From: Tetramitus jugosus | Lineage: Eukaryota > Protista > Heterolobosea | NCBI GenBank assembly: GCA_937625935.1 | Contig: OW569385.1 | Location: forward strand, 365,639 to 429,638 | DNA length: 64,000 bases | Direction of reading: 5' to 3' | Notes under the pieces: generated by a model | Databases searched by the model: none | What the model was told of the DNA's origin: nothing | The model's input: the letters and a program-made list of their open reading frames with translations, nothing else | Translations under genes and position numbers: made by a program | Part shown: one piece after another, positions 1 through 64,000 of the stretch | How positions within the stretch are numbered: the stretch's first letter is position 1 | Layout of the letters: each line of letters starts with the position of its first letter

Positions 1-163
1 ACATGAAACAACACGATCATGATGAGCTGTCAGGGTATTCCAGTTTCTGCAGAAAAAGAGATGGCATATCACCCCTGATGGTTGAATGACGTTTGAGTGA
101 ATCTCTGATATCTGTTTCTCCTGCAGAAATGTTTACAAGTTGTCGAAGGATTAAAAGCAACGA

Positions 164-616
164 GTGCCAACAATAACTGAAAACTTGGTGTATTTTGGAA
201 TCGTGTGTTATAGAAAAGATGGCACTGAGATCCAATCGTTCCATAATTTAAGGAAAGAAGAGCCCTATTGCATCAAAGAAGTGAGCAATGACAATGGTCA
301 GACAGTCTTCAAGCTATCTGGTACACCTATCTCTTGGTACGGCAATAAATCACTCGGGTACTACAGAGCTCTTGGTATTTATCTGGATGGAGATGTCACC
401 CATGAGCCTGACTATGTGCACTACTTTCATGATCGAGATGCAGATATCAACAGCGGAAGTTATCAGCTGCATGGAGACAGCGTAACGTTGAACAAACAAC
501 TTCCTGATCACATCCTTGCCTTGGTAATCCAAAACATTAGCACGGTTGTCATTATGAACCACCGGTGGTACCTACCATTATGGTGCTGCAGCGAACAAAG
601 CAATCCCAAAGGATAA
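164..616 (+). CDS. hypothetical protein (start uncertain, possibly the last exon of a gene)
   Basis: 150-aa ORF with protein-like composition. It has a GTG start and no recognised motif. Confidence 0.3.
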   Translation: MPTITENLVYFGIVCYRKDGTEIQSFHNLRKEEPYCIKEVSNDNGQTVFKLSGTPISWYGNKSLGYYRALGIYLDGDVTHEPDYVHYFHDRDADINSGSYQLHGDSVTLNKQLPDHILALVIQNISTVVIMNHRWYLPLWCCSEQSNPKG

Positions 617-1128
617 ATGGGAAACTTTGTCCACCAAGTATCAAGGAGAAGCATTCAATGATCTCCCCGGAAAACTTCGCAAGGGCACCGATTCCATCGA
701 AATACTCATTCTTGCCAATTATGGACAAGGAGAAGAGAAAGCCGTTCTAGAAATGAGAAATCCCAGCCTCACAGCAACATTCACCTCTGAAATTATAGCT
801 TGAAATAAGCGATACAAAAGCAGTGTATTCAACAAACACCATGAATTCGCAGGGGGGAGCGAGTGTGAAATGGAAGTGAAGAAAGTTTCTTTCATCAAAC
901 AAAATAAAATCCATGTAAAAACGTATCTAGATCCTTGTAGCAATGTTCACAGGAAGAGATAGATCATTCAACGAGAGGCAATGCGAATCAACGTCACCCA
1001 AGTCGGCCTGGTGGTTACTCTTGCGGACCAGGGATCAGGGAGCGCAAAAACCTCCAAATCTTTTTTGGAGAGCGAATCATGGCGAGTTCAACCCAAAAAA
1101 CAACCACGAAAAACAAAAGAAAACACCC

Positions 1129-3100
1129 ATGAGCAGCGACGAGACACAAAACTATACTGCCACCACTACCACTACCACCACCACTACCACCACAACCAAT
1201 GACACAACAAATGAATCAAATTCCTCCTCTACTGATGCTGAGATAACAAAAGCAACAACAACACCATCAACAACATCAACAATAGCAACGCAAGCAAAGC
1301 AAAATAAAAGAGAAAGCAGTGGTGGACAATTATCATCACAACCACTTGTGATCACAACAGAAAACAATGAAACAATCATTGTTGAAAATGTGAGAGATTT
1401 CATATCAGAAGCTGTCGGTTTAGCGCATCAAGCCGTTCAATTTGACCATTATGAACAGAATAAGAATGAGAATCAAAGTAGTAGTATGATGGATAATAAT
1501 AGTAGTGGTAGTGAGCAGCATGGTGACTTGGAAAAGGCAAGGCGGTTGTACATGGAGTGTGCCATTCGGTTAGATGGAATTAAACCACATTTGAATGCGG
1601 AACATGCAGCGAATCTGGACAAGTTTGTAAGTGTCTCCATTGTTCACTTTTTTTTTTATTTTTTGAGTGAGTCTTTGGCCATTTGTTGCAAGCTTTTTGA
1701 GCTTAGCTTTTTTGAGCTTTAGCTTTCGTGCTTTAGCTTTTGTGAATCGCGACAAGAAGAAGCTAACAACCGTGTTGTTTTTTTGGTGGGTTGATTGAAA
1801 TTCCTCCCTATTCCACTCCACGCACACATCACCCACGCAGAGCAAGATTTATCGAGCAAGAGCGATGGCCATTGCACAAATTCTGAGCGAACAAGAACAA
1901 ATCATTCAGAAGCGACAACAAAACGAACAACGGTATCGATTACAAGTGGAAGCTTCGATTGCAACCAAAAAACAAAGAGCACAATCACTGTCTCCAATGT
2001 CTAGTTCTCCACTTACTCCTGCATCGATACTCCACGGTGGAATGGATCACAATAGTTCTTCCTTGACTGGATCCAACAACCGCACTTCTCAGCAATATTC
2101 GCCTGCTGTGGACGAAGAAAAAACCCATTCATCATCAAAATTAAAATTGAGAGGTTCCCTAGGAAAGAAGCGGAGAAGCAATAGCTTTGGTTCCAATAGT
2201 AGTCAGGTGACAGGTGGTGGTAGTAGTGGTAGTAGTGGTGGTGGTGCACTTGGAGAGGGCAAGGAACCAACAACGCATGTGGTCGATAATCAAGGCTTCA
2301 TTGTTCCCACATTCAAAGTCACATTTAAAGAAGAGACTTTGCCGTGTGCGCCATCGAGTATGAACCCACCTGATTGGGCACATCGACCATTCTGGCTCAT
2401 GGCTCACCTGCATCAGACAATGACTGTCGGTGCCTATTTGACACCAGGTCTTTTCATTCCTACGGCAGTGTGGTTCCAACCGGGTGCAAAGTTGCTTGGC
2501 ATACAGGCCAAAATCTCATTCTGTATGGTCATTGCCAGTCTGTTGCAAGATTTGTCTGTTGTGGACCGGAGCAACACAAAGCTGTTGTTGGACACGTTGG
2601 ACGAGTTTATTGAAAGATCGGAACGAGAGAAGACATCACTCATGAAACAACTGCCTCATATGCACAGCAGTCATGGAGGACCTGGAATCATGAATGACAA
2701 GAAAGCTTCAAACAGTGCTGAGCTGTATTCGAACACAACAACCTCTTCCACCAGTAAATACCTGAGTGGAAAATTGTTTGGTCTGGGAAAGTCATTGTAC
2801 AAGAGTGTGTCAGACATGGTTGCATCACAAAAAAAGGAAGAAACAGAGGACAGTCAATATGTGCCATGGGTTGCCTCCGTGCTGCAACAATGTCAGTTTT
2901 TGGACAAGTGGCTCACAGAGTTTGAAAAAGTGGGACCAAAAGCCGTAGTTGACCGCATAGAGAAAATCTCCTTCTTCTTTTACTTTGTCGTGTGTCAGTT
3001 TGTCATGCACGATTTGTCCAGTCTGTTGGACAGGTACATGAAAAAGTCAAGAGAGAGCATATCTCGCCTATTTCCAAAGGATCACAAGCTACCAGTGTAA
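1129..3100 (+). CDS. MIT-domain protein, 2 exons
   Basis: ATG at 1129. Intron 1627-1840 (GTAAGT...CGCAG) joins NLDKF|SKIYRARA in frame. MIT-like helices AVGLAHQAVQFD...ARRLYMEC. The C-terminal RPFWLM...GAYLTPGLFIP..VW block resembles fungal/protist MIT proteins. Confidence 0.7.
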
Positions 3101-3467
3101 ATTATGTACTTTTTTTTATTGGAGTCCAAATGAATGTGAATAATCAAGGAATCATGATTGTGTAAAATCAATCACCAAAGCAACACATGATCAATTGAGT
3201 TCACACAACAACCATTGAATCAACAACCATTAAATTATTAGAACCTCCAGTTGATGACAGACATCTCATTGCCTTGTTGGTGAAAGACAACTTGACGGAA
3301 GGAACATTTCTCCTCTTCATGAACATTCAATGAATTGGTTGACCCGACAGTCAACTGGTGAAATTTTCGAAAACTGAAAAATCTTGAGAAAACAAACAAC
3401 AACTTCATAACCACACTTGCCATAACACCCATTAGGTATGTTCATCACGAATGCCATCACACAACTG

Positions 3468-3566
3468 GAACGACCAATCGAAAATGATCTCAACAATCCA
3501 AATTCCTTCTCCACGTGCTCTTTTAAAAAATCTCTCCATTTCTTTTGAATCATCGATTGGTCGTTC
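3468..3566. promoter_or_regulatory. perfect 14-bp inverted repeat containing CCAAT, upstream of RPL21
   Basis: GAACGACCAATCGA at 3468-3481 and TCGATTGGTCGTTC at 3553-3566. Confidence 0.45.
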
Positions 3567-3617
3567 TTTCTTACAAAACAACAAAGTGCTTACATTTTTT
3601 AATTTTTGACAGACACA

Positions 3618-4103
3618 ATGCCACACGCTTTCGGTTACAGAGCTAGAACTAGACATCTTTTCAAGAGAGGATTCAGACAACATGGTCAACTCAACATGTC
3701 CAACTTCTTGAGAACCTTCAAGTTGGGTGAGTACGTTGATATTGTTGGTAATGGTGCTATCCACAAGGGTATGCCACACAAGTACTATCACGGTAGAACT
3801 GGAAGAATCTGGAACATCACCCCAAGAGCTGTTGGTGTTGAAGTCAACAAGAGAGTCAAGCAAAGAATCATCAGAAAGAGACTCCACGTCAGAATTGAAC
3901 ACGTTAGACCATCCGCCTGTAAGAGAGATTTCTTGGAAAGAATCCAAGCTAACAGAGCCATCTCCGCTCAAAACAAGACTGCTGAAGTCAAGAAGTCTTT
4001 GATCAAGAGATCCGCTGCTCAACCAAGACCTGGCTATTTCTTGCAAGCCAGCAAGCAAGAAATTATGGATATTTCCCCAGAACAATTCGTTGAAGTTGCC
4101 TAA
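3618..4103 (+). CDS. RPL21: 60S ribosomal protein L21 (eL21)
   Basis: MPHAFGYRARTRHLF...GMPHKYYHGRTG..NITPRAVG...RIEHVRPS, with high-expression codon usage. Confidence 0.98.
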   Translation: MPHAFGYRARTRHLFKRGFRQHGQLNMSNFLRTFKLGEYVDIVGNGAIHKGMPHKYYHGRTGRIWNITPRAVGVEVNKRVKQRIIRKRLHVRIEHVRPSACKRDFLERIQANRAISAQNKTAEVKKSLIKRSAAQPRPGYFLQASKQEIMDISPEQFVEVA

Positions 4104-4137
4104 ATCTATTAAACTCTTTTTAAACATGTGAAATTGT

Positions 4138-5388
4138 CTAGTCATCTGTATTTGAATATCTGCTTTGAGGAGTGTTTGACCGAACCCGAAATGCATTCGA
4201 GTTGATTCGCACGATGGATGTCGTCACGCCAAATGGATTGTTGTCAACCAGTTCTCGAACTTGGCTTGGTGTTGGTGAGACTGTATCTTTTCTGGTTTTG
4301 GCCGATGCAGGTCTACTGCTATTTCTGTTCTTTAGCTTGTTCAGTACTCTCGGTTCATTTCGTATGGACGAGAGCTTGCTTTGTGGCGCAGTTTCGATCG
4401 TGGGCCTTCTAGGATTGGCTGACGAAGGTCTTGAATTCGGTGGATGGAACAACCTAGTCGTACTTCTGGTAGTTGAGGAAGAGAGATTGGTGTTCTGGTG
4501 GTCCTTCTTGCTGTTTACTGGGTGCTTATCGTGAACCTTGTGGTGATCATGGTGATCATTGGATATGAATTTCATTGGTTGGTATGCCTTGATTGTCTCT
4601 TTCTTGAGGGTGGAGTGTATTTTGAATGATTGAGCCTTCATTGCTCTATCTTGTTGTCTTCGACTCCTGCTCGTACTTCTTGTTCCATTGTAGGAAGACT
4701 TGGAGCTCGTCAAGCTATTTACACTGGGGCTTCGATAGAGAACAGAGTTGCTCTTCTCTCTTCGAGAGTAGTCTGCGGTGTTGACCATGAATTGATCTCT
4801 ATCACTTCCTCCGTATTGTTCATACTCTTCCTCTTCATCATTGTTATGATAATAAGAAGGATGATCATATATCTTATTCATTCCTCCCTTAACATCAACA
4901 TGGTGATTCTCTTCCCATGCATTCCAAGGGTACCTATTATCCGAGACCATGTACTCAACTGGAAAGTCGTCTTCATTATTCATTGCTCCTCTTTGATTCA
5001 TTAGGGGGATCTGAGTATAGTCATAATACAGATTATTCAGGTTGGTTCTCTCCATTCTCTGATGTAAATCAATTTGTCTCTGCATTTCATCTTCCAAAGC
5101 ATCCGATAAATGTTCTTCTGTTTGAGATGGTCTATCACTTTGTAACGATGGGTGGAATGACGTATGTCGATAGTCGCTCTCATCCTCTTCACCCTCCACT
5201 TGATGAGCAGTCATTCGATAGTCATATCCACTTAGAATCCGTTTTTGTTCTTCAATCAAATTGTCCATCTCGTCCATTAAGTTTGGATACTGATGGACGT
5301 ACCGTTCATTTACAGAATTTTCAAGCTCTCTCAGTTGCACAAAGTTATCATCAATATCTCTTCTCTGAATCGCTGAAACCTTAGACAT
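4138..5388 (-). CDS. hypothetical protein with a low-complexity, disordered C-terminus
   Basis: 416-aa ATG ORF with RPSSA/RPASA motifs and no recognised domain. Confidence 0.7.
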   Translation of the reverse strand: MSKVSAIQRRDIDDNFVQLRELENSVNERYVHQYPNLMDEMDNLIEEQKRILSGYDYRMTAHQVEGEEDESDYRHTSFHPSLQSDRPSQTEEHLSDALEDEMQRQIDLHQRMERTNLNNLYYDYTQIPLMNQRGAMNNEDDFPVEYMVSDNRYPWNAWEENHHVDVKGGMNKIYDHPSYYHNNDEEEEYEQYGGSDRDQFMVNTADYSRREKSNSVLYRSPSVNSLTSSKSSYNGTRSTSRSRRQQDRAMKAQSFKIHSTLKKETIKAYQPMKFISNDHHDHHKVHDKHPVNSKKDHQNTNLSSSTTRSTTRLFHPPNSRPSSANPRRPTIETAPQSKLSSIRNEPRVLNKLKNRNSSRPASAKTRKDTVSPTPSQVRELVDNNPFGVTTSIVRINSNAFRVRSNTPQSRYSNTDD

Positions 5389-5579
5389 GATGTTACTTGA
5401 GATGTTCCGTTAGTTATTGATGGTGAGGCGTTCAATTGAATTAAACCACTGTAGAAGGGTTGGGCGCTTCGCAACATGGCGAACTTTGGCATTCAAGCGC
5501 GCCATTCTATGAACAATTCTACGGTTCTCATTACCTAGCAAAGAAATTGTCAATCTGATAGCTGAGAGTAAGAGAAAGG

Positions 5580-7902
5580 ATGAGCTATTCATTGATACCA
5601 GCTTTTCAGCTCCATATGAATCAACCCATAAACAAGGGATTGACAACGATAGGAAAATGTGAGATTTCATCATTGAACCTACCTTTGGAATTTTATTGTT
5701 TTTGCATCATTAACTTAAATTGAATACTTTTCATATTGTTGTAGATGATGGAAAACATCCCATGTTAACAGCTGCTACAAACGCAGGAAAAGTGTTTATT
5801 CACAATCCTTATGAAAAAGATCACAAGAACCAGAGTAAGTACCTATTTTGTCTCCATGAGCTAGTAAAGATGTTGAACTACCTTCCCATTATGTTTTTTG
5901 TAGTTCGTTTCTTGAACATCAATCGTGATGTGAACTGTTTGACATCTGGTCGGTTGAATCCCAAGTCAAAGAAGGATATACTGTTAATTGGAACTCAGAC
6001 CAATCTTTTGGCTTATGATGTAGAGGAGAATGCAGATATTTTCTATAGAGAGGTTTCAGATGGACTGAATACGATCACATTGGGAAAGATTGGAAGTTTG
6101 GAGATGCCATTGGCGATTGTGGGTGGTAATTGCTCACTTCAAGGATACGATCATCAAGGTAATGAACAGTATTGGACAACAACCGGTGGAAATGTGACTG
6201 CAATGGCTGTGATAGATATTGATAATGTAAGTTACGAGACTCCTCTTATGATGTGATTTAGAAACAGTTTTTGTTCACACTTCTCTATCGATAAAAGGAT
6301 GGTCAATCAGAATTGCTAGTGGGATCGGATGACTACACGATTTACATTTACAAGGATGATGAGATTTTCTCTGAAGTGGCCGAGAACGATCAAGTAACGA
6401 GCTTATGTCGATTACGAGATACAAAATATGGTTACTCCCTACAAAATGGTACGGTGGGAGTGTATGATACTAGAGATAGACTTTGGAGATCAAAGTCTAA
6501 AAGTGTAGTGACAGCAATGGAAAGTTATGATCTGGATGGGGATGGAGTACCTGAGTTGATTTTAGGATTTGACAATGGAAAGGTTGAAGTTCGGACAGAG
6601 AACACAGGTTCTGTGATATACAGAGATACAATGTCGGAATCAGTATCTTCTATCTTGAAGGCAGATTACAGAATGGATGGAAAGGAGGAAGTAATATGTT
6701 GTTCGTTCTCAGGAGAAATCAGAGGATATCTACCAGTAGATAATGAGGTACAACAGTCTTTTGATACGAATTTACAGGAGGAAGAACTAATGAAGCTTTC
6801 TCAACGAAAAGAGGAGCTGTTAACCGAGTTGGCGAACTACGAAGAGAATGTCAGGAAGATGAAATCTGGAGAGGTGGATTCTTCGTTGATAAATACAGAC
6901 ACAAAAGTAAATTGTCATTTGGAACCTAATCAAGGAGAGAGAAGGGTGGATGTAGTGTTTGAAACTGCCGAAGAACAAGTGATCAAGTGCGCCATTATTA
7001 CTGCAGAACAATTATTTGAAACGGAGAGTAAGTTCTTATATTCTAAGGAACCGACGAACAAAATTCAAGTGGGTCTTACACCCAAGAAAGACATTCCTAT
7101 TGATTTGAACATTCAAGTTCTAGTTGGTCACAACATGGGGACGAGCTATCATGTTTTTGAGTTGAACTATCAAATGCCCAGATTTTCTCTCTATGTTCCT
7201 GTACAAGAGTTTTCTGAACATCCTCAATCATTTGTCTCATTCCACGTCCATGAAAGAGTTAACCGAATAATTATGTGGTTTAATCAAAGTTTCAACATCA
7301 AGTACAGCGCTCCACCGAACCAAAAGACAATTGAATTTAAATTTATGAGCTTAAGGAACTTTACACCCCTACACTTCAGTTTTAGGGATCAACAAATGAA
7401 TATTTATGTTGATAGCATGGATACAGCTGGTGATATCATTCAAGACTTCACTCAATTTTTAGGAGTGAATCAGTTAGAGTCCACTTGCAACTTTCCAGTG
7501 GAATTCAGCCGATTTGAGCAAGTGTTGAATCAAGTTGAAGAATACAATGCTTCACGGTTAAAGTTAACTGCGGAAATGGCTGACAGTTCCCAAGTCGTGA
7601 AAGCCCTGGTAATCAAAGCAGAGGACTCTCGTCTTCTGTCTAACATGAAGGGAATGAGGGAAGCCTACAATGAACTGTACAGATTGAATAAGGATTTAAT
7701 GAACGAGTATACGAAGAGGAGCAATAATCACAACGAGCTGCTGAGTTCACTAAAGGAAGTGAATCAAATGATACAAAAAGCAGCCAGACTGAGACTAGGA
7801 GACAGCAAAGCTCGCGTCATTGCAGAGTGCAGACAAGCAGTCAAGTCCAACAACATTCATTCTCTATTCAAAATTATTCAATCAGGCAGAGCAGATAAAT
7901 AA
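5580..7902 (+). CDS. BBS2: Bardet-Biedl syndrome 2 protein (BBSome subunit), 4 exons
   Basis: Introns at 5659-5744, 5835-5903 and 6227-6297 restore [46 protein letters not shown] and the C-terminal LKEVNQMIQKAARLR. Confidence 0.95.
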
Positions 7903-7909
7903 CACACAT

Positions 7910-8779
7910 TTACTCAAGATTGATCGACCATTTAATCACGGCTTTCCATTCTGCCAAGAATTGTTCAACGAATCGTTCCATGAACTGATGTCTCGTTTCA
8001 GCAAACTGTCTACCTGATTCCGTTCTCATCAAATCCTTGAGCTTGAACAACTTTTCATAAAAGTGATTGATTGCCGTATCATTGTCCTTTGACTTGTTCA
8101 TGTACTCTTCCTTGCTCATGTTGGTTATTGGCTTAATCTCTGGATCGTACATGGGTCTATTCTTTGCACCAGAGAACACCATGCATCGACCAATACCAAT
8201 CGCACCAATCGCATCCAATCGATCCGCATCTTGAACAATGGCCAACGATTGGTTCCACTCTTCAGGAATCACTTCTTCTTCATCCGCACTCTCTTTCTTC
8301 AACAATTCATTCTTGAATGACAAATTGTTGACAACGTACAAAATTTGTTGGATACGCTGCTCTGGGTACTGATTCTCCTTCAAGAATTGAGTAATGGCAA
8401 TGGCACCAGCCGATTCACTTCCACTGTACTTGTAATCATGAACATCGTGCAACAGAGCAGCAAGATGGATAATTTCGAGATGGGACTCTTCTTGGACACC
8501 TTCTTTTCGAGCAATTTTGATTGCATTGCTCACGACACGCTCAATATGATAAAAATCATGGCTGGCATCGTTTCCGGACAACACTTGTCTCACATAGGTC
8601 TCTGCTTGAGGGATGATATTGGTAGTAGTGGTAGTGGCAGTGGCAGTGGTGGCGGACATACTTTTGTTAAGGATAGCAGACAATTGAGTGGTAAAGTGTC
8701 TTGTTGTGGTTGTCGTTTGTTTCTTTATGAGTTGGTGTGAAAAAGTTTTGAGCAGCGTCATGTTCATTGTTTTGATCAT
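7910..8779 (-). CDS. HD-domain phosphohydrolase (YpgQ/YedJ-like), possible mitochondrial presequence
   Basis: DASHDFYHIERV, AALLHDVHDYKY, VQDADRLDAIGAIGIGR and HFYEKLFKL motifs. The start is 8779 or 8659. Confidence 0.9.
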   Translation of the reverse strand: MIKTMNMTLLKTFSHQLIKKQTTTTTRHFTTQLSAILNKSMSATTATATTTTTNIIPQAETYVRQVLSGNDASHDFYHIERVVSNAIKIARKEGVQEESHLEIIHLAALLHDVHDYKYSGSESAGAIAITQFLKENQYPEQRIQQILYVVNNLSFKNELLKKESADEEEVIPEEWNQSLAIVQDADRLDAIGAIGIGRCMVFSGAKNRPMYDPEIKPITNMSKEEYMNKSKDNDTAINHFYEKLFKLKDLMRTESGRQFAETRHQFMERFVEQFLAEWKAVIKWSINLE

Positions 8780-9014
8780 GCTGCCAGCGACGTGCAGGAC
8801 TTCAATATTTTTGTCGAACTTTGAAGGGTGAGCTGCGCACAAATCCTGAGCGTTCTGATTGACCTCTGAGGGATGGATGGGATCACGTGTTGTTGCTGCC
8901 CGCGCACACACAAGCCCTATATTCGAAAGTGTGTGGGAAGGGATCCAGCAGGAGCATGTTGACGAATCCAAGGAGTGACAATCAATTGAACAAGTGAGTA
9001 CTCGGAGAATGTGT

Positions 9015-9407
9015 TTAGAAAGATGAGATGTTCGCATCTTCCTTCAATACACCATACTTCTTCATATTTTGGACTAACCCTTGGCTTGTTAACGTTTCAA
9101 AGTGGTCGAAATCTTCAATCCCTTGCACTACAAACACCGGGAAAGAAAAGATGTTCAAGCTTTCTAGGTAGAAGAAATCATCGCCATATTCATCACAGGC
9201 AGCTGAAAGAACTGCCATGCTCATTGTGTGAAATTTACTCGTGGTGGAACATTCACGAGAGATGTGTTCAAACATGCGATTCAGCTCCTTGAACGAAGGC
9301 GCCTCCTCATCGTACATGAACACGACGACTTTGCCCTCTGGATTTACATTGGAGGGTGCGAGAGCTAAACGTAGATCAGTGACAGTGGTGAGTTCGCTTG
9401 TTGGCAT
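9015..9407 (-). CDS. small thioredoxin-fold-like protein lacking CxxC
   Basis: KVVVFMYDEEAPSFKELNRMFEHIS and NIFSFPVFVV follow the Trx pattern (VVDFxAxWCxPCK, cis-Pro loop) without the cysteines. Confidence 0.5.
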   Translation of the reverse strand: MPTSELTTVTDLRLALAPSNVNPEGKVVVFMYDEEAPSFKELNRMFEHISRECSTTSKFHTMSMAVLSAACDEYGDDFFYLESLNIFSFPVFVVQGIEDFDHFETLTSQGLVQNMKKYGVLKEDANISSF

Positions 9408-9530
9408 GACGATCTATTTGTTGTGGATTGTTGTTTGAAAGTGGAATATGGAACAAAAATTGAAATGGAAGAAAAAGTCTGAGTTTGTTCATCTTTTGGT
9501 CGAACTTGAACAGGTATTGAACCGGAGAGC

Positions 9531-10127
9531 TCAGAATTCAATAATGTGTGAGAAAGGACCCAGTTCAGCATCTAGTTTCAGCCCTTGACGGTTGCCATAA
9601 GTTCCACTCACTACTTGGAGAGATTCCTTGTTTGCCAACTGACCCAAAGTAGAGCATTGACTCACAAACTCGTCATAGAGCTTCTTCCCTTCGTCTCTGT
9701 TCACATTGGCATGGTATTGAACAGAGGATCCCTTGATTTTACCACCCATACTCGCTTGAGGAATAATCATGATATTGAACGGTTCATTTTCAGCGAGTTT
9801 TGGGATGGTAAGTGAAGTCACTGGACCATCGAGTGGATCTTTGGCCGATTTGAAGATTTTGACAGAGAATAGAGCTTTGGCTGCGTAACCATTCACAGTA
9901 AAAGAGCTTGTGAGCTCGGGAAGCCCGCCAAAACGACATGCACCAGTAAAAACGGAGAATTACTTACCCGCCTTTTCCACTTCAACAGAAGTGCAATCTT
10001 TCAAGAAACAGACATAAACAACGACTCCAAAACCAATTTGTTTCCATTCTTCCTTATTGTCAATCAAAAGCTCAGCACTGTGCACTCTTTGTAATACACA
10101 TCTTATCCGATTTGCCGCCGTACTCAT
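9531..10127 (-). CDS. DTD2: D-aminoacyl-tRNA deacylase family, ATD/human DTD2-like, 2 exons
   Basis: Intron 9881-9967. RCVLQRVHSA, GVVVYVCF, IIPQASMGGKIKG, GTYGNRQ and GPFSH motifs. Confidence 0.85.
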
Positions 10128-10251
10128 TTTTTGTTTGTTCAGTTGATTTGTTGAACATGACATCGGGAAAAATAAATTTTTTTCACAAGCGGGAATTATC
10201 AACCTGAAGCTTCAGGTTCAAAGCAAAAACAAAATTGAAAAAAGTCAAAAA

Positions 10252-12843
10252 ATGCGAAGGGCATGGAACCACAACAGAACGACCGCAACACGGACGAATT
10301 TCATTTTATTTTCCAACCATCTTCACCACTCTCGCAATAACTTTATTCCCACCACCACCACCATAAGCTCTCTCGAAACATGTCCCATTCGTTACTTTTC
10401 TCATTCGTTGCTTTCGCGCCATTTTGACAATGGGTCAAAAAAATTTCGCGGGAAAGGAAATCAACGTGGTCCATCTACAGCTAACAACACTCACAACAAG
10501 TTTAGATCTCCATCATCACCATCATCATTAGCTAACAACAAGGACAACAACAACAACAACAATAGCTCTAGTGCTTCTTCATCATCATCATCATCATCAT
10601 CACAACAACAACAACATAAGAAACAACCTCCATTTGCTAAACTAGTTGAAATTCTAGTCAATGCACCTCCAGCACCACGAAAAATCTCCAAAGCTACAGC
10701 AAAGATCAATGAACTTGCCAATCAACGCTCAAAAAATCCAACTAAACCTCTATCATCTTTTGCATCCAACTCTGCACCATTTGTTGCTTTTGGCACTCCA
10801 TCATCATCAACTCCTAAATCTACAACAACACCTACAACAACTACACCTACAACAACATCAAAACCACCTACTGCTGCACAATTGGAAAAATTGAGTAGAG
10901 ATGAATTTTATGATCATATTATTGGATTGGCATCCATGATTACTCCATTGAATCAGAGAGAAAAGAACTCTACTGTTTCATCATCATCATCATCATCACC
11001 TGCCACCACTACATCAATGTTGAAACAGAGCATGAGTGATATTATGAGTGGAAAGATGAGTGATTCTAGTACAAGTAGTAGTAGTAGTGGTAGTGGTGGT
11101 AGTAGTAGTCGCACAACTCTTGCTCGCAACACTCCAGGCTCATTATCATCAACAGCGAGTGCTTCAATGAACAATAGTGATCTACGATCGATGAGTAGTA
11201 TGATGGCGAATCGATCCAATTCAAGAACTTCACCTGTTGCAACAGCAGGTGGTGTGACGACAAGCAGCACCAGCACCACCACCACTACTGGTATGAGCAG
11301 TGCAGCGTTACACAACAAGGCAATTGCTGATATGAAAAACAGGGCGAATGATATGGTACGATTGGTGAATCAGCACACAGCAACAACAGCTGCTGCTGCT
11401 GCTGCTGCGAGTGATCGATTTGGATCATTGGTAATCAAGAGTGCAACAGCGAATCATCGTTCATCAGTGAGTGGTGCCACTGGAAAATCAGTCCATCAAC
11501 GAAATCAACCTGGAGTCGGCAATCACCGTGGAAACCACACTGAAGAAGACGAATTAGATTTGGATCATGGTTTATTGGATGGTTCAAGTTCGAGTCAACA
11601 GGGATTTTCGTCGGCTGATGTGTTGGTCAAGAGAGCCATCAAGGTGATGATCAAGAATAGTGAAAAGGTGATGAAGCAAATGTATCCGATTCGATTGAAT
11701 GACATTACGCCAATTTCGATCGACAAGGGAGCTACAATTATATTGGATGATGCCATTGCGTTGAACTCAAAGGGTGAACTATTGAGTTTAATTGCTGACC
11801 CGAGTGCATTCATCGATAAGAAGACACCTCTCTGGGTGTTTGCCAAACAGAGACTTCAATCACTGTATTTGGACGATATGGAGACATCGTGGATGTTGCC
11901 ACTGGAAGCAGCTCAGTTCTTGAGTCTCAGTGATACCAAAATGAACTATTGCATGGTTGTGAATCTGTCAACTGGTGACATGTTTAGAGCGGTGGCACCT
12001 CCTGTGCGTCGATTAACATTCTCTCAGGCTGATGCTGTGATACGATCCAAGAAAAAGGACAATCGCACCAGCGCTGCACTGTTGAGCATGTACGAAAAAT
12101 TCCCATTGGCCAACTCGATTGATGATACCGTGTCAGCATCCACTGCGATGCTGCGTTATTTCATGATCCGAACAAATACGATTGCCACGCGCTTTATCAC
12201 GACCAACAAGTTGAAGAGATATGTAGTGTGGAATGAGATGGAGCAAAGTGTGAAGATATCAAGTCCTCTGCGTAGATTCAGCGACTGGATTGCTCAGGAA
12301 GTCATTCTAAAGTATCTGGATCAGAAGACAAAGGATAACAAGTCACTGCCTAAAACGAAATTGAGCTCCTTGGAGAATGAGAAGAGTTGGTTCACCTCAC
12401 CATACAACTCGCAAGAGATTTTCCATATTCAGACTGAATTCACGGCCTATCTCGGCTACTCTGAGGAAATTGGAGAAGGAAAGGAAGATAACCAACGAAT
12501 CATACAGGCACTAGAACGCCGAGGCTCCGACAAGGTGATTGCTCGTATTGTGGATGTAGATCCACAATTATCAACAGTCGAGCTTCAAATTTCACCCAGC
12601 CAGCTCTACACGACAAAGTTGCACTTGGTTTCTCTTGAGGAAGCAATGTACATCCAAACGCTGCACAACTACAAGCGTTCCCCTCTGGGCCGTTTAGTGA
12701 ATTTGGAAAAGGTGAGAAAGTCTGGGGATCTGGTACCTGGAGCTTATGTCCAATTGCGAATTCGAGCTGCCGAATCGAGAACTGGTGTCATTGCTCTTTC
12801 TCATGTTTGGGACACTGAATGTTTTGTTCTCTCTGAAAAGTAA
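10252..12843 (+). CDS. RNase II/RNB-family exoribonuclease-like protein (DSS1-like), probably mitochondrial
   Basis: ISIDKGATIILDDAI, IADP and SSPLRRFSD RNB motifs. Arg/Ser/Thr-rich presequence-like N-terminus and a long low-complexity linker. Confidence 0.7.
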   Translation: MRRAWNHNRTTATRTNFILFSNHLHHSRNNFIPTTTTISSLETCPIRYFSHSLLSRHFDNGSKKFRGKGNQRGPSTANNTHNKFRSPSSPSSLANNKDNNNNNNSSSASSSSSSSSSQQQQHKKQPPFAKLVEILVNAPPAPRKISKATAKINELANQRSKNPTKPLSSFASNSAPFVAFGTPSSSTPKSTTTPTTTTPTTTSKPPTAAQLEKLSRDEFYDHIIGLASMITPLNQREKNSTVSSSSSSSPATTTSMLKQSMSDIMSGKMSDSSTSSSSSGSGGSSSRTTLARNTPGSLSSTASASMNNSDLRSMSSMMANRSNSRTSPVATAGGVTTSSTSTTTTTGMSSAALHNKAIADMKNRANDMVRLVNQHTATTAAAAAAASDRFGSLVIKSATANHRSSVSGATGKSVHQRNQPGVGNHRGNHTEEDELDLDHGLLDGSSSSQQGFSSADVLVKRAIKVMIKNSEKVMKQMYPIRLNDITPISIDKGATIILDDAIALNSKGELLSLIADPSAFIDKKTPLWVFAKQRLQSLYLDDMETSWMLPLEAAQFLSLSDTKMNYCMVVNLSTGDMFRAVAPPVRRLTFSQADAVIRSKKKDNRTSAALLSMYEKFPLANSIDDTVSASTAMLRYFMIRTNTIATRFITTNKLKRYVVWNEMEQSVKISSPLRRFSDWIAQEVILKYLDQKTKDNKSLPKTKLSSLENEKSWFTSPYNSQEIFHIQTEFTAYLGYSEEIGEGKEDNQRIIQALERRGSDKVIARIVDVDPQLSTVELQISPSQLYTTKLHLVSLEEAMYIQTLHNYKRSPLGRLVNLEKVRKSGDLVPGAYVQLRIRAAESRTGVIALSHVWDTECFVLSEK

Positions 12844-12874
12844 AGCAATTCTTTTTGTATCAAATTTTGTTTAT

Positions 12875-15337
12875 TTACAAACCAAGATCCATTGATTCAT
12901 TTTGCTCGTCGCCCACATCTTCTGTGGAAGTGTTTTGGGCTTCTTCGACCGCATCTGTCGTTGACTCCGACTTCTCCGTGGTTTCTTTGTCATCATGTGA
13001 CTTTTGAGAAGACGCCTTCTTGTCTTGTGACTTTTGGGAAGACTTGGCACCTTGTGAGCCGTCCTGGGACTTCCGCGTTTTGTCTTCAGCTGGGCTAGTG
13101 GGTATAATTTCTGCTGAAGGCTTGTCCTCGGTTTCTTCAGGTTGTGGACTTTCCTCTTTCTTTGGTTCTTGGGAGTCCTTCTTTTTGGTTGCTGGACTCT
13201 TGTTGGTTTCTGTTGTTTCATCATCTCCTGTTGGTGTCTTTGCCTTCTTCTTTCCCTTCTTATCAGCATCTTTGTCCGGAGTAGAAGCAGATGCCTTCTT
13301 CTTACCGGCGGCCTTCTTTGTTGTATCAATTTTCTCTGGAGCCTTACTCGTCTTAGGCTTAGGGCTCTTTGTTATCAACTCAACCTTCTTGACAAAGTCC
13401 TCTTCCTTTGCCAAGTACTGCTTTGTTTTGGCTAGTTCATAATTCTGAATTGAGTCAAGCAACCAAGCAACAGTCACACAATCTGTCTTGTCAATCTTGA
13501 TGTTTTCGTTTGACTTGTCCACGAACTCAATCTTTTCATGCTTGAATGCAGAAGCAGGAGCACCTACACCAACGATGCAAATCTCAGCAGCTCTTGGTGT
13601 GTTGACCCAAATACCACCACATTCCTTGACCAACGCTTGGAGAACATCAACACCTGGGTCAGTCTCTCCAACAGCGGTAATCTTCTTGTTATGAAATAGT
13701 GGTTGAATAATTTCAAGAGTACTCTTGTCAATCTCCACATCTTCGCCCTCTTGATCCATCTTTGCTTTCATTGCCAACTTCACTCTTTGATTATAAGTCA
13801 GCTTTGCAGTCCTAGATTTTGCGCATGCTTCCTTATACTTTTCAACCAAGTAGGTTTCTTCTCCAGCAGGAAACTCCTTGTTTGCCTTAGAAGATCCAGT
13901 GGAAGCATTACCACCGTGCTCAATGTAGTTATAAATCCAGTCTTTGCTGACCACGTGAGCTCCAAATGCAACTGCAAATAATGCTTTGATCGATCTTCCT
14001 GCATACTTTGCAGGAACAATCAAATGAGTAAATCTACCACCGTTGTACTCCTCGAGAATATCTGTACACTGTTTCATTTGTTTCGATTGATTCACAACTT
14101 CAACAACTAAGCTTCTTTCTTCAATTGGCAATGCAGTTTGTTCGATGATAAACTTTGCACGCTTATTGGATGGAGGATTGTGAATCGTGAAGCCTCTGCT
14201 CACAAACTTTTGAACAGTATTGATATCTTCTTCTTCCTCATCGGAGTCTGAGTCATAAATTCCTTCATCATCTTCATCGGATTCATCGTCATCTTCCAGT
14301 GGAAGATCCATTTGAGATTCATCTTCATCGTCGATATCCATTTCTTCTTCATCATCTTCTTCGTTCTTGGTCTTCTTCTTCTTTGCTGCAGCTGCTTTCT
14401 TCTTCTTATCTTCATCTGCCTTTTTCTTGGAAGAAGCAGCAGTTGTTGTTGTATTCTTTGTTGTCTTAGGTGCAGTGGTAGTGGTAGTCTTCTTTACACC
14501 TGCGGTGGAAGTAGTGCCAGCCTTCTTTGTTGTAGAGAGCGATGCTTTAGATGCAGTTGTAGATGTCTTGCCTTTTGTTGAATCAGACCTCTTTGATGCA
14601 TCCTTTGAGGCAGTAGTGGTTGTTTTTGTCTTGGGTTTTGCATCTTCCTTCTTTTCATCATCCTTATTCTTTTCGTCAGCCTTATTCTTTTCATCAGCCT
14701 TCTTAGTGGGACCCTTTTTAACTGTAGACGAGGATGTGGTCTTTGCAATGGTAGTAGATGTTTTCTTTGGAGCAGCAATTGTCTTCTTCTTGTTAGACTT
14801 TGACTTATCGTCTTCCTCCTTTTCCTCCTTGTCATCATCGTCTGCAACTTCATTGTCTTCTGATTCCTTCTTGGACTTGCCCTTGGTAGTTGTAGTTTTT
14901 GTTTCAGATTTCTTAGTTTCTTTTGCCTTGTCAGCAGCAGTAGTTTTTGCAACAGCAGGTTTGGCTAATTTTTGTACAGTTCTCTTCTTTGCGATAGTGG
15001 ACGAAGCAGTACTTGAAGATGACTTTTTAGTATCAGGCATTTGACTATCCTCAACAACATCAGTCATTTTGGAATCGTCATCTTCTTCACCTTCGTCATT
15101 AGTCTTCTTAGTGTTCTTCTTGGAAGTTTTGGTGGTTGTAGCACTTGTTGTTTTCTTGTTGGTTGTTTTGGCCTTCTTTGATTTTGGAGTGGAGTCCTCT
15201 TGTTCTTCTTCTTGATCAACTGTAGTTTCTTCTTCTTGATGGTCTGGTTCCTCTTCTTCTTCAGAGGACTTTTTTCTCTTCTTGCCAGTGAGAGCTTTGG
15301 AAGCGGTTTCCTTTGTTGATTTCTTTGTAGCTGCCAT
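12875..15337 (-). CDS. tandem BRCT-domain protein with K/T/E-rich disordered arms
   Basis: FTHLIVP..RSIKALFAVAFGAHVVSKDWI and LQALVKECGG...VTVAWLLDSI. Confidence 0.8.
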   Translation of the reverse strand: MAATKKSTKETASKALTGKKRKKSSEEEEEPDHQEEETTVDQEEEQEDSTPKSKKAKTTNKKTTSATTTKTSKKNTKKTNDEGEEDDDSKMTDVVEDSQMPDTKKSSSSTASSTIAKKRTVQKLAKPAVAKTTAADKAKETKKSETKTTTTKGKSKKESEDNEVADDDDKEEKEEDDKSKSNKKKTIAAPKKTSTTIAKTTSSSTVKKGPTKKADEKNKADEKNKDDEKKEDAKPKTKTTTTASKDASKRSDSTKGKTSTTASKASLSTTKKAGTTSTAGVKKTTTTTAPKTTKNTTTTAASSKKKADEDKKKKAAAAKKKKTKNEEDDEEEMDIDDEDESQMDLPLEDDDESDEDDEGIYDSDSDEEEEDINTVQKFVSRGFTIHNPPSNKRAKFIIEQTALPIEERSLVVEVVNQSKQMKQCTDILEEYNGGRFTHLIVPAKYAGRSIKALFAVAFGAHVVSKDWIYNYIEHGGNASTGSSKANKEFPAGEETYLVEKYKEACAKSRTAKLTYNQRVKLAMKAKMDQEGEDVEIDKSTLEIIQPLFHNKKITAVGETDPGVDVLQALVKECGGIWVNTPRAAEICIVGVGAPASAFKHEKIEFVDKSNENIKIDKTDCVTVAWLLDSIQNYELAKTKQYLAKEEDFVKKVELITKSPKPKTSKAPEKIDTTKKAAGKKKASASTPDKDADKKGKKKAKTPTGDDETTETNKSPATKKKDSQEPKKEESPQPEETEDKPSAEIIPTSPAEDKTRKSQDGSQGAKSSQKSQDKKASSQKSHDDKETTEKSESTTDAVEEAQNTSTEDVGDEQNESMDLGL

Positions 15338-15788
15338 GATTGTTTTTTTGAATTTACAGGTTAGTGATTGGGATAGAGCTGTTCTATGAGTTCGATCAAA
15401 CTTGTTGTTTTGCTTTGGGGATTTGGAGATTGGTGGTCGGTTGATTGGAAAGCTTATGAATTGACAAAAAGTTCAAGCCATCCTTCACATTTCGACCAAA
15501 TTGTGGAATTGAGGCGCTTCCAGCAGCGGATGGAATTTGTCAAGCGGGGTAATCAACTTCAACGAAAGAGAGAATGAATTTTTATTGTAAAGATGTTGTA
15601 AGGTTCGTCTTGGCAAGTTCGTGTCGCTCGAACAGTGAACTTCACTTGATCGGAATGAATGGAAGCAAGAATAAGCTTTTTGACGCATCAAACATCGAGC
15701 GAAGCAAACAACATTTTTTTTTGTTCTCGAAACCAAAAAGAAAAAAACCATACACAATCAATTGTAGCCAGTTAGTTGTTCAACAAAA

Positions 15789-18700
15789 ATGTCCTTCTCC
15801 GTCTCTGCCATCATTGAAAAATCAGAAAATAGAGATAAGGATCTTCGTCACATGGCGATGTACGATCTATCTCAAGAATTGTTGAAAGAAAATGTCAAAC
15901 TGGACGAAACAAGTCAAAGACAATTGACTGACGTTGTGCTAAAGCTCTTGAACGATAATGTCAGTGAAGTTCAAGGTGCTGCAGTCAAATGTTTGGCACC
16001 ATTGGTCAAGAAGATGAACAAAACACAAATTGAAAACTCTGTTGCCAATTTGTGTAAGACCATTGTATCAAAGGAAGATGAAAAGAGAGATATTGCAACA
16101 ATTGCACTAAAGACTGTTGTCTCTGAGATTCCAGCTGAGATGGCTTCTGAACCAATTCAAAAGATTGTTGATCCATTGTTGCAAGCTTTGAAGAGTGGTA
16201 GTCAAGATGTTCAATTGGATGCATTGGATGTGTTTAATGATGTTTTGGCTAGATTTGGTTCCCTTGTCTCCTCTCAACACAAAGCTATTCAAGCAGCATT
16301 CATCTCACAATTGCAAGCCAGTAGACCAACATTGAGAAAGCGAGCAATCGTTGGTCTTTCAGCCCTCTCTCAATACTCTAACGAAGAATTGTTCAATCAA
16401 TTGATGGAACATGTGTTGAAAGAGATTAAGAAGTCTTCTGGTGGTGGTGAAGATTTGAGAACATTTATTCAATTGACTAGTGCCATCTCTAAGACTGCTG
16501 GTAACAGAATGGGTAAATATTTGTCCGATATTATCAATTTGTTGATGCAAGCCAATGAGGATATTGCTGAGAGTGAAGGTGAGGATGAAGTGAGAGAATA
16601 TATTGTACAGGCTTTTGAATCTTTTGTTACACGTTGTCCTGATGAGGTCACCGACTACATAGAATTGATTCTGATTATCTGTAAGGAATATTTGGAATAT
16701 GATCCAAATTATTCTTATGATGTTTCAGACGATGAAGAAGAAGAAGATGAGGATGAGACTATGGGTGAGGGCGAAGAAGAAGATGAGGGTGATGACGCTG
16801 ATGGTGTCAGTGATGATGATGATAGCAGCTGGAAGGTCAGAAGATCTGCTGCCAAGTGTGTTGGATCAATTATCAGATCTAGACCTGAATTGTTGGAGCT
16901 TTTGTACACTGAGTTGAATACTGAAGAAGAACACATTTTGATCAGCAGATTCAAGGAAAGAGAAGAACAAGTCAAATTGGATGTCTTCAATGTTTTCATT
17001 GATTTGTTGACTCAAACCATCAACACTACAACATCTTCCACTGGTCACGTTACTGTTACTCAACGTGAAGAAATCAAATATGTCAAGGATACCAAGGCAT
17101 TGATCATGAACAGAATTAAGAAGCAATTGAAGTCTAGCAATCAAAGAACCAAGATTGGTATCTTTAGAGTATTGAAGGCTCTCACTGTTGTTCTCCAAGG
17201 AGGTTTGGATGATTATGCAAAGGTCATTATTCCTTCCGTTGTTTCTGCCTTGAATGAAAAGGGAGAGGCATCTACTCTCAAATTGGAAGCATTGAGCTTC
17301 TTGAGAACATTCCTCCCATTGCACGATCCAAGCAAGATTGCACCTTATGCTGACAAGTTATGCAAGGCTGTCTTCGAACGTGTCAGTGACAAGTACTACA
17401 AGATTATCGCTGAAGGATTGAGAGTCTGTGGTGAACTCGTTCCTGTTGTTGCTGTTGTAAACAAGGATCAACTCACAAAGGATTTATTCAAGACCGTTTT
17501 CGATAGATTGAGCATTCAAGATATCGATCAAGATGTTAAGGATAGTGCCATTAGAACTACTGGTATTATTATTGCCAAGCTTGGATCCAAATTGCAAGAT
17601 AACATCAAGGAAACTTTGACCATTTTGGTTGACAGACTCAAGAACGAAATTACTAGATTGACTACATGCAAGGCATTCATTACCATTGCTGAAGCCAAGA
17701 TTGACATTTCTTGTGTGTTGAACGAAGCTGTCACCAAGATGTCTTCATTCCTCAAGAAGATTAATCGTGCCTTGAAGCAAACTACTTTGCAAACATTGAC
17801 AACATTTGTTCAATCTTATGGTAGCTCCATTGATCAAAAGTTGTACACTACCATTATCAATGATTCTGCTTCATTGGTCAGTGATAGTGATCTCCACTTG
17901 GCTCATTTGACCCTTCAATTGATTCAACACATTTTGCGCATCAACTCTGGTGTTGCCTCAACTGTTCAACAAGTCATTCTACCAAAGGTTTTGACCATGT
18001 TGGAAAGTTCTACATTGCAAGGTGGTGCTTTGACATCTGTCTTGGATTTAATTACCACTTTGTTGCCAACTGCTGGATTCAACACCCTCTTCAATTCAGT
18101 TTTGTCTATTCAAAAGGACTCCAAACAAGTTTATATTAACGTTGGTAAGTCTGTTGCTGCTCTTTGCTTGAAGGCAGGTGGAAAGGACTCTGAAAATACC
18201 ATCAACAAGTTTGCTAAGGATTTGAAGAGCACTGACGAAACAACTAAGATGCTCGCTCTTTTCACTTTGGGTGAAATCGGCAGAAACATTGACTTGAGCT
18301 CTAACAAGACTGTTAGATCCGACATTGAAGCATGTTTCGAATCTGATGCTTCTGAACAATTGAAGAATGCTGCTTCTTATGCTTTGGGTAATGTTTCAGT
18401 TGGTAACTTGAAGGAATTCTTGCCTTTGATTATCAAGGGTATTCGTGAGAACAACAAGACCAAGTACTTGTTGATTCACTCTTTGAAGGAAATTATTACT
18501 GAAGCTGATGAAAGCAAGTTGAAGCCATTCATTAATGATACTGTTCCTTTGTTGTTCGAAAACTGTGACAATGAAGAAGAAGGTATTAGAAATGTCGTTG
18601 CTGAATGTTTGGGTAAGCTCGCCATGGTTGACTACAGCAATGTCATGCCAAAGTTGAAGGCTCTCTTGAAGGAGTCTGAAGTCAAGAGAGCAACTGTTAT

Positions 18701-19442
18701 CTCTGCTGTCAAGTACACCATTACTGAACAACCAAAGGAGATTGATGCAAGCTTGAAGGTTGACTTGCAAGACTTCTTGTCCATGTTGAACAAGACGCAA
18801 AATGTTGCAGTCAGACGTGCTTGTGTCTTGTTGTTGAACTCTGCAGCTCACAACAAGCCAAAGCTTGTTCAAGATTCATTGGACAAGATTTTGCCAAACT
18901 TGTATGCTGAGTGCGTGTTTGATGAGTCTTTGGTCAGAACCATTCAATTGGGTCCTTTCAAGCACAAGATCGATGATGGTTTGGAGTTGAGAAAGTCTGC
19001 ATTCGAATGTTTGGACACCATTTTGGATCAATTCAAGTCCAGAATCGATCCAAACAAATTCATTGCCCAAATTCCAAACGGTTTGGATGATGAAAACAAC
19101 GACATTAAGATTTTGACTTACTTGATTATCGGCAAGCTCGCTGTCAGATTCCCAGCTGATTTGTTGTCTGCTATTGACGCAATTGTACCACCATTGAGCA
19201 AGACCCTTAAGAAGAAGGAAAAGGAGAACGCTGTGGCACAAGAGAAGGAAAGACATCAAGAGTTGTTGAAGGCTGCTTTGAAGGCTGTTGCAGCATTGAA
19301 GAATCTGTCTGGTATTGAAGATGTTGCTTCGTTCCAAGACATGTTCACTAAGGTGATTGCTGCTGATCCAAAGTTGAAGACTGCATTCGATGAAGTTGCC
19401 AGCTCTGAAGGCTTTAAGGATGCAATGGATCTCTCTGCCTAA
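15789..19442 (+). CDS. CAND1: cullin-associated NEDD8-dissociated protein 1
   Basis: 1217-aa HEAT-repeat protein with DKDLRHMAMYDL, YDPNY, DDDDSSWKVRRSAAKC and GPFKHKIDDGLELRKSAFEC. Confidence 0.98.
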   Translation: MSFSVSAIIEKSENRDKDLRHMAMYDLSQELLKENVKLDETSQRQLTDVVLKLLNDNVSEVQGAAVKCLAPLVKKMNKTQIENSVANLCKTIVSKEDEKRDIATIALKTVVSEIPAEMASEPIQKIVDPLLQALKSGSQDVQLDALDVFNDVLARFGSLVSSQHKAIQAAFISQLQASRPTLRKRAIVGLSALSQYSNEELFNQLMEHVLKEIKKSSGGGEDLRTFIQLTSAISKTAGNRMGKYLSDIINLLMQANEDIAESEGEDEVREYIVQAFESFVTRCPDEVTDYIELILIICKEYLEYDPNYSYDVSDDEEEEDEDETMGEGEEEDEGDDADGVSDDDDSSWKVRRSAAKCVGSIIRSRPELLELLYTELNTEEEHILISRFKEREEQVKLDVFNVFIDLLTQTINTTTSSTGHVTVTQREEIKYVKDTKALIMNRIKKQLKSSNQRTKIGIFRVLKALTVVLQGGLDDYAKVIIPSVVSALNEKGEASTLKLEALSFLRTFLPLHDPSKIAPYADKLCKAVFERVSDKYYKIIAEGLRVCGELVPVVAVVNKDQLTKDLFKTVFDRLSIQDIDQDVKDSAIRTTGIIIAKLGSKLQDNIKETLTILVDRLKNEITRLTTCKAFITIAEAKIDISCVLNEAVTKMSSFLKKINRALKQTTLQTLTTFVQSYGSSIDQKLYTTIINDSASLVSDSDLHLAHLTLQLIQHILRINSGVASTVQQVILPKVLTMLESSTLQGGALTSVLDLITTLLPTAGFNTLFNSVLSIQKDSKQVYINVGKSVAALCLKAGGKDSENTINKFAKDLKSTDETTKMLALFTLGEIGRNIDLSSNKTVRSDIEACFESDASEQLKNAASYALGNVSVGNLKEFLPLIIKGIRENNKTKYLLIHSLKEIITEADESKLKPFINDTVPLLFENCDNEEEGIRNVVAECLGKLAMVDYSNVMPKLKALLKESEVKRATVISAVKYTITEQPKEIDASLKVDLQDFLSMLNKTQNVAVRRACVLLLNSAAHNKPKLVQDSLDKILPNLYAECVFDESLVRTIQLGPFKHKIDDGLELRKSAFECLDTILDQFKSRIDPNKFIAQIPNGLDDENNDIKILTYLIIGKLAVRFPADLLSAIDAIVPPLSKTLKKKEKENAVAQEKERHQELLKAALKAVAALKNLSGIEDVASFQDMFTKVIAADPKLKTAFDEVASSEGFKDAMDLSA

Positions 19443-19508
19443 ATGTAGAATACTTAATTATAATAAAACAATATCACAACAATCCTTGTATCAAAAACAT
19501 CAACTTAT

Positions 19509-20447
19509 TTACATCTCATGTTTATCGTCTTGCTTGTCCCCTGATCGCAGAGAGGATTCCAACAAAAGAGTTGCTGTCATCTTCTCCTTCAACCCCAAAC
19601 GCAACACTTTGGGTTCTTCTTTCGCCCTCAACTGTTGTTGTTCAATGCGACGCCGTTCCTCTAGCTTGTTGAGTCTGTTTTGCTCATTTCTCTGCCTTTC
19701 TCTTTCAGCAGGAGACAGGTATGAATCTTCGAGAATGGGTCTTGAGGAACTCTTCTTCCTCGACAAACTCTTCCGTGTGTTCATGGTGGCATTGTGGATC
19801 AAGGTTGACTCCATTTCATCTTTCAACTTGCGATCAAACTCCGTTGTTCGGTTCCAGTCAGGTTTCCCTGCTAACATTTGATCCTTCTCTTCTTCCAACA
19901 GCATATTTCTCTCATGTCTTACCACAATATTGTGATTGGTCACCATTCTTGAGTTCAGTTTTCCTCGCGACTCCATTTGGATAAACTTCTCTTCGTCCAC
20001 TTGAAACTTGTTCTTCTTTGGGACATAAACTACATTTCTGTACACTTGAGAAACTGAGGGAGCTCTAAAGTCATACTCGATCTTTTCACTTTGAAACTAT
20101 TCGCAGATAAATTTGAGTTAGTCGAAGAGCCACAGTAACTGGATTGAGGAGTGAGAATTTACCTCTGACAATGCTCTCATCTTACTTCGTTCCTTGACAA
20201 ATGGTGTTGTGAAGGTTGAACTGTTCCATTCTGGTTTCGTTCCTATTCTACTCCTGTTCTTCAACTGGGTCACCTGCTCCTTGGCTTCTTTGACCTTGTT
20301 TGACGTGAGTTGCGATGGAATAAAGGCTGTTGACTTTGGGTCGTAGTCCAATTGTTTGGTATGAAGAGAACCAGGCTGAGCATGATATTTACTTTTATTG
20401 GTTGATTGGATTGTGTCGTCTAGTCCAAACTGACTCGCCACCATCAT
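19509..20447 (-). CDS. hypothetical protein, 2 exons
   Basis: Intron 20097-20162 joins RALSE|FQSEKIEYDF in frame. Repeated KPEWNSST / KPDWNRTT motif. Confidence 0.65.
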
Positions 20448-21259
20448 TTCTGTTCAAGTGAGACAGACAACTTTCTTGGTGATGAGAAAGTGCAAGCCGT
20501 AAATGTCGGGAAACTGAACGCCGTAAACCTTACCGACTCGCGTGTCACGGATCCGCATTCTTTCGAGACACACTGTCCTTCAAATACGGCAAGAGTATAA
20601 ATACTGAATCTAGACAATCGAAAGATGATCGACTATTATTATCATAATCAACCTTGGCAGTTATTCAGTGGCAAAATCCTGGGTGAATCATATTCTGCAC
20701 TCAAGCACAATCGAGATTACAAACCTCGATCCGTTATCTGCATCCTTTTGAACGCACATCACAGAATAAAATTAAAAGTGATGCCGTAGACGAGCGATAT
20801 ATTTGTCTGACGTATGAGACGAAGGTTTCCTTATCAGTCCTCGCCCGACAAAGTTTTTTTGTTAGAGCGGAGCGCTCCATTATGCTCCGTTTCTCCTGCT
20901 GAGCTCGGCCTTAAAATAATAAGATACGCCGCATACGTGGTCGAATTACAAAGTTATACTTAGGTCGGTACCCCTTCTGCCCCACTAAGCAGATGATTCC
21001 TGTGGACCCCCAATCGTCCGTTTCTTGCTGACTCGGCGCTACTTCTCAGAGCTTTTGCCCAATCAATGCAAAACAGACCACACCAAAGCACAGACACTAT
21101 ACCCCATCTCTGTTTTTTCTCAGCTGTTTTCTCAAAGGCCAAATCTCTCTATTTCCCACTATTTCTCTCAGAGTATTTTCATTATCACATTTTTCTCTCC
21201 CAAATCTCCATCATTACCCACTCATCATTATCCAAAAGCACGATTCATTACCAATAACC

Positions 21260-22453
21260 ATGAACGATCCAACGACTCCCATCTCCAACCAATGCTCTTT
21301 CACCAACTACCAATATGCCGATAGCTTCTACGACATGTCCTACTCGGCCAACAATCCAATGAAAATGACTCCACAGCAGAATGAATTCTTTGACTTGGAT
21401 GAAGAATGCCCTGCTACACCAGGAACAGCCACCATGACCAAAGCATGCACTGAAATGATGTTTGATTTTGTTGGTTTGTTGAACTCCTCTGCTGATGATA
21501 CCTCATCTCCATCATCTCAATCCATGGATGCAAGTGAGGATCTCCAACCTACATCATCCACTCCACAGAATCCTCCCCCTACTGTTCAGGTTCATTCCAA
21601 TCCAGTGGTTCTAGCTCTTCCACCAAAAAAGTCTCAATCTAAAAAATTATCCATTCGTACTTGTGCTGCTTCTTCCACTCAGAATGGTGGTGCGAGTGCT
21701 CCTATTCGTCCTACTCCAGCCGCCACTTCCCTCTCTCCATCTATTACTCCGCCATGCGGACAATTTAGAAAGGAAAGCGACTACGGTAGGCCACAACTAG
21801 GCGGTACTCAACAACACACAACCTCATCATCATCCCATCTCACTTCACCAGTGATCCAGCAGCAACAGCAGCAGCAACGGCGCTCTCCAAGCTCCACCTG
21901 TGCTGGTGTAAAGAGCTTGTGTTCAGTGCCACTTCGCAGCGCAAGCAGCAGACGATCTGCTCACTCGCGTCATCTCAGCAGTGGCACCGTCGAGGGAGCC
22001 ATTGGCAAATCACCCTATGTGAGACCAGTGGATCACTCTTGTGTGACCTCTCAGGCCGTTTGCAAAATTTTGAATGGTGCGTTGACCAAGAGAGACGAAT
22101 TGATCAAACACAGAAGCTGTGGCACACCTCCATCTGCCACCTCTTCTCAGGTTTCATCCATGTTCTCCCATGGTGGTCGCACCAACAGTGATCATCACTA
22201 TTCGGATCAAAGTCTTGATGAAGGACTATCATCTGCCATGATGATGCTGGTGATGAGTGGTACGAGTACATCTCTGCCTACTTCACCTATTGGTACATCC
22301 AATCATCATCATCATGCTGGCAACAATAACAGCAATCACACAAGTGGTAATAACTCTAGAAAGAACATTTTGGCGAATCGGAGAGCAGCTGCCATGGCAA
22401 GAAGGTCCATGTCTCTCTCGGTTGTTACTTGTCAACATTCAATTGATGTCTAA
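21260..22453 (+). CDS. Ser/Pro/Thr-rich low-complexity hypothetical protein
   Basis: 397-aa ATG ORF with no recognised domain. Confidence 0.65.
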   Translation: MNDPTTPISNQCSFTNYQYADSFYDMSYSANNPMKMTPQQNEFFDLDEECPATPGTATMTKACTEMMFDFVGLLNSSADDTSSPSSQSMDASEDLQPTSSTPQNPPPTVQVHSNPVVLALPPKKSQSKKLSIRTCAASSTQNGGASAPIRPTPAATSLSPSITPPCGQFRKESDYGRPQLGGTQQHTTSSSSHLTSPVIQQQQQQQRRSPSSTCAGVKSLCSVPLRSASSRRSAHSRHLSSGTVEGAIGKSPYVRPVDHSCVTSQAVCKILNGALTKRDELIKHRSCGTPPSATSSQVSSMFSHGGRTNSDHHYSDQSLDEGLSSAMMMLVMSGTSTSLPTSPIGTSNHHHHAGNNNSNHTSGNNSRKNILANRRAAAMARRSMSLSVVTCQHSIDV

Positions 22454-23163
22454 TTGTTCATTATTATCTACTCGTCTTCCTGCAAAGGTATTTTTGATAG
22501 GTATGGAGGTCTAGTCACAACCATGATTATCAAACAACATGTGCCGGCAGTCGGGTAGATATGCTACAACAACGCATCAAGTGAAGACAAGTAGTAGTCT
22601 GGAGGGTCAATGGATCCGAGTTTCTTCAAGAGGGAGTTGTTGATGAACAACTCTTGTTTCTTTCAAGCCCTTCTTGGCCCTTCTTGCTTGTTTTCGCTGA
22701 TGTATTATTTCAGAGTGTTATTACTTGTGTGTGCGTTCACAGTGTACTGACAGAGTGAGTCAAATGACTCTTATGGGGAAGATTGTATCGTTCTGCATCG
22801 ATTAATGATGAACCAAAAGAAGAAGTGAAGGAGTCGGTAGTTGAATGGAGACTGGGAAAATCCATTCAAAGCTATCACTTGCCTGAACTCTCGTCATGAT
22901 GCAGTTACCAAATGGACTTGTTGTGTTTATGTCTCATTATTGGTTCTTTGATTGAATGAATGGTCTCATAGAACCACAGCTTAATTTACATGACTATCAA
23001 TTGAAATGCGAAAAAGAATAATGTATTGTCTACAATAGTGTTTGCATAAATTATTTACAGTTATTAATCATGACTCAGAGTTGCTCAAGTTATTAAGTCC
23101 TCTGAAGCATTAAGGTGAAATTCATACTTTTTACAAGTGTTTGGTGGCACCACAGTGCCCACC

Positions 23164-24102
23164 TTAATCATAGTAGTAATCAACAACAATTGGTTGTTCG
23201 TCTGTGTCTACTGCGGCGTTTATGCTCAATCGATTGCATGTCTCATTCATCTCGTATCCATAACCCATATGCACGTGACCAAAGCAATGAATTCTAACAT
23301 CGGACAACTGAGTAAGTCTGGAGCTCAGCTCAGGACAACCAAACTTTGAAACTCCATCGCGAACATTTCTTGGAGGAGTGTGCGTCATCAAGATGTGGGT
23401 ATTATCCGGAATCTGACGCCACTTTTCAGCCAATGCAACTTCACTTCGGTAGAACATTTTGTTATCCCAATACTTCATGTGGCTCTCGTGCTTTTGATAG
23501 CTCATATTCGGTACCCATGGTGTTCCATACACAACAATCTTATCATCCAATACAATGGATGAATCGTGCAGATAAGTTGCATTACTAAACAACTTTTGAA
23601 TTTCCGAGGGAGTCATATGTGCTATTCTCTCTTCGTGATTGCCACAAATGACATAAATGCCCATTTTGTACTTGTGCTTCACTCGACCCAGAAATTCATT
23701 GAATTTTCGAACTTCATCTACAGAGCCACAATCAGTCATATCCCCACAATGAAGAAGCACATCTCCTTCTGGCATCTCAAGGTGATCATGAGAGTTGTGG
23801 GAGTCACTCACAATTACGAAGCGAATTTTCTTCAGTTGACTCTTGGGTAAGTCTTTACAACGAGGTTCATGGAAGATATCTTGTTGGACAAAGATTGGCT
23901 CTCGCTTATTAAGAGCAGCAGAATTCCTTTCAAGTAAACGGGCCAAGGATGAACTTACGCGTGTAGAGTTATTCCCTCCGGAATTAGAAAGATTGGAGAT
24001 TGGGTTAGTTCCAACATGTGGTTTTGGGAAAGTATTGGTCATCGCAACAGCTGGTGGAGGTGGTGGAAGTTTGCTCATATTTGTGTTGTTGTTCAGCAGC
24101 AT
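23164..24102 (-). CDS. metallophosphoesterase (MPPED/239FB-like)
   Basis: VSDSH, LLHCGD, CGNHE, THTPP and HCFGHVH motifs. Confidence 0.92.
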   Translation of the reverse strand: MLLNNNTNMSKLPPPPPAVAMTNTFPKPHVGTNPISNLSNSGGNNSTRVSSSLARLLERNSAALNKREPIFVQQDIFHEPRCKDLPKSQLKKIRFVIVSDSHNSHDHLEMPEGDVLLHCGDMTDCGSVDEVRKFNEFLGRVKHKYKMGIYVICGNHEERIAHMTPSEIQKLFSNATYLHDSSIVLDDKIVVYGTPWVPNMSYQKHESHMKYWDNKMFYRSEVALAEKWRQIPDNTHILMTHTPPRNVRDGVSKFGCPELSSRLTQLSDVRIHCFGHVHMGYGYEMNETCNRLSINAAVDTDEQPIVVDYYYD

Positions 24103-24467
24103 TCAACAAGAACACCAAAGTGTCATTAAGTACCTCCAACAAAGCGAACCCACCTGGTTTTTTGAGTGACAGTTCTACAGATGTTCCAATCGACAGTTAC
24201 AACTAAAAATTACCGCCAAAAATGAACTGTTCCTGAATTTGCTCGAACGAAAAATGAGTCCACAACCACCGGTGAAGGAAAACGAGATCAACAAACCAAG
24301 TCAATCCCCACGTACACACAATAAAAAGTGTTTCAAAGGGACCTAACCAACCACCCACAAACAAACAACCTTTGTTCGCCGTTTCAAAAAAGCTAAAAGT
24401 GAAACATACGACAATCATCACAATACAAGCCTTAACCCTTAATTATTGACATCAATTTGTTGTTACA

Positions 24468-26444
24468 ATGAATTTATGTTTGGAAGATCTTGAGCCCATG
24501 GAAAAAGAGCTCACATGTGTGATTTGGTATGTTTTTTTTGTATGTCTTTCTCACACAACATTTTGACCCACTCACACCACCACCTATTATTCAAGCATGG
24601 AGATTTGGAAGGATCCAACTTCACTACCGTGCAGTCACACATTTTGCACAACATGTATCACTCAGAGCTTGCGTAACAAGTATGAGTGTCCTCTGTGTAA
24701 GCGTCATTTGACACGAAGAGAATTGAACAAGATGACTGTTTTGCGCAACGTTGCAGATGAATTTGAAAAGCTAAGAGATAAGTTAGAGGAGATGATTCAA
24801 GCCAAATTACGTGGTTCTGCGATAATTGGAGAAGCATCCATGGATCTCATTGTGCCATCTCCGTCCATTTCTTGTGCCCCGACGCCTATTCGACCACGCA
24901 CAGATCAAGAATTGGATGAGATGTATGATAAAGTTGAAAAACCAAACAATTCCAATGCGTCGTCCTCCATGTCTGGCTTGCCTGTGCAAGAAGAGGAACA
25001 AGACTCAATTACGGAGGGAGATGCCGATACAGAGTCTCCTCATTCGGTTGATCCCATCACTCCTCTCCAACAATCTCGGAGAAGGCGAAAGAAAAGATCT
25101 GATTCGGCATCTTCCGCCGTTGTCAGCGGAGGTGAAGCTAATGGAAGCAGCTCTAATAACATCTCTCCAAGTCCTACTTTCTCCTCTGGTAGTAGCAGAA
25201 GAGTCAAGAGAAGATCACCCAATGAGACACCAGGCAGCAGATCATCTCTGCACAGAACACCATCCTCTGTCATGTCCGTAAGTGATAGTGACAAGGAGAA
25301 TGAAGATTCATCATCCAGGATCAGTTCAAGAAGAATGAGGGAAGGCATTCTTGCTGTACAGAATAGTGATTCGGAGTATGATATGGAGACTTGTGTGCTG
25401 GAGTTGGAACGCAAGGAACAAACTGTACAGGCTGTTGAAAGCGCCATGAAAGATATTTCAAACAGAGGAGTGACCGCCTTGTCATTTGAGGAACATCCCA
25501 TTCTAGAGTCTGCCCTCTTGTACAAAAATCAAGAGCTAGCTACAACACCTAAGCCTACGATTACCCACACATCTTCGTCTACTGGATCTAGCAGTACTTC
25601 TAAGAAAGGCAAAGTTGCTGTTTCATCCTCAAAGAAGCCTCAAAGCAGCAGAAAGAGGAAGACGCGCAGTGAAGACTCAGACTTTGTTCCTGATAGTTCC
25701 GAGGTGAAACGCAAAACAAGAACCATCAGGAAACGGAAACGTATTGTATACAAAGAGAGCTCTGATGCTGAAACAGAGGACAATTTTGAAGACGAAGAAG
25801 AACAAGAACAAAAATCATTTGTTCTATGTGCTACTGGATTAACTCCTGAGGAGCTCTCTAAGATGAAGGATATGGGCAAGGTGCTCAAAGCACGTGTAGT
25901 AGAGAAGATTAGCACCCAAGTCACACATGTTATTGCTGGATCAAACAAAGAAAACAGATCAAAGAGAACACTAAAATTTGCCTCCGGTGTGATATGTGGA
26001 GCTTGGATTGTGGGATATCAATGGGTGAAACAATGCCTGGAATATAAGCGTTTTGTGGAGGAAGCACCATTTGAAATTAGTGGTGATATGTATGGGTTGG
26101 GAGCTCCAAAGAAGGGCCGAGAAGCAAGGGAAAATGAAGCATCTGCCTTGTTTTCCGATATGACTGTATATGTACTAGGCGATTACGACGACGGAAAGCA
26201 CCCATCTCAACTAGAGTTAATTAATTTATGCCGGTGGGGAGGGGCAACAGCATACAAGAGCCCTCCAAAGAAGAATATCTCAGAGAAGAAGAATACCTTT
26301 GTTGTGGTGGATAAGCTACAAAATGAGGAATACTTGAAGCGCATCGAATCTGTCAGTGGGCTGAAACCTATTTATTTTACATGGCTACTCGAATGTGTCA
26401 GCCATTACAAGGTTCTCCATCCGGATAAGTATTACGCAGCATAA
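24468..26444 (+). CDS. BRCA1: BRCA1-like RING + tandem BRCT protein, 2 exons
   Basis: Intron 24527-24595 restores the RING ELTCVIC..CSHTFCTTC..CPLC. BRCT motifs TGLTPEE and RTLKFASGVICGAWIVGYQWV resemble BRCA1 SGLTPEE and RTLKY. Confidence 0.8.
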
Positions 26445-26472
26445 ATAGGAATAGTAAAGAAAGCTGGAATCA

Positions 26473-28083
26473 TCAGTTTTTGTCCTGTAGATTTTTAGAT
26501 TCGACCATTCTTGACACAGTCTCCAACTGTTTTCGCACATTGTCAATCTCTTCCGAGCATTGTGTGCATGTTGTCGATTGGGGACAATCGGTCCATTCCT
26601 GTCTTGATGATAGATATAATTGCTTGATTCGCTTAGCATTGTCAATGTCCTTGGCTTCACTCTCTCTGAATAATGTCATTGGAATACCAAGGAATAGAAC
26701 AGACAATAGAATGGCCCTCACATCCTCAGATGATGAGATGCCTGCGTTGAGAGAACGTGCTTTCGAACAACAAGTCTTCTTGCAATCCACTGCAGAGTTT
26801 GTCACATTCGTGCTATTGTTACCTCGAATATATTGAAACACTTCGGTCTTCTTAATCTGATAAAATAGATCACCCAATGCACTCATGTGCTCTTGATTCA
26901 ATGTCTCCTCTTGACCATCAGAAGTCACCTGGCTTCCATCACCGTTGTTAGAGGATTGATTCACGAGAGGTGACAGAGATGAGAATGGTTGAATAATGTT
27001 CGTGACATTGGTTTCCAATTGTTGCACAAACAACTTGACGAGATCAGTCAAATCAGTTGCATCACTCTCCAACAGGACTCGAACCACATGTCTAATATTC
27101 TCCACCAAGTCTTGCCACGAGTGTTTTGGATAAATTTGACAGAATGCAGGGTACAATGCCGAACGACAACTCTTACCTACTCTGTGCAGAACCAAGTAAC
27201 CTCTAGATTTGTTCGTCACTGGATCAACAGGCTTCAACGAATCAAACAATAGCTTCAAATCGACCCAATAGCACGGATATTTGAATCGAGCCGAGTCCAA
27301 CACGAGAGCTAGGTCTCTCTTTCGATGATATCCACCAATTGGTGAAAAATGACCAGTTCCTGTTTGCATGAGAACACTGCGATCAAACGACACGACAACA
27401 AATGGACCTGGTAATGCATTATTTTTGCTACTCATATTGTTCTCATCATCATCGTTTTCATCATTGTTATTATTGTCACCAGTTGGTGGCTCTTCCACAC
27501 AATTGTGTCTTCCACTCTGTTGCTTGGACACCTCTTCTGCCATTGAATGATCACCGCTATTTGTCATACTCTTCAAAATACATGCTCTAAAATGTTCCAA
27601 GCTCTTTTCTTCTTCTTTATCATTCTGTTTCTTCTTTTCTTCATTCAGATCATTTCCACCATCTTCAGCTCCACTACTACTACTACTATCATTTTCATCA
27701 CTCGTCTTCAATAAAGGTCTATATAGATCACAACGAACAGCATTACACTGAGCCAAACATTGAAACTCATCCAATGAAATGCCCTGCTTCTGCACAGTCT
27801 CCAACGGCACACAACAGTCCAACAATTCCTCAGCGTACCATCTCCAAGGTCCCTTCCAACGTCTATTAGGATCGAGACCAAGTGCATTCAGTACGGTAGC
27901 CAACGTGGACAATCCACAATACGCAGGCTCTTGTTGCGTATTCAATTGTTCAATCAAGGGGAAAAAGCCGTTCATGGTACCATCGAGCAGGGCCTCAGTA
28001 AAAATTTGTTTACCTTCCGTAGAGCAGAATGGAATGAGATGGGGTGGTAGTGGACGCTTGTAGAAGGATATGGGAGTGGACAT
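26473..28083 (-). CDS. PCS: phytochelatin synthase (glutathione gamma-glutamylcysteinyltransferase)
   Basis: Catalytic triad motifs QEPAYCGL, GTGHFSPIGGY and LVLDSARFKY, plus a Cys-containing C-terminal region. Confidence 0.95.
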   Translation of the reverse strand: MSTPISFYKRPLPPHLIPFCSTEGKQIFTEALLDGTMNGFFPLIEQLNTQQEPAYCGLSTLATVLNALGLDPNRRWKGPWRWYAEELLDCCVPLETVQKQGISLDEFQCLAQCNAVRCDLYRPLLKTSDENDSSSSSGAEDGGNDLNEEKKKQNDKEEEKSLEHFRACILKSMTNSGDHSMAEEVSKQQSGRHNCVEEPPTGDNNNNDENDDDENNMSSKNNALPGPFVVVSFDRSVLMQTGTGHFSPIGGYHRKRDLALVLDSARFKYPCYWVDLKLLFDSLKPVDPVTNKSRGYLVLHRVGKSCRSALYPAFCQIYPKHSWQDLVENIRHVVRVLLESDATDLTDLVKLFVQQLETNVTNIIQPFSSLSPLVNQSSNNGDGSQVTSDGQEETLNQEHMSALGDLFYQIKKTEVFQYIRGNNSTNVTNSAVDCKKTCCSKARSLNAGISSSEDVRAILLSVLFLGIPMTLFRESEAKDIDNAKRIKQLYLSSRQEWTDCPQSTTCTQCSEEIDNVRKQLETVSRMVESKNLQDKN

Positions 28084-28283
28084 CTTCTTGAGTTATTGGC
28101 TTTCTTCTTGGAAGCTTTTTAGCTCAATTTTGTTTTTTGGTTTGGTTGAGCTTAAAAAAAATCCGCAATAGACGGAGTTGTATTTTCCCTCCAAAAATCC
28201 AATCAAGAAATTGTGTTCCTCAATTTGCTCGAACAACTGCAAAGCAATCAAGAAGTAGCAAACAAACAACAATAGAGAGAAAC

Positions 28284-29147
28284 ATGAGTGGCGGTGGTGC
28301 ACCAAACACTATGAGAACACAGAGAATGATGCGTGAGCTTCAACTGCTCCAATCACCTCCACAAGGTATCCAAGCTTACCCCAAATCCACTAACAACAAC
28401 AACAACAATAGTAATAGTCATAACATGTTTGAACTAGAAGGTCTCATTCGTGGTGCAGCTGACACACCCTATGAAAATGGCATATTCAAGATGGATATAT
28501 CCATACCTGATCGATACCCTATTGAACCACCCAACATTCGCTTCGTCACACCCATCTATCATCCCAACATTGATGACAGAGGTAGAATTTGTCTCGATAT
28601 TTTGAATATGCCACCAAAGGGAGCATGGAAACCATCACTCAACATCTCTACGGTGCTTACATCGTTGTTGAGTCTGATGAGTGAACCGAATCCGGATGAT
28701 GGTCTCATGAGTAACATTACGGAGCAGTACAGGAACAGTAGGAGTCAGTTTGAGAGAGTAGCGAGAGAGTATACGAAAAAGTATGCCATGTCTGATGTGA
28801 TCAAGAGCAGTAAACAAGAACAAAAAAGTCAAGTGGACAGTGAGGATGAAGAGTCGTCTTCTGATGATGATGATGAATCGGATGGGGAGACTGAAAGCAA
28901 CAAGAAGGGCACTCATGGAGGAGTGAAGGAACAAGAAACTGTAGAAGGCAACGCAGCCGAATCTACGAGCACAATTACAGCAGAGAAAGCGGATCACTGC
29001 AGCGCGGCATCCCCTGGCGATCAGAATTATGGTGAAACCTCTGATGGGGCGCAGTCATCGACTGCAAAAACAAGCAAGCGAACGTTGTCTTTGAAGCGGA
29101 CATCCACGGCAAAGGACAGAGATGACGCCAAAAGAATAAAGTTGTGA
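28284..29147 (+). CDS. UBE2T: ubiquitin-conjugating enzyme E2 T
   Basis: HPNIDDRGRICLDILNMPPKGAWKPSLNI..VL..L..EPNPDDGL is the UBE2T-type signature, followed by an acidic/basic tail. Confidence 0.9.
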   Translation: MSGGGAPNTMRTQRMMRELQLLQSPPQGIQAYPKSTNNNNNNSNSHNMFELEGLIRGAADTPYENGIFKMDISIPDRYPIEPPNIRFVTPIYHPNIDDRGRICLDILNMPPKGAWKPSLNISTVLTSLLSLMSEPNPDDGLMSNITEQYRNSRSQFERVAREYTKKYAMSDVIKSSKQEQKSQVDSEDEESSSDDDDESDGETESNKKGTHGGVKEQETVEGNAAESTSTITAEKADHCSAASPGDQNYGETSDGAQSSTAKTSKRTLSLKRTSTAKDRDDAKRIKL

Positions 29148-29555
29148 AGGGAGTGAACAGTGCGCTCACCCGCAAAATGTGACGCTTTTGTCGTTCGGAT
29201 CTAATAATGATCGAAACTCCGTGTTTCAGTGCCCCAGCGGGCATGCAAACTCCCCGACGAATGTCGTCCTCACCCCAACCAACAAGGACTGCAAACCAAA
29301 AAATTTTTTTGCGTGGAAGAATTCAGCCCAATTCAATTTAATTTTTTTGTTTGTGTGTGTTGGCAAAAAACATCCTCAACAACAAACACACCAACACTGT
29401 GTACTCACAATCTCTTCTTCTCCACACACACATCCACAATAAAAAAATAACATCTCCACCATCATCTCATCATCCAATCCAACCAAACACCCACTCACTC
29501 ACAACATCAACCAACAGCTTTTTTTTTCTCGATCGAAATTCTTTTTTTTTTCGAC

Positions 29556-31847
29556 ATGTCCCTTCAACAGTCATCATCTCTCCACATTGACTTGAATGTT
29601 ACACCAACAACACCAACAACAACACCAACAACTACATCTACAGAAGAACAAATTGAATTGGACACCACAAGAAACAACTCAACAACAACAACTACACAAC
29701 CAACAGTAACACCAACAGCTACTCATCATCATCATCATCATCATTCACAAACAATAGTGGACGAACTGTCTCGTTTCATCGTTTACAACCACCCTCAAAA
29801 ACAAGACATTGTTCAACTCTCTCTCAAACACAAAATTCTCATCTTGTTTGTTCCACTTTTCATTCATGTCGACAACAACAACAACAACAACACGAGTGAA
29901 AATAATGAAAATAATGATGATGATGATGAACAATTGAAAAAAGTGATACAAAAAGCTCATGAGCGCAACGAACAACTCATGATCAAAATTTGTCAATTAT
30001 TTGTCAGAATGGTTCAACTCAACACGATACCCATTATTATTACAACAGTCATTGATGATCATTTTTTACATGAACAACAACAACAGCAACAGCAACAACC
30101 ATATTATCATCAACAATCAGAAGAAACTAGAAAACAAGTCATGAGTTGTTATCAAGCAAAAATTGATGAATTTTTCTGTGCCAACAGACAACAACAACAA
30201 CAACAACAGTCAAATCTTCCAATGAACCTTGTTGATGAACCGTTGAGTCAAGATACCACTTCTACCACTGACAATACTAATACTACTAATGCTGATAATA
30301 CTACTAATAATAATAATAATGAAATGAGTGCATATAATCAATGGTCACCTCTCATTTCTTCACTCTATCGTGTCTGTGATATTGCAGCTCTATATCCACA
30401 ACCACCACAACCACAACCACCTCCAACAACAACAACTACTACGACTACTACAGTACCTCAACAACAACAGCAAGTTCAAGAACAATCGCAACAACAACCA
30501 CAACAACCACAACAGGAAAGAGTGAGAAGAACGAGTCGAATTGGAAAATTCATTAAACGATGGTCCAATAGTATCACTAGTAGCAGTAATAGCAGTAATA
30601 GTAGTAGTAGTAGTAATAATGGTGATATGGAGAGTAGTAGTGGTGGTGGTGAACAACAATATTATCGACCGATTCGTCATCGACACTCTGTGCCCTATGG
30701 CACCATTGATTTTCAACAGTTGCAACATTTACAGTACCTCCATCATCAAAAAAAGCAACAATTTTTGCGACAACAACAACAAAAAAATCAACAACAACAA
30801 CAACAACAAAAAATTCATCAACAACAACAACAACAACAATTATTGTTGTTGTACAGTGGTGTCAATCAAACAAGAATCAATGAATTGTTGCAACTACCCA
30901 ATGATTTATTCCTATTGGACAATGGTATCGTCACTGCACACTCTTCTTCTCACTATTTGGATGATTCACAAGCATTGATGAAATTGTTGATTGGTAGTGG
31001 TAGTGCGAAAAGTGCTCATGGTGGTGCCAACAATGGTAGTGATCAAGAAACAAGGTGTAGTCTGGATCTGGGGTATGACACTGCTCAACAATTACAAGAT
31101 TTTTTCTTGTTGGCTCGTGCGTTGCTTGAACAACAGGGAACAGACATGTCGGTACCTAGTAGACAATCGATTGATGCGGGAGAGAAACTTGTGTCTCGGT
31201 TGATTCCTGGTAGGAGACGAATGAAGAGAGCCAGTTGTGATGTAGATGGTGCTAGTAGTAGTAGTAGTAGTAGTAACAGTGGTTATAATGGTAGTAGTCT
31301 CAGGCGTTACCATAGTAGTGGTAGTAGGAGTAGAGGTGATCGAAATAGTCTTGGTGCAGTGTGTTGTTTCCAGTCGGCCGATATGGATCAAGTGCACGCG
31401 AGAATGTTGGCAGCCAGACTCACGGTGGGCGACGTGTTGCAAGACAATACTCTGCGGCAGTACTTGAAACTCTTTTGTACAAATGATTTATCACTGGAGA
31501 ATATCATGTTCTATGAGGCAGTGAGAGTGTACAAGAAGGGCTTTGTGCGGTCATCTGACGAAGGAGAAGAAGACTTGGCCATACAAGAGGAAAATCGAGC
31601 CAATTTGGCCATTATGGCCGGTCAGATGATGCTCGTGTTCTTTGGAAAGGGATCCTGTAATGAATTGAACATTTCTGAGGCCCTGATCAATCAAACAAAG
31701 GAGAAGTTTGAGAAGAAGGGAGCAACCAAGACACTGTTCGATTCCGTGTGGTGCGTGATCCAATCTGATCAAATGAAAGCCACGTTCCTCAGATTCAGGA
31801 AGAGCCAAGAGTATGCAGATATGATTAACTACATGCTGCAACGATAA
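29556..31847 (+). CDS. RGS-domain protein with polyQ/N/T-expanded N-terminal region (possibly a degenerate AhpC/Trx-like domain)
   Basis: C-terminal VLQD..LRQYLKLFCTNDLSLENIMFYEAV...ELNIS...FLRFRKSQEY. Confidence 0.8.
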   Translation: MSLQQSSSLHIDLNVTPTTPTTTPTTTSTEEQIELDTTRNNSTTTTTQPTVTPTATHHHHHHHSQTIVDELSRFIVYNHPQKQDIVQLSLKHKILILFVPLFIHVDNNNNNNTSENNENNDDDDEQLKKVIQKAHERNEQLMIKICQLFVRMVQLNTIPIIITTVIDDHFLHEQQQQQQQQPYYHQQSEETRKQVMSCYQAKIDEFFCANRQQQQQQQSNLPMNLVDEPLSQDTTSTTDNTNTTNADNTTNNNNNEMSAYNQWSPLISSLYRVCDIAALYPQPPQPQPPPTTTTTTTTTVPQQQQQVQEQSQQQPQQPQQERVRRTSRIGKFIKRWSNSITSSSNSSNSSSSSNNGDMESSSGGGEQQYYRPIRHRHSVPYGTIDFQQLQHLQYLHHQKKQQFLRQQQQKNQQQQQQQKIHQQQQQQQLLLLYSGVNQTRINELLQLPNDLFLLDNGIVTAHSSSHYLDDSQALMKLLIGSGSAKSAHGGANNGSDQETRCSLDLGYDTAQQLQDFFLLARALLEQQGTDMSVPSRQSIDAGEKLVSRLIPGRRRMKRASCDVDGASSSSSSSNSGYNGSSLRRYHSSGSRSRGDRNSLGAVCCFQSADMDQVHARMLAARLTVGDVLQDNTLRQYLKLFCTNDLSLENIMFYEAVRVYKKGFVRSSDEGEEDLAIQEENRANLAIMAGQMMLVFFGKGSCNELNISEALINQTKEKFEKKGATKTLFDSVWCVIQSDQMKATFLRFRKSQEYADMINYMLQR

Positions 31848-31866
31848 AATTAAAGGTTTTACTTTT

Positions 31867-33399
31867 TTACAACTGTCCTTCCACTGTTATCACAATGCCC
31901 AGGACCAATAGAACTGCACTAATTGTGAAGAAGGTTGCCATGTTGCTGATACGCAACGATAGGAATGCACCAACAACAGCACCAACAAAGCAACAAGGAA
32001 TTCCCACCGCAATAAAGTACAGCGTAGACATGGTGTAAACGGAAGCCGTGCCAATAAACGTCAACGACAGCCCAAACATGCACAGCAGTGTACAGAAACA
32101 TCCAGTGGCAGTTGCCACCTTTTGATCCACTTTCCAACATGCGACGAGCACAACATTAATAATCATACCACCTCCCACGTACACCAATCCACTAATACCA
32201 CCAACCATTGCCATAATGACACATGTAATAATCGTTCTAATAATTTTCTGTTTTGTCGAGAAATCAGTCGAAAGAATCATATCGTTTCCAAATCCACTCT
32301 CCACTGCAAATCTCTGCGTCAAATAATACTTCCATGCTGGTTGTCCCAGAGGTCTCAAATATTGACTATCGCCCATGACACTGCCATGACTATTCGAATC
32401 AACCATCATCATCGCATTCATATCACTATGGAACACTGCGTCATCATTGAGATTAATTCGGTAATTGTGTGGATCCGTTCCATCATTCTCCAGTGGTGCA
32501 ACTGACTTTTTGATTGGCATTCCTTCACCTGATCCATTCTCAACATCTTCATCATCAACAACATGACCATGATTGTGACTCGCGTTGACACGAGAGACAA
32601 GTTGATTTGCTGTTGCAGTTGGCGATTGCACAGATGATTGTTGATGACCATGATGATGGTGGTGGTGGTGTGAAGCACTCTTTGACAATTGTGAAAAATC
32701 ATCACCAACATCAGCAAACGTGTCTTCTTCACCACCTTCCTCTCCATACTCATTTCCAACAGCAACTTGGTTCATTCTGTGATGAGAAAGAGAGTGATTC
32801 ATGTGAGAGAGAGATGAGATGCTAGATCCAATGACCTCTTGATTAGAGCTACTCATCATACTATGGTCGACATCTCCTTCTTCTTCGTCATCAATCTCAT
32901 CGAGCTCTCTCTGATCCAAATGAGCACTATCTCTAATGTTTTCCATAGCTTTCCATTTGGCTTGTTCACCACGTTGTTTCTTTGCCTTGTAGTCCTTGAT
33001 GAGTGTAACGACACCACGAATAAAAAAGACGACAGCAAGAATGAATGGCAGGTAACCGACACCACCTTCCAAATATTTTTGATTGTCCAATAGCAAATGT
33101 CCCGTCGATAAGCTCACAATCAGAGCTACAGGTGCACTCACCAAACTGAAAATGAGTCCGCTGGAGAAACTAATTTTCCGATGATAACCGTAAAAAACTG
33201 TCAAAATTATGGAATTGACAAAATCGAGGCAAACGCTGATAAAAAGAGCGGGAAAGAGTTCAATCTGAAAAAATTTGAGGAGAAGTGGAAGAACGAGATT
33301 CCATGCGGTGAATGAAATGGTGGCACCACTGAATCCAACCATGATGGCAGAGCACGCATAAAGTGGCCACAGAACAAGTCCACTAAACGCTGCGGTCAT
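31867..33399 (-). CDS. TauE/SafE (TSUP)-like membrane protein with a large His/acidic loop
   Basis: Two hydrophobic halves with VGFSGATIS..LVLP and GGISGLVYVGGGMII..KVATATG. Confidence 0.75.
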   Translation of the reverse strand: MTAAFSGLVLWPLYACSAIMVGFSGATISFTAWNLVLPLLLKFFQIELFPALFISVCLDFVNSIILTVFYGYHRKISFSSGLIFSLVSAPVALIVSLSTGHLLLDNQKYLEGGVGYLPFILAVVFFIRGVVTLIKDYKAKKQRGEQAKWKAMENIRDSAHLDQRELDEIDDEEEGDVDHSMMSSSNQEVIGSSISSLSHMNHSLSHHRMNQVAVGNEYGEEGGEEDTFADVGDDFSQLSKSASHHHHHHHGHQQSSVQSPTATANQLVSRVNASHNHGHVVDDEDVENGSGEGMPIKKSVAPLENDGTDPHNYRINLNDDAVFHSDMNAMMMVDSNSHGSVMGDSQYLRPLGQPAWKYYLTQRFAVESGFGNDMILSTDFSTKQKIIRTIITCVIMAMVGGISGLVYVGGGMIINVVLVACWKVDQKVATATGCFCTLLCMFGLSLTFIGTASVYTMSTLYFIAVGIPCCFVGAVVGAFLSLRISNMATFFTISAVLLVLGIVITVEGQL

Positions 33400-33794
33400 C
33401 TCTATCGGACTATTTGTTTTGTTGTCTGTTGTTCTTGTTTGTTGTTTGGTGGTTGTTTTTTGCTTCTGATTTTTTTCTGGTTCGCGATAACTCTCTGTCG
33501 GAGATTCATTGTAATTCCCTTCCAGAAAAGATTCATGCGTGTCAAGTGTCTTCTTGGTTCAATGATCTGATTGGACACAAAGTTCACTAACAAGACTTTA
33601 CCATATGGCACCTATGCAGTCATAATGCTTGTGGACCTGAATCTGTTAGTTACTACGCATGGGTCAAATGACCAAGTTAACTATGAACCACGAACAACAA
33701 CGCTGAACAATAAAGATTCTCCTCTCTTATTACTTGGCGCCAAAAATCCGACAGTGGAAAAATTGTTGTCACTCAAAATTGATCAAACAACAAA

Positions 33795-34679
33795 ATGCAC
33801 ATTCAGAGAAGAGCGATCAACTTGGCCTTGACCTCCTGGTTCAGAGTACCGGAACAAGGAATGGAAACATTTGACATCATGTCTCGAGCATCTGTCGTTC
33901 CTGTTCGTGTAGGCCAACAACCGTTGAAAAATGTTTTGGCGCCAAAAACGATCATATTTACGAGCCAGCATGTGACTCATCCGATGCGTTGGGAGAATTG
34001 CTATCCCAGAGACCAGTATCCATGGCTCGAGTTCGTTCATGACCATCACATGAAATATCAATTAGAGGTAAGAGATTCTGACAATGGAAAGCTCTATCGG
34101 CACTTTCCTGTCTCCATTATGGATATTCATCCTGTGAGAGACATGTCTTTGCTGCGGATCGACAATGAACAATCATTTTTCGATTACTTAGAAAGTGAAG
34201 ATTACAAACGATACATGGTGACTGAGGTTGATGATCTATTGCTTGATCTGTATCCGCACCAAGTCCACGAGGATCAATACGTGCAATTTAAGGGATTTGA
34301 GCTGGCAGTGAGTGATGATGAAAAATCGATGGAGGACACGTTGGATGATGCGACCACGACCGAGGATAGCATGGGCGAAACAGATCAAGAAAATCTTTTG
34401 CCAAAGTTGGTTCATGGTCATGTGAATATGATTGATATAGGAAAGAATAGGGTGTTCGCCCGAACGGCCAATGAATCTGTGAGTATGGGAATGTGTGGTG
34501 GGCCTGTTCTCGTGAGAGATGAATCACATGGTGGTAAAATGATGTGTGCGGGCATGATTGAAGGATTGGTCAGTGGTATAAATGATCCAAAGCTGAATCA
34601 TCTCCAAGGAAATGCTGTGTTCATTCCATCAACCGAAATGAAGCTGTTCATGGAACAGACATTGATGTTTATCAAATAA
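33795..34679 (+). CDS. trypsin/chymotrypsin-fold protease with a Cys nucleophile
   Basis: TSQHV (H59), HPVRDMSLL (D116), GMCGGPV (C234) and downstream CAGMIEG. Confidence 0.75.
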   Translation: MHIQRRAINLALTSWFRVPEQGMETFDIMSRASVVPVRVGQQPLKNVLAPKTIIFTSQHVTHPMRWENCYPRDQYPWLEFVHDHHMKYQLEVRDSDNGKLYRHFPVSIMDIHPVRDMSLLRIDNEQSFFDYLESEDYKRYMVTEVDDLLLDLYPHQVHEDQYVQFKGFELAVSDDEKSMEDTLDDATTTEDSMGETDQENLLPKLVHGHVNMIDIGKNRVFARTANESVSMGMCGGPVLVRDESHGGKMMCAGMIEGLVSGINDPKLNHLQGNAVFIPSTEMKLFMEQTLMFIK

Positions 34680-35106
34680 GGAGATTGAAACTTGAGAATA
34701 TCTTCGCGTTGTTCGGTGAAGAGACCAGTTCACTGATTCTTCAAAAGTAAACTAGCTGTTCGAACTTAGAACCATAACGACTGTAAGGTTGAGGTTTCTT
34801 GCGCACCCAATTATACAATTACTCGTTTCGTACGCTGTATCGTAGTAATCAGTTAAAGAACATCATCCGCAGTTCAAATCATCAAGAAAATATCAGTACT
34901 GTAGTGTCCTTCCAATCAGGGCGATACCCTATCGACTCTCGATTGACAAAACAATCTGGGAGCTGCGCGTCCAATTTCGGTCATAAGGTATATGATGAAC
35001 TCAGACTTGAGGGCTTTGTTGTGTACGTATCCATCACAATAGGACCCTCCACAGACGAAACAAAAACCGAATTGGCCACTACACCCAATCCAACAAAACA
35101 AACAAC

Positions 35107-35838
35107 ATGAAGAAATCAGATATATCAACACTACCAACACTACCCGAATATACGCATTTTCAATCTGAGCTACTATCAAGACGTGATAGACCATCGCCAT
35201 CCGCCATTCTCCCTCTATTTCTTTCTTCTCGCTCCTGTAGTGCGCTTTTTAGCTCGGGTCGAAGCTCCCCCGTAGAAGTTCCAAAACTACAGCTAAACGA
35301 AAATACTTTGGATATCTTTAGAAAATTGGGAGAACAAGCAAAACGAGAAGAATATGAACGAAATGGTTGTTCCTATTGGCCAAGTCATGATACGGATGAG
35401 TGCGCAAATAGTGAAAGTTATCTCAAGGATCCGATTGCCACTGTACCCATCAGTCCAACCTATCGGAAATCTCCAAAGAATTGTACATCCAAAACATGTT
35501 CTTATAATCATCAAATTGGTACCCCTAGTCCGAACGTGAGTCCCAAGAACGCTGACAGGCGGCACTGTCACAACTTTGATCTCAAACCTATCCGGCAATC
35601 CAATGAAAAAACTCCACTGTCGTCCATCTCTTCAAAGCCTCAGACAAAATCAAAGAGATCTGACAGGTCATCCTCTGCACCATCCTCTCACAGAAGAAGC
35701 TGTAGCTTGAATGCTATGCTATCTTTGCCTCACTTGGGTAAAATACTGAACACACGACAGAAACAACGGCAAAAAGAGATGGATGTATTGAACAAGAAGC
35801 TCGAAATTACAAGTCAAAAAGTAAAATCCATTTGGTAA
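35107..35838 (+). CDS. hypothetical Ser/Pro-rich protein
   Basis: 243-aa ATG ORF with no recognised domain. Confidence 0.6.
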   Translation: MKKSDISTLPTLPEYTHFQSELLSRRDRPSPSAILPLFLSSRSCSALFSSGRSSPVEVPKLQLNENTLDIFRKLGEQAKREEYERNGCSYWPSHDTDECANSESYLKDPIATVPISPTYRKSPKNCTSKTCSYNHQIGTPSPNVSPKNADRRHCHNFDLKPIRQSNEKTPLSSISSKPQTKSKRSDRSSSAPSSHRRSCSLNAMLSLPHLGKILNTRQKQRQKEMDVLNKKLEITSQKVKSIW

Positions 35839-35957
35839 TCTGTTTTTCAATTGAGATCGACACTTCAGATGTTGAACGACAGTTCATTGTAGTTGACAGA
35901 TAGAAACATTGTTCGCCGTGTGCCTTGAATTTTTCAAGAAGAAAAAAAGCGCGCAAA

Positions 35958-36405
35958 ATGGCATCGAGAGGAACAAAGAGAGGACCGTCGAAAAACGAAG
36001 ATTTGATCTCTCATGAAGGGGCACAATTCATAAAGGCAGTCTCAGAGGATGGAATGGAATTCTTGGTTGATGCGAGATGCTTTGAATCATCCAAACCCAT
36101 CACTGAACGTACGTCCGTGATTTGATTTTACTTTTGGTGATATTGGGAACAATGTTAGTGACTTAACTATGAGCTATAATTTTTGTTGTCATGTATCTAC
36201 AGTGATTAGCAAATCAAGAATCAAAGATGAGAACGGCCTTGCTGTGATCCATTTAGAAGCAGATGGCGAAGTGTTGGAGAAGATGATACAGTACTTTTAC
36301 TATAAGACAAGGTGGGACAAGAATCCAGATGAGAGACCTGCATTTCACATTGACCCTACTCTGGCTCTCAATCTCATGGTTTGTTCGTACAAGTACGGAG
36401 CATGA
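35958..36405 (+). CDS. elongin C / SKP1-POZ-like protein, 2 exons
   Basis: Intron 36109-36202. IKAVSEDGMEFLV, VLEKMIQYFYYK and FHIDPTLALNLMVCSY motifs. Confidence 0.8.
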
Positions 36406-36684
36406 GTTGTTTTGTTTCTTCGAGAGTTATTATTTCGCTTTAGCTTTACGGTCAGTGAAGAATTTGTTAATATACAAGGTCATACAAGCCCTTCCATGTC
36501 TGACAACAACAGTTCTCACATGTGTATTCACCACCAACCTTTAAAAAGTCTTGTTGTGTTCGGTGTTGTTACAATAAAAATATTTTTCGCGTCGCGGTCA
36601 ACCAATCGGTAAAACGCCGCCTAGGCAAATTTCACCCAACAAAAAAACCATCATCACGAGCAACAACGTAATCATCAACACAAA

Positions 36685-37173
36685 ATGTCATCTTTTATTC
36701 AAGAAGCAGTAGACCGCAAGTACAGCAAATTTGAGGAAGGTTTGAAGGAAACCTACAAAGCAGAAACAAGCAAGACCCTTACCGGTGAACAACTTGGCGA
36801 GCAATTGAGAGAAATGAGATCTGTCGAGAAGCCAACCAACTGGTTCATGTGGATGAGAGCACACAAGGGTAGAGGTGTTGCTGCCACATGGAAGGACTTG
36901 TCCTTCTTCCCATACATTCTCAAGGAATTGCCAAAGAGCAGAACTGCTCCATGGGTTTGGGGAGGTGTGTCCACATTTGTCTTTGGATACTTGGCATTCA
37001 ACAGACCAAGAAGCGAACACGTTGAATCCATCAACTTTTATCCTCATGGTAGTCCACCAGGTTCTAAGTTGAATGCTCACTACGAACACTTGATTCACAT
37101 TGATCTTGGTGAGCCAGTTTTGCACAAGAACCCAAGTGGTATCTCCACTGCCAACAAGCATCACGGTCATTAA
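36685..37173 (+). CDS. small single-TM protein with high-expression codon bias (possible lineage-specific mitochondrial complex subunit)
   Basis: 162 aa with one hydrophobic segment (PWVWGGVSTFVFGYLAF). Codon usage resembles RPL21. Confidence 0.65.
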   Translation: MSSFIQEAVDRKYSKFEEGLKETYKAETSKTLTGEQLGEQLREMRSVEKPTNWFMWMRAHKGRGVAATWKDLSFFPYILKELPKSRTAPWVWGGVSTFVFGYLAFNRPRSEHVESINFYPHGSPPGSKLNAHYEHLIHIDLGEPVLHKNPSGISTANKHHGH

Positions 37174-37789
37174 ATTTGCTATCAATCCAATATATATATA
37201 ACTATATCTATATAGATGCATGTCTGATATCCAATCTCAACAGAGTATCTTTGCAGATGAACTACGCGCAGTATGACGATGACGTGGAATGATAAATATC
37301 AACGGGATACATATGTGATGATATTGAACGATGAAATCCTGATTATTTGCGTGTACTATGTGCGTGTCTGTGTGAGTCATGAGATGATTATCCTATCGAA
37401 CAGGAAAAAGCATGCATGTATGGGATTCGAAAAGCGACTTTTGATCATTGTGGCGTGATCATCCATTTTTATTTTGTAGAAACGTAGAACGTTAGGGACT
37501 TGTGTACCATTGTAAATGACAATATTTCAAATAGCTGTGTCTTGTGTGTTGTATTTGTGCACGACCTTCTTGCTTGTGTGATACAATTGGTTTTCCTCAA
37601 AGCAGTTCTTGTCTTTAGCCATCGGAAAAATGTTTGGTTGTAATTCAGGAAAAGTGATATTTTTAGTTTCTTAACTGTGATCTCCAAAACTCCTTCCATC
37701 TTTGTTTTCACAACAGGAGGACCGAATTTGATCCACACACAAACAACACAACACAACACGCACAACATACAGCTTGTACATATCATCAG

Positions 37790-39163
37790 ATGAGCGCTGC
37801 AAAAGGAATTACCATACGAGTGCGCGGAAGAGATGGCACATTTCGCTATGACAACAACGACCCAAACACAGTCACCATTCTCCAACTGAAGCAATTGATT
37901 GAGAAGGACACGGGTATACCACCTGAATTACAAACTCTTTCACTTGCTCCCCCATCTACCACCACCACCAATACTCTACTCAACAATGATTCACTAACGT
38001 TGAATCAGGCCAAACTACAGCACGGAACCATGCTTCTCATGACATACAATGCACAAGAGCACAAGAGTAAGCAAGACATTGAGTCGGAACAAAAGAGAGA
38101 ACAAATCAAGAAGGAGGTGGGTGAGATGGACGATTTGAAGAACCTCGGTCTCAAATATCGATCAAAGAATTGGACATTGGAAACATATTCACAATTGGTT
38201 GAAAAGTACAAGATTAGAATCAGGCATCAGACGTATGCGGTAGCAAGAACTGCGATTGTAGATCGATTGGCAGGTCAAAACTTTCAACAATTTCTCGTTG
38301 ATTACGCCTTCCAGTTACAAAGAGTCGGTTACCTGTACGGAACGACGGTACCAGCGGAGAAACCAGTTTTGGACGAAAAGACAAAAAAGTCCGACATGGA
38401 GTATTATGATGAGAATGAGTTGTATGAGGATGTTCAAATTAAGGTTATTTATGAACCGAAGCAGCATGGTACTCCAACAGAGTTTGTTGAAGATGTGAAT
38501 GATGCAGAGGAGAAAATGATACACAATCGTGCAGATATTTTGGCGAGTATGCTGGGAATGAAGCCAGTGGGTTGGATCTTCTCGCACAATGGTGACCGAG
38601 AAGTACCATTGTTGGCCAGTGAAGTGTTGAGAGCAGCAGAGTTGCAGAGTAAGCACGGAAAGGCATTTGTGACTGTTTCGGTGTCTCCAAACGAGGAGGG
38701 AAGACTTGAGTTTGAGGCTTATCAGGCCAGTAAGCAGTGTGTCGATTTGTATGAGAAGGGACTGTTGTCTCCGCATCCAACCAATCCCGAAATTATTGTT
38801 TGTAAGAAGGAAGTGGAAGTCGAGAGAAAGATGACAACTCAAATTGATTGTTTGTTGTTGACATGTAATGTGGCCATTAGCTCTGCCGAGTATGGTTATC
38901 AAGTCGGATTCCCTGTTCGCAACAGACCCGGACCCGAACACATTCAGAGTCTGCTCCGAGTCAAAGATGTCTTGTTGGAGAGAAGGAAGAAGAAGCAGAC
39001 TTTTGTGCAGCAAGTCAATGATTTCCATCTCTTGCTCTTCCTGACCGAGTTCTTGAGTCTGGATTCTGATTTCCCAACATTGTGCGAGGCAATTGTCAAG
39101 AAGAACAATGGAATGGCTCAGGCATATGAGACTTTGATCGAATCTTACGCAGGAATACAATAG
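37790..39163 (+). CDS. NPL4: nuclear protein localization 4 (Cdc48/p97 cofactor)
   Basis: N-terminal UBL (IRVRGRDG), QRVGYLYG, IYEPKQ, VGWIFSH, EAYQAS and FPVRNR. Confidence 0.93.
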   Translation: MSAAKGITIRVRGRDGTFRYDNNDPNTVTILQLKQLIEKDTGIPPELQTLSLAPPSTTTTNTLLNNDSLTLNQAKLQHGTMLLMTYNAQEHKSKQDIESEQKREQIKKEVGEMDDLKNLGLKYRSKNWTLETYSQLVEKYKIRIRHQTYAVARTAIVDRLAGQNFQQFLVDYAFQLQRVGYLYGTTVPAEKPVLDEKTKKSDMEYYDENELYEDVQIKVIYEPKQHGTPTEFVEDVNDAEEKMIHNRADILASMLGMKPVGWIFSHNGDREVPLLASEVLRAAELQSKHGKAFVTVSVSPNEEGRLEFEAYQASKQCVDLYEKGLLSPHPTNPEIIVCKKEVEVERKMTTQIDCLLLTCNVAISSAEYGYQVGFPVRNRPGPEHIQSLLRVKDVLLERRKKKQTFVQQVNDFHLLLFLTEFLSLDSDFPTLCEAIVKKNNGMAQAYETLIESYAGIQ

Positions 39164-39288
39164 AGTCATAAATATCTTGTATCATTATTTTCAAATTGAA
39201 CGTGTTGTACATTTGTAGTTAAGACAATGTTTCAAAAACAGCAAAGCTTTTATTTGATTGGATGGGAAGGTGCAATTGTTGCTTGTCA

Positions 39289-41481
39289 TTAGAACAGATG
39301 ATTTGTTTCGTCATATCTAACCTTCAACATGTATGCCTGACTCAGAATAGTTGCAATCTCTTTGAACGTCCATGACTGCGTTGGCAGATGTTGAATAAAT
39401 ATGACCATTTCTGTAAAATCTAGTTTTCGCAATCGTTCTGACCAGCTCTTCAAAAAGGTGGCACAGACATAAACGTGCAAAATTTCAAAATTGTCTCCCT
39501 CAGCCAAATAGGCATCAAAGATACGGATGATTAGCTTGAGAGATAATTCTCTCATCAGTAGACAGTTCATCCAACGGAATGCAAACTGTATAAACGATAG
39601 ACCTTGGTTTTGAATATGGTTGTACAGTGGTTCATCAATCTTTCGCGTAATTTCCTCCAATTTGTGCACCATGCGCTGAATTCCTGGCTGGGCAAACGTG
39701 TAATGATCCTGAATAAAGTCCAAGAATTGAGTAAAGCACCAGAAGCTATCAGCTTCCATATTGTCAAACGATTCATCATCAATCGTGCTGGCATCCATGT
39801 CCAACACATTGCTCACCACTTCATCACTGCCTCCTCTCCTGTACAGTTCATCTCTCAGGAACACAATCATGAATGGTGTAACCATATCGTTGATACCCTG
39901 AACGTATCCACTCGCAGGATGTCTCACACTCCAAACATACAATATTCGTTCCAGTGCCTCCTGAATCTTCTCTTGTTGGAACAGTGTGACATCAGGATTG
40001 GTTCTCGGAACATCAATATGTATTTGACGCTGCAAAGAATTTTCATACTCTGTCTTTTTCATTGTTCCTTCATTGAAGAACCGTTCTACCATTTGTTTGT
40101 ACTCTGATCTCTTTTTTTGAAGCAATGATTCTCTTCTTGCAGCATTACAATTGGCATATCCCAACAAGAGTTTCCACGTGAGAGCTCTCACTGATGCAGG
40201 CACACCGTTCCACGACAATTTTCTCAATTGATCCAAATCAACATCATGTTGATTGAGCAATACGTGAAATTTGTGAAGCTTATTCTGATTCAACACTTGA
40301 TCATATTCATCTCTGTTGCTACTGTCGTCCAAATCTGATGAATTCATGTTTCGAGAGCTCTTTGACCCAGTGTTCATCATTTCGACAATTGCCTCTGGTG
40401 AGAATGAATCGTTGCTTGATGATGATGAACCATCGACTACATAGTTGAATGAATCAGGTGTCATGTGACTGTTATTATTACTATTATTATTATTGTTGTT
40501 ACTATTATTATTGTTATTGTTATTGTTACTACCACTAGAGGCAATCCGTTTAATGTTACCAATCAAGTCCAACTCTGCTAATGCATTGGTTGTTTTTTTC
40601 AGTTTTTGATTCATGTTGGACAAGTCATCTAGAATGGAACTTGATGAAACAGTGGAAAGTGATGATGTATTTGCACTATGACTCGTACTTGTAGTACTAG
40701 TACTGTTAGTAGTACTGTTAATAGTATTGGTATTAATAGTATTAGAGGTGTGATGTACATTTTGAATTTGTTGTTGCAATTTCATTTCATCGACTTGTAA
40801 TACGCGATTCTTGTTTGTTTCAATAGAAACTCTTTTTGATTTTTGTTGTTGTTGTTGATCAGAGGTAGTGTGGGTAGTAGGTGTTGCAGATGATTCATCA
40901 TCATTCGATAATGTTGATAATGAATCATTGTTATGATGACTAGTAGCAGTAGTAGCAGTAGCAGTGACAGTAGCAGTAGTAGAAAAATGACTCATGGGTG
41001 ATGGTTGTTGAGCAATGTGATTCATGGGTAATGAGTATTGTGCTCCTCTGACTTTTGTAATTGTTCCTGGTTTATGGTGAGAAGAATGATGTTGTTGCAG
41101 AGGTGAATTCAAATAAGGTTCATGATGATGATTGCCCGTTGCATTGACAATGGAAGAAGTCGGAGAATTGAGGGCGGGAGAAGGAAAAGCTCCGACAGTA
41201 GAGAGAGAAGCGGAGGAGGAGGAGGAGGCAGGATTGGAACTAGAAAAAAATTTTCGTCTCTTGTTGGCTTGAGCTTGCTGTTTCTTCAATTGTTCTTGTT
41301 TTTGTTGATAGTAAGTGTATGAATTTTGTGTTTTTTCGATTGGTGATGTGAGTTCATCATCTGTAGAGTCACTACTATTGGTGTTGTTAGAAGCAGTAGT
41401 CGTTGGTTTGATGAGAGAGGATAAAAGTTGAGATGTCTTGGACAGAATACTGTTTCCACTACTACTGCTCTCAAGCGACAT
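39289..41481 (-). CDS. TBC1D22: Rab GAP, TBC1D22/Gyp1-like
   Basis: LRKLSWNGVP, QIHIDVPRTNP, RHPASGYVQGINDMVTPF and QFAFRWMNCLLMRE. Confidence 0.92.
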   Translation of the reverse strand: MSLESSSSGNSILSKTSQLLSSLIKPTTTASNNTNSSDSTDDELTSPIEKTQNSYTYYQQKQEQLKKQQAQANKRRKFFSSSNPASSSSSASLSTVGAFPSPALNSPTSSIVNATGNHHHEPYLNSPLQQHHSSHHKPGTITKVRGAQYSLPMNHIAQQPSPMSHFSTTATVTATATTATSHHNNDSLSTLSNDDESSATPTTHTTSDQQQQQKSKRVSIETNKNRVLQVDEMKLQQQIQNVHHTSNTINTNTINSTTNSTSTTSTSHSANTSSLSTVSSSSILDDLSNMNQKLKKTTNALAELDLIGNIKRIASSGSNNNNNNNNSNNNNNNSNNNSHMTPDSFNYVVDGSSSSSNDSFSPEAIVEMMNTGSKSSRNMNSSDLDDSSNRDEYDQVLNQNKLHKFHVLLNQHDVDLDQLRKLSWNGVPASVRALTWKLLLGYANCNAARRESLLQKKRSEYKQMVERFFNEGTMKKTEYENSLQRQIHIDVPRTNPDVTLFQQEKIQEALERILYVWSVRHPASGYVQGINDMVTPFMIVFLRDELYRRGGSDEVVSNVLDMDASTIDDESFDNMEADSFWCFTQFLDFIQDHYTFAQPGIQRMVHKLEEITRKIDEPLYNHIQNQGLSFIQFAFRWMNCLLMRELSLKLIIRIFDAYLAEGDNFEILHVYVCATFLKSWSERLRKLDFTEMVIFIQHLPTQSWTFKEIATILSQAYMLKVRYDETNHLF

Positions 41482-41662
41482 GTTTTTCTGGTGTGCTGTT
41501 GATTTTTTAGGTTTTTTTTTGCGCGGAGATGGAAAAATAATGTGATGTGCTAGAGTTCTGCGTTGAGCGGGGTTTCGAAGACGAATTGCTGGACGGAGAC
41601 ATCTGGTGAATCCTGTCGCCATCCTTTTGGAATAACAAAAATTGAAGAGAGCTGACTAAGCG

Positions 41663-42221
41663 ATGGCACGCACAAGAAAAGTCGTCAAATCTCGAGACAT
41701 ACCAGACGAAGAAGCAGAAAGAAAAGAAAAGAGAAAGAGAGAGATTGAGTTGCAATATGAACAGGCTGCCAAGAAGCAACACAGAGATACCTGTCGTGTG
41801 ATCCCAGAAGCGCCTGTGACCTATCGCGAGATTTGCAAGATTCACGATTTTTCACAATTCCTGAAACGCGGAGATGCCTTTCAGTTAATTTTGGATAAGT
41901 TGGAAGGGAGAGCTGGCTGATTTGGTCAACAGAGAGGTCGTTCAGCAAAAGAAGGCATTTGAAGAGACTGAAGAACCGGAGATCGACATCGAACCTGAAA
42001 GATTTCCACAAGATTATTGTTACTGTGTGTTCACAACAAACGAGTATGGCTCTTTCTGGGTGGAGAAAGAAGATGAAGCTATCATTGGGCGAGATCAATC
42101 AGAGAAGAGATACCACGAAAGAAAAGAGAGAATCAGGAAATCCAAATTGATTATTCACTTGCTATTCTCGAATGTTCTCCCTCGAGAACTCTCCTCTTCT
42201 GTTGCTGACTTTGTGATCTAA
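41663..42221 (+). pseudogene. hypothetical protein gene with an apparent +1 frameshift near 41906-41908 (or a sequencing indel)
   Basis: Removing one G from GAAGGGAGAG fuses ...LILDKLE to GELADLVNREVVQQ... Confidence 0.5.
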
Positions 42222-42329
42222 GATTGGTTGTCTGACTCGAGTGTTTTCAATTGATAAAGGATATAAACAAGATGCATAGAATACAATCAACAATTCACAT
42301 ATATCCAAATTTTATTTCAATAATGTCAC

Positions 42330-42887
42330 TCAACATGTGCCACACGCATTCAAGCGTTTGTCAAGAAGATCAGTGACAGTTGAGCCACTACCCTTGGATA
42401 GGTATGGGTACTGTTTATGCTTGCAGTCGATTTGTAAGCATCCAAGACCGCTACGCAAACAGATCTTGCCGCCAATATCAATATCATTAAACACACAGAG
42501 GTTTGGATTCTGAAAAGCACTTTGAGGTGTCATTTGATAAAATCTTGCTCCTTCATCTCCAGACTCTGCACAGATATAAGCATCTGGAAAACGATTGTAG
42601 ATGTCAGTTAAAACCAAGTTCTGTCCATCGTAGCGAAAGTAAGCAACGACTCGCTCATACATTCCACAGGAGGTCTGTCCAAGTGCACAACCAAAAGCTT
42701 GCATATTGTTTGCACAGCCGTAACTTGTGCACTTTGTGGAATTGTCACCTGACAGGTAATATCTCACCTTGCCACATTGTGGTTGGAGAGCCCACTCCAC
42801 TTGAATGTTCTTTCCCTCGAAGTATCTGGCATTCACGAACGCAAGAGTGGAGAACAAAAGGATAAGCAAAAGAATTGTGAGTCGCAT
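42330..42887 (-). CDS. secreted cysteine-rich protein
   Basis: Signal peptide MRLTILLLILLFSTLAFVNA and many cysteines in 185 aa. Confidence 0.75.
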   Translation of the reverse strand: MRLTILLLILLFSTLAFVNARYFEGKNIQVEWALQPQCGKVRYYLSGDNSTKCTSYGCANNMQAFGCALGQTSCGMYERVVAYFRYDGQNLVLTDIYNRFPDAYICAESGDEGARFYQMTPQSAFQNPNLCVFNDIDIGGKICLRSGLGCLQIDCKHKQYPYLSKGSGSTVTDLLDKRLNACGTC

Positions 42888-43112
42888 GTTGGATGTTTTG
42901 TGCTTTCTATTTGCTTCTTGTTTTTCTTGGAGTTGCGGGGTGAACTTGAACCAGAAGGGGAAAGCGCACCACGCGTTTTTGAACCAGATCAATTCACGTC
43001 AACGGGGTGCCCTGAGAAGGAGAAGTAGCAGTTACTGATGTGGAAGTTGAAAATTTGCTGCCTGGCAGCACTTTATTGTCAATGATGCAACACGGTGGAG
43101 ATTCAACAAGGT

Positions 43113-43982
43113 TTAGAATCTGTTTGTCCCAGCAGCCTCATTAACAAATTTGACGAGTCCTTCATAACTGTAACCTCCTGTGTACTCTTTGGCTTCCTTC
43201 TCAGTGGATTCAGACTTGTCAAAGAGCTTCAAGGTTGGATAGCCTTGGATTCCATACTTGTCACCAAGATCCGTATACTTGGCAGCATCAATCAGCGCAA
43301 AAATGATATCCTTGTCATTCTTGAAAAGCTCTGCAGCCTTTTCAAAATAAGGAGCATACTTCTTGCAGTATCCGCACCAAGGAGCATAGAAAGCAACGAG
43401 AACAGCCTTATCGGACTGCATGACAACACTGTCAAAATTAGCATCAGTCAATTCAACAGTATAGCTTGCTTGTGGAGTGAGTTCCAGAGAAGATCCAGTC
43501 TTCTCATTCAAAAATCGAACAAAGTCTTCCAATTTTCTCCCGCGAGAATATCTCTCGTAGCTGGCACCTCTTTTTGCAGATCCCGTGGTCGTTTCAGACT
43601 CTTTTTGCTTGTTGGCCAATTCCTTGGACGGTACGAACAAAATGGTTGGATATCCAGAAATGTCATAATTGGCACAAATTTCTCTCTCTTGTTGACAGTT
43701 GACCTTGGCGACTTGAACCAGGCTCTTGTCTTGTTCAGATGCTTGACTCAGAGCCATTCCCAATTTTGTCATCTCAGGAACCATGTTTTGACAGTGACTG
43801 CACCATGGTGCATAGAATTCAACAAGAGTCGATTTGGAGTCATCGAGCACATCAGGCACATTATCATTGGTGATATCAATGATACCTACAATGGGGGATT
43901 CAGGAGAATGAGCCAACACCAAGCTAATCAATAGAATAAAGGATAGCAACAGAGACAATCTGCGACAAGATGAATGGATCAT
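43113..43982 (-). CDS. protein disulfide isomerase with two thioredoxin domains (a-a')
   Basis: Signal peptide, FYAPWCSHC and FYAPWCGYC, and two GYPT motifs. Confidence 0.93.
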   Translation of the reverse strand: MIHSSCRRLSLLLSFILLISLVLAHSPESPIVGIIDITNDNVPDVLDDSKSTLVEFYAPWCSHCQNMVPEMTKLGMALSQASEQDKSLVQVAKVNCQQEREICANYDISGYPTILFVPSKELANKQKESETTTGSAKRGASYERYSRGRKLEDFVRFLNEKTGSSLELTPQASYTVELTDANFDSVVMQSDKAVLVAFYAPWCGYCKKYAPYFEKAAELFKNDKDIIFALIDAAKYTDLGDKYGIQGYPTLKLFDKSESTEKEAKEYTGGYSYEGLVKFVNEAAGTNRF

Positions 43983-44102
43983 GACTATAGATGAATAGGT
44001 TATTGTGTGAGTTTTTTGTTGTTGTTGTTTTGGAAGAGAATCAAAAACTTTTTTGTGAACATTGGAGATCAACGAACATCGAATCTACGAAAAACTGAAA
44101 CT

Positions 44103-45890
44103 TTATTCACTTTCTTGTTGATGATGATTCCGGACAGTGTCGTCTGGTTTCTTTGTGTCACTCAAAAAGTACTTGTCAGCAATGGATTGGTTTTTTTCTC
44201 GAGTTTCGAACCGTTTGAATCCGTCTCCCAGCTGAGGCCGACCTGCTTCAGTGTACCATTCGAGGGCAGTGTTGTAATTTCGAGCAATCTTGGTCATGAC
44301 ACCTTTGCATACCTTTTTGAATGTCCATGATGAGATAGCATTGTCGCCATCTAATCTTCCTCCCATATTCGAGGCAATGATATGAGTGATATGACACTTG
44401 CTCTCTTCTACCGTTTCAATGGTCGTCCAAGCATAGTTTCTCATCGTGATAACCTTTTCGTTTGTTGGTTCTGGTCTGTTCACCAACCCAAAATACTTGC
44501 TCCTTATAACTGGCTTATTCAATTCATAGTATGTCTTGGTGGATGGGTCGTAGATTGATGAGGAGCAAAAGTAGGATATCCGATCTTTCACAAAGGGCAG
44601 AGTAATATGTGTCGTGTGATTGAGGAGGATACTATGGAACATTTCTTGATTTCTAACCTCTTCTTCCTGGGGATCGTATACAGTATTCATATTGTCGTTG
44701 TCACCAATAGTCTGAAGATCATCATCTTCGCCAATATCATCCATTTCACCACATTCTCTCTTGCTATCCTTTCTATTTCCGAATATATCCATGTCTTCTT
44801 TGGGTTCCAGCAATAACATGTCAGCATATTCAGTTTCCAGAGAGAAAATCATGGCATGCTTTTCTGTACTGTACGTCAGATGATGTGCATCATAGGCAGA
44901 ACAATCGATATTGAAAAACACCTTGGTCAGTTTCATTTTCCCATACAGGTTCTCTGATTCTGTGTCTGCAACTCTCAGTTGACCTAAGAACAACATGATT
45001 GATTTCACATATTTTCCTTCAATTCTCTCTGTGTGAAACAATTCCCATTCAACCCCATCTCTGGATAAATTCTTAGCCATAACCACGTCTTTGCTTGAAA
45101 TGAACACTCTTTCTTCGTCCTTAACATTCAGTACGATTTGCTTTTGTTGAGACTTGTGTGTAGCAATTCTGTCTAAGTCACTCGGTTTCTTATATGTTTT
45201 ACGGGCGAACACCAGCCATGCTTCACTTCTCACAAACCGAACAAATGAGTCCTTTTCCATCGTTCTTAGAGTAGATGCCAATGCTGGTTGGAATATTTGA
45301 AAGGCTTCCATTGACAATGGATCGATAATACGATCTTTGTTCTCGTTCAATGCGGTCGAAGAAGAGGAAGACGACCCAGAGGTGTTCGAAATCGATAGAG
45401 AGACCCCACCCAGAATCAAAGGAAAATAGTACTGCCTATGGAGATTGAGCATCGTAGTTGTTGATGTATTGGTGTTAGATGTTGTGTTGTTCGTGGTATG
45501 ACGATTATCCGAAACGTTTGATGTCATTGATGTTTCACCATCGGCATCATGGTCATTTCCACCATAATTAGTGGTTATTTCGTCATTATTCATTACCAAG
45601 AACAAGTTTAATGCTTGTTCCACTGTTTTGCTCGTCTCTGCACTGACATTGATCTGTTGTCTGCTCAGATGAGAAAAGAATGTAGAGAAAATGGTCTTTG
45701 TCAACTGCCTTAGTACAGCCTTCTTATTTTCAAAGAGTATCGATTGGCAGCTCTCCCAGAACAACAGGCCCTCACTGTTGAATTCTCTCTGAAGAAATAG
45801 TTTGTACTGTTGCCGAGCGACAGAGTCACAAAGAATTTCGTTGAAATGGAACTGATATTCATGGATTTTTAGTTTCTTTTGCTTTACCAT
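44103..45890 (-). CDS. RGS + START-like domain protein
   Basis: FLQREFNSEGLLFWE..QINVS..DSFVRFVRSEAW, then a START-like LPFVKDR...CHITHIIASNMGG region. Confidence 0.8.
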   Translation of the reverse strand: MVKQKKLKIHEYQFHFNEILCDSVARQQYKLFLQREFNSEGLLFWESCQSILFENKKAVLRQLTKTIFSTFFSHLSRQQINVSAETSKTVEQALNLFLVMNNDEITTNYGGNDHDADGETSMTSNVSDNRHTTNNTTSNTNTSTTTMLNLHRQYYFPLILGGVSLSISNTSGSSSSSSTALNENKDRIIDPLSMEAFQIFQPALASTLRTMEKDSFVRFVRSEAWLVFARKTYKKPSDLDRIATHKSQQKQIVLNVKDEERVFISSKDVVMAKNLSRDGVEWELFHTERIEGKYVKSIMLFLGQLRVADTESENLYGKMKLTKVFFNIDCSAYDAHHLTYSTEKHAMIFSLETEYADMLLLEPKEDMDIFGNRKDSKRECGEMDDIGEDDDLQTIGDNDNMNTVYDPQEEEVRNQEMFHSILLNHTTHITLPFVKDRISYFCSSSIYDPSTKTYYELNKPVIRSKYFGLVNRPEPTNEKVITMRNYAWTTIETVEESKCHITHIIASNMGGRLDGDNAISSWTFKKVCKGVMTKIARNYNTALEWYTEAGRPQLGDGFKRFETREKNQSIADKYFLSDTKKPDDTVRNHHQQESE

Positions 45891-46231
45891 CTCTCGGTGA
45901 GTGATGTTTGTGTTGTTTTGTAGTTTGTGTGGTTTGGGTTTGCCCTGTCCTGATTTTGATCGAATTTGGTGAAATCCCTCGAGATACCCTGTTTTGGATT
46001 GGTGTAGAATATGGCAACTTGTCTTAGAATAACACACGACATCTTTCGCGAGAACACCGATTGAAGCAATAGATTTCGTTCATGAAACTTTCGCTGTACG
46101 AAACAAGTTATTCTTTTCCTGTGACGGAAAGTGGTTTGCTATATGAATGCATGACGAAAAGAGAAACAAGGAAGGAGGATTAATTTCATGGTGGTTCTTG
46201 CAAATGCTGTGTCTGCAACAGAATTATATTT

Positions 46232-48040
46232 TCAGGTATCCCTGGTTAAGGAGCTGTCTTCTCTCTTTAGGCCAGTTGTTTTATCTCTCGATGGTTGACG
46301 CAAGAATCTGAAGTGGCTATCATACAGTATCTCTTGTACTCGTACCTCCAATGTATCAAAAAGATCTGGTTGACCATATCCAGAAGAAATTTCAATTACT
46401 GCTTGTTGGAGTACAGATTCAGGCAAGTTAAGCTGCTTCGGTGATCCTTTCTTCAAATATGTATCCACAATCAACATTTGTTGTTCGACACGCTTCAGAA
46501 TATCTCCTCCCCTCTTGTATTCTCTCACGCTTAATACAAACTCCATATTTTCGTCACACATCTCTTTCTTGCAGAATAATCTAAAGTCCGATGCAAGTTC
46601 ACCATTTGCTAACGTTTCCTCGAGTAACGCAGCTTGTTTGTTTTGAAGGAATGGTTGGTTTTCAGTGTCTCGTTGACGGCCATTCTGATGATTCCTCGGA
46701 TTTTCGTGAAGAAGCGAGCCACTCTTTAGCACTAGTATGCAGAATGTAGTGTTGCATTCCTCTACACTGGAGCTAATTTCAACTTCGACGGAGCCCCATA
46801 TCTTATTGTCCAGAGCTGCTTTGAATTTGTTCGTCTTTGACTGGAATATTTCGTTCAAGTCGAGTGGAAGGTAATGGGAAAGATTCAGAGACTGACTGTT
46901 CAGCGAGCATATTTTCTCGAACGTAGTATTCCACTTCAAAATTTGTCCCTCTTTGTTAATAATGCATACTCCATCAGAAACCAAATTCAGAACTCTTCGA
47001 GTTTGGTGCTCTTCAAAAGATATTCTTTTGATCAGGCTGCTTAATTTATCGACAGAAGTTTGACTAACTTCCACTTTCTTCTTCTCATCATCCAGTTCCA
47101 AAGTGGTCTTTGCGATTAACAATAGTCTTTTTCGATTGGAAATGCTGGAAACCATTAACATGACAAAGCATGTAATCGTAGTGGCCAGTGTGACAACCAG
47201 GGTGATTTCATAGTTCGAGAGGGTGCTATTCTTGGAAAATGTTGTATCAGTGGGAACTGGCTTGTATGTGGCTGAAACCATTCCTATGTAATGGGTTCCA
47301 CAGATTGCTACTGCCGCTACCAAAGCACTCAAGGCTTGCTGATATTCGTTGGTCATGTTCATTGCTAACCACAAGCCCACACATGACACGATATAACCTG
47401 TAATAATGGAAGCGATTACCACACCTGGATTATACATAGCTTTTGCATTCTGTATTTCCATGGACATCATTCCAAGATAGTGCATAACTACTATTCCAGC
47501 TGTGCAGAAGAAGGCACCAAAAGCAATTTGAATGAAATGAGGTTTCGTCTCGTTTCCAAATATACTGTCCAACACTGCTTGTTTGGGAGGAATCATCTTT
47601 TCAATTCCTTTTCTTTCCTCTTTGTTATTCTGCTCAGTATTGGAATCAGATTTACAACGTAGGTACTTGGTTATCATGGGAAGAAATAGATGTATCGTTG
47701 TGATGAGTAGCCCACAGAAGCACAGCACAATTGCAGCTATAGCACTAGCAATTGTTAAGCCAACATGATAGTTTACAGATAGTGACTTCTTCTCTTTTGT
47801 CACAGAGTCGACCATTGTCATAGCAAAGCAAATACTGCCCACAAAATGCATAGAAAATACTGCGCATCCTCCGAAAGCTACACTGGAGAAAACGAGGTAG
47901 ATTAACTTGAGAATCTTTGACTGAATGTGTTTCATCTCCAGCATGAAAGAAAAGGTGGTGAACGCGCCTAGTACACTAATGAAATAACTCATTGTGACAA
48001 AGAGACCATTCGTGCTCACAGCAATAGAACTACTGGACAT
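46232..48040 (-). CDS. MHYT membrane sensor + PAS + RGS fusion protein
   Basis: SMHFVG, VMHYLGM and GTHYIGM within about 7 TMs. PAS motif DGVCIINKEGQILKWNTTFE. RGS motif FCKKEMCDENMEFV..PKQLNL..DSHFRF. Confidence 0.9.
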   Translation of the reverse strand: MSSSSIAVSTNGLFVTMSYFISVLGAFTTFSFMLEMKHIQSKILKLIYLVFSSVAFGGCAVFSMHFVGSICFAMTMVDSVTKEKKSLSVNYHVGLTIASAIAAIVLCFCGLLITTIHLFLPMITKYLRCKSDSNTEQNNKEERKGIEKMIPPKQAVLDSIFGNETKPHFIQIAFGAFFCTAGIVVMHYLGMMSMEIQNAKAMYNPGVVIASIITGYIVSCVGLWLAMNMTNEYQQALSALVAAVAICGTHYIGMVSATYKPVPTDTTFSKNSTLSNYEITLVVTLATTITCFVMLMVSSISNRKRLLLIAKTTLELDDEKKKVEVSQTSVDKLSSLIKRISFEEHQTRRVLNLVSDGVCIINKEGQILKWNTTFEKICSLNSQSLNLSHYLPLDLNEIFQSKTNKFKAALDNKIWGSVEVEISSSVEECNTTFCILVLKSGSLLHENPRNHQNGRQRDTENQPFLQNKQAALLEETLANGELASDFRLFCKKEMCDENMEFVLSVREYKRGGDILKRVEQQMLIVDTYLKKGSPKQLNLPESVLQQAVIEISSGYGQPDLFDTLEVRVQEILYDSHFRFLRQPSRDKTTGLKREDSSLTRDT

Positions 48041-48403
48041 TTGGTTTGGCGTGTTTGGGTGTTTGGAATCTCTTTGGAGGTATATGTTGGACTATTCTTT
48101 GGTTATCTGTTCAGGAGAGTTACTTTTTTTTATCCCATGATGACCCCCATCAACAACATCAACAACCACAAAAAAAGAAGCAACCATCAAGACGTCAGGG
48201 CTGTTAACCAGAAAGGAATGGATTTCTATGACCAAGAGGAGTAGTTATCTTCCATTTGGAATACCTGCGCACTCAGTGAATTGACCTCAGAAGGTTTATG
48301 GTCAAAACTTCTGATGTACTCTTTTCCCCTTCGCCATATTTCTTGGCACATCAAGAACTTGGCGGTTACTCAGTAGTGCTTTCACCAGTTGTCACTCGCA
48401 ATC

Positions 48404-49390
48404 ATGAATGTGTTAATGTCAGCCCAACTTCCACTCCACTACTCACTCCTCGTTTTTATTGCGTCCAATTCAGTCGTTATTTGTTAGTCTATAGGCGATA
48501 AGTTTTTGGAGGATTGAGACCTTCTATTCCGCCATCAAATGATTCTCAAGCAATGTTGCATTTCTTCTCACAGAGCAACACAACGAACATTCCTCTATCT
48601 GACATTCCCTCCATTGTGCAAGATTTTTACTCTCTTGCCACACGGTTGGGATACAGACACAACCAAACGACAGTATCGTTCGAAGAATATCCATACAAGT
48701 ATAGACTATTGGGATGACGTAAACACTGTAGAATTGAAACTTCTCTGACAAACGATTCATCGGCCGACCTTCTTCTTTTCCCCCGCCACACAGTTACTCT
48801 TCCACTCTCCCTTGAATACAACGCCTAATGCTCCTAAAAAGTGAGTTTGTGAACATGGATATCATGGTGATATTAGGACCTTGACATGTTCCATGCGATG
48901 AACATATCCTTTTATCAATGCTTGAATATCCGTGACAAAGATGATGCGAACAATTCATACCAGTATATCCTTCATTATATTTGCACGTATTTAAATCAAC
49001 ACATATCCCATGTCCAGAGCAAATGATTTCTTGATTCTTGGAATCTATGTCATAGCAGTTAAAAAGCCCTTACTCGCATGTTACTCCAAGGAACCCCATT
49101 GTATACAAATAAACTTGTTATACCCTGCTCGGTATCAACACTACATATTTACTGGTCCACCAAAATATGTAATGAAACAGAGGAATCATCTGAATTCCAT
49201 GTCTGCATTTACATGGTGTAGTGATCCATCTACATACAACACATGTACCAGATATTGCTCACCTAACTAACAGATACCAGACTTTTGTGTGATAGATCCA
49301 GTTGTTACCAACTGGGAAAACGGTAAAGCCAGTGGTCAAGGTATCTGGACAGATTGTTATTGCGAAATGAGCTACTCTGTCTGTAAGTAA
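48404..49390 (+). pseudogene. decayed secreted-protein gene
   Basis: A signal-like start (MSAQLPLHYSLLVFIASNSVVIC) is followed by stops and frameshifts. The Cys-rich end continues past an in-frame TAA at 49268 to ...GIWTDCYCEMSYSVCK*. Confidence 0.5.
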
Positions 49391-49526
49391 CATTCAATAT
49401 TTAGTAGTATGGGATGAAACAGCAAACGCGAATCGTCATAGCTTTGGACAGATTTTTTTTTTCACTTTTTGCAACCTGATGAGATACTCCGGTTCTATTA
49501 CCAACGCATCCAAACATACCTTTTAA

Positions 49527-51521
49527 ATGAACATCATGGCAGAGAATCAGCAGAACGGAGAGAGAAACAACATTGGTCAGGACCCTGACTTTTTTGAAAT
49601 TATTCCGAGAGACATGTTTCATTTGATTATGCAGTTCATTCCAGCTTTTCCCTTTTATTTCATGTTGAGGTCTGTGTGTCGACAATGGCTCTCTGAATTT
49701 CAAGACCATATTTATGCAAATGTTGATCATTTGAGTTTGGTGGATGATGGAAAGCCAAAGTATTATTTTAGAGTGGACAATGGTGGTCAACCGTCATTGG
49801 TGCAATTTAAACCAATTGCCTATATTGGAACAAATGTTCAATTGACTGATCAGTCATTGGACGATTCTCTTAATATTGATAAAACAGGTCTGTTTGAGAA
49901 ATTGGCCAATTTGTTTCCCAATGTGAAGCGCCTTCGATTGGGTCTGAGTTCTCTAGAATTGCCACATTTTGAACAATGTGTGAAGACAATGTTGCCAAAG
50001 TTTACTCAACTTGAAACATTGGATATTTTAGGAACTGTGAATTATAGTTCTCGAAATTTATATCAAGCAGTGCAGGCTGGACTTAAACTGGAGATGATTG
50101 TATGTTCGTTATCAAGTTCGACTCGTAACCTAAACCTCATTGGTATTTCGTTTGATGATACTGATGATGCATTGGGGAGGTTAAAGAAGTTTTCGGACAA
50201 GGGAAGACGATCAATGGCAGAATCGATGTCTCTCCCTTCAACATTGCAAAACAATGCACCATCTGTGAATATTCAGAAATTATCTGTGTCTTACCTGTTC
50301 TTGGATCAAATGAGTGTTGGTTTCAACATCAATGATTGGGAGTCTATCCAGGAGATGTACTCGCACTTTGATGTGTCAGTGGTTGAGTATTATCAACATT
50401 CATCGATCCTACCAGTTGAATCCTATGTTGATTATTTAGATTACATATCAAAGAAGGAAGAAGTGGTATGCAATCAACATTCATTGAGTCTACCAGTTGA
50501 AGAATCCTATGTCGATTACTTAAATTATATGTCAAAGAAGGAACAAGTGGTATTGTCCCACATAGGACACATCATTCGAAGAAACTCTGATGAAATCATT
50601 CAAGCAGTGATTGATATAACGGTGCGAGAGTATTCGCTTTTCCAACCACTTTTCTCTCTTTCAACAGCAACAAAAGTGGTGTTTCAACTCGCACCACGAA
50701 CCATTTTGAAATCAATGTTTGTGTTACAGCATATATTCTGGCCGAGTACACTTAGGTTGTTGACAGACCCGAGTCGAATGAGATATCCTGAATTGGTATT
50801 CAACATTGACAGTACCGTGGGGAGTGGATACTTGCTGTCATCTCTTCTCCGGAGGCTAATCTCACGATGTTTAATTGTTCAAATGTTGGATGTGATCAAG
50901 ACGACCATAGACACTTACAAAGCTTCTATGGCCATTAATGGTGTGCAAAACTATCTTGTGTCTGCGATTACTTATCTTCCATTCTCTCCTCTCCGAACTG
51001 ACTTGATGAAGTACTTGTTGTCAAAGGATCCCGAGTTAATCACTCTCGGAGATTTGAATGGAATCATTCGTGATGATCAAAAAGATTGTCCAATTATTCA
51101 AATGCTCCTCTCTCAATCTTACTCAGAAGAGTGTTTGGAGGATATAAAGTTCTTGGTATCAGCAGGAGCTTCACTCACACAAGCAGATAAGAATGGAAAC
51201 AATGTTCTTCACTCAGCTTGTCGAATGGCTGATATCAATTTATTGGAGTATCTCGCTTCAGTTTGTCCTGAGAGCTTAATGTTCGAAAGAAATAATAAGG
51301 GCGAAACTCCAATCGAGCTAATATTTTCAGGAAACTCTCATGATGGCGATGTCCAATTATTGTTCCTTCGAAAAGTTGTCAATCTACCTTTCTTCAATGA
51401 TGAAACGCTAAAAGATTATCAAACATCGCTTAGTGCTTTACTGAAAATTGCCTCTGATAGTCCTCATCTCGAAACAATCCAGTTGCTCCTGAAGAATGGT
51501 TTAGATACCAATGTGGAATGA
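49527..51521 (+). CDS. F-box + LRR-like + ankyrin-repeat protein (possibly 3'-truncated)
   Basis: F-box IIPRDMFHLIMQFI..LRSVCRQW. LRR-like FPNVKRLRL. Ankyrin motifs DKNGNNVLHSAC and NNKGETPIE. The ORF stops in the middle of a repeat. Confidence 0.8.
   Translation: MNIMAENQQNGERNNIGQDPDFFEIIPRDMFHLIMQFIPAFPFYFMLRSVCRQWLSEFQDHIYANVDHLSLVDDGKPKYYFRVDNGGQPSLVQFKPIAYIGTNVQLTDQSLDDSLNIDKTGLFEKLANLFPNVKRLRLGLSSLELPHFEQCVKTMLPKFTQLETLDILGTVNYSSRNLYQAVQAGLKLEMIVCSLSSSTRNLNLIGISFDDTDDALGRLKKFSDKGRRSMAESMSLPSTLQNNAPSVNIQKLSVSYLFLDQMSVGFNINDWESIQEMYSHFDVSVVEYYQHSSILPVESYVDYLDYISKKEEVVCNQHSLSLPVEESYVDYLNYMSKKEQVVLSHIGHIIRRNSDEIIQAVIDITVREYSLFQPLFSLSTATKVVFQLAPRTILKSMFVLQHIFWPSTLRLLTDPSRMRYPELVFNIDSTVGSGYLLSSLLRRLISRCLIVQMLDVIKTTIDTYKASMAINGVQNYLVSAITYLPFSPLRTDLMKYLLSKDPELITLGDLNGIIRDDQKDCPIIQMLLSQSYSEECLEDIKFLVSAGASLTQADKNGNNVLHSACRMADINLLEYLASVCPESLMFERNNKGETPIELIFSGNSHDGDVQLLFLRKVVNLPFFNDETLKDYQTSLSALLKIASDSPHLETIQLLLKNGLDTNVE
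50392..50553 (+). repeat. in-frame ~81-bp tandem duplication inside the F-box gene
   Basis: QHSSILPVESYVDYLDYISKKEEVV versus QHSLSLPVEESYVDYLNYMSKKEQVV. Confidence 0.9.
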
Positions 51522-51898
51522 ACGAATCGATAACAAAAAAGATACCAAGTCCATATCTCCAAAATTGGAATGGAAGAGAAATGTGATTCATGTACGTTAC
51601 GACTCTTACCACATTAATCTGATGCAGAAGCAGCGACACACCAATATGTTTTACTTGTCGTAGATGAAAACATCCTGGCACACTCCATTACAACGAAATG
51701 AAAAAAGTTTTGTGACTCTTCGCAACAGATTTGCCATTACGATAATGCCCAGGATTGGAAACGCGATTTTGCTTTTTGGATCATGCGTCCTGTGCAGATG
51801 AGCTCATTGTTGATTTAAAAGCGACCATTCAAAGGGTTCTGAATCGACAATAACAACAAACTAACATAATCCAATCTCAATACATACATATACGAATC

Positions 51899-53939
51899 AT
51901 GTCCACTAACATGAAGAAACATATTATTACTGTGGTGATGACCATTATGGCTTCACTCTTGCTCTTCTCTGTCACTTCCATCAATGCACAGTGCATTGGT
52001 GTCGCTGGTTACACTTCTGCCGACTGCCCTCAAGGAACTCTTCCAAACTCCACAACCATTATTGGATACTTTTCTGGTGATGCCTTCTATGAAGCTGGAA
52101 CGAGTACTACCACTATTCCAGGTGCCAGTATCTCTGCAGGTGGTAAGATTGGCAATTACTTCCACTCACAAGGAGCTCTGGTCTTGGACTTTGGACCTTC
52201 TTTCGTAGATGATGATGGAATCAATACCATCTCCTTCTTTGCAAAGGTTGAATCTGTACATAACTGGACCGCGAATCCAACAGTCCCGGTGGCTACTTTC
52301 AAAGCAGATGCCGGAACTCGTAGCATCACTATTCAATTGGTCTCTGCGACCCCCAACATCAATTTAGTTGTCAGTTACATTTCTGCAGTCAATGCTCATT
52401 ACAGATGGTGATGCACTACAGAGAATATTTGCCATTGATGCAACTGGTCACTTGTTTGGAGGTGATTTTGCCTACATTGATGAAGTTTCCGTTTGGAGCA
52501 ACTCTGTGCTCGAAGTCGATGTTCCAACTATTGCGGGTATCTATGCGAATGGTTATTGCACAGGTTGGGAATCACAATATGGTGGTCCAGATCCAATTTT
52601 CGCTGCTTCATATACCAATGATGTTCTTACCATTGATGTCACTGTTCCAAAGAACTCATATCAAACAGTGCTGTACAGAATTGACAACACACCTAACCTG
52701 AGAGATGTGTGTTTGACAAATGCAGACAGTTTTACAACCAGTGCTGGTGCTAGCTGGGCTGCTGATCCAGAGCAAAAGTGTAGTCAAACATTCTCTTTGA
52801 ATCAAACTCTGACTCAAATATACACTGGTGCTGCACCAAATCAGTGGGTTGTCTCTCTGACACAAGGAGGTAGAACCATTGATCAGAGATTGGATATTTA
52901 TGTCACGTACTCTGTCATCAACCCCAATGCATGTTACACTGTGTCTTCAAAGGTTACCATTACTCTTCAGACATATCTGACTGCCCAAGCCTCCACAAAC
53001 TTTACCACTTTGGATGATCAAGCATCATTTTCGATTACCAACATGTTCATCAACCAAAATAATCAATTGGAAATTGATAGTGCTCTGGTAAGGAAGCTTC
53101 CAGGTATCTCCTTCAACAACATTCTCCTCACTAGGATGGCCAATAGCATTTCATATACTGGTTCAAGCACTCAGTGTACCTATCCAACTGGAAACTCTTG
53201 TGCTCTGACATTCACCAAGGACTGGACACTGTTGAACAGTGGCCAGAGAGGTGTTGGTGGAGATCACTCTTTGACCTTTAACAGAGTGAATGGTGGTACC
53301 CTCGAGATTGATTTCACAATGAGCTACACTGTTCCAGCCCAACCTGCTATTATCTCAGGAGACACACTCTCCTCTGTCATCACATTCTCTGCTCCTGATT
53401 CTATTTTCAGAACACAGGACACAATGCATTTGACAAACCAATTGGATGGAACACCTACGCTGCCAACAAACTATGATTTCACCTTTGTTGAAGGATACTT
53501 TTGCTGTGTTCGTTCTCCAAATGCGTTGCCAGTTTATGGGGTGAATGGAAATGGTTGTCAAAGTGCAATCCTTGGTAGAAACAACATTGTTGAGAAGACA
53601 CATTTGCTCCTTGGTTCCACTGGTCTAACTGTGACACAAAAGGTCATTCAAAGATCATATTCTCTGGACCTGGTTTTGAACAACATGATCACAATGAGCA
53701 GAAAACCTTTGCAAAATCCATTACTTCTCTTCTCCAATTTCACTGACACTACACTGGCTAGATCTGTCAAAATGGTAGCCGATATTGATTTGCGTAGAGC
53801 CACTGTGACTACCACAAGTATTCTACTGCTTCATGACGATAAAACTACCAAATCCAACAACAGTAGCAAGGACAAGATCAATGCTTTATTGATTGCTATT
53901 TTGTCCGTTGTCTGTTCTGTTGCATCAATGTGGCTCTGA
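51899..53939 (+). pseudogene. cell-surface beta-rich glycoprotein gene split by a frameshift near 52370-52410
   Basis: ORF 51899-52411 has the signal peptide. Overlapping ORF 52368-53939 has LamG-like IDEVSVW and a C-terminal hydrophobic anchor. No convincing intron was found. Confidence 0.6.
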
Positions 53940-54020
53940 TCTTCACCAGAAAAACCAGCAGTGAGCCATCCAGCTTTAGAGACTGTTGAGATATGAAAAT
54001 GTTGTACAAAGGGTAGGATA

Positions 54021-54692
54021 TTAAAACTTATAATAATTCAATTTAAAAGGTAAATATTTTCTGGTTTCGTCGTTACTTCTGCCTCGATATGATTCTCCAT
54101 GCAATGAGGTCCTGTTTTGAGGGCTTGATTCGTCTGGGCTTTGTAGGTATGGCTTGTACTCTGAGCTTCTTGCTCTTTTGGCCGGTTGTTCATTGGTTGA
54201 ATGGGTATACACTTGTTGAAACCAAATGGCGGGTCCCATGTTATGCTGGTTATTATTAAATGAATAGACAATGTCATGTACAAATCTAGTGTCAAAATAC
54301 AAACTAATTTTCATTCCAGATGATGATTTGCACTTATGGGGTCATCATCATGAACTATATTGTTTTACTTGGTGAAAAGTTGATGGACAGCTGAGAGGAG
54401 AGACTGGAGCAACAGCAGCAGCACATCGCAAAACGCGTTACGACAAAGTCACAGGTCAGAAGATGTGTACATGAATGGTACTTACTTGAAGCGGGAAATT
54501 GTTGAGTACATGATTTTATTGATTAAAGAGGGTTGCTTCTAAACTACCAAGAGTCATTCTCTTCCCAATAACGAAAAAACCCATTCCTACACTCTTCAAC
54601 AATATCTCTCGTGCTTGCTTAGCTGCTTCTTGAGTCTCTTTCAGTGACGCGTTTGTCTGTGGAATCCATTTGTTTTGGTGTTGTTTACTCAT
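54021..54692 (-). pseudogene. probable degraded gene remnant
   Basis: ATG at 54692 (MSKQHQNKW...), a GTAAGT donor at 54485 and broken frames. Confidence 0.3.
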
Positions 54693-55324
54693 TGTAGTTC
54701 ACGTTAAATTCATGTACGGTTCCACAAATCAACAAATTTTCTAAAATTCAACAAACAACAATAATTCTATAAATCCATGGCTACCCTCTTCAAGTACTTA
54801 TTCTATCCGGTTCCTATCCCCTTCTCTGTGTTTGGATTTTCAAGCCAGTCATTGAGATGCTAATAACGGGCTCTGTCTGCAATGGCAATTTTAACTGTAC
54901 CCAACACTGTTCATATAAAACATTTCGATGAGAGCTTATTGTCAATTCTACCAAATAATGAACAGATCAAGATTGAAATCTTATCTATACTCTCATTAGT
55001 TGTGAAAGGAAGAGAGAGTATTGCATATTGAACCTACAATGTGCATACAACGACCTCAGACACTTAATTTTATACCGTTACATAGTAGAATACGTTTATG
55101 TATTGAGTTTAAAGGCTTTTGGGAGTTGTATGATATTAATCAGTCATGTGATATCTCCATAGAAATGCAAACATTAGAAGAGTTCAATGGAGTAGTATGT
55201 GATTAGTCCAATGTATTTACTTTGATTTGTGCAATAGTGCTTGATCATACTCTCTTGATCAAATAAAAAAAATAGCTTGGACAAATTTAGAAAACAGTAA
55301 ACTATTTACAATGTGATGTTTAAT

Positions 55325-56335
55325 CTAAACGTATCTACAAACTAATTCAACATAATTCTGACCTGCTAAGTTATGTCTGTTGAATCTCCATTGTCCCAAA
55401 TTGTTATCCCAAACAACATAGTCCCCCAATTCAGCACCGTTATATCGCTTTAGGGCCACAGCATCTTTAATATTGTGTGCTCCAGTGTCACTAAAGAGAC
55501 AGTTGCCTACTCTCTCATCAGGAACAGGAACTGTTTTACCCATTTGGTCTTTTGCTTCTTTTCTTCGACGTGCCATGACATTTTCAGCTTCTTTTAATTT
55601 TCCCATTATTCTCCTTATTCCTTCATCAACATTCTTTTTCCAATTCCACTTCTGCACAGCTGTTGGTGGTGGATTTGTGAGTTGGAAAATACCATAACCA
55701 CCATCGTCTGACCTATCTGGCATACCTGTTTTATCAAACTGTCGATATTCATTTTCCTGCATTGCAATTGCCTGTGCAAACCAGATCGTCTCACCAATGT
55801 AGGAGCGTACTGTTTTGGGTGATGGTTGACTTCCACGAACTTCGAATCGTTTCACCATTATTTCTTCTAACGTTTTTATAGTTAAAGTGGCATCTCCACC
55901 AATTATGTTATCATCCCTAACAATAGGTATCCAATGCTTTCCAAGTGGAATAGTATCCTTACCAAGCACATAAGTAGCGCCCTCATATGTCACACTCAAC
56001 TCCCACGAAGCAGCATCAGCAGATGAAGACAAGTTACATAGTTGTAACTCTAGTTGAGGGAAAGTACCTTGTTCGCTTATATACACAATTTCAGGGAAGT
56101 TCTCTAGACGTAGTCCATCGACATGGACCACTAAGTCTTTGTCACAGACACGACAAATTTGACAACAACTATATAAGCTTGAGGCACAACACCATAATCC
56201 ATTCTCACAATCTTCAAATGGACTACAAGCAAATGATTTTTTGCCACAATTAACGCATTCAGCCTTACACTCTTTCTGATAAGTAGCGATGATAGTAATT
56301 GTAGACAATAAGAATAACGTTAGTAGTAGCTTCAT
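55325..56335 (-). CDS. secreted lysozyme/lytic-transglycosylase-like protein with a Cys-rich N-terminal module
   Basis: Signal peptide, Cys-rich module, then AIAMQE, GYGIFQL, WNWKKNVDEG and RYNG SLT-like motifs. Intronless. Confidence 0.75.
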   Translation of the reverse strand: MKLLLTLFLLSTITIIATYQKECKAECVNCGKKSFACSPFEDCENGLWCCASSLYSCCQICRVCDKDLVVHVDGLRLENFPEIVYISEQGTFPQLELQLCNLSSSADAASWELSVTYEGATYVLGKDTIPLGKHWIPIVRDDNIIGGDATLTIKTLEEIMVKRFEVRGSQPSPKTVRSYIGETIWFAQAIAMQENEYRQFDKTGMPDRSDDGGYGIFQLTNPPPTAVQKWNWKKNVDEGIRRIMGKLKEAENVMARRRKEAKDQMGKTVPVPDERVGNCLFSDTGAHNIKDAVALKRYNGAELGDYVVWDNNLGQWRFNRHNLAGQNYVELVCRYV

Positions 56336-56877
56336 GTCGTTTGATTGTTAAGATCTTGATGATGTAGATCAATGCTTAAAATATACCGCATAGAATTATT
56401 CCTGAATGTCTACCCGATTTGGGGAGCCGGTCAATTGTAAAAATGCATCACCACAAAATGAATTCATTGAAGATTGTTCACTATGACATCGATGATTCAG
56501 CAATCATCAAAGAGGCTGTATTCCAGCTACCTCTCAAGGAAGATGATATAATGAAAGTTTTCGATGTGAAGAGCTTCTATTTGCAGACCTCTAACCCTGA
56601 CATTCTGGAAGTTACTAATTCTATTGTCATTAATCAGTACGTACTTGATCCATGTAACTGTAATAGCAGTCATGACATGTCATATCTCCTCCAGCAAAGT
56701 AGTGTTTTGCACAACCAGTACATGCCATATTCTCGCAGTCAGTGCATTCAGAACTACAGTCTTCACATACTCAGCAGAAGTTCTGGTCTCATTGACAGCA
56801 TATATGTGTTATATCTACATTCATAGGAGCAGGGCAAGTACATGTTTCACAGTGTTTCATTTTTATTTTTTTGTCCA

Positions 56878-57380
56878 AAAACCCAAAATCGTGGAATTGC
56901 AAGTTTTTGATAGTATAAGTGACAATAACCGTTACGCAACAGAAGAGTTCCTAGTAGCTCTCAAACTGTTGGCTGGTTGTAATATTGCATCTCCGGAAGG
57001 GGCCAAAAACTGATGTATCCATTATTTCTCAAAGTACAGGGAACTCACTGTCGGGAACGTTGATTGGCAATGACAACTCACTCTTATCGGTCTATAAATG
57101 GTGTTTCTATCTTCTACAATGACACGGTCTGTAACCATCAGCTCCATATCACAAGGAAAGTTACTGTGCGATGTAACTGATATCTCCAACAGGAGCAAAA
57201 AGCTGCTGCTGAATTCAAAACTGGTCGAAAACCCAAAATCACGGAATTGCAAGTTTCTGATAGTCTCCAGAGTTGATAACGGGAATTTCCAACGAATAGT
57301 CTACAACGAAATTCGACATTGGCGAGCCATAGTTCATCTACTTTCTCCTTCGCCAAAAACTGATGTATGCATTTTCTCAA
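56878..57380 (+). repeat. diverged direct repeat with a 350-bp period inside a decayed gene (56419-57454)
   Basis: ACCCAAAATC..GGAATTGCAAGTTT.TGATAGT at 56881 and 57231. GCCAAAAACTGATGTAT at 57002 and 57352. Confidence 0.75.
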
Positions 57381-57561
57381 ACAAAACAGACTATTGCTAT
57401 AGCGTCAGAACAAATGACTGGTCATTGTGTTTTTCATACAGACAGCTTCTTTAGACATAGTAGTCAACGGTGGTAGGAACATGTGAATTTGAGAATGCAA
57501 AGTGAAATAAATTGGCAAGCATTATCACAAACAACACACAACAACAAAAGAATACACATTC

Positions 57562-57816
57562 ATGGTTGAAGCAATAGTCGGGGGAGGAAAGTCTACGGTA
57601 TGTCATAAGCTGGCTAAAGCAGACAATGCCTTTTGTGAACAACAGAAGCTTCAAGAATGGAATAAGGTATTGAAGAAGTTCTACAAGGAGAGCTCCAAGG
57701 ATAACTCTTATGATCTCCAGATGGTTGTTCACAAGTCATACATGAAGCATTACAACAAGTATCCACTACCAAAACCTCATGCTTGGCAATATCCTCATAT
57801 CAAAGCATTGGTGTGA
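57562..57816 (+). pseudogene. truncated deoxynucleoside-kinase-like fragment
   Basis: MVEAIVGGGKST P-loop (compare IEGNIGxGKST), then EW..VLKKFY...LQ. The ORF ends before the ERS motif. Confidence 0.55.
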
Positions 57817-58083
57817 TAATAGTATCTTCCTGTTTTGAGTTCGCCTTGTACTTTGGCTTCCTTGTCGTCCACCCATCTACCTGTTAATACTGGCACTCCA
57901 AGTAACTGGGCCATATCAACTTGAACATTGGCAAAGGTAGAGGAATTTTATCAGGCTCAATCACGAGAGTTTTCGCGCAGATGATCGCGATTGTTGTGTT
58001 TGGTAGAATTTACAGTGCAACAAGTGTATTTTTGGAATTTCCGTATTAAGGAAACTTTGACTGGGTTGCGGACGCACATCTCA

Positions 58084-58377
58084 TCAACAAAAGCTGAACG
58101 AAGCAATGAGATGAATCGTGTTGAATGTAACTATTGTATTAGGGTAACCAATGTTGATGTAACAGAACATCAAGAAGATGAGATTGTATTCATCATTGCT
58201 GTATACGTCCACATACGCAACGTCATGTGCTGATAGTTGTACTTCATCATAAGCATCACGATTATGCCAACGCCAGAATACTCTTAATGTAAAGACTCCT
58301 TGAGTATCGAACGTATAAATGTTTGTTGTTTCCGACTCTCTGAGCTTGACTGGTTCCTCTATACCATACTTTGTCAA
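58084..58377 (-). CDS. hypothetical virus-like ORF or fragment
   Basis: 97 aa with a TTG start that overlaps the upstream stop by 4 nt. Confidence 0.3.
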   Translation of the reverse strand: MTKYGIEEPVKLRESETTNIYTFDTQGVFTLRVFWRWHNRDAYDEVQLSAHDVAYVDVYSNDEYNLIFLMFCYINIGYPNTIVTFNTIHLIASFSFC

Positions 58378-58952
58378 TTCAATAGTGATGTATTCTCTTG
58401 CTTGTCTGGTAGTACACTAGCTCCAGTATAACTCTTGTTTACTACTGTAATACCATCATGCTTAGAATAGATCTCTGTTGACTCTTCACATCTGGCAACT
58501 ATACCACTAGGACTGATCACTCTCATGTTTCCATCTAATAGTTGTATACCAATGTCATGAGGAGTCAAGTTAATGTACTGCATTGATCTTGGCTTATATA
58601 GTTCATGTCTCACGTCTTCATCCAATCCATACTCTACTAGACTTGACCATTCTTTAGCTAGAACAACATTTGCCCAACCTTGACAATCAAATCCAGTATC
58701 ATCACATGATGATTCAAAGTAGAAATAGAGACCAGACTGTAATTTACCTACTACATTCCATGATTCCTCGTCTTTGGTTCCATTGTGGAAAAAATATACT
58801 TCTGTAATAGTATCTGGATCGAAAGAGAAACTTACTGCATCAACAACCCATTTAACCTCCAGATCATCTGGTTCGTATTCAAACCCATAGAAATCAAAGT
58901 CATTCCTGAAGTTATCAATGATGTTTGGAGGTAGAGTGATAATGTCTTTCAT
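58374..58952 (-). CDS. virus/phage-like protein, apparently two fused domains
   Basis: W.VVGKL..G.YFYFESSCDDTGFDCQG block followed by INLTPHDI...PSGIVAR...DGITV..LP. I recall both from phage and giant-virus hypothetical proteins. Confidence 0.6.
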   Translation of the reverse strand: MKDIITLPPNIIDNFRNDFDFYGFEYEPDDLEVKWVVDAVSFSFDPDTITEVYFFHNGTKDEESWNVVGKLQSGLYFYFESSCDDTGFDCQGWANVVLAKEWSSLVEYGLDEDVRHELYKPRSMQYINLTPHDIGIQLLDGNMRVISPSGIVARCEESTEIYSKHDGITVVNKSYTGASVLPDKQENTSLLN

Positions 58953-58976
58953 TTGTTTTTTTGGGTTGTGTTTTAT

Positions 58977-59153
58977 TTAGACTTGCTCTTCTTTATCGTG
59001 TGATTCTTCTCTTGTACTAACAAGCTCTACTCTGATGATGAATGTTCTGGAAACTTCGCCTTGCACAAACTTTTCTACTTGAGCCATTGTCTGAAACTCA
59101 TAACAACCAAATTCACCCAAACCAGCATAAATCAGAGACACTTCGTATGGCAT
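58977..59153 (-). CDS. small 58-aa ORF (not in the supplied track), co-oriented with the virus-like cluster
   Basis: MPYEVSLIYAGLGEFGCYEFQTMAQVEKFVQGEVSRTFIIRVELVSTREESHDKEEQV*. A 24-nt A-rich spacer separates it from the next ATG. Confidence 0.45.
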   Translation of the reverse strand: MPYEVSLIYAGLGEFGCYEFQTMAQVEKFVQGEVSRTFIIRVELVSTREESHDKEEQV

Positions 59154-59218
59154 GTTCTTGTTTCGTTTTGTTTACTTATGATTACAGATCTTACATGCAC
59201 ACTTATCACAGGGTGGAG

Positions 59219-59280
59219 TTTGGGTTTGGGTTTGGGGACTCATTGCTTACATATACCAGATCAGGGGTTGGGTTTGGGTT
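59219..59280 (+). repeat. interstitial telomeric repeats in the same orientation as the terminal telomere
   Basis: (TTTGGG)3 at 59219-59236 and GGGGTTGGGTTTGGGTT at 59264-59280. Confidence 0.9.
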
Positions 59281-59680
59281 ATCACGTAAGCCATGGCCCT
59301 TTTGACTCTGGAGCAAACAACAACTCAATCTCTCGATGGAGATCCTTTGTCATTTGTCCTCTAGATCTATGTTTAAGCTTTCATTCCGTTCATTGTTCAT
59401 GATTTATGAATTCAGATCCCAACCATCGTTTGAACAGGGTGAATGTTCAACAAAACTAAAAAGAAAAACAAACAAAAAGATCATTGGGTATGTTTTTATT
59501 CAACAAAATGTTTTTGATAGTCACTCAATAACTTTCTTCCCTTGACTGCGAGCGAACGCTTCTCAAACCCTTGTCGAGACTGTGGCACAAGTGGATTGGT
59601 ATGTGAGTTTTTGTCTTCATTTCACACACGTTATTCACACACAGTTCGTATGAAAAATTATAGGCGAAACTCAAAAGAGT

Positions 59681-59770
59681 GAAACGTGAACGTGTGGCCA
59701 AAAAGTGGTCAGACATGAGAAACGTGAACGTGTGACCAAAAGGAGGTCAAACAAGAGAAACGTGAACGTT
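59681..59770 (+). repeat. 38-bp tandem repeat, about 2.3 copies
   Basis: GAAACGTGAACGT at 59681, 59719 and 59757. Each full unit contains TG(G/A)CC-N7-GGTCA. Confidence 0.9.
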
Positions 59771-59906
59771 TAGCAAAGAAAGTACTTTCACACACTAGTA
59801 AACAAAATCTTTCAACAAAAACAAACAACAACACAAGCAAATAAAAAATTGTATGTACATTTGTTGTTTCTTCAACCAACACGCTAACACAACATCCAAT
59901 AGAGTC

Positions 59907-60818
59907 ATGGAAAATTCAACTACTCTACCTTGTATCCTTTCTCCATCACTTGAGTCTGTACTTCCACACACCAACGGTACAATAAAAGCTTGCGTTATTA
60001 TCACAAGGGACGAGATAGGGCTCCACATCCATGATGATGTAGAAAATCCTGTGCTGGTACTCCAAGCAAAACTGGATCAAGAAAAACAGGACAACTCACA
60101 ACTTCAAAACAAGTTGAAGGAAGCAAAAGACACAATCCTAAAGAAGAATCAAGAAATTTCCTCACTTCAAGAACAATGCGAAAGACTCAGTGCTCAAGTG
60201 GGTCCAGATGATGCAACTAAAAAAACCCTAGCATGGTTACAGAAAGCCCTCTTCAAACTCGACACCAATGGAGTTGTGACCGAAACCAGTACCCAGGTTA
60301 AAAATTTGGCTTCATTACCGGACGAAGAGTTTGAATCTTTGACCAAGACCATTGATCATGTTGCGTGTATGCGCTACGCCATACGCAAGAAGCAAACAAG
60401 GAAAGAAGGACAAGAACTATTCAAGGCCATCAAGGCAAGAGATCCTGTGGGTTCCGAAATCAATTCCTTCTCAAGGGAGATTCGGATCGGAGAATTCTTA
60501 GTGAATCTCACCTATGCCTACAATAAGGAATGTTCAGCTATGGAGATGTCATCCATATTGAGAAACAACACCATTTTGGTCCAGGAGTTAGAAGATCTGG
60601 AAAGGCTCCCCTTTTGGATTATCTCCAAATATAAACCAGCCACCATGGATACCTACATTAAACAAGACCTTTGGACTATAGATGGAGTAGCAGCGATGAT
60701 GTGTGATATTTTACGCAGAATTCGAGTTACAGCAACCGAATCCCCAAAGAACAACAAGAGGACTGGACCTACTGGTTCATCGTCAAATGGGACAAGAAAA
60801 AAACAACGCAACAACTGA
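59907..60818 (+). CDS. element ORF1: coiled-coil protein with a basic NLS-like tail
   Basis: Heptad region LQAKLDQEKQDNSQLQNKLKEAK... and C-terminal RKKQR. An alternative start lies at 59853. Confidence 0.75.
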   Translation: MENSTTLPCILSPSLESVLPHTNGTIKACVIITRDEIGLHIHDDVENPVLVLQAKLDQEKQDNSQLQNKLKEAKDTILKKNQEISSLQEQCERLSAQVGPDDATKKTLAWLQKALFKLDTNGVVTETSTQVKNLASLPDEEFESLTKTIDHVACMRYAIRKKQTRKEGQELFKAIKARDPVGSEINSFSREIRIGEFLVNLTYAYNKECSAMEMSSILRNNTILVQELEDLERLPFWIISKYKPATMDTYIKQDLWTIDGVAAMMCDILRRIRVTATESPKNNKRTGPTGSSSNGTRKKQRNN

Positions 60819-60847
60819 GTGGTAATTTAACTTGCAAACAACCAACA

Positions 60848-63193
60848 ATGACAACCATAGAGGTTGAATACACTAGCTATCTGAATAAAATAGAAGCTTC
60901 ACCTGTTCATCCTCTGGTTGCAAGTGGATTCATATCTATTGATGAGTCAGTGGAGAGCCAATGTTTGGACGGAACAGCCATGGAGGATATTGATATTGAG
61001 TTGGCCACACTACTTGGAGGTAGAGCTAAGCAGTTAAAACAAAAAAGAATAACAGATGAAGTGATAGTCGAACCAATCAAGAGAATGGAGAAGCATAAGG
61101 AGGAACAGGACTTCTGCAGGCAAGTCACTGTAAACCTAGTAGAAACTCAATCATTGGACAGGCAGATGGAAGAGTTGATTAATATTATGCAACTCTCTCA
61201 AGCTCCTGGTACCAAGCTTGTTCAAGATTATGCTTGGAGGAGTTGGATGGGGTGGTTAGAACAACAAAAGCAAACTCATGAAGAGTTGAAGACGATTGAC
61301 CATTACAACCCCGGTAAGCATGTAGTTGGGCTCTATCTGCTACACATGAGGGTGCTCTATCAGTACAGTCATAGTACTGTGGTGAATTGTTTCTGGAATC
61401 AGCTGTGCGCTGTCCTCAAAGAGGAAAGAGGAATTGATTTGAAGAAGGAGATGGGAGAGTTTATCAAGAAGTTGTTCCGAGCCTTAATCAGGAAGTATGG
61501 AAACTCAAAGTTTAAGGTTTTCCCACTGTTGAATCACGATTTAGCAAGATGGCAACGAGCCCTATCCAAGAAGGACAATAGAGAGCCTCAAGTGAGATTG
61601 AGAGCAATTATCATGTTTGGCCGGCATGTTGGTTGGAGAGGGGATACTTTGTCCTATATGAAGCTGAAAGATATGACATTTACCTCTGTGAAGAGTGATG
61701 AATATACCTACTTGGTAGTTCAAAATGTTGGATACAAGAACAAGGGTATAGGTGGTCAGGAGCTTCGCAACACAGTGTATGGATCAAGTGATTTCAATGA
61801 GTGTCCCGTTTTTGCTCTATTATGGTATCTATTTCACATGAGAGGTGTGTTCGAGGCTGAATCACTCCAAGATATGATTGATCGGAACAAATTTACTTTG
61901 AAAACTGGTGCTCAAGAAGAATATCTATTCACACAGGCAACAACGGAGCAACCCATGACTTCTAAAGATATGTCGAACCTGATGAAAACAAGTTCTGCTG
62001 AGATACTCAAATGTCGATACACAATGAGATCACTAAGGAGTGGCCATATTTGCCAAGCATTGCTCACAAGCATTTTACGGTACGGTATTATAAAAGATAG
62101 CATAAGACAAGCAATTAAGAGACATGTCGGGTGGAGCAATGATGAATCAATTGATGCCTATGAGCGAATGTCAATTTTTTGCTCACAAAATGTTGCAAGC
62201 TTGCAAGATTTACAGCAACATACAGGGGCTCAAAATATTGTGAAAGCTTTCTGGCAGATGGATTCAGATCAACAATCAACACCCACCACACCAGTACGAA
62301 CAACGTTGAGGGAGATACGAAGATCCAGCTCCCACCCAAAAAAATCACCCTCCTCTGTTAAAAAGTTTGTTTCGTTTCGTCAAGTAAAGAAGAGAATTTT
62401 AGAACTGAGGCCAAACCTCAGCAAAGCATGTCGTGAAGAGGACGAGAAAACCGTAGGAAAAAATCACCAAACAACATGGTCTGTCTATCATCAGAAGTAT
62501 ATTAAGCAGTGGGCAGAGAATTCTAACGAATGCCAAGAAGTGCTGAATGGAAATCAAGAATATATCAAAGGCAGTACCGACCAGAGGTCATCTATTCTAC
62601 TGAATGTTGGGAAGAGTATGTTCGTTAAACTTGCTGTTGGTCCTAAACGAGATGAATACATTAACAAGGTGTTCTATGAAGACTATGCTTCAAAGAAAAA
62701 CCCAAATGAAAGTGGGAGCGCAGCGAAACGTTTTCTTCCTAGAGGGATGAAAAGAAAACTTGATTTAACGTGGGAAAAGGATGTTGAACAGCCCGAACTC
62801 AAATTTCATACTCCAAACAGGATTACAATACCAGAAACAACCAACGACAACCTAGATTCCTTTTCATTGTCTCAACTCGTTACTCAAGAGTTTGATGAAA
62901 TGGACACCGCAACAATGAATAGTATGATTGAGGATTATTGGAACAGAAATGAAGACAATCAACATGGTATTTCTTTTGCTTACTCATCAACCAACACAAG
63001 TCTGATGGATAATGATCCAAGTTTACTCTGTCCGAATGTGTTCAATCAAGAAACTGAAGGAATAGTGACGCAAGACACGAACAATCAGATAGAAGAAACC
63101 AAAACGAAAGACACAAACCAGCCAAGAGGAGATGAAGAAAATATAAAGAAAGAGAGGGAGTATTTGTTGTCCTTAGACTTTGAATCATTGTGA
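60848..63193 (+). CDS. tyrosine recombinase (phage-integrase fold; DIRS/Crypton-like)
   Basis: VGWR(264)GDTL, K297/K299, CPVFAL..Y, YLF, R394-S-L-R397-SG, VGW(429) and Y438. The W-to-Y spacing of 9 matches Cre W315/Y324. Confidence 0.85.
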   Translation: MTTIEVEYTSYLNKIEASPVHPLVASGFISIDESVESQCLDGTAMEDIDIELATLLGGRAKQLKQKRITDEVIVEPIKRMEKHKEEQDFCRQVTVNLVETQSLDRQMEELINIMQLSQAPGTKLVQDYAWRSWMGWLEQQKQTHEELKTIDHYNPGKHVVGLYLLHMRVLYQYSHSTVVNCFWNQLCAVLKEERGIDLKKEMGEFIKKLFRALIRKYGNSKFKVFPLLNHDLARWQRALSKKDNREPQVRLRAIIMFGRHVGWRGDTLSYMKLKDMTFTSVKSDEYTYLVVQNVGYKNKGIGGQELRNTVYGSSDFNECPVFALLWYLFHMRGVFEAESLQDMIDRNKFTLKTGAQEEYLFTQATTEQPMTSKDMSNLMKTSSAEILKCRYTMRSLRSGHICQALLTSILRYGIIKDSIRQAIKRHVGWSNDESIDAYERMSIFCSQNVASLQDLQQHTGAQNIVKAFWQMDSDQQSTPTTPVRTTLREIRRSSSHPKKSPSSVKKFVSFRQVKKRILELRPNLSKACREEDEKTVGKNHQTTWSVYHQKYIKQWAENSNECQEVLNGNQEYIKGSTDQRSSILLNVGKSMFVKLAVGPKRDEYINKVFYEDYASKKNPNESGSAAKRFLPRGMKRKLDLTWEKDVEQPELKFHTPNRITIPETTNDNLDSFSLSQLVTQEFDEMDTATMNSMIEDYWNRNEDNQHGISFAYSSTNTSLMDNDPSLLCPNVFNQETEGIVTQDTNNQIEETKTKDTNQPRGDEENIKKEREYLLSLDFESL

Positions 63194-63300
63194 GAAGGAC
63201 AACCAAACATTTTATGCATAAATATACATCACAATAAGATCATGAATCATTTTTCCGAAACAATTTTTGAACGAACACAAGTCACTCTTCAATTTTCCGA

Positions 63301-64000
63301 TTTGGGTTTGGGTTTGGGTTTGGGTTTGGGTTTGGGTTTGGGTTTGGGTTTGGGTTTGGGTTTGGGTTTGGGTTTGGGTTTGGGTTTGGGTTTGGGTTTG
63401 GGTTTGGGTTTGGGTTTGGGTTTGGGTTTGGGTTTGGGTTTGGGTTTGGGTTTGGGTTTGGGTTTGGGTTTGGGTTTGGGTTTGGGTTTGGGTTTGGGTT
63501 TGGGTTTGGGTTTGGGTTTGGGTTTGGGTTTGGGTTTGGGTTTGGGTTTGGGTTTGGGTTTGGGTTTGGGTTTGGGTTTGGGTTTGGGTTTGGGTTTGGG
63601 TTTGGGTTTGGGTTTGGGTTTGGGTTTGGGTTTGGGTTTGGGTTTGGGTTTGGGTTTGGGTTTGGGTTTGGGTTTGGGTTTGGGTTTGGGTTTGGGTTTG
63701 GGTTTGGGTTTGGGTTTGGGTTTGGGTTTGGGTTTGGGTTTGGGTTTGGGTTTGGGTTTGGGTTTGGGTTTGGGTTTGGGTTTGGGTTTGGGTTTGGGTT
63801 TGGGTTTGGGTTTGGGTTTGGGTTTGGGTTTGGGTTTGGGTTTGGGTTTGGGTTTGGGTTTGGGTTTGGGTTTGGGTTTGGGTTTGGGTTTGGGTTTGGG
63901 TTTGGGTTTGGGTTTGGGTTTGGGTTTGGGTTTGGGTTTGGGTTTGGGTTTGGGTTTGGGTTTGGGTTTGGGTTTGGGTTGGGTTTGGGTTTGGGTTTGG
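63301..64000 (+). repeat. telomere (TTTGGG)n, about 116 units to the window end
   Basis: Near-perfect hexamer array with one TTGGG variant at 63979. Confidence 0.98.

Follow-up and report, generated by a model that had tools for sequence, protein, structure and literature searches.

The last 4 kb before the telomere in the window, the 64,000-nt stretch of Tetramitus jugosus DNA analysed here, belong to a unit that is present in many copies. On balance we favour the reading that this is a 4-kb element, likely without a reverse transcriptase (RT), whose predicted Cre-like tyrosine recombinase (YR) would insert a DNA circle into TTTGGG repeats at a fixed phase. The initial annotation had proposed a telomere-repeat-directed YR element, and the copies and the left end, which at several loci lies within TTTGGG repeats in one common phase, bear this out; the right end, however, is seen in one copy.

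Organisation of the terminal unit

The features of the chromosome end are collected in Table 1. As annotated before, 29 nt separate two intact ORFs, and the telomere, (TTTGGG)n from 63301, starts 107 nt past the YR stop codon. Both frames are continuous and colinear with their homologs, so they appear to be intronless. The terminal tract is the G-rich strand and opens with TTT directly after the element. TTTGGG has been reported as the telomere repeat of the heterolobosean Naegleria gruberi (PMC3622300). The relic repeats that were said to bound the unit on the left are real and in telomere orientation, but they fall into two tracts, one at 59219-59236 and the other at 59264-59280, and the unit begins not at 59219 but after the second tract, near 59281. 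Relic-repeat 12-mers outside the terminal tract occur at 59219, 59225 and 59267 only (at most 1 mismatch), where chance would give 0.49 in the whole window; none was found in 1-59200 with 1 mismatch allowed. The older tract is probably an earlier healed end.

Table 1. Features of the terminal unit, in window positions.
Feature	Position	Strand	Description
Older relic telomere tract	59211-59237	+	three TTTGGG after a degenerate start; not part of the repeated unit
Non-telomeric spacer, 26 nt	59238-59263	.	between the relic tracts; locus-specific flank
Left target tract	59264-59280	+	about 2.5 telomere repeats, ending GGG-TT
Element body, 4,020 nt	59281-63300	+	other copies support the left end; the right end is provisional
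Three 38-nt tandem repeats	59671-59780	+	perfect 13-nt core; upstream of ORF1
ORF1	59853-60818	+	open reading frame, 321 aa; second ATG at 59907 gives 303 aa
ORF2	60848-63193	+	open reading frame, 781 aa; predicted YR
Predicted Cre-like core-binding and catalytic domains	61172-62215	+	ORF2 aa 109-456
Conserved helical C-terminal domain of ORF2	62375-62686	+	aa about 510-613; pLDDT 64-92
Right subterminal region	63251-63300	+	8-nt direct repeat at 63251 and 63293
Terminal (TTTGGG)n	63301-64000	+	at least 700 nt, 116.8 units, to the window end

The tandem repeats form a candidate promoter or protein-binding array, and one copy lacks 77 nt within them (joint 59698-59776, runs X1 and X3). The 8-nt repeats near the right end are weak candidate binding sites; the same 8-mer occurs three more times in the window. 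The repeats listed, 20 families of direct repeats and 25 inverted pairs, included no long terminal repeat, no convincing inverted repeat was found around the proposed TT core, and an Rfam search gave no match. The 64-kb window holds no second copy of the element. The earlier statement that RT is absent holds for this copy, on both strands of the unit.

ORF1 consists of a coiled coil, a helical region and a basic tail, and has three homologs at 60-96% identity. Its annotated coiled coil agrees with weak Pfam coiled-coil matches over residues about 60-135 and with the helix at 48-98, the only confident part of a model with a mean pLDDT of 47. An Atlas portal-protein match for ORF1 (best score 0.77) lay below lead level and was rejected.

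Most neighbouring genes had been described as decayed. This is true of a dNK fragment (57562-57816) and a phrog_21731-like gene (58084-58952, frame broken), but the frames at 55325-56335 and 49527-51521, also left of the element, are long and open. The decayed neighbours look virus-like, and the unit could be the terminal integration module of a Polinton-like or giant DNA virus that became endogenous, with the rest lost or elsewhere. The available text of reports on nimaviruses (PMC10871703) and a phaeovirus (PMC13236599) gives precedents, and the ORF2 model has weak fold matches to a phaeovirus protein (E 1.1e-3), amid many integrases. However, these neighbours are found to the left of the copy boundary, where the DNA is at single depth. 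Searches of viral contigs, phages and PHROGs yielded no relative of either ORF, and the unit has no capsid, polymerase or ATPase gene. We consider this viral reading improbable.

Copies, boundaries and telomere phase

The evidence for copies comes from contigs of the public sequencing runs X1, X3, X4 and X6. X1 and X3 belong to one study, possibly the window's own source, and X6 is an independent groundwater run. Summed contig depth, which is not copy number, was 3.3-7.6 times the flanking depth in X1 for 14 of the 15 bins that cover the element (3.0-3.8 times for near-identical contigs), and 4.5-15.2 times over the element in X3. A depth step fell in the bin at 59170, and depth dropped rightwards from about 7 times on the left to 1.5 times in the last bin, which was partly skipped. 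The element is multicopy, with diverged subfamilies.

Other contigs diverged from the window left of 59264/59265. Among the loose ends listed (24 of 190), three contigs in X1 and three in X3 left the window at 59264, and one in X6 at 59265. The flanks at other loci, represented solely by blended 30-letter consensuses with an agreement of 0.73 (X1) and 0.65 (X3), both end in GGGTTT. At these loci the left end of the element adjoins two to four telomere repeats in the same phase, with differing flanks. A single-depth X1 contig (57785-59297) includes the older relic tract, spans the left junction with no differences and ends at 59297. Since this assembly presumably used 31-letter words, the stop at 59297 indicates that the copies share 59268-59298, and therefore the phase. 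The multiple copies that the initial annotation had suggested looking for are thus present in public contigs, and together with the shared left phase and the different flanks they favour movement directed to telomeres over a host gene. A circle junction, the other signature suggested, was absent among the contig joints listed (15 of 19, plus the telomere-joint listing).

An assembly chimera that joined a repeat to the telomere would fit the right junction, which no listed contig spans. It would not fit the X1 contig across the left junction or the other contigs that join the element to TTTGGG repeats, and is extremely improbable. A host recombinase domesticated to remodel chromosome ends, which had also been put forward, would agree with the intact ORFs, with their host-like GC and GC3, and with the presence of the family in Naegleria and Willaertia. 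We regard it as very improbable, because there are multiple copies with sharp ends, some of them cut off within a gene and, in one run, belonging to diverged subfamilies, and because Willaertia has at least five divergent paralogs, the pattern of a transposon and not of an ortholog.

On the right, other copies break off and carry a telomere cap at 63210 (X1, X3) and 61445 (X3), and the boundary at 63300 is seen in this copy only. The junction at 63300 opens with TTT, whereas the truncation joints open with GGG(G)-TT-GGG. As a clue to healed junctions, the motif GGG-TT-GGG is weak: the terminal tract itself contains it once (63976), and in P0003 and P0004 it was deduced from peptide only. In both X4 and X6, contig alignments end at 63224/63225, with the side of the unaligned letters ambiguous. 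Among the variants listed (40 of 436), a small and pre-selected set of 15 lies in ORFs, with eight synonymous, seven missense and no nonsense changes. One oligo-dT RNA run shared 0.19 of the words, a share that is not in itself evidence of expression.

A predicted Cre-like recombinase and its family

ORF2 alone had no match in Pfam, PDB sequences, PHROG, NCBIfam or phages, and a profile of the ORF2-family alignment found nothing useful among PDB sequences. Its annotation as a YR, for which a direct profile match is absent, is backed by the predicted fold. Foldseek placed Cre as the top match of the ORF2 model (E 1.4e-8), and a VIA comparison of residues 109-456 with Cre (1pvp_A) gave Z 21.6 and rmsd 3.6 with 294 aligned residues. 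A wide fold search ranked Cre (Z 21.1) and other recombinases above the protelomerases TelA (6.6), TelK (6.3) and ResT (5.3). ORF2 is thus predicted to fold as the core-binding and catalytic domains of a YR. A protelomerase reading was set aside on this fold rank (Z 5-7 for TelA, TelK and ResT vs 21 for Cre); the end in the window, where a protelomerase would make a hairpin, is a simple repeat tract.

The catalytic set, with roles assigned by motif and not by residue-level superposition, comprises R264, K299, R394 at the His position, R397, W429 and Y438. In the 34-row family alignment, R264 was kept in 33 of 34 rows and K299 in all 34. Among non-gap rows, R397 was kept in 27 of 29, Trp or His at 429 in 27 of 28 and Y438 in 26 of 26, and the His of HxxR was Arg in 28 of 30 and His in the other 2. 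Compared with Cre (PDB 1pvp, 3crx), ORF2 shares the core-binding and catalytic fold but only 12% identity; it differs in this Arg and in its extra N- and C-terminal regions, and loxP-like inverted repeats were not found here. A profile of the C-terminal domain (aa about 510-613) matched 12 proteins, and in the model this helical domain is a candidate second DNA-binding module.

Of 20 relatives looked up, seven were named (KAL9657423.1, KAL9654698.1, KAL9656588.1, KAL9647284.1, KAL9646611.1, KAG2381543.1 and EFC43670.1). All seven are from Willaertia or Naegleria, none is from a kinetoplastid, and all are annotated as "hypothetical" or "predicted" proteins. By sequence relationship ORF2 belongs to an unannotated family of predicted YRs that includes Naegleria and Willaertia members, which the element brings to light. 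By Pfam, neither RT nor GCR1_C, the C-terminal domain of CryptonF, was matched in the 34 and 61 proteins scanned, and a DUF3504 match was likewise absent. None of 1,178 candidates had a longer, fused form, although this is a weak test. The element also differs from Starships, whose captain YR carries DUF3435: none of the 34 alignment members matched DUF3435 at E 0.1, and one DUF3435 Atlas cluster appeared at rank 25 (score 0.96). The nearest Atlas cluster to ORF2 was NDC10_II (0.98), which 2 of 34 relatives also matched; these are weak leads. No loci of relatives were found in metagenome contigs or prokaryote genomes. An 18-nt left-end pattern hit three metagenome loci, and all three were rejected as chance matches.

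Two indirect observations concern the five closest ORF2 homologs. The longest contigs of four of them measure 4,033-4,643 bp, near the 4,020-bp unit, and two, at 56% identity, run into WVWV, which at the peptide level corresponds to TTTGGG in frame. The seven named relatives sit on contigs of 29-591 kb and need not be telomeric, and telomere targeting may be limited to this subfamily.

These locations bear on a further explanation. Yeast Y' elements are subtelomeric repeats spread by ectopic recombination and telomerase healing. Our unit could likewise be a subtelomeric repeat spread by the host in this way, carrying along as a passenger the YR of an untargeted Crypton-like transposon. The variable right ends, the layered relic tracts and the long contigs of the named relatives would fit, and a shared phase could descend from a single ancestral junction. 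However, the flanks differ directly left of just two to four repeats, a tract so short that it should offer little homology for host recombination. The catalytic residues are also kept across the family, and telomere repeats touch two of the five close homologs too. Spread as a passenger is quite unlikely.

Proposed mechanism and comparison with known systems

In the mechanism that we favour, the YR would recombine the two element ends across a putative 2-nt TT core (59279-59280). As the left flank ends in GGG-TT and the right one opens with TTT-GGG, removal would restore a normal repeat. The excised DNA circle would then re-enter a telomere. Insertions would persist only in the innermost telomere repeats, while terminal erosion and telomerase healing would trim copies from the distal side. 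Healed ends would then serve as targets in turn, and this would account for the layering of relics at 59211-59280. As a guess, ORF1 might assist excision or targeting as an oligomeric accessory factor. A wider reading, to which we give slightly less than an even chance, is that the unit is an autonomous minimal eukaryotic DNA transposon, without RT or capsid, that uses the telomere repeat as YR attachment site. It would form a telomere-targeting branch of the unrecognised Naegleria/Willaertia YR family, and cycles of insertion, erosion and healing would build heterolobosean subtelomeres.

TATE/VIPER elements of kinetoplastids, as described in the available text of PMC6681497, resemble the unit in that a YR element lies at a fixed phase in telomeric hexamers (GGGTTA for TATE vs GGGTTT here, where the shared phase concerns the left end) and a domain-less ORF1 precedes the YR. 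In contrast, they have an ORF3 encoding RT/RNase H, which is absent from this copy, and split direct repeats of 57-381 bp, which are absent here and which a truncated copy would lack. The unit could therefore be a TATE/VIPER-like YR retroelement whose distal RT ORF was lost in this copy by terminal deletion and telomerase healing. Its ORF order matches the first two ORFs of TATE/VIPER (gag-like, YR, then ORF3), weak SMC_N-type matches of VIPER gag-like ORFs resemble the coiled-coil matches of ORF1, and this element does have truncated copies with a telomere cap. DIRS-like fragments, whose status is uncertain, have been reported in N. gruberi (PMC3266345). However, RT was never reached by any contig joint or loose end listed, four of five close homologs lie on contigs of 4.0-4.6 kb, the junction at 63300 does not open with G as the truncation joints do, and kinetoplastids account for 0 of the 7 named relatives. 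We consider a truncated retroelement unlikely. The question is relevant to the proposed origin of YR retroelements from an RT and a Crypton-like DNA element, as an RT-less ORF1-YR unit would be either a precursor form or a decay product of such retroelements.

The principle of RT-less, YR-linked telomere insertion is already known from shrimp nimaviruses (PMC10871703, in its available text), the closest mechanistic parallel, which the initial annotation did not mention. Majaniviruses, pemoniviruses and Nimav-1_LVa are endogenous nimaviruses with YR-associated insertion into host telomere repeats and no RT, as the available text of PMC10871703 and PMC7016691 describes. They are crustacean virus genomes of 278-580 kb, whereas the unit here has 4 kb, two genes and no viral genes, and the majanivirus YR differs from ORF2 in its arm-binding and C2H2 domains. 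In agreement with the initial annotation, we found no earlier description in the literature of a two-gene minimal telomere-inserting DNA element in Heterolobosea, although Repbase or supplements could hold a Naegleria Crypton-like entry; a heterolobosean transposable element preprint makes no mention of Crypton, DIRS, recombinase or telomere. Telomere targeting by YRs has so far been inferred, for TATE and for nimaviruses of about 300 kb, and the available text of these reports describes no direct test. The two-gene, 4-kb size and a definable 2-nt core would make targeting testable in a plasmid assay, and the element could be a source of a compact integrase for a target that is repeated and free of genes.

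A 2-nt core has been proposed for another eukaryotic YR, the phaeovirus integrase (CC, vs the putative TT here); in the available text of PMC13236599 this is a giant-virus enzyme with non-telomeric targets and conserved inverted repeats around the core. Cryptons, in the available text of PMC3212892, are also similar: the YR is the sole recognisable enzyme, as it is in this copy of the unit, terminal inverted or long repeats are absent and a circular intermediate is proposed. The unit differs from them in its two ORFs and telomere target, and the host table of that survey, in the same text, is without Heterolobosea. Cryptons have direct repeats of 4-6 bp, whereas about 2 nt (TT) would be common to the two ends here. 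Counting whole telomere units as the terminal repeat would shift the element boundary.

Gene content of the element

Re-measurement returned the layout given by the initial annotation exactly: two ORFs separated by 29 nt, with 107 nt between the ORF2 stop and the telomere. ORF1 had three homologs and the coiled coil ascribed to it, and no family match was found for it. ORF2 itself gave no direct profile match. It had six close homologs (35% for one of them, 52-62% for the rest), and a profile search yielded 84 representatives (58 with E 1e-10 or better). Phage_integrase matched 6 of the 34 aligned members (best 7.7e-6), XerA three and NDC10_II two. The AlphaFold model of ORF2 was confident over about aa 120-445, and its best fold match was Cre (Foldseek E 1.4e-8; VIA Z 21.6, rmsd 3.6, 294 residues), with protelomerases ranked far below. 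R264, K299, R397, W429 and Y438 were nearly invariant in the family alignment. At the His position of HxxR, 28 of the 30 non-gap rows carried Arg; swaps of this type occur in active tyrosine recombinases (YRs). By its predicted Cre-like fold and its conserved catalytic residues, ORF2 is a YR, as had been called from the sequence.

The nearest clusters in the Atlas protein collection were eukaryotic YRs (NDC10_II, ALOG/DIRS, DUF3435 and DUF3504; 0.96-0.98), which does not discriminate between YR types. A tree was built from 30 of the 34 rows, the other four having fewer than 250 core residues; in it, ORF2 and five close homologs grouped together with 100/100 support. Named relatives (7 of 20 looked up) came from Willaertia magna (5), N. 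lovaniensis (1) and N. gruberi (1). A helical domain at aa 510-613 was also conserved. One family member in the alignment, N. gruberi EFC43670.1, carried a Chromo match (E 4.7e-10), located by eye at the C-terminus, which suggests that, elsewhere in the family, a chromodomain may direct a YR to heterochromatin.

Copies and boundaries of the element

The terminal tract, (TTTGGG)116.8, reached the window end. Outside it, telomeric 12-mers occurred only at 59219, 59225 and 59267 (chance expectation 0.49), and the relic repeats noticed left of the unit proved to be two distinct tracts. In PMC3622300, TTTGGG is given as the telomere repeat of a heterolobosean, Naegleria gruberi. Together with the Willaertia and Naegleria relatives of ORF2 and the presumed RGS, MHYT-RGS and BBS2 types among the window genes, this makes a heterolobosean host likely.

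Contigs of four public sequencing runs were aligned to 55000-63330. In run X1, depth was 45 at 58058-59169 versus 150-342 in 14 of 15 element bins, X3 stepped at the same place, and near-identical X1 contigs stood at 3.0-3.8 times flank depth; contig depth is not copy number, and X1 and X3 may be the source of the window DNA. Among the loose ends listed (24 of 190) and the joints listed (15 of 19), at least three X1 contigs, at least three X3 contigs and at least one contig of X6, an independent run, departed from the window at 59264/59265. Blended consensuses, with an agreement of 0.73 for X1 and 0.65 for X3, ended in GGGTTT, and loose parts in X1 and X6 were at least 255 letters long. Since a unique X1 contig stopped at 59297 and X1 contigs presumably used 31-letter words, the copies share sequence from 59268 on. 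These shared loose ends and the common sequence indicate several loci, each with unique flank, a few repeats, GGG-TT and the element at one phase. The element exists in multiple copies, and its left end is defined, lying in telomere repeats at one phase. We regard an assembly artefact as a negligible prospect, and a domesticated recombinase, an option of the initial annotation, as highly improbable. Some of the listed loose ends translated, compared by eye, to diverged homologs (P0094 in X1 and X3, P0001 in X6), so element subfamilies coexist.

A shared left boundary within TTTGGG was seen in X1, X3 and X6; on the right, other ends were present, and 63300 is a provisional boundary. Among the joints listed, contigs joined 63210 (X1 and X3) and 61445 (X3) to telomere repeats, and therefore truncated, healed copies exist. 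Element depth fell towards the right. At both joints, as in the left tract from 59264, the sequence started GGG(G)-TT-GGG, and 63300 was followed directly by TTT-GGG, a slight hint that 63300 may be a recombination junction. The longest contigs of four homologs (P0001, 4,033 bp; P0002, 4,256; P0004, 4,643; P0005, 4,400) indirectly support a unit length of about 4 kb, compared with 4,020 here; that of P0003 was 6,370 bp. Two of the homologs, P0003 and P0004, run through WVWV, which is the in-frame translation of the telomere, into other sequence.

As separate observations, newly capped ends (59264-59278 and both joints) seem to open with a repeat that has two T's, which in this lineage may mark telomeres added de novo by telomerase. 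One X3 contig joined 59236 to 63182, so that the final codons of ORF2 immediately follow telomere repeats; its depth was low (57.8 versus about 2,000 for the flank) and it is possibly an artefact.

Proposed insertion cycle and known systems

The YR would recombine the element ends across a TT core, yielding a circle and a restored telomere repeat, and the circle would insert into TTTGGG. Inner insertions would persist, outer ones would erode, and healed ends would act as new targets. We hold this cycle, with modest confidence, to be the most likely mechanism; the multiple copies of the element, the phase of its left end and its truncation are observed, and we infer the circle, core and catalysis. 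We detected no RT in the unit, in longer fused forms or among the 95 proteins scanned (92 of the YR family and three homologs of ORF1), so the absence claimed initially stands for the window copy. The YR family also gave no helicase match in Pfam. An RT-less circle mechanism is proposed tentatively. Because TATE elements have the order gag-like, YR, RT/RH (PMC6681497), the main rival reading is loss of ORF3 from a TATE-like retroelement; the window copy, with neither RT nor split repeats, falls outside TATE as described there, and we consider this origin unlikely. The circle mechanism and the TATE-like reading each imply YR-directed telomere targeting and together make it probable.

The element works like Cryptons (PMC3212892) but is not filed as one, which would take 4-6-bp end repeats and a supporting phylogeny. 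YR-linked telomere insertion without RT is already in print for nimaviruses (PMC10871703, PMC7016691); for phaeoviruses, PMC13236599 describes a core of 2 nt. The principle of such insertion is thus known. We found no description of a small, two-gene, RT-less telomere YR element, or of this YR family in Heterolobosea, in the open literature (subscription journals, Repbase and supplements lay outside the scope), in line with the initial claim for this lineage. The YR element is real, multicopy and associated with telomeres, and the heterolobosean family to which it belongs is unannotated.

Subtelomeric neighbours

Most neighbours had been described as decayed. This was true of the nearest genes left of the element; those farther left were open frames.

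Features left of the element in the window
Position	Strand	Feature
51899-53939	+	Overlapping pair of frames (170 aa; 515 aa)
55325-56335	-	Intact 336-aa ORF; signal-peptide-like start, Cys-rich stretch, low GC3 (0.30)
56878-57389		Imperfect direct duplication, ~350-nt spacing (37- and 38-nt pairs)
57562-58976		Decayed virus-like genes: deoxynucleoside kinase fragment and frame-broken phrog_21731/30542-like gene
59219-59236 and 59264-59280		Two relic telomere tracts, 26-27 nt between

Depth over the kinase region was raised in X1 and X3, so this region is likely repeated. Host-driven subtelomeric spreading is a rather remote explanation for the element, and a virus remnant a very unlikely one. 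The 336-aa ORF had no Pfam or PHROG match; its C-terminal part resembles, we assume, bacterial lysozyme/transglycosylase, and it is possibly a laterally acquired gene. The two overlapping frames look like a single secreted or surface-protein gene broken by a frameshift or intron, and the long one had no Pfam match. Other window genes we take to be of RGS, MHYT-RGS and BBS2 types. Contig joints showed variants of the direct duplication.
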